From positions 11,100,001 through 11,164,000 of the forward strand of contig CM075992.1 in assembly GCA_038087875.1 (NCBI GenBank): DNA of 64,000 nt, in the 5' to 3' direction. Positions 1-64,000 of this stretch are shown piece after piece (within the stretch, counting starts at the first letter, position 1; the number at the start of each line of letters is the position of its first letter). The notes below the pieces were generated by a model, which worked only from the letters and a program-made list of their open reading frames with translations, was not told the origin of the DNA and did not search any database. The DNA comes from Malacoraja senta (Eukaryota). The position numbers were made by a program, and so were the translations under genes.

Positions 1-248
1 GCTCGTTCCTGCTGGAGGCCGCTCCACGTTGCCCAGCCCCAACGACAACGGAGACCCGACAAAGAAAAGGTCGGGTCTCCCGTGCAGGGGAAAGATTTTA
101 AATGAAAGTATGAGAATGGGAAGGGAAGTTAATATGGTTAGCAACTGGGAGATCCACTCTTGGCGGAACGGGTGTAAGTGTGCGGTGATTCGGTCATCTC
201 ATCTATACTTGGTCTCGTTGATGCTAAATATTTTTTCTCTCTCACCAG

Positions 249-407
249 CCCACTGATAAAAGACCAAAGTGTGTCTTCTGGAACAGCGCAGCCTTCAGCT
301 GGTGCACTCAAGGCTGCCAATTGGTCGAGTTCAACCCAACACACACAGTGTGCAACTGTACGCACCTGACAAGCTTTGCGGTGCTCATGGCCCTGGTTGA
401 AATAGAG
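249..407 (+). CDS. ADGRE-like exon: GPS motif of the GAIN domain and tethered-agonist (Stachel) peptide
   Basis: ctcaccag|CCC...GAG|gtacag, 159 nt. Translates [53 protein letters not shown]. Not shown in the ORF track. Confidence 0.93.
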
Positions 408-3400
408 GTACAGTCCGCACGGGCCAGGGTTGTGAGTGGGAGGTGTCTAAAATCATGGGGGCTATAGTTAAGGTGAATAGCTACAGACCGTTCCCCAGGG
501 TAGGGGAGTCTAATCCTAAAGGGACAGACTTAAGGGGGGAGGGGATAGATTGAAATGAGACACGAAGGTAGATGGTGTACTTATGGAACAGGCTGCCAGA
601 GAAAGTGGTAGAGGAAGGTACAAGTATACTACTTAAGAGACACATACAGGTACTTGGATAGGAGAGGTTTGGAGGAATATGGGCAAACACAGGCAAATGG
701 GACTAGCTCAGTTAGGCATGGTCAGCATTGACGAGTTGAGCCGGAGTTTCTGTTTCCTTTCTCTATGGCTCCATGAACCTTTGTGATAGAGTGATAGAGC
801 TACACAGTATGGAAACTGGCTGTTCAGCCTACATTGTCCATGCCAACCAGCTTGGTATTTGGGGTTAGTTCCATTTCCTTAAATATGGCCCACAGCACTC
901 CTAAACCCTTCCTATCCTTATATCTGTCCAAAACCCTTTTGGAAGTCCTAAGTAATTGTGTCCACTTCTATTGCTTTCTCTGGCAGCTCGTTGCAGATAC
1001 TGGCTCCCACTTGAGTGAAAAAGCTGCCTCAGAGGATCCTCTTAAACCTCGCCCCTCTTAACTTAAGCCTATGCCCTCTAGTTTTACTATCTTGGGAGAA
1101 AGACTGAGCCACTAAGGTCACCCCTCAGCCTCTGACACTCCAAAGAAAAAAGTCCCAGCCTCTCCCTATATCTCAAGCCAACAAGTCCAGGCAACATCCT
1201 GGAGAATCTCTTCTGTGTCCTTTCCAACATAGTGACATCCTTCTGGTAGCTGGCAACCAGAACTGCATAGAGTATTCCATTTGTGATCTCACCATTGACA
1301 CGTACAGGTGTATCATGATAAACCAACCATTGTACTGAATACCCTTCCCAATGAAGGCAAGCGCGCCAAATATTTTCTTCACTACCCCGTCGACCTGAAC
1401 CATTACTCTCAAGGAACCATTCACCGAGATGTTCTTTTACCTTCAAAATAGTTATGGATAAAGATGGGTGAGGGAGTGGTCACAAGCCTTGCCCTTCACC
1501 CTAACAGGAACATGCTGCCCCTGTGCTCTTGCTATCTCACATTTGGAAGCCTCCCACTTGCCAGTTCTCCTTACCAGCAAACAGATTCTCCCCATTGACC
1601 TCTGCAAGTTATCACCTCATGGCTCTGAAATGACCTTGCCCCAATTTAGGACCTTAACTTTGAAGTAGTCCTACATAACTACTTTAAAACTAATAGAAGT
1701 ATGGTCCTAAATTCTCCCCTCCATCCCCACCACTACTGAAACTTGTTCCCTAAAAGGAAGTCCAGTGTTTTGCCCTCTCCATAGGCCCCATGCAGGGCTT
1801 TCTTTGACAGATTTAACCAATTCAATCCTGTCCAGACCCTTGACACCATGGGAACCCAGTCAATTAAGGAAGTTGGAATCTCCCACTAATACAATCCAAT
1901 TCTTTTTACAGCCATCTGCAATCTCCTGACACATCTCCACTAATTCCCATTGACTATCGGAGGCCTATAATACTGTTCCATCAAAGTGATCATTCCCTTC
2001 CTGGTTCTAAGTTTTACCCATATAGCCTCACTATATGATACCCCTAGAATACCCTCTCTAAGCACTGTAGTTATCTCCTCCCTGATCAAAAAGGCAACTT
2101 CCCCAACACTCCTCTCTTATCTGCATCTCTATCAGCTCTGTAGCATCTGTTTCCTGTACACACTGAGCTGCCAGTCCCGCCCTTCTCTCCAGGGAATACC
2201 CACAAGGAATTCCGGGAACTCACCACTCTCTGTGAGAAGAAATTTCTAGCAACTTAGCTTTAAGTGGTGTCCCCCTGTCATATAACTATGTCTACTTATT
2301 CATGTCTCCCCACTGATGGAAACGTCTCAATGGCTGCCTGTCACACCCCGACGATTCTTCTGGAGTTGAGAAGAATGGAGCTGGCATTCTTCTCAACTCC
2401 ACCCAATACAGATTGAATTTCTTAAGCTGATTATAATTACAACCCTCTCAGAGAACCAATCCATTAACTCTTTAGATAGACACAAAATTCTGGAGTAACT
2501 CAGCGGGACAGGCAGGATCTCTGGAAAGAAGGAATAGGTGTTTCAGTTTGTGACCCTTCTTCAGACTGAGAGTCAGAGGAGAGGGAGACATAGAGATATA
2601 GAAGGGTGCGATGTGACTCCAGCATTTTGTGTCGATCTTTAGTGTAAACCAGCATCTCCAGTTCCTTCCTGCATAATACCCATTAACTATTTCTTGGACT
2701 GTCCAATACCACTGGATCATTTTTAAATAAAGGAAGCAAAAACTGTGCACAGCTGTGGTAACCAGGTTAGAGGATCTGCAAATGGAAGAAGTGATGGGAA
2801 GATAGAGGTTATGACCAGTAAATCTTCAAGGAAGGACAGGCAGGAAGAGGTTTAACTGGCTTACTGATGGGAGACCGTGGGTTATGGGGAGAGGACAATA
2901 TTCAGGCTGGAGATCTGTGACCAATAGTGTTCCACAGGGAACTGTGCTGGGACATCTGGTGTTTAGTTTATAGTTTAGTTTAGAGATACAGCGATGAAAC
3001 AGGCCCTTCGGTCCTCCGGGTCCATGCCGACCAGAGATCCCTGCATATTAACACTATCCTACACACACCAGGGATAAATTTACATTTACCAAGCCAAATT
3101 AACCTACTTACCTGTACGTCTGTTGAATGCGGTAGAAAACCGAAGATCTCAGAGAAAACCCCATGCAGGTCACGGGGAGAACGCACAAACTCTGTACATA
3201 CAGCACCCATTGTCGGGATCGAACCTGGATCTCCGGCACTGCGAGCGCTGTAAGGCAGCAACTCTAACTACACTGTAAGGCCGCCACCCTGCCGCCCTGG
3301 TGTTTGCGATATACATAAATGATTTGGACATAAACATAGATTGGTTGGTTAGTAAGTTTGCCAATAACACAGGGGTGGCACAGTGATGCAAGGGTAGAGT

Positions 3401-6400
3401 TGCTGCCTTACGGCTCCAGACACCCGGAATTGTGCTGTACGCTTCGGCGTCCATGACACTGTTGTGCCATTTTCGTCGCACCAGGATGTAATCTAGCTGG
3501 CACTTTTCTTCTGTGCACCAGTCCTGATGTGTCCACAGCTTTCCTTGGCACCTTTTGAACATGATGTTGGCTGCTAGGAGTCTATACTCCTGGAGAAAGC
3601 TGCCAAGTTGTTGACCATTCCGGTTAGTGTCACCAGTGTGATAGATGTAACAGGCATCCTCCAGTCCGAGGCGGACATTGAAGTCCCCAAGCACAGCCAG
3701 AAAATTGTGCACAGGTACTCGCTCCATCGCAACTTGGAGGACAAGGGACACAAAACTGCTCACAATGCTCTGACAGTGCCTCATAAAGCCTCAGCATTAC
3801 ATCCCTATTTTTATATTCTAGCTCTCTGGAAAGAAATGCTAACATTGTATTTATTTTCCTTACTACCAATTCAACGTGCAAATTAACCTTTTGGGAATTC
3901 TGCTCCAGCATTCCTATGTCCCTCCGCACCTCCACTTTCTGAATCCTCTGCCCATCTAGAAAATAGTCTACTAGCAAAATATTCCTACTCCCAAAGTGCA
4001 TGACTGCACACTTTGCTATGGTGTATTCCCTCTGCCACTTCTTTGGCCACTCTCTCAACCTATCCAAGACCTTCTGCAGAATCCCTGCCTCGCTGACACT
4101 ACCTACCCCTCCACCTATCTTCGTTTCATCCACAAACTTGACCACAAAGCCTTCAATTCCATCATCCAAATCATGAATATACAACGCCAAGTCTAGCGGC
4201 CCCAAACCAACCCATGCGGATCTCCACTAGTCACTGGCAGCCAACCAGAGAAAGCCCCCTTTATTCCCACTCTTTGCCTCTATAATCTTAACAACCATTG
4301 AAGTCAGGCTAATCGGCCTATAGTTTCCCCTCTTTTGCTTTGTTGCCTTCTTGAATAGCGGAGTAACATTTGGAATTTTCCAGTCCTCTGGGACCACTCC
4401 TGACTCAAGTAATTCTTGAAAGATCACCAGTAATGCCTCCACAATCTCTAATGCTATCTCTTTCAGAACTGTGGGGTGTTGTCCATCTGATCCAGGTGAC
4501 TTATCCACCTTCAGACCTTTCAGCTTCTCTTTAGTAATAGCAACTCCACTATCTTCTACCCCCTAACTCTCTTGAAATACAGACATGTTGCTGGTGTCTT
4601 CGTCTGTAAAGACTGGTACAAAAAACGTATTTAATTCATCTGCCATTTCATTATTCCNNNNNNNNNNNNNNNNNNNNNNNNNNNNNNNNNNNNNNNNNNN
4701 NNNNNNNNNNNNNNNNNNNNNNNNNNNNNNNNNNNNNNNNNNNNNNNNNNNNNNNNNNNNNNNNNNNNNNNNNNNNNNNNNNNNNNNNNNNNNNNNNNNN
4801 NNNNNNNNNNNNNNNNNNNNNNNNNNNNNNNNNNNNNNNNNNNNNNNNNNNNNNNNNGTGCTTCTCATACTCCAGGTGCTGCCTCACCACTATGATGGAC
4901 CATAGTCAAAGATCTTCCTTATTTCTAAACATAAAAGTTTTTTGCAATAAGGGCCAATGTGCTATCTTGCCTTCCTAACTACTTTCTTCAGCCTGCTAAC
5001 GTTTTGCAACTCCTGCAGTAGAACACATGACTTCTCTACTTCCGTCATAGAACATATACAAAACATTGAACATAGAATAGTACAGCACAGGAACAGGTTC
5101 TTTCACCCACAAGGTCTGTGCCTAACTTGATGTCAAGAGCAACATATCTGCCGGCATAATCCATATTCCACCATATCCTGCACATCCATGTGCTTATGCA
5201 TAAGTCTATTAAATGCCACTATCGTAACTGCCTCCATCTCCACCCCGGCAACTTGTTCCAGGCACCCACCATCCTTTGTGTAAAAAAAGCCTTGCCCCAC
5301 ACATCTCCTTTAAACTTTGTCCCTCTCACCTTAAAGCTATGCCCTCTAATATTTGACATTTCGATCCTGGAAAATAAGTTCTGACTATCTCCCCTATCTA
5401 TGCCTCATTTGCAACTCTCCTCCATTTAGATAATGTTCTACCTTTGAATTCCTCTTCCAGTGCATGACCTCACATCTTCCACATTAAACTCCATTTCCTA
5501 ACTTTTCGTTCTTCAATCTCTGTAGAGTCAGAGTCATAGAGTCAAAGAGTGATACAGTGTGGAAACAGGCCACTTCCCTGGGCTTGGTCCATATCCCTCC
5601 AAACCTGTCCTTTCCATGTACCTGTCAAACTGTTTCTTAAACAATGGGATAGTCCCAGCCTCAACTACCTCCTCTGGCAGCTTGTTCCATACCCTGACCA
5701 CCCTTTGTGTGAAAAAGGTACCCCTCTGATTCCTATTAAATCTTTTCCTTTTCATCTTGAACCTATGTCCGCTGGTCCTTGATTCCCCTACGCTGGGCAA
5801 AAGACTCTGTGCATCTGCCCGATCTATTCCCCTCTTATACACCTCTACAAGATCCTCCTGTGCTCCATGGAATAAAGAACAAGCCTACTCAACCTCTCCC
5901 TATAGTTCACACCTTCTAATCCTGGCAACATAAATCTTTTCTGAACCCTTTCAAGCTTGACAATATCTTTCCTATAACATGGTGCCCAGAACTGAACACA
6001 ATATTCAAAATGCGGTCTCACCAACATCTTATACAACTGCAACATGACCTCCCAACTTCTGTACTCAATACTCTGACTGATGAAGGCCAAAGTGGCAAAA
6101 GCCTTTTTGACCACATCTACCTGCGACTCAACCCTCAAGGAACCATGCACCTGTACTACTTGATCCCTCTGCTCTACAACACTAACCAGAGACCTACCAT
6201 TTATTGTGTAGGTCCTGCCCTTGTTTGATGTCCCAAAATGCAACACTTCACATTTCTCCGTATTAAATTCTATCAACCATTCCTCCGCCCACTTGGCCAA
6301 TCGATCCAGATCCTGCTGCAATCGTTCACAACCATCTTCACTATCTGCAAAACCACTAACTTTTGTATCATCAGCAAATCTTGCCTTGTATGTTCTCATC

Positions 6401-9400
6401 TATATCAATGATGTAGATGACAAAACAGTACCGGGCCCAGAACCGAACCCTGAGGCACACCACTGGTCACAGGCATCCAGTCTGAGAAGCAATCTTCAAC
6501 CATTACCCTCTGCTTCCTTCCATGAGGCCAATTTGCTATCCATTCAGCTATCTCTCCTTGGATTCCATGCGATCCAACCTTCCAGAGCAGACTACAATGC
6601 GCAACCTTGTCGAACGCCTTACTGAAGTCCATGCACACAACATCTACAGCTCGGCCTTCATCAACCTTTTTGGTCACGTTTTCAAAAAAATCAATCAGAT
6701 TTGTGAGACACGATCTCCCACGTACAAAACCATGCTGACTATCCCTAATCGGCCCTTGCCCATCCAAATGCCTGTATATCCTATCCCTCAGAATACTCTC
6801 CAGTAACTAACCAATTACAGATGTTAAGCTCACTGGCCTATAGTTCCCATCATTTTCCCTGCAGCCCTTCTTGAAAAGAGGTAAAACATTTGCCACCCTC
6901 CGGCCTTCCGGCACCTCTCCTGTATTTAAGGACAACTCGTAAAATTTCAACCAGGGTTCTTGCAATGTTCTCTCGAGTTTCCCACAATGTCCTCAGATAT
7001 ATCAGATCAGGCCCTGGAGATTTGTCTGCCTTCAAACACGACGGTACCTTCAGTACTTCTTCAACAGTAATCCTGACTGCTCTCAAGACACTTCCAGTGA
7101 CTGCTCCAATTTCCTAGGTCCTAATGTCTTTCTCCTCGGAAATACAGAGGAGAAATACTCATTGAGGACCTTGCCCATCTCCTGTGGCTCCACACAGAGG
7201 TGACCGCTTTGATTCCTGAGAGGTCCCACTCTCTCCCCTCCAGGGATGAACTTGATCCCAGCTGCCTATACATGTCCCATGCATCCTTCTTGTTTTTGAC
7301 TAATGTCTCAATTTCCCTCATCAGCCAAGCTTTCTTATGTTTGCCTGCTTTGTCCTTCACTCTAACGGGGACGTACACATCCTGAGCTTTCTTCAGTCCA
7401 CGTTTAAAAACATCCCACTTGGCTGATGTTCCTTTCCCATCTAATAACCTGCTCCAGTTAACTTGAGCGAGACCTTCTCTCATAGCCTCAAACTGGCCTT
7501 ACCCCAGTTGATCATTTAAACACATGACCCTCTCCGTCCCTATCCATAACTATCTTAAACCTAATCGAACTGAGGTCACTGGTCCCAAAAGGCTCATCCA
7601 CACACACTTCATTAACTTGCCCTTCCCAATTTCCCAATATTAGATCCAGCGTTGCCCTCTCACTTGTAGGACCTCCACATACTGCTTAAGAAACCTCCTG
7701 AACAGTTTTGAGGAATTGCACCCCATCTGAACCTTTCACGCTATGATTTTCCCAGTTTATAATGGGAAAGTTGAAATTCCCACCAACAACAACCTTATTT
7801 GACCTGCAGCTGTCTGCAATCTTCCAGCACATTTGTTCTAATAATTCCTGTTCACTATTCGGGGGTCTGTAGTACACCCCCAACAAGGTGATCATCCCTT
7901 TCTTGTTCCTCAGCTCCACCCGTATAGCCTCACCACATGAACCGTCAATAATGTCACCTCTGAACACAGCCGTGACATCCTCCTCTACCAACAATGCAAT
8001 CCCCCCTCCTCTTTTCTCCTCACCCCTGTCTCTCTTGAAGCTCCTGTACCCCGGAACATTGAGCTGCCAGTCCTGCCCCTCCCATAACCAGGTTTCAGTC
8101 ATGGCTACAACGTCCCAGTCGCTCGTATCTATCCATGCCCTAAGCTCATCTGTCTTACCCGTCAGGACCCTTGCAATAAGATACGCGCAGTTTAAACCAA
8201 CCTTCCTTCCTCGCTCTCCTGCCTATTCTGCCCACGAACCTTTACCACACCATCCTCCATACCAACTTCTAGCCTCTCAGTGTCATGTCCTGCACGAGAT
8301 CTCACCCACCTGCCAATCGAGATTAAACCCTCCCGTGTAGCATTAGCAAACCTTCCCGCTGGGATGTTGGTTGCGTTTAGGTGCAACCCGTCCCCTTTAT
8401 TAGATGCAACCCATCCCCTTTTTGCAACCCTGCCCCGGAAGGAATCCCAATTATCCAGAATCCCTGCCCCCTGCACCAACTCCTCAGCCACACATTCATT
8501 TCCCCTGTCTTCTTATTCTTACCTTCACTAGCACGAGGTACTGGAGGCAATCCTGAGATCACTACCCTGCAGGCACTGCTTTTCAGTCTTCTACCCTATT
8601 CCGTAAATTCTTGTTGCAGAACCTCCTTCCTCTTCCGACCTCTATCATTTGTGCCAACATGCACAACAACATCCGGCTGCTACCCCTCACTCTTGAGGAT
8701 GTGGTGCAGCCGCTCCGAGACGTCCTGGACCCTAGCACCAGGGAGGTAACACACAATCCTGGATTCTCTCCTGCTGCAGAATCCAAACATAATTCAGCAT
8801 TTTATTTCATCTGCACCACGGTGGTGCAGCGGTAGAGATGCTGCCTTACAGCGCTTGCAGTACCAGAGACACGGGTTCGATCCTGACTATGGGTGCAGTC
8901 TGTTCGGGGTTTTACGTTCTCTCCGTGACCACGTGGGTTTTCACCGAGTTTCAGTTTCCTCCCACACTACAAATCCGTACAGGTTTGCAGGTTAATAGTA
9001 AGATTCAATGAGAACTTACCAGTTTGAAGTTTGATCTTTATTTTATGAGAAGTCACGGTGAGCGATTACGTGAAGAAGCCCCACCAGGGCGCATGCACGT
9101 CAATCTTCAAAGCAGCGGTGTGAAATCACAGGTAACAACAGTCGAAGTAACATAGTAAGACTCAAATGATTAGAACTCCCAGATGACCTTTGTGATATGA
9201 GGGCCGGGAGCGGTGGGCACGTAATCGCTCACCGTAACTCCTCATAAAATAAAGATCAAACTTCAAACTGGTAAGTTCTCGTTTAATCTTACTATTTTAC
9301 TTCGGATTCACGTGAGTGATTCCGTGAAGATTTCAAAGCTCTGTGATTTCATGCCGTAGATACAGGTCCATACGACATACTGCTTCAGTTGACACAGGAT

Positions 9401-12400
9401 GAACAAATAATGTATTCAACATAGTTCAAATTATACATATTAATGTTTTAATGAACAAAATAAATACTTCTGGCGTGAGGACAGGTTTATTATAAAACCG
9501 TTGAAATGTCCCTTCATTGGACCATCCTGCGGCACCGAGGATTTGGTCTGAAGGGACGTCCAGTGCCCTCGCTGTGGATGTTGATGCCGCCCTGGTGGAG
9601 TGAGATTTAAACACATCAGTGTCCACTCCAGCACAATCCAAAACTTGTTTCAGCCACCTAGAAATGGTCTGTACCGATACCCTTTTATGAGTTTTTTTGT
9701 GACTGATAAGCATCATAATTTCGGAGCCTCTACGGTTCTTGGTGACCTCAATATACTGTCGTAAGTGCGAAACTATAAATAGCCGCAGATCAATGGGATA
9801 TGCCATAAAACTCAGTTTGATCCCAGATGACAGATGGCGCAATGGGCTAAGTGTTCGGCTGGCAACCGGAAGGTAGCCGGTTCGAATCCTGCTTGGAGTG
9901 CATACTGTCGTTGTGTCCTTGGGCAAGATACTTCACCCACCTTTGCCTGCGTGTGAATGTGTGTGAATGTGTGTGAATGTGTGTGAGTGATTGGTGGTGG
10001 TCGGAGGGGCCGTAGGCGCAGATTAGCAGCCACGCTTCCGTCAGTCTGCCCCAGGGCAGCTGTGGCTACAGAAGTAGCTCACCACCACCGAGTGTGACTG
10101 AGGAGTGAATGAATAATGCGATGTAAAGCGCCTTGAGTATTAGAAAGGCGCTAGATATATCCCATCTATTATTATTATTAGATGTCCCTGGCATGCTTTG
10201 TTTGATTAAATCATAGACATAAAATGTAATATTATTTACAGAAGAAACCATGCTGTCCAGTCGTAGTTTTTGCAATGTCTGGACACGTTGCACTAAAACA
10301 AGCGCATGAGCATGACCACTTTAAGTGTGAGTCTTTGCAAAGACAGAGATGTAATTGGAGCCCATTGACGAGGTAGTGTGAGAACTATGCTCACATCCCA
10401 GATTTCCATATACCTAGGCCTAGGAGGATTTCTGTTAAAGATACCCTTCATGAATCGGGACACCAATGGATGAGACCCGACAGAATGTTGTTCCGACCCC
10501 TGCCATAAATAGGAGGACAATGCACTCCTAGCACTATTGATGGCACTATAACTCAATCGCTCATCAAAGTATAATGTGGCAGGGAACTCCAATACATCAG
10601 ATATGATCGCAGTGTGATAGGATATATTTGACTGCAAGCAGAACATCTCCCATTTTTTAAATGAGATACATATTGTTTCTTAGTACTATCCCTCCAGGCC
10701 ACAGTAATCACATCCACCATACGACCTGATAGTCCGAGCCCCAGGAACGGTCTCGTCAGAATCTGCAAATCAACAGATTAATATGATCATGTAAAGGGTG
10801 ACTCTCTCCTGTCACAGGGTGAACCAACAAGTTGCTGCATTTGGGGACAACCATAAATGGCTGTATCATTAGTCTCAGAACCAGTGGGAACCATGGTTGT
10901 GTAGGCCAGTCTGGGACTACCAAAATGCCTGAAGCGGAGTCCTGCTCAATTTTAGTGAGACATCGACTGATGAGGCTGAATGGGGAAAAGCGTAAAAGAA
11001 CATACCACCCCCAATGTAGCGAGAATGCATCTACCGCTACGGCCCCTGGATCCGGCTCCCATGAGACATACTTTGGTAACTGGTGATTTAGCCTGGATGC
11101 AAACAAATCAATGTCTGGCAACCCATACTTGGCGACAACATTTTAAAAAACTTTTGGATTCAACATCCATTCTGTGTTGTCATTGAACTTTCGTGACCTG
11201 GTGTCTGCCACCATGTTATATTTACCTGGTAAGTAGATTGCTGAAACCCAGATGTTCCTTGCAATACACCAATGCCAAATAAGGTTAACCAGCTTATCAC
11301 ATGATAATGACTTAATTCCACCCATGTGATTAACATATGCAACTGCTGTGGTATTATCAATCTGAACATGCAAATCATGCATTGTTGAGCAATACACTTT
11401 TAGGCCATCGAATGCTCCCAACAATTCTAAATAGTTAATACCATGCATCTGAAGGATTAATGCCTCATGCACATTCCATCTGCCGCTGCAGCTAGAATTG
11501 GTATTAGTGGCTCCCCATCCCGAAGCACTCACATCAGTATGTAAAACAACTGAAGGTCGATTAACCAGAATGTCATTAGAGCAACGTGAAACATTCGTTA
11601 TCCACCACTGCAACTCAGTGATAGCTTCAACTGGCAACTGCATGAGTCTATCGAAATGACCTGCATGTGTTTTGAGTGCCTGTTCCTTAGCTCGTTGCAA
11701 ATTATGATAATGTAAAGGCCCAAATTGCACTCCAAGGAAAGCAGCCACTAATTTGCCAATAACACTAGCCACTCGTCGGATGGAGGATTGCTGCTCATCA
11801 ACAAGATTGCTGCAAGCTTCCACTAATTACAATCTCTTGGCTCTTGGCAGAGTCACTGACATGTTAATTGAATCAATGGTGAACCCCAAATAATCAATGA
11901 TTCTTGAATTTGGATTTAGTTGGATGGATGAGGAACCCCAACCTCTCGAACATATGTTTAGTAACTGAAACAGAAAATTCAGCTGCTTCCTGAGTCTTGC
12001 CTATGATTAGAACATCATCCAAATAGGCCATCACAATATGATTCTGAACCCGGAGTAAACCCAATACTGGTTTCAACAACTTTGTAAATAATCTAGGAGC
12101 TGAGGTTAACCCATTAGGTAATGCTTTAAACTGCCACAGTTGTCTCATCCAACTAAATTTCAAATATCTCCAATATTTGTAGTGAATTGGTGCTGAATAA
12201 TATGCATCTTTGAGATCTATACTTGCCATATAACATCCTTTAGAAACCAATTGTTTAGCAGTACCAAAAGTTTCCATTTTTAAATGTTTATACTGGACAT
12301 AGGAATTCAGTCGAGTTAGATCAAGAATGACTCGACACCCACCATCCTTCTTTTGTCTAGGAAATATATTGGACACAAACTGCTGAGGTTGATGAACCGT

Positions 12401-15400
12401 CCTTTCAATTACACCTTTCGTAAATAACGTTTCAATTTCAGCATTTACCTGTAAAGTTTCTGGTTTTGAAAACATCAATTTCCGACTTGGTGTATGTTGT
12501 GTGGGTGGACGTAATTTAAAAATGAACTAAATTCGAAACCCCTGAATGCTGTCCAGTATAAACGGGTCTGATGTTATGCAGCACCATTCATTGAAGAACA
12601 ATTGCAGTCTACCCCCAACTAGTGACTGATCCATAGAAGATATGTCCTGAACAGGACCAGATGCATGTACCTCCACAGTTGCTGGATTCCTTTGCCTCCG
12701 AATTCTGGATGGAATATATGTTGGTGCACGCCAATTGCGTAAAGATGGAAGAGCCCGGCTTGATCCTTGACCCGCACCAACGTCAGTGACCCGTCTGTAG
12801 GGATGTAATCGACGAGGCGGAATTCTAACGGTCGGATATGCCTTAATGAGGCCGACTGTCTTCGCCTCGTCATCCAACTCTTTTACTTGTTTTGCCAGAT
12901 CCTCACCAAACAGGTTTGGTGGTTGTATGTTAGTTGATCTGCACAGTGCTGCAAATTTTGGATTTAAAGTTGGTCTAATTGCATTCTTCCGAATGCAGTT
13001 AATTTCGAAATGGGCATTGCATAACAGGGCCAACGCATCCTGCTGTGTATCAGATAGTGGTGCCCCTTCAACTGATCGTCCAAAAGCCGTAATGCCTGAT
13101 CCAACCAATTTTAAGACTTTTTGCAGCCTTAATTCTTGCATTCTCATGCTTACCCCCATTTGCCTACAGATAGCCTGGTTTACAGTGGGCACTTTTATTG
13201 AGGCACAGTTAACAGGTGTTTCGTACCGTTTCACCGTCTCTTCCATTGTTAGCTCTTGTAACTGGTGGGAGACCATATAATTTATGTTTCTAGCCAAGTT
13301 GTCTTCCATTGGCTCACCAGTTCCTTGCGGTATGGCGAATTTACATGCCACATCTGGTACACCTGGAGCTTCGCTCTCATGCCTTGGTGTATGCTCCTTC
13401 GCAATACCTCCAACTTCAGGGTCAGAATCATACTGCCCTGGTACACTCACCTCCTCCATGAGGGAGACATCCTGCAGCCCTTCACAAGGCGCTGCTGCTC
13501 TGGGCCCCCAAGTAGACCCGCGGATATAAGGCTCCTCTTGCTGGAGCAGATCTTCCCTATACAGACCTCTAGTAGAGGCTGCTGCCACGGGCCCATGGGG
13601 TGACCCACGGATATAAAATTCCATTAGGTGCTCCATCTTATCTAGACTCTCATCCTGGCTCGACTCATCAGAGTCCACGGGCCTTACTGATTTTCTCTTG
13701 GCTTTCTTCCCTATAGGAGTAGCCATGGTGCTCTGAGTTGGCACCGGAATAGCTGCCGCTGGCTGAACTGACAGCTGCTCGGAAGACGAAATGAGCGCCC
13801 ACCCGCTGACCGCACTTCCGCGGTCTTCTTCAGCTGTTTTCCCGGCGGCGCACCTCAGCCTTCCTTTCACCGTCTTCTCCATAGTCCTGCTAGCTCCTGT
13901 AAACCAGACTTACAGACCGGAAAAGATGCCCACAGTGAGTTTTTTAAACTTACCTGTGGGTTTTTACTTACCGCTGGTGGAGCAGTGCCCTAGCCAGCCC
14001 GTCGTTGCGCCATGCGTCTGACGTAATGATGCGCATGCACCCTGGCGGGGCTTCTTCACGCAATCACTCACGTGACTCCGAAGTAAAATTGTCTTGGGTT
14101 TGTATACTTGGTATAAGTGTAAATTGTTGCTAGTATGTGTAGGATAGCATTAATGTGCGGGCATCGCTGGTCGGCGCAGACTCGGTGGGCCGAAGTGCCT
14201 GTTTCCATGCTGTATCTCTAAACAAAACTAATATCTATTATAATCTTATCGGCAAACATGACACTGAGTCCTCGCCCCCAGGTCATTAATATAAATTTCA
14301 ACTAGCCTAATCCAAGGTACACAAAAATGCTGCAGAAACTCAGCGGGTGCAACAGCATCTATGGAGCGAAGGAAATAGGCAACATTTCGAGCCGAAACCC
14401 TTCTTCAGACTGATAGGGGGTGGGGAGAAGAAAGGAAAAAGGCGGAGGATTAGCCCGAGGGCTGAGGGATGGGAGGAGACAACCAAAGGGCTGAGGAAGG
14501 GGAGGAGACAGCAAGGGCTAGCAAAATTGGGAGAATTCAATGTTCATGCCCCCAGGATGTAGACTGCACAAGCGGAATATGAGGTGCATTTCCTCCAATT
14601 TCTGGTGTTGCTCGCTGTGGCCATGGGGGAGACCCAGGACAGAGAGGTCGGATACGGAATGGAAGGGGGAGTTGAAGTGCTGAGCTACCGGGAGGTCAGG
14701 TTGGTTATTGCGGACCGACCGGAGGTGTTCGGCGAAATGATCGCCAAGCCTCCGCTTGGTCTCACCGATGTAGATCAGCTGACATCTAGAGCAGCGGATG
14801 CAATAGATGAGGTTGGAGGAGATGCAGGTGAACCTCTGTCGCACCTGGAACGACTGCTTGGGTCCTTGAATGGAGTTGAGTGGGGAGGTGAAGGGACAAG
14901 TGTTGCATCTCTTGCGGTTGCAAGGGAAAGTACCCGGGGAGGGGGTGGTACGGGAGGGAAGGGAAGAATTGACAAGGGAGTTACGGAGTAGCTACGGAGT
15001 TACGGAGTAGCCTAATCCAAGAACTGACCTGAATGCACCCTCTTTGCTGACTTACAGCCTGGAAAAGATTCATTCAATCTAATTTCTGTTAACCTTGGGT
15101 ATTTTTCAGGTATGGTTTCAAGGATGAAATTTGTATGAATGGAATTCATGAAAATAGAATTTAAAACACTGCAGAAACAGGTTCTGCAGCCACAAAGTCG
15201 GTGACAATAGTGATACCAATTTAAACCACCCATCCCCCACATGTGGTCTGTAACCAGCCATTCCCACTGTTCATGTGTCTGTCTGAATGCCTCAAACATT
15301 GCTCTCATTTACAATGGCTCTTTTCTCCACAGGGGAATGATGCTCAAAATCAACATCTGATCACTCTGGTCGGCGTTCTTGTCTCTCTGGTTTGCCTTGC

Positions 15401-18400
15401 GCTGTCAGTCCTCACCTTCACCCTGTGTCGGGCCCTTAAAAGTATCAGGACCACCATCCACACTCACCTGTGCATCAGCCTCTTTTTGGCACAACTGCTA
15501 TTCATCGTTGGAATGGACAAGACCAAATATCGGGTAGGTGAAGAAAATGGTGTCCACTTCTCCCGGTGATCTCACTCAGGAACAGGCCTTGGTGCACGAC
15601 ACCAGGATGGGCAGTGAGCCACATCACTGTTCATTACTGCACTCAACACATGCTACTCTTTGGCCCCGACAGTGTAATGGCCCAGTGTATAATCCAGTGC
15701 ATCATCCAGTGTACAACCCAATGTACCAATCCATTGGTGTGTAAGAAGGAACTGCAGATGCTGGTTTAAACCGAAGATAGACACAAAAACTGGAGTAACT
15801 CAGCGGGACAGGCAGTATCTCTGGTGAGAAGGAATCGGTGACGTTTCAGGTCGAGACCTGCCTGAAGAAGTTTATATGAACAATTTGTATGAGAATATGC
15901 AAGGCATGATTAGTAAGTTTGAAGATGCCATTAAAATAGGTGGTATCATAGATAGTAAATAAGGTTGTCAATAATCAGCTGGGTAAGTGGACCAAGGAAT
16001 GATTAATGGAGTTTAATTAGGATGAGTACATAGTATTTTATCTAGAATAGGGGAATCAAGAACCAGATGGGGATAGAGGAGGCCCAGGACAGAAATGTCA
16101 GTGTACAAACAGGAAGGGAGTTAAAATGGTTAGCAACCGGGAAATCCAGTAGGCCATGGTTTAGTACGAGCGCAAGTGTTCAGCGAAACAGTCAGCCGAT
16201 TCTACACTTGGTCTTGCCGATGTAAAGGAGGCAACATCTGGAACACAGAGGATGAGACACAAAAAGCAGGAGTAACTCAGCGGGACAGACAGCATCTCTG
16301 GAGAGAAGAAATAGGTGACGTTTTTGTGTATATCTTCGGTTCAAACCAGTATCTGCAGTTCCTTCCTACACACAGAAGATGAGGTTGGTCACGTGACTCA
16401 ACTTCATCTCAACTGGAAGGATTGCTGGGGTCCTGGGTTGATGTGAGGGAAGAGCTATAGGGACAGGTGTTACATCTCCTCTGGTTACAAGGGAAGGTAC
16501 CTGGGAAGTGGGTGATTTGGGTGGGAAGGGATGAGTGACCCAAGGAATAGAAGAGGGAGCTGCCTCTGTGGAAGGCAGAAAGGGGTGGAGATGGGAAGAT
16601 GTAACTACTGATGGGATCACATTGGAGGTGGTGGAAATGTCAGAGAAATAAGTGTTGGATGTGTAAGCTGGTGGGATGAAAGGTGAGGACCAGGAAACTC
16701 TATTCTTGTTCAGTCTGGGGAGAAGGAGAGGGAAGAGCAAAACTACGGGGCACTGAGGAGGCACAGGTGAGGGATCTGTCTATGACAGCAGGGGGAATCC
16801 ACATTTACTACAGAAAGAGGACATCTCGGATGTCCTAGGATGGAAAGCCTCCTCTTGGGAGCTGATTTAGAGAGAAATTGGCAGTAGGGGACAGTGTCTA
16901 TATTACAATTGTACAAGATGTTGGTGTGGTCGCATTTGGAGAGTTGTGTTCAGTTTTTGTCAGCATAGGATCGATGTCGTTAAGGTGGAAAGAGTGCACA
17001 GAGGATTTACAAGGATGATGCCAGGACTTGGAGGCCTGAGCTATGGAGGGAAGTTAGGCTGGCTCGGATTTGATTCCTTGGAATGCAGGAGGCTGAGGGG
17101 TGATCTTATGGAGGTGTATAAGATCATGGGGGAAATAGAAGTGAATGCACAGAGTCTTTTCCCCAGAGTAGTGGAATCAAAAACCAGAGAACATCATTTT
17201 CAGATTAGAGGGCATTTAATATGAATCTGGAAGGCAACTTTTTCATACAGACGGAGGTATATAAATGGAGCGGAGTGCCAGAGGGGTAGTTGAGGCAGAT
17301 ACTGTAACAGCATTTGAACAAAATTTAGATAACTGGATAGGAAAGGTTTCGAGGGATATAGGCCAAACGTGAGCAAGTGAGACAAGTGCAGATAGGGCAT
17401 CTGGGTCGTCATGGGGAAGTTGGGCTGAAGGGCCAGTTTCCGTGCTGTACGACTCTACGGCTCCATGACTTGAACTGTCCCAAGATCTATGAGAAACATT
17501 GTTGAACTAGTTTCATTCTACTGTGTGATTCAGAGATGTTTCTATACATCAGCAGTACTACATACAGTGGCTTGCAAAAGTATTCATACCCCTTGAACTT
17601 TTCCACATTTTGTCACGTTACAACCACAAACGTAAATGTATTTTATTGGGATTTTATGTGATAGACCAACACAAAGTGGCGCATAATTGTGAAGTGGAAG
17701 GAAAATGATACATGGTTTTCAAATTTTTTTACAAATAAAAAACTGAAAAGTGTCGCGTGCAAAAGTATTCAGCCCCCTTTACTCTGATACCCCTAAATAA
17801 AATCCAGTGCAACCAATTGCCTTCAGAAGTCACCTAATTAGTAAATAGTCTACTTGTGTGTAATCTAATCTCAGTATAAATACAGCTGTTCTGTGAAGGC
17901 CTCAGAAGTTTGTTAGAGAACATTAGTGAACAAACAGCATCATGAAGCCCAAGGAACACACCAGACAGGTCAGGGATAAAGTTGTGGAGAAGTTTAAAGC
18001 AGGATTAGGTTATTAAAAAATATCCCAAGCTTTGAACATCTCACGGAGCACTGTTCAATCCATCATCCGAAAATGGAAAGAGTATGGCACAACTGCAAAC
18101 CTACCAAGACATGGCCGTCCACCTAAACTGACAGGCCGGGCAAGGAGAGCATTGATCAGAGAAGCAGCCAAGAGGCCCATGGTAACTCTGGAGGAGCTGC
18201 AGAGATCCACAGCTCAGGTGGGAGAATCTGTCCACAGGACAACTATTAGTCGTGCATCCCACATATCGGGCCTTTATGGAAGAGTGGCAAGAAGAAAGAC
18301 ATTGTTGAAAAAAAGCCATAAGAAGTCCCGTTTGCAGTTTGCCACAAGCCATGTGGGGGACACAGCAAACATGTGGAGGAAGGTGCTCTGGTCAGATGAG

Positions 18401-21400
18401 ACCAAAATTGAAGTTTTTGGCCTAAATGCAAAACGCTATGTGTGGCGGAAACCTACCACTGCACGTCACCCTGAACACACCATCCCCACTGTGAAACATG
18501 GTGTTGGCAGCATCATGCTGTGGGGATGCTTTTCTTCAGCAGGGACAGGGAAGCTGGTCAGAGTTGATGGGAAGATGGATGGAGCCAAATACAGGGCAAT
18601 CTTGGAAGAAAACCTGTTAGAGTCTGCAAAAGACTTGAGACCGGGGCGGAGGTTCACCTTCCAGCAGGACAACGACCCTAAACATGCAGCCAGAGCTACA
18701 ATGGAATGGTTTAGATCAAAGCATATTCATGTGTTAGAATGGCCCAGTCAAAGTCCAGACCTAAATCCAATTGAGAATCTCTGGCAAGACTTGAAAATTG
18801 CTGTTCACAGACGCTCTCCATCCAATCTGATTGAGCTTGAGCTATTTTGCAAAGAAGAATGGGCAAAAATTTCAGTCTCTAGATGTGCAAAGCTGGTAGA
18901 GACATACCCCAAAAGACTTGCAGCTGTAATTGCAGCGAAAGGTGGTTCTACAAAGTATTGACTCAGGGGGGCTGAATACTTTTGCACGCGACACTTTTCA
19001 GTTTTTTATTTGTAAAAAAATTTGAAAACCATGTATCATTTTCCTTCCACTTCACAATTATGCACCACTTTGTGTTGGTCTATCACATAAAATCCCAATA
19101 AAATACATTTACGTTTGTGGTTGTAACGTGACAAAATGCGGAAAAGTTCAAGGGGTATGAATACTTTTGCAAGCCACTGTATATGAAGATATGTGTTGTC
19201 CTTCTGCAACATGATGAATCATAAAAGGATCTGGTTCAGTACATCTTGTTATTTCCTTTTTTCTACATTCTCGAAGCGATCTGTAAGATTATACAGCAAG
19301 TAGCAAGTTTTATTTAGTGTATGGTTTGGTCCACCCAGGATGATAACATCACTTTCTCCGTCTCTCAAAATAGACCATAGATATAGAGCTGTCAGAGTAG
19401 AACTGTTGAAAACCACACGTGCGAACAAACCAACTCAGCGGTAGAGATAGAGAAGGCAAGTGAGAGAAAGTTGTCCTCGCCCATATTGTACTGAACTGTG
19501 CTCAGCAGCATGTGCCTGCTACAACCCAGCACAGTTATGAAAGGACATTGAGCTTCATAAATGCTGCCTCGCCACTTCCTCTGGCAGTTTGTTCCATATA
19601 CCCAGCACCCTCTGTGTGAAAGCATTGTCCCTCAGTTTCCTATTAACTCTTTCCCATCCCTCCTTAAACCTAAGTTCTCTAGTTGTTAAATGCATGATGG
19701 GAAAAACACTGTGCAGGGGTAGCACAGTGGTGCAGCGTTAGAGCTGTTGCCTCACAGCGCCGGAATCCCAGGTTCAATCCTGACTACGAGTGCTGTCTCT
19801 GTGGAGTTTGTACGTTCTCCCTGTGACCGCGTGGGTGCTCCGGTTTCCAACCACATTCAAAAGACGTTCGTGATTGGCTTCTGTAAATTCCACCTAGTGT
19901 GTAGGATAACATAGGACTAGCGTAGGGATGATCGATGGTCGATGTGGACTCAGTGAGCTGAAGTGCCTGTTTCCATGCCGTTTCTCTAAACTCAACTAAA
20001 CATTCACGCTATCTACTCCCCATGACTTTATACATCTCTGTAAGATCACCCATTAGCCTCCTGCGCTCCAAGGATTAAGGGTGCTAGCCTGCCCAACTCT
20101 CTCTGTAGCTCTAGAACTTGGGTCCCAACAACATCCTCATAAACCCACTTTGCTACCTTGCGTCAGCTTAATAAAATCTTTCTTAAACTGAAGACAATGC
20201 CCAAGTGCAAGTTCACCTTACTAAAATCCATGTAGACAACATCCACCACCCTACCCTTATCGACCACGTTTGTCACCTCCTCCTAGGTCAGGGCATTGGG
20301 TATAAGAGTCAGGAAACCATGGTACAGCTTCATAGGACTTTGGTGAGGCCACATTTGGAATATTGTGTGCATTTCTAGTCACCCTATTGCAGGAAGGATG
20401 TGGAGGCTTTGGAAAGGGGGCAGAGGAAGTTTACCAGATTGTTGCCAGGATTAGGAGCTACATGGAGAGGTCGGACAGACTTGGATTGTTTTCTCTGGAA
20501 TGCCGAGGCTGCGGGAAAACCTGATGGATGTACAAAACATGATGAGAGGCATAGATAGGACAGGCAGTCAGAACCTTTTTCCCAGGATGAAAGAAATCAA
20601 ATACTGGAGAGCATAGCTTTAAGGTGAAAGGGCAAAATTTAAATCAGATCCACTGGGGAAATTTTGTTTTACACAGAGGGTGGTTAGTGCCTGGATTGCA
20701 CTGCCAGGGTCGGTGGTTGAGGCAGATACAATAGTGGCATTTATGAGGCTTTTGACTAGAGATATGGATATGGAGGGATATGGATTATGCGCAGATAGAT
20801 AAGGGATAGTCTTGGCATCATGCTCAGCACAGACATTGTGGAACGAAGGGCCTGTCCTTGTGCTGCACTGATCTGTGTTTTATGAACACTTGGGAGCTTT
20901 GAAACTGAATGGACAGTTTGCATTACAGTCAAGGAAGGGCTAAACATCCTATGACGTATGAAGGTAGATAAATCTCCTGGTCCTAATCAGATATGTACAA
21001 GGATACAGTGGGATGCTGAAGATTAAATTGCAAGAGCCCTGGCTAAGATATATAAATCAACATTAGACAAGGGTGAGGTGCCAGAAGACTTGAAGGTGGC
21101 TAATGTTGTGCCACTATTTAAAAAGGGTTGCAAAGAAAAACCTTGGAACTATAAACTAATGAAGTTAACATCTGTGGTAAGTTACAGGAGAGGATTTTGA
21201 GGGATAAGATGCATTTGCAAAGGTGGGGGTTGTTTTTGATTTTTTTTTAATGAAGTAACCACGGTTGAGGGCAGAGTTGTATCAATAGTCTCTATGGACT
21301 TTAGCAGGGCCTCGTGTAAGGTTCTCCATCGTAGGCTTCACTGGAAGGTTCGATAACGTGGGATCCAGGGAGAGCCAGCTAACTGGATATAGAATGTGTA

Positions 21401-24400
21401 AGAGGGAACTGCAGATGCTGGTTTAAACCAAAGTTAAACACAAAAAGCTGGAGTAACTCAGCGGGTCAGACAGCATTTCTGGAGAAAAGGAATAGGTGAC
21501 GTTTCAGGTGACGTTTCGGGTCGAGACCCTTTTTCACACTCGACCCGAAACGTCACCTATTCCTTTTCTCCAGAGATGCTGTTTGACCCGCGAAGTTACT
21601 CCAGCCTTTTGAGTGTAACTGGATATAGAATTGGTTTCATGGATGTGAGCAGGGAGTGTTCACAGATCGATGCTGGGCCCATTCTGTTTGTAGTTTATAT
21701 TAACAATTTGTATGAAAATATGCAAGGCATGATTAGTAAGTTTGAAGATGCCATTAAAATAGGTGGTATCATATAGTAAATACGGTTGTCAATAATCATC
21801 TAGGTAAGTGGACCAAAGGAGTTTAATTAGGATGAACACATAGTCTTTTATCTAGAATAGGGGAATCAAGAACCAGATGACATAGGTTTAAGGTGAGAAG
21901 GGAAACATTTAATAGGAACCTGAGGGCAATTTTTTCCACACAGAGGATGGTGGGTATATGGAACAAGCTGCCAGAGTAGGTAGTTGAGGCAGGAAACCTA
22001 ACTACATTAGTATGCCATTGTAGGGAAAGATTTAGAGGAGGGTTAAGTGGCAAAAATGAAGGCAAATTATTACCCAAATGGTGTCAAGTTCGGAAAAGGA
22101 AAGTATAACGGGATCTGGGGATCCTTGTTCATCAGTCACTGAAAGTAAGCATGCAGGTACAGCAGGCAGTGAAGAAAGCGAATGGCATGTTGGCCTTCAT
22201 AACAAGAGGAGTTGAGTATAGGAGCAAAGAGGTCCTTCTGCAGTAGTACAGGCCCTAGTGAGACCACGCCTGGCGTATTGTGTGCAGGTTTGATCTCCAA
22301 ATTTGAGGAAGGGTATTCTTGCTATTGAGGGAGTGCAGCGTAGGTTCACCAGGTTAATTTCCGGGATGGCGGGGCTGTCATATGTTGATAGAATGGAGCA
22401 TCTGGGATTGTATACTCTGGTATTTAGAAGGATGAGAAGGGATCTTATTGAAACATATAAGATTATTCAGGGATTGGACACACTAGAGGCAGGAAACATG
22501 TTCCCGATGTTGGGGGCGTCCAGAACCAGGGGCCACAGTTTAAGAATAAGGGGTAAGACATTTAGAACGGAGATAAGGAAACACTTTTTCACACAGAGAG
22601 TTGTGAGTCTGTGGAATTCTCTGCCTCAGAGGGCGATGGAGGCCAGTTCTCTGGATACTTTCAAGAGAGCGCTAGATAGGGCCCTTGAAGATAGCGGAGT
22701 CAGGGGATATCGGGAGAAGGCAGGAACGGGGTATTGATTGTGGATGATCAGCCATGATCACACTGAATGGTGGTGCTGGCTCAAAGGGCCAAATGGCCTA
22801 CTCCTGCACCTATTGTGTATTGTCTATTTTCTATTATCACTGGCTCATGGGATTAGTGCAGATGAGGCAAGTTGGTTGAGAAATGCTATTGGGCCGAAGG
22901 CCCTGTTTCCATGTTGTATGACTCTATAACTCCATGTTAGAGAGCTCTCTGGCATAGAAGAGAATTCAAAAAAGTATTCAACATAGGGAATCTCTTCAAT
23001 CTACTGAGGAAGTAAAGACAATGATGAGTTTTCTTTGTGATGCATCAATACACTGGGCCCAGGACAGGCCTTCACAGATACACACATCCAGGAACCTGAA
23101 GCTGTTGACTCTTTGTGTAGGAAAGAACTGCAGATGCTGGTTTAAATCGAAGGTGGACACAAAATGCTGGAGTAACTCAGTGGGACAGGCAGCATCTCTG
23201 GCGAGAAGGAATGGGTGAAGTTTCAGATCGAGACCCTTCAGTCTGAACAAGGGTCTCGACCCCAAATGTCACCTATCCCTTCTCTCCAGAGATGCTGCCT
23301 GTCCCGCTGAGTTGCTCCAGCATTTTGTGTCTGCTGTTGACTATTTGTTCTGTTGCCTCATTAATGAAGACAGGTTCATGGATCCCTACCTTTCCTGAAG
23401 TTGACTGGTTGCGTTATGGACTGGTTTGGCAATTTGAACACCTAGGAAGGAAGGAGAACACAATAATGGTGAACACAGCCTGGTCCATCATGGGTACTGA
23501 CCTCCCCACCATTGAAGTGATCTATAGGAGGCGTTGCCTCAAAGAGGCAGCCAGTATCATCAAGAACACACACCACCTGGCCACGCTCTCATTTCACTTC
23601 CCCCATTGGGAAAAGGTTTGGGAGTCTGAAACTATGACCTCAAACTGTTCAGGAACAGCTTCTTCCCAACAACCTTCAGGCATTTGAACACTACAAACTC
23701 CAACTAAACTACAAACTATAAACTGTCTTGATTGCACCAAGTAATTTCAGTTTTTGTTTTGCACTAATATTGTTTTTTTGTAATTTATTGAACTTTTGTT
23801 TATTGTATTACCTATGAGTTCTGTGTTTACACAGCTGTTATGGCTGCCATGTAAGAATTTCACAGTAGAAATAAGTGAGTAGAGCAGGGGACTGAGCTCA
23901 CTGCCCTGAGGTGCCCTGTGTTGTTGGCCATCGAGGAGCAAGTGTTGTTGCAATCTGGACTGATTGCAGTCTGGTGATGAGGAAGTCGTTGATCAATATA
24001 AACGACAAACCTTATAGAATGTCATCCAGCACGGAAACAGACCAACGGAAGTCATAGTGAAAATAGTGAGTGCATTGATGCTGTCTCCAGAATTCAACAT
24101 AATGGAGTTGCCACTTTGGAGGGAACCAAACAGAATCCATGCTACTTTAGAAAAGGAGCAAGGGAGACGATAGGAAACTACAGGCAGTTAGTCTAACTTG
24201 AGTGGTCAGTGAAATGTATCTTCGTACCAATGCATTATCCCTTATATCCCTTATCATTTATCCACACACTGCGAATGGCTCACAGTGTACAGATTCAATT
24301 GTAATCATGTATTGTCTTTCCGCTGGCTGGTTAACATGTAACAAAAGCTTTTCACTATACCTCGGTACACGTGACAATGAACTTAACTGAAACTGCAGTG

Positions 24401-27400
24401 TACAACCAACCAAGTGTCCTGGCCCAGTGCACTGATCCAGTGTAATGACCTAGTGTACCAACCCAATATACTGACTCAGCGCACAGGCCCAGTAAATCGA
24501 CCCAGTGAACCAGCCAGTTTACCACCCTGTGCAGCCCAGCTCAGGCTCATTAATTCCTTGTTGTTCTCTTGCATCACTTCCAGACTCTTTGTGCCATCAT
24601 CGCTGGATTCCTGCATTATTTCTTCCTGGCCTGTTTTTCCTGGATGCTCCTGGAAGGTGTGCAGCTTTACCTCATGCTGGTGAAAGTCTTCAATGCAAAG
24701 AGTCTGAGACCAACGTACATGTACTTGTTTGGCTACGGTTTCCCCCTGATTACTGTTGGCATCTCAGCAGCCGTGTTTTCCCAGGGATATGGAACAAAGG
24801 AGCAGTAAGTACGAAAACTGTAGATTTTTTTGCAGACATTGCACTCAGAGCACATTGAGTTTCCGTGACAGGAATAAACATGGTTGCCGGAGGAGGCCAT
24901 TCGATCCCTTGCACCTATTCTAACATTCAGTTGGACCATGACCAACCTACAACCTCAGGACCATTTTTTTGCACTGACCCTATTTTCCCCATATCCTTGA
25001 TATCCATCTCTGTCTGAAAACACTCAGCCACTGAGCCTGCAAAACCCACTTGGGGAGAGGATTGCAAAGGTTCTCCACCCACTAAGTGAAGATATTTCTT
25101 CCCATCTCCACATGCAGCATGGGAACAGGCCCTTCATCCCATGAGGTCAACCATCAAGCACCCTTTTATCCCAATCCTACACTGATCCCTATTTCTCTTC
25201 CCAAAATGTCCATCAACTGCTCCAGATCCCCAAGTCCCATTCCTGTATTGTACTGTTCCATGTTCTATGCTATCATTCATGGAATAATTTACAGCTACCT
25301 ATCAACCTACACGTGTTTGGGATGTTGATGGAGACTGCAGCACCCACGGGGATTTGCGTGGATTTAGGTGGAACGTGCAAACTCCACATAGGCATCACCC
25401 AAAGTCAGGATCAAACCCAGGTCTCTAGAACTGAGGCAACAGTTTCATTAGCCACTCTAATTATGATCCCTGGTTGCCTGGGGAAATACTATCCTTGCAT
25501 CTATTCTATCGCCATAGGAATTTCACATATTTTAATGGGATTGCATCCAACTCTTCTGAACTCTGGAGAGTAGAGGCCCAGTCTGCTGGTCTCGCTCCAG
25601 GCATTGAACTGGTGAACCTTCATTTCACTCAGTACGTCAGAGGTGTTCTCTTCCTTGGATAGGGAAACCCGGCTGATGCACCCACGTATATGTGTCTTAG
25701 AGTCAGAGATGTGCAGCACAGAAATGGGACCTTTGACCCACCATCAAAGGAAACATAAATCAGTCATGGTTCCTGAGGAATACGAAGAAATCTGGAAAAT
25801 ACTTGAACAAGAAATTAGGATGAGTAAAAGAAGCTTCGCAAATAGGGTCGAGGAGAGTTTCCAGGCATTTTGTATGTAAAGAGAAAGGGTTACTTGGTAA
25901 ACGGTAGGTCCACTCCAGGACAAAGGTGGGAATTGATGCCTGAAGCCAGAGAAATGGACAAGGTCCTTAATGTGTACTTAACATTAGCATTCCCCAAGAC
26001 GAAGGGCATGGATGATGTTGAGATTCAGGAGGGGTGCGTTGGTATTAGATTCAGAGGGTCATACAGCAAAGAAACAGGCCCTTCGGCCCACCTACCCCAT
26101 GCCAACCCAGATGCCCCATCTGCACTAGTCCAACCTGTCCATGTTTGGCACATCTCTCCTGTCCATGTACCTGTCCAAATGTATTTTACATTTTATTACA
26201 GTACCTGTCTCAACTATCCACTCTTTCAGGCCGTTGTATGTAACCACCACCCTCTCTGTGAAAAGTCCCCTCAGGTTCCTATCTTTCCCCTCTCACCTTA
26301 AGCAAATGTTGCCTGGTTCTTGATTCGCATACTCTAGATAAACTCTAGATATGTTTTCACCTTACCTATTCCCCTCATGATGTCATACACCTCCACAAGA
26401 TCACCCCTCTACCTATTGAGTTTCAAGGAATAAAGATCTAGCCTGCTCAACCATTCCCTACAGCTCAGGGCCTCGAGTGCCAACACCTCACCACACAGGT
26501 GAGGTGCCGCAAGTCTGAAGGGTGTGTCTCTATTTAAGAAGGGCTCGAAGGAAGAGAGTATTCTGAGGGATAGGATATATATGCATTAGACAGGAGCTAA
26601 TCAGGGCTAGTCTGCATGGTTAGGTACACGGAAGAGTGTGACTTACCAATCTAATTAAATTTTGAAGTAATCAAAGAGGCTGAAAAGGGCAAAGCCACAG
26701 ACATTGTCTACATTGGCTTCAGCAAGAGATTTGATGAGGTTCCGCATAGTAGGCTGCACTGGATCATTAGATCATATGTGATCCAGGGAGAGCCAACTGA
26801 CTGGATAGAGAATTAGCTTTGTGAAAGGAAGCAGAGTGTGATGGTGGAAGGTTCTCATTCAGAATGGAGGTCTGTGACTAGTGACATGCCAGAGAATTGT
26901 GAAGGCATGATGAGTAAGTTTGTAGATTACACTAAACTGGGTGATATAATAGATAGCGAAGATGTTTATTAAAAAAAATGCAGTGGTACAAGACATTGGT
27001 ACAAGACACTTAGAGTATTGTGTTCAGTTTTGGTCACCTGCTCCCACAAAAGATCTCCTTTATATTCAGCATGTGGTGGGTGCCTGGTACTTTATGCAGG
27101 GGAGGTGGTGGAAGCAGATGTGATAGCATGTTTAATGGGCATTGAAACAAATACACGAGAAGATAGGGAATGGTGGGATACAGACCATGCACAGACAGAT
27201 GGGAATGTTTATGTTTTCATCATGATCGGAGCAGACATGGTGGGATGAAGGTCTCTTTCAGTGATGTACTGTTCTTTGTTCAATGTTTTATGTCTGTACC
27301 AACCTATGTATCCATCTACAATACAAGAATGCCATTTGCCTGCATTAGTGCTGTATCCATCTAGGCCCTGCCTATTTATTTACTACAAACAAAGGTCCCA

Positions 27401-30400
27401 GCACCTATCCCTATGGTGCAACACTTTATACACACTCAGTCAGAAACACCTCATTCACCATTACCCTCTGCATCCTCTCACCAAGCGCAATGTGGCTCCA
27501 GTTTATGCCCCAGACAGAGTCAGAGTCATAGGGTGATACAGTGTGGAATCAGGCCCTTCGGCCTAACTCCCCTACACCGGCCAACAATGTCCCAGCTACA
27601 ATAGACCCACTTGCCTGCGACGTATGTACTGAAGTCTTCTGGATTCTATGTACCTTAATCTTCTGGATCAGCCCACCATGTGGGGCTTTGTCAAATGTCT
27701 TGCTGAAGTCCATATGGGCAACATCTTCTGTCCTCCTTCATCAATCTCTGTTGCCTCCTCGAAAAACCCCATCACAATTTCCCCACACAAATACATGCTG
27801 ACCAAACCTAACCATTCCTGCCTTTCCAAACATTTTCTGTCCCTCAGAACTCCCTCCAATATGTTCCCAACCACTGACACAAGGTTCACTCGCCTGTACT
27901 TATCTGGCTTACCACTTCTGCCTTAAAACAAAATCTTCTTGCGGTCAAAGCAACATAGTTTGCCTTCCTGACTGCCCCCTGCACCAGTACATTAACTTCC
28001 AGTGGTTTGTCTAGAAACATAGAAAATAGGTGCAGGAGTAGGCCATTCGGCCCTTCGAGCCAGCACTGCCATTCAATATGAGCATAGCTGATCATCCAGA
28101 ATCAGTACCCCATCCCTGCTTTCTCCCCATATACCTTCATTCCATTAGCTCTAAGACCTATATCCAACTCTCTCTTGAATACATCCAGTGAATTGGCCTC
28201 CACTGCCCTTTGAAGCAGAGAATGCCATGAATTCACAACTCTCTGGATGAAAAAGTCTTTCCTCATCTCAGTCCTAAATGGCCTACCTCCTTTTCTTAAA
28301 CTGTGACCCCTGGTTCTGGAATCCCCAAACATCGGGAAATTTTTTCCTGGATTTAGCCTGTTCAATCCCTTAAGAATTTTATATAAGATCCCATCTCATC
28401 CTTCTAAATTCCAGTGAATATAAGCCCAGTCGATTCAATGTTTCATCATATGTCAGTCCTGCCAACCCAGGAATTAACCGGGTGAATCTACACTGCACTC
28501 CCTCTATAGAATGTCCTTCCTCAAATTAGGAGGCCAAAACTGTACACAATGTACAACTGCTGAAGAACCAACTTGCTCCTATACTCAAATCCGCTCGCTA
28601 TGAAGGCCAACATGCCATTTGCTTTCTTCACGGCCTGCTGTACCTGCATGCTTACTTTCAGTGACTGATGTACAAGGACACCCAGGTCTCGTTGCACCTC
28701 CCCTTCTCCTAATCTGACACCATTCAGATAATCTGCCTTATTGTTTTTGCCAACAAAGTGGATAACCTCACATTTATCCACATTATACTGCATCTGCTAT
28801 GCATCTGCCCACTCACCCAACCTATCCAAATCACCCTGCAGCCTCATAGCATCCCCCTCGCAGGTCACACTGCTACCGAGATTTGTGTCATCCGCAAACT
28901 TGGAGATGTTACATTTAATTCCTTTGTCTAAATCATTAATATATATTGTATATTGTAAATATTGTCTACCAGGGATGGAGCAAGATCTTTCACCAACAGC
29001 CCCAACTTGTTCTCAAGGAGGTCACATGTGGCCTCTCTCCAGCTCAGGGGGAGGTGGGTTGGGGTGGGATAGGGAGACTGAGAGGCAGATATGAGGGGTG
29101 CAGTGGAGATGGATGGGATAAGGTCACTGATCAATCATCAAGGGAAAGAATATAGCTAAAAATGATAAAGCCCTTCCCAGCCACTACTCCCTGCAGCACA
29201 AAGACCAGAAGGCTCGAGGCCACCGACGGCAGGAGAACAAAGAAGGGAAGAGATTGAACTTGTTTTTGCCTTCCATCACAGTGAGGAATGTGGAGGAGTC
29301 ACTGTGGTGGATGTTTATGTTAAAATGTATTTTGTGTGTCTCGGTATGACTGTATGACTGTATGGCAAATCAAATTTCTCGTATATTGCAAAACATACTT
29401 GGCTAATAAAGTATGATAATGATTATGAAGACCAACAGTGCCAAGCTGGGTCCACACAGAATTGAGTGAGGTAGCAATGTACCCATGACGGGAATAGTCG
29501 ATCCCTGCCAAGCCTCACACATGGCAGGGTGGCTGTCTGAGCAGCAATGTTACTGGTGTGGGAACATTCCTGTACGTGTGTGTGTGTGTGTGTGCAAAGT
29601 GTAAACATTTTACAGTGTCATTTTGAAATAACATTTTTTTACTCTTTCCCCAGTTGTTGGTTGGATCTAAACTCGGGATTTATCTCGGCTTTCCTGGCTC
29701 CGGTCTGTGTGATTATTCTGGTAAGTTTGGAAAAATATGAAACAGAGAATGTCTGTTGAATTCAGAATGTGAGCTGATGGGTTTTGGAACCACTAATGAT
29801 GATAGGACATCAACCATGAATGGCAGGTCGGAGGAACAGAGGGGCCTTGGAGCATTAACCTGTGCTGTAATCTTGGGTATTAATATTTAGCAGTATCGGA
29901 TTGGATGAAAGTTCTCCAAAGAGCAATGGTAAAGATTATGTCTATCACTGGTTTTCGTGATAAATCTTTAGACAGTCCATAAATATTTGTAGATTCACAA
30001 TGCATATGAAAAGATTTGAAGTAATCCACTCAGGGCTGATGGAACACTACGGTAATATCTACATCACTGTCTTTTTGCCCACCTACTGACTTGCAGCGGA
30101 GAGGCATGCACTGCGGACGATCTCCGCGGAGGCACAGATGTGGCACAGGCTGTGGCAAAGCGATGGCAGAACGTCGTCTGACACACGAGTGGACAAACTG
30201 TCTTTTAAAAAATGATTGTTGAGGATCAATGTAGAGGCAAACATGCCCAAATGGAACTATTTATGCACTGCTAGATGTTTCTATGAAAATGGAAATGAAT
30301 TAAAGATAACATCTGCTGCAGTTGTATAGTGCCCTAGTGAGACCACACCTGGAGTATTGGGTGCAGTTTTGGTCCCCTAATTTGAGGAAGGACATTCTTG

Positions 30401-33400
30401 CTATTGAGGGAGTGCAGCGTAGGTTCAAAAGGTTAATTCCTGGGATAGTGGGACTGTCATGTGCTGAGAGAATGGAGCGGCTGGGGTTGTATAATCTGGA
30501 GTTTAGAAGGATGAGAGGGTATCTTATTGAAACATATAAGATTATTAAGGGTTTGAACACGCTAGAGGCAGGAAACATGTTCCCGATGTTGGGGGAGTCC
30601 AGAACCAGGGGCCACAGTTTCAGAATAAGGGGTAAACCATTTAGAACGGAGACGAGGAAACACTTTTTCTCACAGAGAGTTGTGAGTCTGTGGATTCTCT
30701 GCCTCAGAGGGCGGTGGAGGCCGGTTCTCTGGATACTTTCAAGAGAGGGCTAGATAGGGCTCTTAAAGATAGCGGAGTCAGGGGATATGGGGAGAAGGCA
30801 GGAACGGGGTTCTGATTGGGGATGATCAGCCATGATCACATTAAATGGCGGTGCTGGCTCGAAGGGCCGAATGGCCTACTCCAGCACCTATTGTCTATTG
30901 TCTATTGATTTTCCAATACTCCTCTATGTACCTGAAACCAGCTGTTATGGCCTTGCCTCTTCCCATTCATGCTAAGTTCAAAGCACAAGCTCCCCAGTGA
31001 GGCAAAAGTAAAGTATTAAATACAAAAATATGAGTGTCAGCACCCACCTTCGCAGCCTCTGTTGTCTGTGAAGTTACGTTGTTTGCTCGGGTGGAAATAT
31101 CCTGCCTTACAGATACAGTAGTAGTTTCCCACTGTGTTGTGACTGTCAAGAGAGAGCTAGATAGGGCTGTTAAAGATAGCGGAGTCAGGGGATATGGGGA
31201 GAAGGCAGGAACGGGGTACTGATTGGGGATGATCAGCCATGATCACATTGAATGGCGGTGCTGGCTCGAAGGGCCGAATGGCCTATTCCTACACCTATTG
31301 TCTATTATCAAGAAAATATTATTTCAATAAATCACTGTCTTAATCGGAATAATGTGGCTTTTTCTTTTCTTGGAAGGTCAATGGAGGATTTTTTATTATC
31401 ACTGTGTTGAAACTGGCTGAAAAGTTTTCAAGTATCAATCCTGATATGGGCCAGTTGAAGAAAATCAGGTGAGAACAACTGGTCTGGCTGCTGGTACCTT
31501 CCTTGGTTGATACGGTATACAGGTCATGCAAATGGCCAGCAGTTGTCCTGTTCCCATCCTTTTCCCATTATTCACATGAAGCTGCTGGTGCTGACAGGTC
31601 CTAGAGTCATACTGCATGGAAACAGGCCCTTTGGCCCAACTCGTCCATGCTGACCAAGATGTCCCATCTAAGCCATTCCCATTTGCTGTTCTGATTTGGG
31701 ATTCACGCACTGATAGCTGGGCCCTTTCCAAACTTACCAAAAGGGGAAATAACATCAGGCAGATAGAGTGGACCAGATAGAGAACAGTCGGCTCCAGGGT
31801 CATAGGTTATGTACCACACGTGGAAGGTCAAGCATGTGAATCACTCAGTTGTCATTCCTGTCCTGTTATCTGTCGAGGTTTCTGAATGTGCTTAGGGGAT
31901 GGGCATTCTCTAGTTACACCTCAGTGTGAGAAGGAATCAGCTTTGCATTATTCTGTTTGAAACAAACATTTCTCAGCAGAGGTCAACAATCATTTTTTCT
32001 TTTCCAATAAATCCTTTGATGTTTGGTGTGCCACAAGTCATGGCTCACTTATTGTATCAGCTGACTGGCTGATATCTCTATCGCTGCAGTCTGTGCATTG
32101 AAGTCAAAACAAATAATTGAAAGAGAGGATCTAGAAGCAGCAGGAAGTTTATATTGCACCTTAAAGTATGCACTGTAGTGGGTGACACAAAGTAAAGTAT
32201 TGTCGCATTCAGCTTCTCGTGCCTCTTGTTTTAGGGTCTTTACCTTCACTGCTGTCGCTCAGCTCTGCCTCCTGGGATGTACTTGGATATTTGGCATGTT
32301 GCACTTCCGGACGGAAACAATTGTCATGGCCTACATCTTCACTGTGATCAACAGCATGCAAGGAATGTTCATCTTCATCCTGCACTGCCTCCTTAACAAG
32401 CAGGTAAGTCCCCTTGAATTTGTTCAGCAACGTTCACTCAAACAGTATGTAGATGGCCAACCAGAGAGAGGGCAACACTGGACGTTCCATTGGGGAATGA
32501 GGCTGGGCAAGTGACTGGCCTGTGTGGGCGAGCACATTGTGACCAGTCACCAGAATTATGGACTCAAGTCAACGGTATAGCCATGGGCATTCACATAGGC
32601 CCCAGCTATGCCTGCCTTTATTGAAATTGGCAGCTGCAGGATTAATAAGGTTATCATAGAAGGGGATTTTAACTTTCCAAATATTAACTGGGAATATCAT
32701 AGTGCAAAAGGTTTAGACAGTGTAGAATTGGTCAAATATATTCAGGAACATTTCCTCCGGCAATATAAAGAGAGCCCTTCTCCAGAGAAGGCAATGCTTG
32801 ATCCCGTCTTCGGAAATTGGAATGGACAAGTGGATGAAGTGTTCATGGATGAGCCTTTTGGGACCAGCGGCCATTGTCTATTAGGTTGAGATTAGTTAAG
32901 GGTAGAGACCAGGTGGGCCCACGAATTAAAATCCTAAATTGGGGCAAGGCCAACATTGAAGGTATTAGACAGAAACTTGCTCATGTTGGTTTGAGAAGGT
33001 TGTTTGAAGGAAAAGGACCATCCAGAAATGGGATGTTTGTAAACATCTGCTGACAAGAAGCCATGACCTTCATGTTCCTGTTAGAGCGAACGGTAACGCA
33101 GGCAAACATAAGGCAGCTTGGATTATGTGAGAAATTGAGGCTCAGGTCAAGTGTAAGGAGGCATGAGACAGGTATAGGCAGCTGGGATCAAGTGTATCCC
33201 TAGAGGAATTTTGGGAACTGAGGAGCAAGCTAAAAAAGGAAATCGGGAGGGCAAAAATGGTGTAGTAAAGACAAATAATATTAAGAATAATTGCAAGAGA
33301 TTTTATAAGTACTTTATGGGGAAAAGGGTAGCGAGAATGGGAACCCTCAAGAATCAAAGTGGTCAATTCTGTGTGAAACTACAAGAGATGGGCAAGGTCT

Positions 33401-36400
33401 ATAATATTTCTCCTCAGTTTTTAATAGTGGAGACAGACATTAGGACCGGGGAACTTGGGGCAGTCAATGGAAATGTCTTCAAGGTTTCAAGGTCAGTTTA
33501 TTGTCACATGTACCAATTAAGGTACAATGATATTTGAGTTACCATACAGCCATACCAAGTGAAAAGCAACAAGACACACAGCCACATAAAAGTTAACATA
33601 AACATCCATCACAGTGGATTCCACATTCCTCACTGTGATGGAAGGCAATAAAGTTCAATCTTCTTCCTCTTTGTTCTCCCGCGGTCGGGGCAGACAAACC
33701 ATCCGCAATCGGGGCGATCGCAGCGACGATCAAAGCCCCCATCAGGGTGACCGAAACTCCCACATCGGGGCGGTTGAAAGGCTTGAGGGCAGTATTATGG
33801 TCGAAGAGGTATGAAGGTAGACAAATATCCCGGGCCTGATCAGATTTATACAAGGACACTGTGAGAAACTAGAGAAGAAATTGCAGGTGCCCTGGCTGAG
33901 ATTTACGGTTTGTAATTAAATACAGGGAAGGTGCCAAATGACAGGAGCATGGCAAATGTTGAGCCTCTTTTTAAGAAGGGCTGCAGAGAAAAGCCAGGGA
34001 ACTACAGGCCAGTGTCTAACATGTGTGGTTGGCAAGTTACTAGAGAGTATTTCGAGGGATGATATACATGCATTGAGACGGGCAGGGGCTGATTAGGGAT
34101 AAGCAGCATGATTTTGTACGTGGGAGATCATGTCTCACAAATCTGATTTTTGAAGATGTAACCAAAAAGTTTGATGAGGGCAGAGCTGTAAACATTGTAT
34201 ATATGGATTTCAGCCAGGCATTTGACAAGGTTCCGCATGGTAGACTGCTCTTGAAGGTTAGATCAACTTGGATCGAAGGAGAGCCAGCTGACTGAATAGA
34301 AAACTGGCTTCAGGGAAGGAAGCAGAGGGTGATGGTGGAAGGTTGCTTTTTGCACTGGAAGCCTGTGACCAGTGGTGTACCTCAGGGTTCAGTGCTGGGC
34401 CCATTGCTGTTTGTCATCTGTATCAATTATTTGGATGAGAACGTACAAGGCATGGTTAGTAAGTTTGCAGATGACACTAAAGAGGGTGATATTGTAGATA
34501 ACGAGATGGTTGTCAAAACATGCAGCAGGATCTTGATTGGTTGGGCAGGTGGGCTGAGGATTCGTTAATGAAGTTTAATAAATGTAAGTGCGAGGTGTTG
34601 CAGGGGGGGAAGTAATCAGTGCAGGACCTACACAGTGAATGGCAGGACTCTGGGGAGTATTGTAGAGCAGAGGGATCTAGGGGTTCAGGTACATAGTTCC
34701 TCGAAAGTGACATCACAAATAGATAGGGTGGTCAAGAAGGCTTTCGACACATTGGCCTGAATGTAGACGTTGGGAGGTCTTGTTACAATTGTTCAAGACA
34801 TTGGTGAGGCCACATTTAGACTATTGTGTTCAGTTTTGGTCACCCTGTCAGAGGAATCATGTTAAGCTGGAAAGGGTGCAGAAAATATTCACGAGGTTGT
34901 TGCCAGACTCGAGGACCTGAGCTAGAGGGAGAGGTTGATCAGGCTAGGACTTTATTCCTGTGAGCACAGGAGGATGAGGGATGATCTTAGAGAGGTGTAT
35001 AAGATCATGAGAGGACTAAATAGGGTAAATGTAGTCTTTTACCCAGAGAAAGGGAATCGAAAACAAGAGGACATAGGTTTAAGGTGAGGGGGAAAAGATT
35101 TAATAGGATCCTGAGTGGCAAATCTTTTACACAAAGGGTGGTAGGTATATGGAACAAGCTGCCGGAGGAAGTAGTCGAACCATTTACTATTACAAGGTTT
35201 AAGAAACATCTAGACAGGTACATGGATAGAATAGGTGTAAAGGAATACGGGCTAAAAGCAGGCAGGTGGGAGTAGTGTAGATGGGGCGTGGGTAAGTTGG
35301 GCCAAAGGACCTGCTTATACGCTCTATGATTTTCTAACATTGAACATAGAACAGTGTAGCACAAGAACAGGCCCTTCGGCCCATAGTGTCCGTGCCTAAC
35401 ATGTTGCCAAGATCAACTCTGATCTGCCTTCATATAATCCATTTGTTTCAATTTCCTGCATATCCATGTGAATATATAAAAGACTCTTAAATGCCACCAT
35501 TGTATCTGCCTGAACCACCAAACCCAGCAACTCATTCCAGACACTTAGCTTTTGTGTAAAAAAACCTGACTCGCACATCTCAGAGTCTTATAGCGCATAA
35601 CAGGCCCTTCGGCCCAACTCATCCATGCTGAGCAGAATGTCTAGTCTAAGCTAGTCCCATTTACACGTTGGGCCTATATCCTTCTATACATAGAAACATA
35701 GAAAATAGGTGCAGGAGGAGGCCATTTGGCCCTTCGAGCCAACACCGCCATTCATTGTGATCATGGCTGATCGTCCCCAATCAATAACCCATGCCTGCCT
35801 TCTCCACATATCCCTCGTTTCCACTGGCCACTTGAGCTCCATCCATCTCTCTCTTAAATCCACCCAGTGACTTGGCCTCCACTGCCCTCTGTGGCAGGGA
35901 ATTCCACAAATTCACAACTCTCTGGGTGAAAACGTTTTTTCTCACCCAAGTCCAAAATGGCTTCCCCTTTATTCCAAGACTGTGGCCCCTGGTTCTGGAC
36001 TCACCCAACATTGGGAACATTTTTCCTGCATTTAGCTTGTCCAGTCCTTTTATAATTTTATATACTAAAGTTATTTATAGTATATAGTTTTAAACTAAAT
36101 AAGGGGGGGGGGGTGGTGGTGTCAAATGGGATAGTCAAGGATGGAGTTAAAGGGAAAGCGAGCAAAGGGATAGTTAATGACCCCAGAATTAATGGGAAAG
36201 AAAGCTCACAAAGGGATAGGAGAGTATGGCCAAGTGTAATAGGGATCGATGTGAAAGGTGAGATGCGTAAGGAATTAAAAGTATTGTATTTGAATGCGCA
36301 AAGTATAAGGAGTAAAGTAGATGAGCTTGAGGCTCAGTTAGAGGTTGGTAGATATGACATTGTAGGGATTACTGAGATGTGGCTGCAGGAGGATCGGGCC

Positions 36401-39400
36401 TGGGAACTTAATATTCAGGGTTATACATCCTATAGAAAGGACAGGCAGGTGGGCAGAGGGGGGTAGCTTTGCTGGCGAGGGATGGAATTCAGTCCTTTGC
36501 GAGGGAAGACATAGGGACTGACGAGGTAGAGTCACTGTGGATTGAGTTGAGGAAATGCAGACTCAAGAAGACACTAATTGGTGTTATCTACAGACCCCCA
36601 AATAGTAGCCCGGATGTAGGGTGTAAGTTGCAGCAGGAGTTAAAACTGGCATGTAACAATTGTAATGCCACAGTGGTGATGGGGGATTTCAATATGCAGG
36701 TAGTCTAGGAAAATCAGGTTGGTTCAGGACCCCAAGAAAGAGAGTTTGTAGAGTGCCTCCGAGATGGATTCTTAGAGCAGCTTGTAATGGAGCCGACCAG
36801 AGAAAAGGCAATTCTGGATTTAGTGTTGTCCAATGAACCAGATTTGATAAGAGAACTCAAGGTAAAGGAACCGCTTAGGGTAGTGATCATAATAGGATTA
36901 GTTTTAATCTGCAATTTGAGAAGGAGAAGGTTAAATTGGAAGTGTCAGTGATGCAATTGAACAAAGGGGACTATGAAGGCATGAGAGAGGAGCTGGTTAA
37001 GGTAGACTGGAAAGGGGTGCTAGTAGGAATGATGGTGGAACACCAAAGGCAGAATTATCTGGGCATAATCTGGAAGCCACAGGATCATTTCATTCCAAAA
37101 AGGAAGAAAGATTCTACAGGGAGTAGGAGACAACTGTGGTTGACAAGAGAAGTTAGGGATAGAATAAAATTAAAAAGAAAAGATGTATAACACAGCAAAG
37201 AGTAGTCGGAAGCCAAAGGATTGGGAAACTTTCATTGGACACCAGAAGGAAACAAAATGGGCAATACAGTCTGAACAGATGAAGTATGAAGGGAAGGTGG
37301 CCAGGAATATAAAGAAGGACAGTAAAAGCTTCTTTAGATATGTTAAGGGAAAAAGAGTAGCAAAATCAGATGTGGGTTCCTTGAAGGCAGACACAGGGGA
37401 AATTATTATGGGGAACAAGGAAATGGCAGAGGAGTTGAACAGGTACTTTGGATCCGTCTTCACTGAGGAAGACACTAACAATCTCCCTGAAGTACTGGAG
37501 GACAGAGGATCAAAGGGGGTAGAGGAACTGAAAGAAATTATCATTAGGCGAGAAATAGTATTGGGTAGGATAATGGGACTGAAGGATGATAAATCCCCCT
37601 GGGCCTGATGGTCTGCATGCCATGGTCCTCAGGAAGGTGGCTCTAGAAATAGTGGACGCACTGATGATCATTTTCCAATGTTCAATAGATTCAGGATCAG
37701 TTCCTGTGCATTGGAGGATAGTTAATGTTATCCCACTTTTCAAGAAAGGAGCGAGAGAGAGAAAACAGAGAATTACAGACCAGTTAGCCTGACTTTGGTG
37801 GTGGGAAAGATGCTAGAGTCAATCATTAAAGAGGTAATAATGGGGCATTTGGATAGCAGTAAAAGGATTACTCCAAGTCAACATGGATTTATGAAAGGAA
37901 AATCATGCTTGACTAATCTTCTGGAATTTTTTGAGGATGTGACAAGCAAAATGGATATAGTTTATCTAGACTTTCAGAAAGCCTTTGATAAGGTCCCGCA
38001 TGGGAGATGGTGACTAAAATTAGAGTACATGGTATTGTAAGGTGTTGACATGGATAGAAAATTGGTTGGCAGACAGGAAGCAAAGAGTAGGAGTGAACGG
38101 TACTTTTCAGAATGGCAGGCAGTGGCGAGTGGAGTGTCGCAAGGCTCGGTGTTGTGGTCGCAACTGTTTACCATATATATTAATGATTTGGAAGAGGGAA
38201 TTAGGAGCAACACTAGCAAATTTGCGGATGACACAAAGCTGGGTTGCAATGTGAACTGTGAAGAGGATGTTAGGAGGTTGCTGGGTGACCTGGACAGGTT
38301 GAGTGTGTGGGCAGATGCATGGCAGATGCAGTATAATATAGATAAATGTGAGGTTATCCACTTTGGTTGTAAAAACAAGGGGGCAGATTATTATCTCAAT
38401 GGGGTTAGGTTAGATAAGGGTGAGGTACGGCGAGACCTGGGTATCCTTGTACACCGGTCACTGAAAGTTGGCGTGCAGGTACAGCAGGCAGTGAAGAAAG
38501 CTAATGTAATGTTGGCCTTCATAGCAAGAGGATTTCGGTATAGGACTAGAGAGGTTCTTCTGCAGTTGTATAGGGCTCTGGTAAGACCACATCAGGTGTA
38601 TTGTGTACAGTTTTGGTCTCCTAATTTGAGGAAGTACATCCTTGTGATTGAGGAAGTACAGCGTAGGTTCACGAGATTGATCCCTGGGATGGCGGGACTG
38701 TCATATGAGGAAAGATTGAAAAGACTAGGCTTGTGTTCACTGGAGTTCAGAAGGATGAGTGGGGATCTTATAGAAACATATAAAATTATAAAAGGACTGG
38801 GCAAGCTAGATGCAGGAAAATTGTTCCCAATGTTGGGCGAGTCCAGAACCAGGGGCCACAGACTTAGAATAAAGTGGAGGCCATTTAAGACGGAGGTGAG
38901 AAAAAACTTTTTCACCCAGAGAGTTCTGAATTTGTGGAATTCTCTGCCACAGAGGGCAGTTGAGGCCAAATCACTGGATGCATTTCAGAGAGAGTTAGAT
39001 AGAGCTCTTGGGGCTGGCAGAATCACGGGATATGGGGAGAAGGCAGGCACGGGTTATTGATTGGGGATGATCAGCCATGATCACAATGAATGCCGGTGCT
39101 GGCTCAAAGGGCCAAATGGCCTCCTCGTGCACCTATTTTCTATGTTTCTAAATGTTTCTATAAGATCCCCCTCATCCTTCTAAACTCCAGTGAACACAAG
39201 CCTAGTCTTTTCAATCTTTCCTCATATGACAGTCCCGCCATCCCAGGGATCAATCTCGTGAACCTACGCTGCACTGCCTCAATCACAAGGATGTCCTTCC
39301 TCAAATTAGGACACAATACTCCAGATGTGGTCTCACCAGAGCCCTATACAACTGCAGAAGAACCTATTTACTCCTTTACTGAAATCCTCTTGTTATGAAG

Positions 39401-42400
39401 GCCAACATTCTATTAGCTTTCTTCACTGCCTGCTGTACCTGCACGCCAACTTTCAGTGACCGGTGTACAAGGACGCCCAGGTATCGCTGCACCTCCCCCT
39501 TGCCTAACCTAACCCCATTGAGATAATAATCTGCCCCCTTGTTTTTGCTGCCAAAGTGGATAACCTCACATTTATCAATATTATACTGCATATGCCACGC
39601 ATCTGCCCCATCACTCAACCTGTCCAGGTCACCCTGCAACCAAACATCATCTTCACAGTTCACACTGCCACCCAGCTTTGTGTCATCCGCAAACTTGCTA
39701 GCGTTGCTCTTAATTTCCTCTTCCAAATCATTAATATATATGGTAAACAGTTGCGGCCCCAACACTGAGCCTTGCGGCCTTATGCAGGTCCCTCTCCGTG
39801 CCTTCTAAATGCAGTTATAGTACTGCCTATTCTGACAGTTCATACAATATAACCACCACTTTCTGTGTGATAAAATTGCCCCTAAGGTTTGTATTAAATC
39901 TCGCATTAAATGTTTTCCTTTCTTGTTCTTGATATCCCTCCCCTGATAAAAGACTGTGAATTCACCCTATCTATTCCCCTCATCATTTTATACACCTCTA
40001 GAAGATCACCCTCGCCAGCCTGTGCTCCAAGGAATAAAGTCCTATCCTGACAACCTCTTGCTATATCTCACCCCACTCAAGTTCTAGCAATAACCTCGCA
40101 AATCTTCTCTGCACTCGTTCCAGCTGAGTGACCTCCTTCCTAGAGCAGGGTGACCAAAACTGAAAACAGTACAGTGTGGCCTCACCAACATGTTGTACAA
40201 CTTTAACATAATGTTCCAACATCTATACTCAATACCCTGACTGTTGAAGGCCAATGTACCAAAGTCCTTGACCATCCTATCTCCTTTAAACTTTACCCTT
40301 CTCACCTTAAAGCTCTGCCCTCTAGTATTTGATTTTACCCTCCAGGAGAAAGTATCTGACGCTGTACTATATATGCCTCTCATTATTTTATCAGGTCTCC
40401 CCACAACCTCCAGCAAAAAAACAAGCAATGTCTGTCCTACCTCTCCCTGCAGCAAATACCTCCTAATCCAGGCATCTTTCATGTAAACCTCCTTTGCACA
40501 CTTTACAAAGCCTCCACATCCTTTGTGTAATGGGGAGGCAAGAAAATGCACACAATACTCCAAACACTGCCTCACCAAAGTCTAATAAAGCTACCTGACC
40601 AAGTGTATCCAATGGCATTGTGGAAACCAAGGGAAAAACTGGTGCCCATTGGTTGGCATGGATATCGTGGGCCGAATGGCCTGTTTCCACATTTCTTAGA
40701 ATCTATGACAATGATGGACAATATTATTAACCACAATATCTACACAACTGAATGTCACAGAGGAATCTGCAGATGGCACAGAGTTCCAGGGTCTGGCAGA
40801 TGTTAACAACCACTGGGCCACCAATACTGAGTTCAGTTGTGGAACTGAGAACGGTGTCAGGTGTGGGGTGGAAATTGGAGCAGGAGCTTCCTGGGTGGTG
40901 TGGCTGACAAACCCACTCTGCAGATAAAGCTGGAGTGACCCTTTGTCCTGGTGCTGATCTCTTGCCTTGTGCTTTGGCAATGAGAGTGAGGCAGCCAGAA
41001 GCCAGCAGCTCAGGGCCTGGATTGTGAACTCCATGGACAGCCCTGGTGTAATGGCCACTGGCAATGGTGTGGACAGGATTGTAAACACTCCATGTCACCT
41101 TGTCTTTCAGGTGAGGGATGAGTACGCCAACTTCTTCCACCGTTTGTACCGATTGAAGAAAGACTCAAAATACTCTGAGTTTTCAACTTCATCGACGCAG
41201 GTATGGTTACGATTAGTCTGGTGCCGTGTCTGTCATGGGGGAGTGGTTGTACTCATGTACAGTGTGATGTGACTGAATAGCACACAACTACGTTTCTCAC
41301 TACATCTCTGTACACGTGACTATAATAAGGACGTATCAGGACATGTACCCATTAAGTGGCCTGTTTTCACCTGTATCTCTTACTTAAATGGGCTTTTTTT
41401 TTTTAAGCAGTCCCGTTCGAGGGGACCTGAATCTTCCAGAATCAATCTTGATTCTGGAAGATTCAGAATTGAAAGATGCAGTAGGAAACAGGCCCTTCGG
41501 CCCACCGATTTCACACTGACCATCAGTCACCCGTTCATGCTATATTCTATGTTATCCCATTTGCGCATCCACTCCCTACGCACTAAGGGCAAATTTACAG
41601 TGGCCAATTAACCAACATGTCTTTGGGTAGGGGAGAAAAGACAATAGATCTGTGGATGATGCAGTCAACCTGGGCCTGCACTTCATCCTACAGCACCAAG
41701 ATCCCCAGGGGACCTATGCGAGTATCCTGTTTGTTGATTTTAGTTCTGCATTCAACACCATTATGCCTGAGCTACTACACTCCAAACTTTCCGAGTTGAC
41801 TGTGACCCCTTGGTCAGTGGATCACCAACTTCCTGACAGACAGGAGGCAGCATGTGAGGCTGGGAAAGCACATCTCGGACCCGCAAACGCTCAGCATAGG
41901 AGCACCGCAAGGCTGTGTACTCTCTCCTCTACTCTCTCTACACCAACGACTGCACCTCCACAGACACCTCTGTCAAGCTTCTCAAGTTTGCAGACGACAC
42001 AACCCTAATTGGACTGATCCAGGTTGGGGAGGAATCTGCCGACAGACAGGAAGTGTCACAGCTCATGTCCTGGTGCCGTAGCAACAACCTAGAGCTCAAT
42101 GCTCTCAAGACAGTGGAATTGATTGTAGACTTTAGGAGAGCTCCCCCTCCCCTCACCCCACTCACCATCAACAACATCACAGTCACATCTGTGGAGTCTT
42201 TTAAGTTCCTGGGAACCATCATCTCCAAGGACCCTAATGATCTTTCCCTCCATTGATGAACGGGAAAGATCATCTCTGACCCCTCTCACCCTGGCCACAA
42301 ACTCTTTGAATCACTTCCCTCTGGAAGGCGACTCCGGATTGTCAAAGCTGCCAAAGCCAGACATAAAAACATTTTTTATCCACGAATAGTTGCTCTACTC

Positions 42401-43506
42401 AACAGCCAAAAATCTGTAGCCTCCCTTTGATCTGGTATTTTGTTGGTTCACATGCTTGATCAATGGTGTTTTATCATTATTGTTTTATTATTATTAATGT
42501 TTAGTGTTTTCTGAGTCATTCGTAACTGTCACTGTATGCCATGTTGTTACTTGTGGGCGGAGCACCAAGGCAAATTCCTTGTATGTGAATACTTGGCCAA
42601 TAAACTTTCTTACTTACTTACTTAAGTGGAGCACCCAGAGGAAACCCATGCAGTCACAGGAAGAACATCCAAATTTCACACAGACAGCACCCGAGGTCAG
42701 GATCGAACCCGGGTCTCTGGCACTGAGGCAGCGGCTCTACCCGCTGCAGTGCTGTGCCTCCCTGGTCATTGTTTTTTCTTTTACCAGGGATCTGCAGCAC
42801 GTTCTCTGACACCCACAATGTCACATTGTCCTGTGGCTGTTGGAGTAAGGGGATCACTCCATCCGCACACCACCCTACAATTGTACACAAGTCTGCACTC
42901 CCCTCCCAAATCTCAATGAACCTGACCAATGCTCCACTCATTGGCCTGGCCATGGCCCACACCGCCTAGATCAGGTTACACTGTCGTGCTACACAGCATC
43001 ACCAGCCATTTTCCACACATTAGCCCATACACTGCCTCCCACACACCCACATACAAACCTGCATCATTGGCCATATATCCACCCACTCAGGGTCACAAAT
43101 GCTGACACACACACTCCCCACGTTCATTCACACCCCCCCCCCCGCAAACTGTAAACATGTGTCCCCCAAATATTCATCCTCGAACTCGGCCACTCACTGC
43201 ACCCACAAACCCGCACACCAAGACACTCGCTCTCCTCACCCTTTGCCCCCATCTATCCCCTCAGACAGCCCCAGGTGCAGTGATGGTCTGTGTTGGCTCT
43301 CGTGGTGTTGCCTGCTGTGCCATGGTGTGGGTTGGCAGGGCTGATGTGCTGGTGTCCTGCTCATGAGAACATTCGTTTTCTGCTGCCTCAGCCAAAGCCA
43401 GCAAGTGCCCTGGCCCCGACAAGCTGCCACGTGATTAGTTTATGATCTTGATGTCTTGTCTGTTTCCTTACAGGGCCTGAGAAGCGTTCATGAGACGGGA
43501 ATGTGA
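249..43506 (+). CDS. ADGRE5: Adhesion GPCR, EGF-TM7 subfamily E (ADGRE5/CD97-like); 3' part of a multi-exon gene. Join 249-407,15333-15533,24584-24804,29654-29720,31377-31468,32235-32403,41111-41200,43474-43506
   Basis: Eight AG/GT-bounded exons splice in one frame (intron phases 0,0,2,0,2,0,0) with no stops. They encode GPS, seven TM helices and a C-tail. CD97-like motifs: [23 protein letters not shown], terminal ETGM. Family assignment is secure; exact paralog (E5 vs other ADGRE) is inferred. Confidence 0.88.
440..775 (+). mobile_element. CR1 (HER1-like) LINE 3' fragment
   Basis: Degenerate CR1 ORF2 C-terminus (WNRLP...) and 3'UTR. Confidence 0.75.
790..2200 (-). mobile_element. Degraded CR1 LINE fragments
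   Basis: [15 protein letters not shown]...[16 protein letters not shown], plus endonuclease remnants. Confidence 0.75.
2474..2676. mobile_element. Penelope-derived inverted pseudo-LTR unit
   Basis: gacacaaaattctggagtaac...gactccagcattttgtgtc inverted arms; flanking ccattaact duplicated. Confidence 0.65.
2965..3290 (-). mobile_element. tRNA-derived SINE (HE1/V-SINE-like) with CR1-derived tail
   Basis: A/B-box-like head, central TGTACAGAGTTTGTGCGTTCTCCCCGTG core, tail GAAGGGCCTGTTTC shared with CR1 3' ends. Confidence 0.8.
3430..3760 (-). mobile_element. RTE-type LINE endonuclease fragment
   Basis: [10 protein letters not shown]...TNRNGQQL...[11 protein letters not shown]. Confidence 0.7.
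3775..4657 (-). mobile_element. CR1 LINE RT fragment running into the assembly gap
   Basis: [35 protein letters not shown]. Confidence 0.85.
4658..4857. other. Assembly gap (200 N)
   Basis: Run of N. Confidence 1.
5530..8790 (-). mobile_element. Long mutated CR1 LINE: ORF1 SGNH-esterase-like region, APE endonuclease and RT
   Basis: ORF1 [59 protein letters not shown]. Multiple frameshifts. Confidence 0.9.
8996..14088 (-). mobile_element. DIRS1-type tyrosine-recombinase retrotransposon, structurally complete but mutated
   Basis: gag-like 13882-12527; RT (LPNGL, YLDD) 12478-11894; RNase H 11823-11143; Dam-like methyltransferase domain (IDLFAS) 11121-10756; YR (HSTRAAS, AAGW, FQRFY) 10768-9426. 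Inverted terminal repeats and an internal complementary region at 9218-9330; no TSD. Confidence 0.93.
9830..10179 (+). mobile_element. tRNA-derived SINE with L2-like tail inserted in the DIRS recombinase
   Basis: B-box GGTTCGAATCC, (GTGTGAATGT)n, tail TGTAAAGCGCCTTGAG...AAAGGCGC plus (ATT)n; TSD AGATG at 9825-9829 and 10180-10184. Confidence 0.85.
14317..15007 (-). mobile_element. Penelope-like element 3' fragment: GIY-YIG endonuclease and pseudo-LTR
   Basis: [30 protein letters not shown]; 14-bp TSD TAGCCTAATCCAAG at 14303 and 15008. Confidence 0.88.
15333..15533 (+). CDS. ADGRE-like exon: TM1-TM2
   Basis: ctccacag|GGG...CGG|gtaggt, 201 nt. [67 protein letters not shown]. Confidence 0.95.
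15665..15735. repeat. Degenerate 12-bp tandem repeat (CCAGTGTAYAAY-like)
   Basis: ccagtgtataat ccagtgcatcat ccagtgtacaac ccaatgtaccaat. Confidence 0.7.
16065..16890 (-). mobile_element. Degraded Penelope-like fragment
   Basis: Similar to the 14317-15007 copy, with an extra pseudo-LTR piece at 16253-16372. Confidence 0.65.
16895..17470 (+). mobile_element. CR1 LINE 3' fragment
   Basis: [15 protein letters not shown]...[10 protein letters not shown]. Confidence 0.8.
17565..19179 (+). mobile_element. Tc1/mariner DNA transposon (DD34E, Passport-like IR/DR group), full length
   Basis: TA|CAGTGGCTTGC...GCAAGCCACTG|TA; near-perfect TIRs of about 213 bp with internal direct repeats. Confidence 0.97.
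17942..18961 (+). pseudogene. Tc1 transposase (about 339 aa) with one premature stop at 18014-18016
   Basis: [30 protein letters not shown]...GRPPK...WSDE...QQDND...SPDLNPIE; 34 residues between the second D and E. Confidence 0.95.
19716..20000 (+). mobile_element. HE1/V-SINE-like SINE
   Basis: Same head, core and tail as the other copies. Confidence 0.8.
20285..22020 (+). mobile_element. Degraded CR1 fragments
   Basis: ORF2 remnants and 3' ends. Confidence 0.7.
21396..21615. mobile_element. Penelope-derived inverted pseudo-LTR unit
   Basis: Palindromic arms; 16-bp TSD TAACTGGATATAGAAT at 21380 and 21616. Confidence 0.8.
22060..22832 (+). mobile_element. Younger CR1 3' fragment
   Basis: [12 protein letters not shown]...[14 protein letters not shown]; (TATTGTC)n-type tail. 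Confidence 0.88.
23117..23332. mobile_element. Penelope-derived inverted pseudo-LTR unit
   Basis: Palindromic arms; TSD GCTGTTGACTMTTTGT at 23101 and 23333 (one mismatch). Confidence 0.8.
24395..24545. repeat. Degenerate 12-bp tandem repeat, same type as 15665-15735
   Basis: ccagtgcactgat ccagtgtaatga cctagtgtaccaa cccaatatactga... Confidence 0.6.
24584..24804 (+). CDS. ADGRE-like exon: TM3-TM4
   Basis: ttccag|ACT...CA|gtaagt, 221 nt. [36 protein letters not shown]...[24 protein letters not shown]. Confidence 0.95.
28010..28945 (-). mobile_element. CR1 3' fragment
   Basis: [29 protein letters not shown]. Confidence 0.88.
29654..29720 (+). CDS. ADGRE-like exon: ECL2 and start of TM5
   Basis: ccccag|T...CTG|gtaagt, 67 nt. 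(H)[22 protein letters not shown]. Confidence 0.93.
30313..30907 (+). mobile_element. CR1 3' fragment; a second short 3' end of the same subfamily lies at 31146-31306
   Basis: LVRPHLEY...IETYKI...; tail (TATTGTC)n. Confidence 0.88.
31048..31144 (-). pseudogene. Orphan, 5'-truncated Ca-binding EGF-like exon fragment, antisense within an ADGRE intron
   Basis: Minus strand reads [32 protein letters not shown], then a phase-1 G|GT donor. Confidence 0.8.
31377..31468 (+). CDS. ADGRE-like exon: TM5-ICL3
   Basis: ttggaag|GTC...AG|gtgaga, 92 nt. [30 protein letters not shown](R). Absent from the ORF track. Confidence 0.93.
32235..32403 (+). CDS. ADGRE-like exon: TM6-TM7
   Basis: ttttag|G...CAG|gtaagt, 169 nt. 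[56 protein letters not shown]. Confidence 0.95.
32630..35330 (+). mobile_element. Degraded CR1 ORF2, interrupted at about 33481-33800
   Basis: [32 protein letters not shown]. Confidence 0.85.
33481..33800 (-). repeat. Unclassified interspersed repeat with Rex1/Babar-like tail; other copies at about 29210-29425, 53840-54355 and 58172-58329 continuing at 63414
   Basis: Shared core TTCCATCACAGTGAGGAATGTG...GTGGATGTTTATGTTA. Confidence 0.65.
35690..39778 (-). mobile_element. CR1 3' portion split into 35690-36064 and 39152-39778 by an opposite-strand CR1
   Basis: The two pieces rejoin at the IETYK codons. Confidence 0.8.
36066..39151 (+). mobile_element. CR1 LINE with near-complete ORF2 (EN and RT), frameshifted
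   Basis: [50 protein letters not shown]; (TATGTTTC)n tail. Confidence 0.93.
41111..41200 (+). CDS. ADGRE-like exon: helix 8 and cytoplasmic tail
   Basis: tttcag|GTG...CAG|gtatgg, 90 nt. [30 protein letters not shown]. Confidence 0.9.
41640..42625 (+). mobile_element. Rex1/Babar LINE fragment inserted into a minus-strand SINE
   Basis: [29 protein letters not shown]; (TACT)n tail; SINE halves at about 41480-41625 and 42626-42755. Confidence 0.85.
43474..43506 (+). CDS. ADGRE-like terminal coding exon with class I PDZ-binding-like C-terminus
   Basis: Polypyrimidine tract then ttacag|[14 protein letters not shown], compared with recalled CD97 ALRASESGI. Confidence 0.8.
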   Translation, partial: GLRSVHETGM

Positions 43507-44948
43507 TTGAAAGCACGAGAGCCCTGCAGAGCTGGCTACAGCTGCTTCTAAAGCGAGAGAGCACAAGAGCAACAGCGCACTGACTCTCTTTGCTTGGGAC
43601 TGTAACTCGCCTCTCCACTGGGACTGCCCCATTGCTGCTGCCACCCTCTCCCCATTCTTACCTCCAGCGCTCTGCTTCAATTTGCTACAAACTTCGGAAG
43701 AAAGAGGCAAGAAGTTGCAGCTGAGAGTTGAGCTGCTTCAGCTCTCTCCTTCTATTGAGCATGTACATAGCAGGAGTTCATAGCTTCTACAATGTTGAAC
43801 AGACTGTCCAATAATAAGCATGGTAGCATCTAGCCTGGATTCTGGGGAACGGAAGAGTTGCCTTTCACTTCAAGCACCTCCCTGGGCAGATGGGATGATG
43901 TCCGTCTGGCTTTAAGGTTGCTTGATATGGTGATCCTCTAATTGTTGGCTATTGGACAGTGGTTGGCAAGGTGACAAACCAGGATTCAGCCATCGGAAGG
44001 TGAGCACGGGCAGCACAGGTCAATGAGTGCTCGTGAGTTTGGAAGGAGTTTGCTTGGGGTCCAACATGGGCTGGGTGGATGTCTAGCAGGTTTAGAGTTG
44101 AGTTAGTGTTCAATGCATCCAATGACTGCCCTGTCCTTGGCTAGATGTGGCCCTGGAGCTCAGCTAGCGTTCGTAAGCTGGCAGAGGGTGCAAGTCCCAG
44201 ACTGGCTTTTGCCTGCTGTTGGGTTGGTGACACAATATGATGACAAGAGTGCATGTGAGCTGCAAAGCCATTCCCCATCGCCACCCATCATTATTTGGAG
44301 CTTTTCAAGAGCCAACAAAAAGCAGGTTGTAAATGCCACTGACAACCACATCTCCTGATTGGTTCGGGACATGTGAGACACAGATGAGCTTCTCTCTCTA
44401 GGCAGTGTCGAGGGTGAAAGGCCGAAGGGTAAGAAAGCTTGAACAGGATACACCTGTCACCAGGTGAGATGCCAGAGTCTGGCCCAGGCCGCTGCTCAGC
44501 CCCGAGTCAGGCCCAGTGCAAGTTCCTCAGTAGAGAATCACCACGAGGCAGCCTTCACACGAGACACCATCTCCTCCCGGTTCCCTCCAGCCCCTCGGCA
44601 CCAGCTAATAGCCGTCACCATTGAGTGATACCCACCACCATCTCACCACCACATTATCTGGGTGGAGTGGTTCATGGATGGACCTCCCATTGTCACCCTC
44701 TCAAAGACAGTGTGGGACGGAACACTCAACCCTGCCTTTGCCTGAGGCTGATGAATGAAAATGCAGCCAGTGCTGAGCACGGCTGTGGTTCCCAGTGCCC
44801 CGGGTTTGCCCTGTAACTGCCGCAGGTGAGACAAAGGAGGTTTCACCGGCTCATACGGAGGAAGCAGGAAGGGCAAGCTGGTTACACCTTGTTACTGTAC
44901 TGATACGTAGAAATGCAAACTTTTTTTAAATATGCCAGGCCTTTATTG

Positions 44949-44954
44949 AATAAA
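44949..44954 (+). promoter_or_regulatory. Probable polyadenylation signal (AATAAA) ending a ~1.45 kb 3'UTR
   Basis: AATAAA at the end of a stretch (43507-44970) with no repeat I recognise, followed by GT-rich sequence. Confidence 0.6.
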
Positions 44955-45403
44955 AGTTTCATCCTGATCTGTGGGTCTTGTTAATATGTTCACATTCCTC
45001 ATATTAATAATTATTTCTCATAACTTGTAAGAAGGTGTGGTCTAGACATGAAATATTCAAAGAGTTACTGAGCGAGGGCGGTTTAGACCAAATGTGCCTT
45101 TGACATCCTTGGTTACGGGAAGGAAGGAGAATGGGGATGAAAGAGAAAAATTGATCAGTCATGATTGAATGACAGAGTAGAATTGATGGGCTGAATGGCC
45201 TAATTCTCCAATGTCTTATGGTCTTATGCCCTGGGGAACAAAAAGACATTCCTAAAACCCAGGACTGAGATTCCTTCCTGCACTTGGCCACATGCATCAA
45301 TTGCTCAGAACTTGCGAGAACATTTGTGGTTGGTAAACACTGTCTACACCACCGTCTACAGAATGCTGACTGTCTACACCTGTCTACAGCTAGTGCCCGC
45401 TGC

Positions 45404-45903
45404 CTTGCTAATGAGGGAGTGCAGCGTAGGTTCACAAGGTTAATTCCCGGGATGGCGGGACTGTCATATGCTGAGATAATGAAGCGGCTGGGCTTGTACA
45501 CTCTGGAGTTTAGAAGGATGAGAGGTTATCTTATTGAAACATATAAGATTGTTAAAGGTTTGGACACGCAAGAGGCAGGAAACGTGTTCCCGATGTTGGG
45601 GGAGTCCAGAACCAGGGGCCACAGTTTAAGAATAAGGGGTAAGCCAATTAGAACAGAGACGAGGAAACACTTTTTCTCACAAAGAGTTGTGAGTCTGTGG
45701 AATTCTCTGCCTCAGAGGGTGGTGGAGGCCGGTTCTCTTGATACTTTCAAGAGAGAGCTGGATAGGGCTCTTAAAGATAGCGGAGTCAGGGGATATGGGG
45801 AGAAGGCAAGAACGGGGTGCTGATTGGGGATGATCAGCCATGATCACATTGAATGGTGGTGCTGCCTCGAAGGGCCTACTCCTGCATCTATTGTCTATTG
45901 TCT
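45404..45903 (+). mobile_element. CR1 3' fragment
   Basis: [14 protein letters not shown]...WNSLP. Confidence 0.88.
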
Positions 45904-47227
45904 TTTGCCTGTACTAAGTCCCTCTATGTTTAAAAAGTGCCCTGCAAATTTCTTTTAAACTTCCTCTCACATCTTAAACCTATGCCCTTCAGAATTTGAC
46001 CGATCAACCCTGCGAAAAGGACTCTATCGACCCTATTTTTCTTCTGTACCTTTTTCACGTTGCCCCTCAGTCTGCAACCCACCAACGGAAACAGTCCAAG
46101 TTTGTCCAAGCTTTCATTAGAGCTAATAGCCTCCAATGCAAGCAACATACTGGTGAAATATTCTGCATCCTTTATAAAGCCTCCACATCCTACATAGAGT
46201 GTGTCAACCAGAATGCACAAAATACTCCAAATATGCACAAATACGGTAAATCCTGAATAGACACAAAATGCTAGAGTAACTCAGCGAGAGAGGCTGCATC
46301 TCTGCATCTCTGGAGAGAAGGAATGAATGATGTGTTGGGTCAAGACCCTTCTTCAGACCGAGTGAGGGGAGAGGGAGTCTAGAGATATGGAAGGGTAAGG
46401 TGTGAAAGTGACAGATCAAACAGACGATGATAAAGAAGTAGAATGTTCATTGTTAGCTGAGGGGAAGATAACATGGAGGCATACAATCAGTAAAATTAAT
46501 CAGGAGGACAGTGAGACTAGTGGGAGAACTAGAGTGCGGGAGGGACGGAGAGAGAGGGAAAGCAAGGGTTGGAGAAATCAAGATTCATACTGCTGGTATC
46601 CGTTATTGCCGTATGTCCACTATAACCGAGCAAGGTATTATCATTGTATAAATAGGAGAAACAAACAAGTGCAGATGTTGGTTAATACACAATGGACAAA
46701 AATGCTGAAGTAACTCAGCAAGTCGGGCAGCTTCTCTGGGGAACATGGATAGGTGACGTTTCTGGTCGGCATCCTGCTTCAGACTCTTGGTCTGGAACAG
46801 GAGCTGGAATCCAGGTGAGTTGACGGCCCTGGCCTGTTGGCAGCCGGGGGTGAAGTGACGAGAAGCCAGAGCACAGATAAGGATTGGCCATGGAGGTGGT
46901 TTTGGTGCCAAGGGCAGTAGGCACGGCATGGGAACGATGGGTGTGGTGGGGGTGCTGATGGCTGCTGTGGTGGCAGGTGTGGCCAGGGTGCCGGTGGCGG
47001 CAAAGGCAGGGACGGCGTGCCCAGGGACTGCTAGCCATGGCGATGGTAGGTGTGGCCGGAGTGGTGGTGGTGGTAGCGTTGCAAGCAGCAGGAGAGGCAG
47101 CGGAAGCCAGGGGTGGCCGGCGCTGTGGACGGTGAGGAAGGCGTGGGTGGACAGCACTGCGGGCGGCCAGGGCGGCGACATGAGGTGGGGGCGGCTAACA
47201 CTGCGAATGGCATGTGGTGTTTGGATG

Positions 47228-47600
47228 CATTATAGGGGTTGGACAGGCTAGATGCAGGAAGATTATTCCCGATGTTGGGGAAGTCCAGAACTAGGGGTCA
47301 CAGTTTAAGGATAAGAGGGAAGACTTTTAGAACCGAGATGAGGAAATCATTTTTTACACAGAGAGTGGTGAATCTGTGGAATTCTCTGCCACAGAAGGTA
47401 GTTGAGGCCAGTTCATTGGCTATGTTTAAGAGGGAGTTAGATGTGGCCCTTGTGGCTAAAGGGATCAGGGGGTATGGAGAGAAGGCAGGGATGGGATACC
47501 GAGTTGAATGATCAGCCATGATCATATCAAATGGCGGTGCAGGCTCGAAGGGCTGAATGGCCTACTCCTGCACCTATTTTCTATGTTTCTATGTTTCTAT
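47228..47600 (+). mobile_element. CR1 3' fragment
   Basis: RTRGHSLRI...[14 protein letters not shown]; (TATGTTTC)n tail. Confidence 0.88.
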
Positions 47601-48654
47601 TATCTTGCATTGAGCTTCTGGAATGTACCAACCACCCCACAATTGTCTGGATTAAACTCCATCTGGAATTTCTCAGCCCAAATTTCCAGCTGAACCATAT
47701 CCTGCTGCTTCCATTAGCAACCTTCCTTACTCTCCACAATTCCAATTTTCATGTCATCTGTAAACTTATTATTCAGCTCCCTTACATTTTCAACAAAATC
47801 ATTGGACAAAGCACTGCTACTTACAGATCAGCACAGCTCATAGACGTCCAGTCAGAGAAACACATCTCCAAGTCCCTCTGTCGTCTGTGACCCAGCCAAT
47901 ATGGATCAAATCGCCCAAATCTCCGTGGATCCCATGTGATTTAATCTTCTAAACCCACCTCTCATGAAGAACATTGTCAAATGATTTACTAACTACATCT
48001 ATGTAGACTACATCCATTACCCAACACTCATCACTTAATGCCGTCACCTCGATAAACGCAATCAAATTTGTAAGATAGGACCTGCCCCACATAAAGCCAC
48101 TCTGAATATTACTAATAAATCCATGATTTCACAAATGCAAATACCAAATCCTGTCCTTAAAAATCTTCAATCTTATATCCCTGGCATCTGGCGCCTGTCC
48201 TGCTGTTAGCAACGCTACCACCACCAGCCACACCTACCGTCGCCTGGATAGTAGCCCTTGGGCTGTTCCCACGTCCCTGCCTTTGCCGCCGCCGCCACCC
48301 TGGCCGCGCCTGCCACCACAGCAGGCGTCTTATTTGCCTAAAGTTTCCCAGATTATCCCGGTCAAGGCCTTGAGTATCTCCTCCCTTCCCTCTATTAGTA
48401 TCCTTGGATAGATTCTATCAGGCCCAGGGCCTTGCCTTCCTTAATGTTCTCCAAAACACACAATAGCTGCTCTTCCTTAATATCGACATGCCCGAGAATA
48501 TTAAACACTAATCTCACCATCACCGATGCCCTTCTCCTTGCTCAATTCCAATGCAAAGTATCTGTGTAGTACCTAACCCACTTCCTCCGAATCCATGAAT
48601 AAACTCCCTCCTTTGTCCAAGAGTGGACCTACCTTTTCCTGCTCCCTACACATA

Positions 48655-49000
48655 ATAGATTTTATTTTAAGGGCGCCTAATACCGAGGTGTCTAGGACAC
48701 CTTACAATTTAAGAAACATATAAACATATAATCAGAGTAAAATAAGTTAAAAAGACATCACCAATACATAAATTAAAACCAGAAATTTGATCCAAAAAAG
48801 ACAACAGAATTCAGAAAACACAACATGAAGGGAGAGCAGCGGCAGCCAAACCGCACCAGCGTCCACTCTCCCTCCGACCGCCATGTTGGACATAGACTAA
48901 CACAGACACTTAACAGAGACACTTAACACTACACACAAAATCATCCCCCCACAATGGTTACCACTGTGGGGGAAGGCACAATGTCCAGTCCCCAACCCAG
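48655..49000 (-). repeat. Unclassified short repeat with possible L2-like tail
   Basis: Minus-strand end GTAAGGTGTCC...GGCGCCC...AAAATAAA; internal hairpin CCCCCACAATGG-TTA-CCACTGTGGGGG. Confidence 0.4.
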
Positions 49001-49330
49001 TTCTCCCCTTATGTATCAAATGCCTTGGAATAATTCCTAATCGTAGTTGCCAAGGGCATTTAATGGCTCTTTTTAGCAATTATTTTTTGTTAGAACATAG
49101 AACAGTGTAGAACAGTAACTAGACCTTCGGTCTTTAATGTTCACACCAAACAAAATACCATGAAAATTATCTTAGCTTTGATGTGATCCATATCCTTCCA
49201 TTTCCTGCATATCCGTATGTTGATATACAATCCTCTTCAATGCCAATATCATATCTGCCTCCACTGGCAGCATGTTCAAGGCACACACCACTTTGTACCT
49301 TACACATCTCATTTAATCATTGCCACACTC

Positions 49331-52300
49331 TGTAATGGGGATAGCTTGGACCCGATAGCAGCACAGAATCAGGCAGGTATAGTTGGTACTGAACTTTATT
49401 TCGATACTGGAACACAGGAATGGGTACATCGTACTCACACAGAGGCTCAGGATTGAGCGAGGGTTCCGAAGAGGGGCTGGCAGGTTCGAATCCTTGTGGG
49501 CAGTCGGGAAATCGCTGGAGAGTCTTGCATGAATGCTGAGAACAATCTGGCACTGTGGGAACGGTGAGGAGAGTCTATATACCGGATTAATTGGTGATCA
49601 GAGACAACTGAGTGCCACAGGTGAGGAGAGTTGGGCTGATTAGAGGGGAGTGGCAGGCAGGCAGGAGAGGACAGAGTGACAGAACCCCCCCCCCCTCAAG
49701 GGACGGCTCCTGACGTCCCAAAACAAAAGGAAAATAAACCCAATCCCACGCAGAGTTGGGTGGGAGGAGGGGGACCGGAGGAGGGCTAATATTCGTCCGA
49801 GACATCCATGTCCGCATCCTCCTCCCTAGCATCAGAGGAAAGCTCCGGCTCTTCGTCACTGGGCGCCTCAGACGGAAGAGGGGACAGAGTCTCAGGGGCG
49901 GCGACCCCTCTAGGAGTGGCGGACTTGGACGGCTGGTCGGGATGACGCCGGTGAAACTCCCTGATGAGGGAGGCATCCAGGATGTGTCGAGCAGGAACCC
50001 AGGACCTCTCCTCTGGACCGTAACCCTCCCAATCGACCAGGTATTGGAGACCCCTTCCGCGACGGCGGGAGCGCAGGAGGCGGTGCACCGTAAAGGCGGG
50101 GCCTCCGTCGATGAGACGAGGAGGGACTGCAGGGGCCAGGGAACTCTCCCGGACTGGCTTTACTCTGGACACGTGGAACGTAGGATGGACCCGCATGGAA
50201 CGAGGCAACTTGAGCCTCACAGCCACTGGGTTGATGACCTCCTGGATCTCAAAGGGACTGATGAACTTGGGTGCCAACTTCTTGGACTCCACCCTCAAGG
50301 GAAGGTCCCGGGTCGACAGCCACACCCTCTGGCCTGCAAGGTAGGTGGGGGCCTGGGTGCAGTGACGGTTGGCAGTCATGGCGTAACGGGCCCTGGAGCG
50401 GAAAAGAGCTGCGGCAGCGACGAATGAAGGCCTGGACGGACGGGCAGGAAACCTCTTTCTCCAGCGCCGGGAACAGTGGAGGCTGGAACCCGTAGGCACA
50501 CTGGAAAGGGGAGAGCCCAGTAGCCGAGCTTGTCAGGGTGTTGTGGGCGTACTCCACCCACAACAACTGCTGGGACCAGGAGGAGGGATGCTTGGACACC
50601 ATCCACCGCAGCGCCGTCTCCATCTCCTGATTCTTCCTTTCAGTTTGGCCGTTGGACTGGGGATGAAATCCAGACGTCAGACTCACGGTGGCCCCCACAA
50701 GCGTGCAGAACTCCATCGAGAACACAGCGGCAAACTGGGGTCCTCGGTCGGAGACCACATCGACGGGGAGACCATGGAGCCTGAAGACGTGGAGTAACAT
50801 GAGCTCGGCAGTTTCCTTGGCTGACGGAAGCTTGGGCAGGGGCACGAAATGAGCCATCTTGCTAAATCTATCGACCACGGTCAGGATGGTGGTGTGACCC
50901 CTGGATGGGAGCAGGCCGGTAACGAAGTCCAGGGAGATGTGGGACCATGGTCGATGGGGTACAGGCAGTGGAAGCAGATGGTTGCAAACGGGACAGGCGT
51001 TGACAAACTCCCGAGTGTCCTCCTCCAGCGATGCCCACCAGAACCTCCGTAGCACCATCTCCTTGGTCCGCTGAATGCCGGGATGACAGGCGAGTCGAGA
51101 GCTGTGGGCCCACTGAAGGACGTCGGACCGCAGGGCAGAAACCACAAACAAGCGATCAGGAGGGCATGCGCTGGGTCCCGGCTGGTTCTCCAAGGCCGCC
51201 TTGACCCTCTCCTCCACCTCCCAGGTGAGGGAGGCAACGCTGTGCGAGGACGAGAGGATGGTCTTGGGGCCAGAGCCAGACTCCTCCTTCGCCTAGAACT
51301 GTCGAGAGAGGGCATCGGGCTTCACGTTGCGGGACCAAGGTCGGTAGGAGAGGGAGTCAAGGCGACCCCTAGGAGGAGCGGAACCAGGCAGGAGGTCTAT
51401 GGCGCAGTCATAGGGCCGATGAGGAGGAAAGGAGGTGGCCCTAGACTTGCTAAAAACCTCCCCAAAGTCATGGTACTCGGCTGGGCCCCCCGTCAGATCC
51501 GGAGCAGCACTGGCGCAGGTGGCCGGTTGAGGAGCTGAGGCTTGCTTCAGGCACAGTAGGTGGCAGGAAGGGCTCCAACCCAAGACGACCCCCGTCCTCC
51601 AGTCGATGTTGGGGTTGTGTCGCCGAAGCCAGGGGTAACCCAGGATGAGGGGAAAACGGGGAGACTGCAGGATGTGGAACTGGATGGTCTCATGGTGATT
51701 ACCAGACAGGAGCATGCGCACTGGGACCGTCCGGTGAGAAACAGTCCCCAGGCGATGGCCGTCGAGGGCGTCGGCGGGAACAGGTTCAGGCAGCGGAACA
51801 CAACTGATGCATAGCTGGCGGGCTAGTTCCTTGTCCATAAGATTAATGTCACAACCAGAGTCTATGAAGGTGGCGAGGGTGTGAGGACCATCAGACAACA
51901 GCAGACGGGCATGACAAAGAGGGCGTCGGGCAGAGGAAAGTTCAGAGGTTCGACGTTCCCGTTCCTCGGGGGTGAAACTGGTGCGACCCACCTGCATGGG
52001 TTTGGGTTGCCTCGACAGTTGCCCCGACGAGGGTAGTCCAGTCTCCGGAGGAAAACGAGCTTGGGTGGATAGCTGGCGGTCCGCCGGTCCCTGTCGCCTC
52101 TCCCAACGTCTCGCCAGGATGCGTCGGTCCAGACGGGTCGTTAGCTCGATAAGCCCATCCAGAGAAAAAGGAAGGTCGTGGGACACCAACTCATCCTTGA
52201 TATAGTAATTCAAGCCCAGCAAGAAAGCGTCACAGTGGGCCGGGGCGTTCCAAGCACTCTCCCGGGCCCTGGTGCGAAAGTCGATGGCGAAGTCAGCGAC

Positions 52301-53231
52301 GCTCTGGTTCCCCTGGCTCAACCCCAGCAGACCTCCCGCAGTGTCCGGACCCATCGAAACCTTACCGAACACCTTGCGAAGCTCCGCGGTGAAGGCCTGG
52401 AAAGAGGAGCAAGCCGGCGTGCGTCGCTCCCATTCAGCCATTCCCCACAGCCGAGCTCTGCCAGTCAGGTGATTAATGGTAAACGCCACTCTCGCCGCTT
52501 CCTGGTCGAAGGTGTAGGGCTGTACGGCGAAGAGAATGGAACAGTTCGTGATGAATGGGTTGCAGCCCTCCGGGTCTCCAGCGTAACGCTTTGGGGTTCC
52601 CACCTGGGGCTCAGGTGATGTTCCTGGCAGACCGGGAGCTGGTGCTGTCGGAGCCGGAGGCGAAGCATGGGGTGTAGCCTGGGCGAGGGTGGTCGTCAGC
52701 TGTTGGACCTGGGTGACTAGTGCAATCAATGCTTGTTCTTGGTTTGACACAACCTGTCGAATCTCGGAGTTGGAGGCAGTGAGCATAGCTTCGTGCTGCA
52801 GGAGCGTGTGGTCAATCCTCCCGAAGCGGTTTGCCGGAGACGTAGTGTGCGCCGGGTACATTGTTGGCCAGATTGTACTGTAACGGGGATAGCTTGGACC
52901 CGATAGCAGCACAGAATCAGGCAGGTATAGTTGGTACTGAACTTTATTCCGATACTGTAACACAGGAATGGGTACATCGTACTCACACAGAGGCTCGGGA
53001 TTCAGCGAGGGTTCCGAAGAGGGGCAGGCAGGTTCGAATCCGTGTAGGCAGTCGGGAAATCGCTGGAGAGTCTTGCATGAATGCTGAGAACAATCTGGCA
53101 CTGTGGGAACGGTGAGGAGAGTCTATATACCGGATTAATTGGTGATCAGAGGCAACTGAGTGCCACAGGTGAGGAGAGTTGGGCTGATGAGAGGGGAGTG
53201 GCAGGCAGGCAGGAGAGGACAGACTGTGACA
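49331..53231 (-). mobile_element. Gypsy chromovirus (sushi-like) LTR retrotransposon, RT and RNase H deleted
   Basis: LTRs 49331-49681 and 52879-53231 (TG...CA, about 97% identical by eye); G-rich PPT at about 49682-49700; gag, protease FIDSG, integrase ([17 protein letters not shown]), chromodomain ([16 protein letters not shown]); TSD CACTC/CTCTC. Confidence 0.95.
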
Positions 53232-54060
53232 CTCTCACCTTAAGCTATGCCCTCTAGTCTTTGACATTTCCAGCCACGGATCAAAAAGGTTCTGGCTGTC
53301 TATGCTCTCTGTCTCTCATAATTATATAAACCACTATCAGGTCTCCTTTCAGCCTCTGATGTTCCAGACAACCCAAGTTTCTCCAACCTTTCCTTTTAGC
53401 TAATAACTTCTAATCCAGATAGTCTCCTGATAAACCTCCTCTGCACCTTTTCCAAAGCTTTCATAAACTTCCTGTCATGGGGCATCCAGAACTGCTCAAA
53501 TGCAACCTAATCAAAGTCTTCGAGCGCTGCAACATACCTTCCTGTCTCTTATGCCCAATGGCCTGGACCGATGAAGCCAAGCGTATCTAGGTGTTCTTTA
53601 CCACTCTATCTTCGCATGGTGCCACTTTCAGGGAGCCCTGGACATGGACCCCAAGATCCGTCTTGCCATTAACCCATTAATTGTTGACAGTTTTTCCTGC
53701 TTGCTTTATATTTTTCAAGAGTTTTGTCTGATTTCAGCTGCATAAACCTTACATGTGCTTCCTTTATATTTTTAATTCAACTTTTAACATCTCTCATCCT
53801 CAAAACTGCTTGATTCTTCCCCATCTTCATCACCCTGATGTGAGGGCCTCGGATCGCCAGCTGCGGGAGCTTTGATGGCCCCGACAACAGATGGTTTGAC
53901 AGCCCCGACCATGAAGAAGAGGGAGAGATTGGACTTTATTATCTTCCATCACAGTGAGGAATGTGGGGAGCCGCTGTGGTGGATGTTTATGTTACATTTT
54001 ATTTTATGTGGTTTTGTGTCTTACTGCTTTTCACTTGGTGTGGCCGTGTGGTAACTCGAA

Positions 54061-54298
54061 TAAGCGAGTTCGGTATTCCGACTGCGCATTCCGACTGGTC
54101 CACACTCCCCCCCCCCCCCGTCTACCACTCGAATCTGCCCCTCTATCTGCCCCCTGACAAATACAAACTTGAAAAAAGAAAAAAAATCAGACCCAAACTC
54201 GTTCACTCTACAGCGGTTCATTTGATTTTTATTTGTAGTGTTTCACCTTTGACAAATCCCATGATTCCTTGCATTTTTCGGAATACCGAACTGGCTTA
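54061..54298. mobile_element. MITE with about 21-23 bp terminal inverted repeats
   Basis: AATAAGCGAGTTCGGTATTCCGA ... TCGGAATACCGAACTGGCTTATT (one mismatch); interrupts the unclassified repeat. Confidence 0.75.
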
Positions 54299-54989
54299 TT
54301 TCACTGTACATTAATTGGTACATGTGACAATAAACCCATCTTGAATCTTAAATCTAAAATCTAAGCCCCTGGCACTAGGGCAGTCCTAGTCAATAGTAGG
54401 TAAGTTAAAACCACCACTACAACAATCCTGCTTTCCATACTGTGTATGGATGTTCCCCAGTTGACTTTTGGGAGACCTACAGTATAACCACTTTATTATT
54501 CCCGAGCTCTAACTGTGTGGCCTCGCGGAATGAGCCCTCCATCTCGGAGGTTTACCGCAAGGTACATTGGCTACTGTAAATTAACCGTGAGTGTACGTGA
54601 TCAACTGCAATCATGAGTCGTAGAGTCATAGAGCATGGAAACTGACCCTTCAGCCAACCTCTTCCATGTCGACCAAGATGCGCCATCTGCACTGGTCCAT
54701 TTGCCTGCAATTGGCCTATATCGCTCTAAACCTTTCCTATCGATGTATCTGTCCAAATGTCTGTTAAATATTGTTATAGCACTTTCCTCAACTACCTCCT
54801 CTGGCAGCTTATTCCATATACTAACCACACTGTGTGAAAAAGATGCCCCTCTGGTTCCTATTATATCTTTCCACTCTTGACTTAAACCTATCCTCTAGTT
54901 CTTCATTCCCCTTCTCTGGGTAAATGACTGTGCATTCACCCCACCTATTCCCCTCATCATTTTATAAACAAGGTATTAGAGATGATTCT

Positions 54990-55245
54990 TTTTTTTAAAT
55001 AATATTTTTATTAGAAGCAAGCACATATCATAATTAAAAACATTTCATGTATATCAGTCATACATTATAAATATCAGTTATGAATTGGTTCTGCTTCTAG
55101 TATTTTTTTTATAGAGAGTAAGTAAGGAAGGGAAAAAAAGAAAGCAAATGGCATAATAAAAAAGAATGGAATAATTTACCAATAATACATCATTGGAGAT
55201 AGGTTCGTAGATTATAAAATATAACTTTTCATCTAATCCTAAGTT
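54990..55245 (-). mobile_element. Short polyA-tailed retroposed insert (L1-type TPRT signature)
   Basis: 14-bp TSD TTAGAGATGATTCT at 54976 and 55246; polyT at left end; minus-strand AATAAA just upstream of the tail. Confidence 0.75.
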
Positions 55246-55671
55246 TTAGAGATGATTCTGAGGGAAAAGATATGTATGCATCTGCATAGATAGGGTTGAA
55301 AAGGGATAGCATGGTTTTGTAAATGGGAATTGTGTCCTATAAATCTGGTTCCTCTCCCTCTGCACTAAACATAGACAGGTACATGGCTGGGAAGGGATTA
55401 GAGCGACATCAGCATGGGCTGGTTGGGCCAAAGGGCCTGTTTCCGTTCTGTACGACGCTATGACTTTAAGTAAGATTGGGATTTGTTCCCAGGACAGAGG
55501 AACTTTCAAGGTGAATTGCCAGCGGTTTCCATCCCCAGAGGTCAGCCATTGCCGATGAGGTGAAGGAAAAGCAGGGCAATGTTGGAGGGGGGATGAGACT
55601 GGTATGTGGGTGACTTCACCCACAGGAACACAGATGCAAGCACTGGACAATTTGTTCACCAGCTGTGGGAG

Positions 55672-56273
55672 TAAAAGGCCTGTCTCACGAGTCTGCGGTC
55701 TATGGCGGCGAAACGGGAAGAATCTGCTGCCATAGACCGCGCACTCGTGAGAAAGTACAATTCCCGGGCCGAGCGGCGGTGTTCCCAACACCGCGCGGTG
55801 CTAAAATAAAATCGACAATGTCCAAAACTAAATACTCACCGCACAACCTCCACCAGTGATGCACGAGTGCGGCACAGCCGCTTGCACGGGCTGCCGCCAG
55901 TATGGCTCGAGCGCCGTGCGTCAAACCTCCACTGCCACAGCCTCCGCCAGTGATGCACGTGCCGCCGCCAGTGAGGCACGTGTGCTGCACGGCCGCAGGC
56001 ACAGCCACCGCTACAGCGCCGCGATCAGGATGGCCGCCGCCACTGGTGAGTCACGTGCGGCGGGCCGACGTCATCGCAGTCGGCCCGATCTTTTATTTAC
56101 TTACCGCAAGCACGTGGGACCCGCCATGTTTGAATTAACTCGGCCCCCGCGCAGCATCCGTGCGGCGCTCCGGTGGATAGGCTCGATGGTCTTGCCGTTG
56201 CCGCGCGGTCCTCGCTACCGGCGACGCCGCGCTTCACCGCCGATGACCGTAAACAGGTAAGGCAGAGCCTTAA
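55672..56273. mobile_element. CpG-rich putative MITE (PIF/Harbinger-like)
   Basis: Degenerate TIRs AGGCCTGTCTCAC.. / ..GTAAGGCAGAGCCT flanked by TAA; internal 27-bp hairpin. Confidence 0.5.
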
Positions 56274-56345
56274 ATAGAATCCTCCTTTGATGTTCCATCA
56301 GTGCAGTGAGCATGAAGGATAATCCCAATAGATTTTATAAGCACA

Positions 56346-58018
56346 CTAGACTGGGTCTGTTCCCCCAACGTGTGGTGGAGGGGGGCGGCATGCGGTGTCA
56401 CACACACTGACTACCCCCCCGCACACACATTAACTACCCCCCTTGATATTATATTAATATTATTAATTTGCTCCTTTTACACCATAACCGCCCTATCCAC
56501 TGATGACTAGCCCCCAACTCGCAGGTGCGTCTAGAGAGGATGGGGGGGGGGGGTAGAGAGTGAGAGCAGAGAGAGAATGAGGAGAGACAGAGAGAAAGGG
56601 GCAGAGACAGAAAGGCAAGAGACAGAGGGAGAGGGGGTGGAGGGGAGGAGGAGAGGGATGGTGGGTGAGGGGGAGGGTGGGGGAGGAGGGGTGAGAGAGA
56701 GGGGAGGAGAGAGAGAGGGGAGGAGAGAGAGGGGGCTGAGAGGGGGGAAGGGAAGGGGAAGAGGGGGGAAGGGAGGGGAGAGGTGGGGGGAAGGGAGAGG
56801 GAGAGGTGGGGGGGGAAGGGAGAGGGGGAGGGACGCGATGGGATGGTGGGAAGGGGGTAAGGGAGGAGGGAGGGAAGGGGGTATGGGAGGAGGGAGGGAA
56901 GGGGGTATGGGAGGAGGGAGGGCAGGAGGGAGATGGGGGAGGGGAGAGAGGGGAAGAGTGTGGAGGGAGGAGAGGGGTACGTGGGAGAGAGGGGGAAGAG
57001 TGGGGATGGAGAGGGAGAGGGGTAGGGGAGAGGGGAAGAGTGGGGAGGGAGGGAGAGGGGGAGGGAGAGGGGTGGGGGCAGTCCATCTATTCCCCACTCC
57101 CTATCACCCCTACTCCTCTCCCGCTAATCCCACACTCTCCCTACTCACCTCCCCCATTCCCCTCTCTCCCTCCCTACTCCCTCAATCCCCCTCTTCACCT
57201 CCCCAGGATCTCGCCTGTCCTCCGGATCTGCAGAACTTGCTCGTTCACAGAGAGGAACACAGACAGGGAGGAGTCAGAGAGCCAAATGCCTGCGGGGTCG
57301 GGGTGTTGACGTAACTCGGCCTCGCGACGCCCACAGCCGTTGATTACTGCCATCTGACAACAGCCCTTTAAAGCCGCTCAGGCAAGACGCGTTCACCCAG
57401 GAGCGAGCGAGCGATCACAGCAAAGAAGCACCGGCTTCTGACTCTCCCACAGCTGGAATGAGCGCGCAGGGGATGGGAGGGGGCGCAGACGGGCGGGGCT
57501 TCACGAGCTGCACCAGCTGTGAGGAGAAAGTTCAGCGGTCGCGGAACGGAGCTGCAGAACTTGTGAGGAGAAATTCAGCGCGTGAGGAGTCGCTGCCCCG
57601 AGATCTGTAGAACAAAGAAGCTACAGCGGGAACGCAGCTGTAGAATCTTTGTTCTGCAGAACTTTGTTGATATTTCTGTGCCTTTAATCCTCAGCGGCTG
57701 GGGTGGGGTGGGATAAGGACGCAGGCGGGCCTGGATTTGGTGGGCATGTGGGCATTGTGACGTCAGCAGCTGGTGAGCGGCTTTTATATTAAAAAAAAGT
57801 GAGTTTTGTGAACAATTTTATTCAAAATCTGGGAAAATAATTGACCACGGAGTGGATTTCTGAACTCATGTTAAATCCCTACCGCAATTGTAAAAATCTC
57901 CGCGTTTTTGCGTCTGGTTTTCGAGGAGATACGTTTCAAAGGCAAAGTGCCGTACACCCCCCCCCCCCCCCAAACACACACACGCACACACACACACTGA
58001 GTTTTAAAAGTATATAGA
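56346..58018 (-). mobile_element. Non-autonomous Helitron inserted in a CR1
   Basis: Minus strand A|TCTATATAC...CTAG|T, no TSD; host CR1 rejoins as AAGCACA|TGAAGGGGAAAAGGG. Confidence 0.82.
56530..57205. repeat. Low-complexity GA-rich tract followed by a CT-rich tract
   Basis: About 550 bp almost purely G/A on +, then about 120 bp C/T-rich. Confidence 0.9.
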
Positions 58019-58329
58019 TGAAGGGGAAAAGGGTAACCAGAGAGAGAGTGGGGCCCTCAGGAATCAAAGCAGTCAACTCTGTGGAGCCACAGGAGATGGG
58101 CAAGATCCTCAATGAGCATTTCTCCTCTGTTTTTACCATGGAGTAAGACATGGGGACCGAGGAACTTATAAAGGTTTCAAAGGTATTTTACTATCACGTG
58201 GACCAATTAAGGTCCAGTGATATGCGAATTACCATACAGCCATATGAAAAAATAAGCAACAAGACACAAATACATAAAAGTTAACATAAACATCCACCAC
58301 AGCGGATTCCCCACATTCCTCACTGTGAT

Positions 58330-61300
58330 CTACTTACTTCTTAAGCTGTTTGCTCCTCTGGGGAGCATGGGCCATTCACAAATATCCTCCACCTCATTTG
58401 GTTGTTGGCAGTTCTTCCCCAGTTGAGCCCACTCTCAAACATTTCTGCCTGGACACCTCTTCTCCAGCTGTTCATGGTGACCTATTTTCCATTTTCCTTG
58501 GGGGTTCCATTTCGGGGATTCCATTTCAGGGCTTGCTGGTGATGTTTCAGTCAAGCCCAGGACTAAGAGATTGTAGCGCACCATTTAGTTGGCAATTGTG
58601 GCAGCCTTGCCAGCCCTGGAACATGGTTTGAATGTTCCATGTCCCCACAAGGATGGATTTCTTTGGCGTCAGAGGTGAGTCAGCTTCCCAGGGCCGTTAC
58701 GGGTTTGGCTGGGAAGCATCATGTTCCCCATCGCTGGGGCATCTTCTTCAACCAAGTGTGTAATTTGGTTTTCATTCGTCAATGTTTCTGTAACTCACAC
58801 TTTTTTCCAGGTGGGGTAGTTATCCCCACGCCCAACCCCCAACTTGGAGGACCAGGGACTGTTTCATCTGCCTCCTCACCCGAGACCCGTCCGGTTTGGT
58901 TGAACGTGCCAGGGATATGAATCTCTCTGGGCCCAACTAAGGGATGGGATAATCACCCCCACAGTCGATGGTCTTGAATCTCCGGGTACACCTGGGGAAG
59001 GCCCCTCTGCCACTGGTCCCAGGGTTGGGACTGAGGTGGAGGAGAGACCAGTGGGTGGGGCAGAGGCAACCGCTGCACAGGGTGAGGCGGGTGTTTTGAG
59101 CACTGAAGGTGTGTCCGGAGTTGGGGTTGGTGACTCCAGTCTGCAGTGAGCAGGTGGAAGGGGACTCCTCGGGCAATGAGTCAATGGGATGTTCTCGCTC
59201 CCCGACGCCAATCCACTCATGCCAGTGGAGGAGATCCGCGAGTTCATCACGGCCACCGAAGGAGCCCAACATTGGCCCAGACTGGCCTCCCTTCGGTGGC
59301 CGAACTTAAAAGGGCTCACTAGCTCGCTGAAACTCATCCTCAAAAAGAGGGGGAGGGGCAAGGGGTCGAAGGGGGTTAAGGGAATGACCGGCGTCAGCTC
59401 AGATCCTTTTCGGACGACCTGCAAAGGGATGCCAAGGCCGAGAGCAGTGTCGTTCCTGCTGAGGGTAGACGGAGCAGTATAGCGTCCCTTGTAGCAAAGA
59501 TCCGGAAGGTAAGAACCACCGCCAATCCACCTAGGGTCCGTAGGGGGAGGACCAGCTCTGCTGTCAGCGACCGGGAGACTGGTGAGGGGATCTAGTGTAC
59601 TCGTGACATGGCGATCACCGTAGCCAGTTACAACATAACTGGCAGCAGGAGGCCTCTCCGCAGGTTTAACCATCTCTCAACCCTGATGCGGAGAGCTTCC
59701 TGCAGGAAAGCCACCAGGACAAGTCCACCTGGCTCCTGGAGTGGGGTGGCGAGGTCTTCATGATTCACCTCAGCTCCATTTCCAGTGGGGTGGCCATTTT
59801 GTTGGCCCCGAATTTCCGGCCTGAGATCCTAAAGATCCAGGAACTGGTGCCAGGCAGCTTGCTTCACTTGGCTGTGCGCCTGGATGGCGTGCCGTTGCAT
59901 TTTGTCAACGCGTACGCCCCCAAGCTCGCCGTGTTGCAGACACACCTGTTCCAGGAGGTGTCTGCCCTGCTGAGCTCCATCGGCCCAGGTGACTGCGTGA
60001 TCCTCGGGGGTGATTTCAACTGTACCCTTGAGGAAGGAGACTCTTCCGGTCTCCAGCGTCGTCAGGAGTCGGTGAAGAAGTCGAAGGAGCTCGTGGGCTC
60101 CTTTGACTTGGTAGACACCTGGAGGAACCTCCACCCGAACTCAAGGGCCTTCTCCAGGAGGTCAGAGGGAGGTGGGTCTCACATCGACCGCCTGTATATT
60201 TCTCGGGCGTACGTCTCCCGTGTCTCGGCGGCCTCCATGCTGCTGGTGCCGTGCTCGGACCACCACCTGGTGTGGGCGGAGTTTACCCCGCTGCTGCACG
60301 AGGGGAGGGTCCGCCTACTGGCATTTTAACAACCGGTTGCTGGAGGATCGCCGCTTCTGGGACTCGTTTGAGAGGTTCTGGAATACCTGCAAGGGGAAGC
60401 GGGGAGGATTTCACTCCCTGCGGCTATGGTGGGATGTGGGCAAGGCCCACATCCGGAGTTTCGGTCAGGAGTACACTAGAGGATCGACCAAGAGACGCGA
60501 TTCCAAGATCAGACAGCACGGGAGTGAGCTGCTCGATTTGGATTCGCGTCTAAGTCAGACCGTCGGGAACATGATCCCCTGGAGGGAATACCAGGAGAAG
60601 GACACGCTGAAGGAGCTACAGTTAGAGCAATCTCGAGGCGCGTACGTGAGGTCGCGGATCCAATTGCTCCACGATTTGGACCGCGGTTCACCCTTCTACT
60701 CGCTGGAGAAGTGGCGGGGAGTCTGTCAGCAGTTAGTGGAGCTGCTCGCTGATGATGACTCCTCCGTCACTGAACCAGAAGACATCAACGCAGCGATTCG
60801 TTCCTTTTATGGGATCTTGTTCTCACCAGATAGTTTCGGCTGGGACGAGTGCAGTGATCTGTGGGGTCTAGCCATAGTCGACCCGGAGGGTGTCGAGCGT
60901 CTGGATGCCCCCCTGACACTGGATGAACTGACCGCAGCCCTCCAACAGATCCGAAGGGGCAAATCCCATGGCCTGGACGGGCAGACAGCAGAGTTCCTCC
61001 GCACTTTGTGGGGGATCCTGGGGGAGGACTACACCATGGTACTGAGGGAGAGCCTGGCGACCGGAGAGATGCCCCTCTCTTGGCGAAGGGCTGTCATGGT
61101 CCTTCTGCCCAAGAAGGGCGATCTCCGCCATCTAAAAAACTGGTGCCCAGTCTCCCTCCAAGGCAATGGCAAACCGCCTGGGCCCAGTGCTGGCCCAAGT
61201 GATCCACCCTGACCAGTCTTACACGGTCCCGGGCCGGTCCATCCAGGACAATATCCATCTGGTCCGGGACCTGGTCTACCTGGCTCAGGAGACCGGTGTA

Positions 61301-63413
61301 CCCACTGCCTTTCTCTCCCTCGACCAGAAGGCTTTCGACAGGCTGGATCACGAGTATCTGTTGAGGACTCTGCGGGTGTTTGGGTTCGGACCGCACTTTG
61401 TGTCCCGGATCCGGCTTTTATACACCACCGCAGAGTGCCTCATGGAAGTGAACGGATCCTTGACGGCCCCCATTCCCTTCCACAGAGGAGTACGTCATGG
61501 CTGCCCCATGTCAGGCCGACTGTACGCCATCTGCGTGGAGCCATTCCTCAGTCTGCATCGGAGGAAGTTGACGGGCATGGTTCTACGTGAGCCGGACATG
61601 GAGGTGGTCCTCTCGGTCTATGCCGATGACGTGCTCCTCATGGTCACCAACCCCGTCGACCTGCAGAGTGCCAACGAGTCTTCTCAGCCGCCGCCTCTGC
61701 CAGAATCAACTGGGGGAAATGTTCTGGACTCTTGGTGGTTCCCAGGCAGGATGAGATGAAGTCTTTAATGTGGAGTACCACACACCTCCTCTACATGGGA
61801 GTCTACATGAGTCCCGTTGCGGATACCTGGCCGGCGAACTGGCAGGAGCTGGAGATGAAAGTCGTCACCCGGCTGGGGCGCTGGGCGGGTCTCCTCAGAG
61901 TGCTTTCCTACTGGGGCAGGGTGTTGGTCATTAACCAACTTGTGGCCTCCATGCTCTGGTACAGATCGACCACATTGGTCCCATCAGACACCTTTGCTGG
62001 GATCATCCCGAAGAAGTTGGTGGACTTCTTCTGGGGCAATGGAAAGCACTGGGTCTCTGCAGCGGTCCTGAGTCTCCCGATCGAGGAGGGCTGTCAGTCG
62101 CTGGTGTGCATTCGCACCAAGTTGGCGGCTCTCCACCTCAGGACCTTGCAGAGATACCTGTACTCAGGGCATCCTCCCAGGTGGCACATGCTGGCGACGC
62201 ACTTTTTCCAACGGGGCCGCTGCCTTCAAGGAGGTACGCGGATCTCGATGGTGGGCGTCAGCCGTGCGGTCCTGATGCGGATGCCCGGCTTCTACAGGGA
62301 CTTGTTGAGAGTCTGGAACCTGGTTGCTGTCGACCAGCCCCCCCTCCGCCGGCGGAAGGTGACGGCCCGGGCGTGTGAGCAGCCAAACCTTGTCCCGCCC
62401 CACCGGGTGTCGGGGGGGCTCAAACGTGTGGAGTACCTGTGGTTGAGCAAACACCCGCTCAGCCGCAAGTATTCATCGGACCCAGGCGCCGTAATCCTTC
62501 CCGGGAGCCGGTCCCACACAATTTAAGCCGCCTTTCCTCAACACCTTTCATCTCCCTCCAAGATGCAGGGAGGCGTGTCCTGTACGGGCTCCTCCTCCAC
62601 ACCCTGCACTTCCTCGCCCTGGTCCACCGTCCGGACACCAAGTGGCGGACGGTGTCGCGAGGGGGGCCACCGGTGGGGGTCCCACCACACAGGGATTCTC
62701 CCCCTCTACATTGGGGACCTGGGGTGGAGGGTATTGCACCGAGGTGTTCCCTGCAACCTCGCGCTTCACCTCTCTCGTGGTTCAGACTCGCCAGCCGCAT
62801 GCCACTTTTGCGGGCTGGAAGAGTCTGTGTACCACGTGTACATGGAGTGAGTGAGGCTGCAGCCACTGTTTGAATACCTAAAGGGGCTGCTCCTTGCCTT
62901 CTGGCTGCATTTTGCATCCACCATCCCCATCTTTGGACACCCTGTGCCTAGGGGAGAGGGTAGGGCTGAAGATGTCCTGCTTGGGTTGCTCCTGGGCCTG
63001 GCCAAGCTGGCCATCCGTGAGTCAAGGCGCCAGGCGGTGGAGGGCTTTACCAGACCCGGCTGCCTGCCCCTGTTCCGGGGTTACGTCCGTGCCCGGGTGG
63101 GGTTAGAAAGGGAATACGCCAAGTCCACGGGCACCCTGAGGGAGTTCCGGGACCGCTGGGGTCTCCAGAGTGTTGAATGTATCCTCAATAAGGATTGTAA
63201 CATAGTTGTATAGTAGTTTATTATGGATATATGTTTATATTGTATTATGGTGGTGGGTTCTGGCTTGATTTATTGTAGTGCAAATATTGTTTTTTAATAA
63301 TTGAATAATTTTTTTGATTTTAAAAAAGGGATATGAATCCCCATCCGACAGCTCTCAGGATCACTGGAGTACACAAGTCTCTCCTCCATGTCAAGGTTGC
63401 AGTCCAGGAGAGG
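58330..63413 (-). mobile_element. Bipartite internally deleted RTE element (58330-58923 and 63340-63413), split by Tx1
   Basis: N-terminal EN motif VGTWNIQTM...RYNLLVLGLTE fused to C-terminal ALKWNP...WRR...WRIFVNG; TAAG-type tail; TSD TCCTCACTGTRAT at 58317 and 63414. Confidence 0.75.
58924..63326 (+). mobile_element. Tx1-clade (L1 group) LINE, 5'-truncated in ORF1, ORF2 frameshifted
   Basis: EN (SSGVAILL, NAYAP, GGDFNC, HIDRLY, SDH), RT (HPDQSY, LDQKAFDRLDH, YADD), C-terminal CxxC..HV; A-rich tail; 13-bp TSD AGGGATATGAATC at 58911 and 63327. Confidence 0.92.
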
Positions 63414-63616
63414 TCCTCACTGTAATGGAAGGTAAAATGTTAGGCCGCAATGCAGACCGAGATATGATACAGAAAGATATCGCATCTCTGTCGAGGTAAG
63501 AGATTAGAAAAAGTTTCCTCCAACCGCCCCACGCCCCCAGCCCCCATCCCCTGCACCCCTCCAACCCCCCACATAAAACAAGCTAAAGATCACTAAAGAC
63601 ATACATATAACACATA

Positions 63617-64000
63617 CTAGACTAAGTGGGACCCGTTGGGTCCCAGCATCACACGGGAGGGCTGGTCACCCAAGCATTATTCCACCTCTCCACCAATTCC
63701 AATATTGCTGGCCGTTGGGGGGGGGGGTTCTGTTGCACTAGTATGGGTGTTGTGGGCCGAAGGGACTGGTTTCCAGAGGGATAGTATGGACATTGTGGGC
63801 CAAATGGATTCTTGGGCTGACAGCTCAGTCACTGAGGCCTGGCAGTACAGTCACTCGTACCTGGCAGGCTGGCAGCTGAGAAACTGCCAGAAATTCTGCC
63901 CAAAACAGGTGACAGACTCTGAGAGAGAATGGGGAGAGGATGGACTGAATGGAATATTGGGCTGGCAGTTCAGTCACTTACGGATGGTGGGCTGGCAGTT
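63617..64000 (-). mobile_element. 3' end of a second non-autonomous Helitron (continues beyond the window)
   Basis: CTAG|T end with hairpin GGGACCC-GTT-GGGTCCC at 63628-63644. Confidence 0.7.

What the first reader, a model, noticed from the sequence alone, without database searches (positions are those of the whole stretch)
30908..31145. Orphan antisense EGF exon fragment embedded in an intron of an EGF-TM7 gene
Seen: between two same-subfamily CR1 3' ends lies a 238-bp non-repeat piece. Its minus strand encodes [31 protein letters not shown], then a phase-1 G|GT donor and about 140 bp of intron-like sequence. The N-terminal half of the domain and the acceptor are missing. Established: ADGRE N-termini consist of such phase-1 Ca-binding EGF exons. 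Inference: genomic or pre-mRNA (unspliced) sequence from the 5' part of this gene or a cluster paralogue was copied inverted into its own 7TM region, possibly linked to the CR1 insertion or repair. It could pair with the sense EGF exon in the pre-mRNA and influence EGF exon skipping, which is known to generate CD97 isoforms; that role is speculative.
Basis: partly seen in the sequence, partly recalled or inferred. Interest (0 to 1): 0.7.

Follow-up and report, generated by a model that had tools for sequence, protein, structure and literature searches.

The report
Exon scrap dragged in by repair
A backwards 236-base copy of half an exon and its intron sits inside an older jumping-gene fragment in a receptor gene, likely of a skate; it was likely dragged in when a DNA break was patched from a matching jumping-gene copy in the same gene cluster, and is probably an inert scar.

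Summary
The piece is real: 30908-31143 is 96 of 153 bases of an EGF exon plus 140 bases of intron, antisense to the host ADGRE-like gene, 93-97% identical to this cluster's EGF repeats. An outside run holds the junction without mismatch. It is not an orphan between two separate CR1 insertions. Of 8 paralogous introns, 2 are empty and 6 hold one CR1 with an ATC duplication; here that same CR1 carries a 407-base insert. Every EGF repeat has a CR1 of the same family 140 bases behind the exon. Diagnostic bases show the left CR1 switching from resident to EGF-repeat type, and the right CR1 switching back to resident type, with a 5-of-7 microhomology at the exon junction. Best reading (0.7): ectopic gene conversion between two CR1 copies overran into flank and slipped back 407 bases. 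An RNA template is not excluded (0.18). No extant donor fits throughout, but 119 bases are identical to the host's own second EGF repeat. A splicing role is unsupported and untested: partners lie 69-82 kb upstream and paralogues already have longer inverted CR1 pairs. The scan noted similar exon-in-CR1 captures in other genomes. Ordinary; interest 0.22.

The parts
29654..29720 (+). Host ADGRE-like 7TM exon upstream of the intron (CWLDL...VCVIIL)
   Evidence: tblastn with P0003; splice sites read
30311..30313 (+). Left copy of the ATC target-site duplication of the resident CR1
   Evidence: Empty paralogues L028 and L029 have ATC once; filled ones have it twice
30314..30556 (+). 5' part of the resident, 5'-truncated CR1 (7TM-intron lineage)
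   Evidence: Carries 6 of 6 resident-diagnostic bases: 30315, 30426, 30428, 30461, 30494, 30556
30557..30620 (+). Zone of the first, homology-based switch from resident CR1 to EGF-repeat CR1 (inferred)
   Evidence: Last resident base 30556, first EGF-type base 30621; the right limit rests on that one site
30621..30907 (+). 3' end and TCTATTG tail of a CR1 copied from an EGF repeat
   Evidence: EGF-type bases at 30621 and 30843; 0 of 5 resident bases; runs on into the donor's flank
30908..31047 (-). 140 bases of the intron that follows the EGF exon in the donor, with GT at 31047-31046
   Evidence: 2-8 substitutions in 141 compared bases against 17 units (misoriented L043 redone)
31048..31143 (-). 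3' 96 of 153 bases of a calcium-binding EGF exon, no acceptor
   Evidence: 31025-31143 is identical to the host's EGF repeat at C16:11056335
31142..31148 (+). Exon-CR1 junction with imperfect microhomology: window ACTGTCA, donor exon ACARTCA, CR1 ACTTTCA
   Evidence: unique in G000; held by a 61-base contig of run X1 with 0 mismatches
31149..31199 (+). CR1 piece equal to 30742-30792 that is not of resident type
   Evidence: Lacks 3 of 3 resident-diagnostic bases at 31162, 31196, 31199
31200..31285 (+). Zone of the last, homology-based return to the resident CR1 (inferred; before 31250 if the template was EGF-type)
   Evidence: 31250 lacks the EGF-type base; 31286 is resident
31286..31306 (+). 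Original 3' tail of the resident CR1
   Evidence: Resident-diagnostic bases at 31286 and 31291; followed by the paralogues' flank
31307..31309 (+). Right copy of the ATC target-site duplication
31377..31468 (+). Host 7TM exon downstream (VNGGFF...KKIR); acceptor region as in paralogues

Best explanation
The piece is flank that was likely carried along when a break in an older intronic CR1 was repaired by copying from a same-family CR1 lying 140 bases behind an EGF exon of this gene cluster, and it is probably inert. Shown: one CR1 with an ATC duplication was already in this intron; it now holds a 407-base insert made of a donor CR1 3' end, 140 bases of intron and 96 bases of exon; the left CR1 changes from resident to EGF-repeat type between 30556 and 30621; after the exon junction the sequence resumes in CR1 407 bases back, is non-resident for at least 51 bases, and is resident again by 31286. 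Inferred: a broken end invaded the homologous donor CR1 as DNA, synthesis ran past the CR1 tail into intron and exon, slipped back on a 5-of-7 microhomology (or copied a tandem duplication already present in a donor now lost or unassembled), and annealed to the other broken end. The antisense orientation follows from geometry alone: the donor CR1s are antisense to their genes and the resident CR1 is sense.
For: Three states among 9 paralogous introns: empty 2, single CR1 of 588-598 bases 5 (a sixth, L024, has the same CR1 with a further insert, 1211), window 996. Donors match through the left CR1. Left CR1: 6 of 6 resident-diagnostic bases 5' of 30557, 0 of 5 3' of 30754 (Fisher p 0.002 for that split), and 2 of 2 EGF-type bases (30621 C: 13 of 14 EGF units, 0 of 6 resident, 2 of 27 unrelated copies; 30843 A: 16 of 18, 0 of 6, 1 of 27). 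Right CR1: 0 of 3, then 2 of 2 resident bases. The window's gene is not basal to the six:'s list of informative flank sites none has the window siding with the empty pair against all six, and the tree puts it in one clade with them at support 100. No poly(A), no CR1 tail and no new duplication at the exon junction. All 25 other copies of the flank are in the cluster, so the donor CR1s have left no dispersed transductions. Known chemistry: homeologous LINE-LINE repair and 2-5 base template switches (PMC7407515, passages).
Against: No extant donor is closest throughout: L018 is best overall (19 of 522 differences), L004 is identical over the exon but among the worst over the intron (8 of 141) and has a 5-base CR1 deletion that the insert lacks. 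The left limit of the donor tract rests on one site (30621). The model needs three switches. No donor with the junction pre-formed is in the assembly (1 match). The donor CR1s are near full length, so an RNA template was available in principle, and the sequence crosses no splice junction that could tell DNA from RNA. Inertness is inferred, not tested.
Confidence: 0.7

Rival explanations
1. Same structure, RNA template: a broken end in the resident CR1 primed by homology on RNA (a read-through transcript of an EGF-intron CR1, or the host's unspliced pre-mRNA, which holds that CR1 in antisense), and a reverse transcriptase jumped 407 bases by microhomology.
For: Donor CR1s keep ORF1 (GDSL esterase), endonuclease and RT pieces and reach about 4.3 kb. 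Either strand's synthesis has a matching RNA. Class 2 templated insertions are attributed to RNA patches (PMC5110952, passages); 15 of 21 endonuclease-independent L1 insertions carried non-L1 DNA (PMC1920257, passages). Earlier notes e1-7805861 and e1-10283575 propose CR1 template jumps in other genomes (unchecked).
Against: Both outer joins are by long homology at the matching CR1 position, as in recombination; the 3' tail is the resident's, so there was no new target-primed start; no splice, poly(A) or new duplication; no transduced copies outside the cluster.
Confidence: 0.18
2. A 407-base circle (CR1 tail, intron, half exon), cut out of an EGF repeat at the microhomology, integrated into the resident CR1 by one crossover with a short repaired gap.
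For: Gives the same order of parts in fewer steps and explains why both CR1 copies lack the three resident bases at 30755-30792 equivalents.
Against: The EGF-type base at 30621 lies outside such a circle and would need an independent mutation. No unit with the matching clean 407-base deletion was seen among the 25 other matches; L045 lost a different, 365-base stretch.
Confidence: 0.07
3. Classical retrotransposition: a 3' transduction from the EGF-intron CR1, or two independent CR1 insertions that happen to flank a captured piece.
For: The order CR1 tail then 3' flank looks like a transduction, and the donor CR1 is near full length.
Against: The outer ends, the ATC duplication and both terminal sets of diagnostic bases belong to one older CR1 shared with 6 paralogues; the flank ends mid-exon without tail or duplication; CR1-type elements are thought to need their own 3' end to prime (PMC3747384, passages).
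Confidence: 0.02
4. Assembly artefact joining an EGF repeat into the 7TM intron through the shared CR1.
For: The cluster is repetitive; C2194 near-duplicates part of it; the host gene spans two 200-N gaps.
Against: Run X1 holds 31114-31174 with 0 mismatches at depth 28; the insert has private changes (30811, 30883, 30945, a 2-base deletion at 31007) found in no donor; a microhomology junction is not an assembler join.
Confidence: 0.02
5. Whatever its origin, the piece acts as an intramolecular antisense element that pairs with EGF exons and their donor sites in the pre-mRNA and promotes skipping.
For: Computed duplexes of -423 to -439 kcal/mol with 3 of 3 intact host EGF repeats; the insert extends an existing inverted repeat over the 5' splice site; inverted repeats can alter splicing (PMC11263572, passages).
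Against: Partners lie 68.6-81.5 kb upstream, beyond several introns, and splicing is mostly co-transcriptional (own knowledge); present in 1 of 9 paralogues; it has gathered private changes; CR1-only pairing of -967 to -987 kcal/mol is computed without it, using L030's CR1 as stand-in. No RNA tested.
Confidence: 0.05

Closest known systems
Ectopic gene conversion between homeologous LINE copies at a double-strand break (Tremblay, Jasin and Chartrand 2000, seen only as cited in PMC7407515; one-sided invasion, Belmaaza and Chartrand 1994, seen only as a reference in PMC4888836)
   Same: Recipient and donor are copies of one LINE family; the tract begins and ends in homology; the outer arrangement is kept.
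   Different: Here the tract runs out of the LINE into host intron and exon and has an internal 407-base backward jump; it is a germline fossil, not an induced break.
FoSTeS / MMBIR template switching (PMC4888836 and PMC7407515, passages)
   Same: A switch at a few bases of microhomology to a nearby template, then a return to the original sequence.
   Different: Only one of three joins is microhomology; the other two use long LINE homology; no replication-fork link can be shown.
Class 2 templated sequence insertion polymorphisms (PMC5110952, passages)
   Same: A short patch from elsewhere, no duplication, no poly(A), microhomology at a junction.
   Different: Those are described as landing seemingly at random by end joining, likely from RNA; this one is placed by homology into the matching position of a related repeat.
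Endonuclease-independent L1 insertions with extra nucleotides (PMC1920257, passages)
   Same: LINE sequence joined to non-LINE DNA without target-primed hallmarks.
   Different: No target deletion here, and the recipient is a pre-existing copy of the same element, which that paper found at only 3 of 21 loci.
LINE 3' transduction (own knowledge)
   Same: LINE 3' end followed by its genomic 3' flank at a new place.
   Different: No new tail or duplication; the ends belong to an older resident element.

Membership tests
ADGRE / EGF-TM7 host gene | Tandem phase-1 calcium-binding EGF exons, GAIN/GPS, secretin-family 7TM, collinear | tested here: met
   96% to skate ADGRE-like proteins over one 56-residue exon. 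5' exons not mapped; one N gap lies between the GPS and first TM exon.
EGF_CA domain (fragment) | Reaches Pfam's gathering score | tested here: not met
   19.5 bits against 27 for the fragment; 33.5 for a whole donor exon. It is a half domain.
CR1-group LINE | ORF1 with esterase, ORF2 with endonuclease and RT, tandem-repeat tail, no LTR | tested here: met
   Lipase_GDSL_2, Exo_endo_phos and RVT_1 above cut-off in the donor-type copies; TCTATTG tails. That esterase marks CR1-group ORF1 is recalled; the family name HER1 for sharks and rays is from a table in PMC3747384 and was not compared by sequence.
Ectopic LINE-LINE gene conversion | Recipient element pre-exists; donor-type bases replace recipient bases over a tract bounded by homology | tested here: met
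Ectopic LINE-LINE gene conversion | A single identifiable donor | tested here: inconclusive
   Best match differs by segment among 18 units
Ectopic LINE-LINE gene conversion | DNA, not RNA, template | not testable with these tools
   The tract crosses no splice junction
LINE 3' transduction / target-primed insertion | New 3' tail or poly(A) and new target-site duplication around the insert | tested here: not met
   Only the older ATC duplication shared with 6 paralogues
Class 2 templated insertion | No duplication, no poly(A), microhomology at junction | tested here: met
Class 2 templated insertion | End-joined on both sides without long homology | tested here: not met
   Both outer joins lie in CR1 homology
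Cis antisense splicing regulator | Duplex forms in vivo and changes exon use | not testable with these tools
   No RNA run with half of the words or more was listed; no RNA run was laid

The most novel reading that the evidence does not exclude
The inverted CR1 pairs inside these receptor genes act as recombination handles, and the captured half exon has since served as an inverted pseudo-exon that exchanges sequence with the live EGF exon 74.6 kb upstream: 119 bases are identical to the host's second EGF repeat, including two rare amino-acid-changing bases (31113, 31125), while the adjoining intron and CR1 are not closest to that repeat. If the flow was from fragment to exon, a repair scar has edited the ligand-binding domain.
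Probability: 0.12. Interest if true: 0.55.

Novelty: new member of a known kind. Interest (0 to 1): 0.22.

Why it matters
As it stands it is a well-resolved fossil: empty, single-CR1 and converted states all survive in one cluster, so the switch points can be read base by base. It shows that sense and antisense CR1 copies within ADGRE genes recombine and can move exon sequence about, which bears on how EGF repeat number and sequence turn over in this expanded cluster. It would matter more if the fragment proved to be a conversion donor to a live exon, or if an RNA template could be shown. It gives no sign of a new regulatory system.

Tried and rejected
Search for a donor with the junction pre-formed: 1 match in G000, the window itself. 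Donor tree: the insert is a lone branch outside the clade holding the host's three full units (support 98); the L043 row there was misoriented and invalid, redone (20, 6 and 5 differences in CR1, intron, exon). L045 as reciprocal product: its CR1 breakpoint falls in the same 7 bases and its exon shares 31125 T, but it keeps exon bases that the insert also holds, its remaining CR1 has many differences absent from the insert, and its inverted piece is neither resident nor EGF type; rejected as the source. A hairpin at the CR1 breakpoint folds at only -5.9 kcal/mol, no shuffle control; not used. Sense-strand splice scan: one acceptor-like site in the captured flank (30976), no donor-like site by my pattern; crude. 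Reads: (4 runs, 1.4 kb) was swamped by CR1 and did not test the junction, though contigs of X1 and X4 cross the resident CR1's left end; 1 of 4 runs held the junction; X9 did not (no proof of absence); nothing was laid from X21 and X22 (no test). Paper searches showed nothing on this locus; (ADGRE, EGF-TM7, gene conversion, shark; at least 3 terms) gave 0 papers. No supplements were read.

Full report
Observation. The window is G000:C16:11100001-11164000. The fragment scores under Pfam's EGF_CA cut-off, a whole donor exon above it. It matches 25 other places, all on C16 or C2194. A search with a whole exon and acceptor found 26 places: 23 complete, and 3 partial of which the window is one. The donors have the acceptor and 57 more exon bases that the window lacks.

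Host gene. One exon is 96% identical to skate ADGRE-like proteins, so the animal is likely a skate or close kin. tblastn with such a protein lays out a collinear plus-strand gene: three intact EGF repeats at C16:11049380, 11056335 and 11062294, GAIN and GPS exons, and the 7TM exons in the window. The 14 stretches printed are open. The 5' exons were not mapped, and 200-N gaps lie at C16:11039421 and window 4658-4857, so the link between EGF array and 7TM rests on scaffolding. The finding lies in intron 29721-31376.

The copied block is larger than 238 bases. Donor loci align through the left CR1 as well, from 30313 to 31143, because each EGF repeat has a CR1 in antisense 140 bases behind the exon. 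In the host's units that element is near full length, with esterase, endonuclease and RT pieces.

Paralogues give the earlier states. Nine copies of this 7TM intron were found. Two are empty, with ATC once. Five hold one CR1 of 588-598 bases between two ATC copies, a sixth holds the same CR1 with a further insert, and the window holds 996 bases between the same two ATC copies. So one CR1 was there first, and 407 bases were added later.

Diagnostic bases. I compared 6 resident CR1s, 18 EGF-repeat units (6 C2194 copies dropped: 5 have near twins on C16, 1 is partial; L045 not included) and 27 unrelated copies (29 fetched, 2 duplicates dropped; chosen as best matches to the left CR1, which works against calling resident bases rare). 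Eleven sites mark the resident lineage and two the EGF lineage (first pass). The left CR1 has 6 of 6 resident bases up to 30556, 0 of 5 from 30755 on, and both EGF bases. The right CR1 lacks 3 of 3 resident bases up to 31199, lacks the EGF base at 31250, and has 2 of 2 resident bases at 31286 and 31291. One of the resident sites (30879) also occurs in 5 of 18 EGF units. The missing bases are not explained by an early split of this gene: in the flanks it groups with the six at support 100, unresolved among them, and no listed site has it siding with the empty pair against all six. At the exon junction the window reads ACTGTCA, the donors ACARTCA and the CR1 ACTTTCA. This junction occurs once in G000.

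Is it real DNA? Run X1 has a 61-base contig over 31114-31174 with no mismatch at depth 28: 30 letters on each side of 31144, one short of the tool's bridging rule. X1 also holds the L045 junction, so it may be the same species or even the assembly's source and is not independent of the individual, but it is independent of the assembler. X9 showed only the donor continuation; X21 and X22 gave no test. The insert also has private changes, so the event is not recent.

Mechanism. Shown: order of parts, prior state, three switch zones, no tail, poly(A) or new duplication. Inferred: a break or gap in the resident CR1, invasion of a homologous EGF-intron CR1, synthesis past its tail through intron and into the exon, a 407-base slip back at the microhomology, and annealing to the far end. 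A tandem duplication already present in a lost donor gives the same product; L018 shows that CR1 tail duplications occur in these units. Repair of LINE breaks from homeologous LINEs and template switches at 2-5 bases are described in PMC7407515 and PMC4888836 (passages read by term search). An RNA template cannot be excluded, since the donor CR1 could be transcribed into its flank and the host pre-mRNA holds the other strand; PMC5110952 and PMC1920257 (passages) describe RNA patches at breaks. Circle integration fits all but base 30621. Plain 3' transduction fails on the ends.

Donor. None fits throughout. L018 is closest overall (19 of 522), L003 over the intron (2 of 141), and L004, the host's second repeat, over the exon (0 of 95). 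The host's three full units share a 5-base CR1 deletion that the insert lacks. The identical run with L004 is 119 bases against 32-61 for the other 17 units, and includes 31113 A (L004 only) and 31125 T (L004, L018, also L045). By my own arithmetic such a run arises by chance in about 7% of sets of 18 units at 4.5% divergence, so this hints at later conversion or a donor switch, direction unknown.

Function. The captured donor site is on the wrong strand for the host transcript, and the downstream acceptor region is as in paralogues. Pairing with the EGF exons is strong on paper, but they lie 68.6-81.5 kb upstream, and a CR1-only pairing twice as strong is computed without the insert. Inverted repeats can change splicing, and distance weakened the effect in the one case I read (PMC11263572, passages). 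No RNA of this species was tested. The insert is in 1 of 9 paralogues. I take it as neutral.

Verdict. Real, explained by known repair chemistry, unusually well resolved. No paper on the locus turned up in nine searches; PMC3747384 was read in passages, PMC3905857 and PMC4120745 seen only as listings. Earlier notes of this scan report exon pieces at or between CR1 fragments in other genomes (none near this place); they are unchecked and were used only as leads. New member of a known kind; interest 0.22.

Noticed in passing
G000:C16:11049380-11069400 (L036-L038) and the other EGF arrays on C16: The tandemly repeated unit is a 153-base EGF exon plus a near full-length (about 4.3 kb) antisense CR1 140 bases behind it, in 5.8-6.8 kb introns. 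The CR1 was amplified with the exon; its promoter, if active, would read antisense across each EGF exon, a more direct antisense source than the orphan piece.
   Followed up: partly
L045 2915-3650 (G000:C16:12753914-12754650): An EGF unit has lost the exon's 3' part, the intron and the CR1 tail (365 bases), replaced by an inverted 492-base piece of an unrelated CR1 copy without tail. Its CR1 breakpoint lies in the same 7 bases (equal to 30735-30741) as the window's junction; with about ten breakpoints seen in 595 bases this could be chance. Run X1 holds its exon junction too.
   Followed up: partly
G000:C16:11069074-11069393 (L038): The host's fourth EGF unit lacks the acceptor and the 5' part of the exon and has an internal CR1 deletion; no separate 5' half was found in 154 kb.
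   Followed up: partly
G000:C2194 versus C16:11.83-11.89 Mb: Five EGF units on C2194 are near twins of units on C16; likely an uncollapsed second haplotype.
   Followed up: no
L017, L018 (C16:11533807, 11524107) and L010 (C16:11833195): L017 and L018 have a 1-base deletion in the EGF exon; L018 has a duplicated CR1 3' end; L010 lacks a base at the acceptor relative to its twin L007. Broken repeats or sequence errors.
   Followed up: no
L052-L054 (C16:12149343, 12036429, 12031996): Three 7TM paralogues stop matching near the end of the exon equal to 31377-31468 and share an insert of about 0.9 kb in the intron; likely truncated genes.
   Followed up: no
L024 (C16:11735073 region): The same resident CR1 holds an inverted, more diverged CR1 piece of about 620 bases at position 361-365 of the element: a second paralogue in which this CR1 was altered after insertion.
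   Followed up: no
window 4658-4857: A run of 200 N (scaffold gap) inside the host gene, between the GPS exon and the first TM exon.
   Followed up: no
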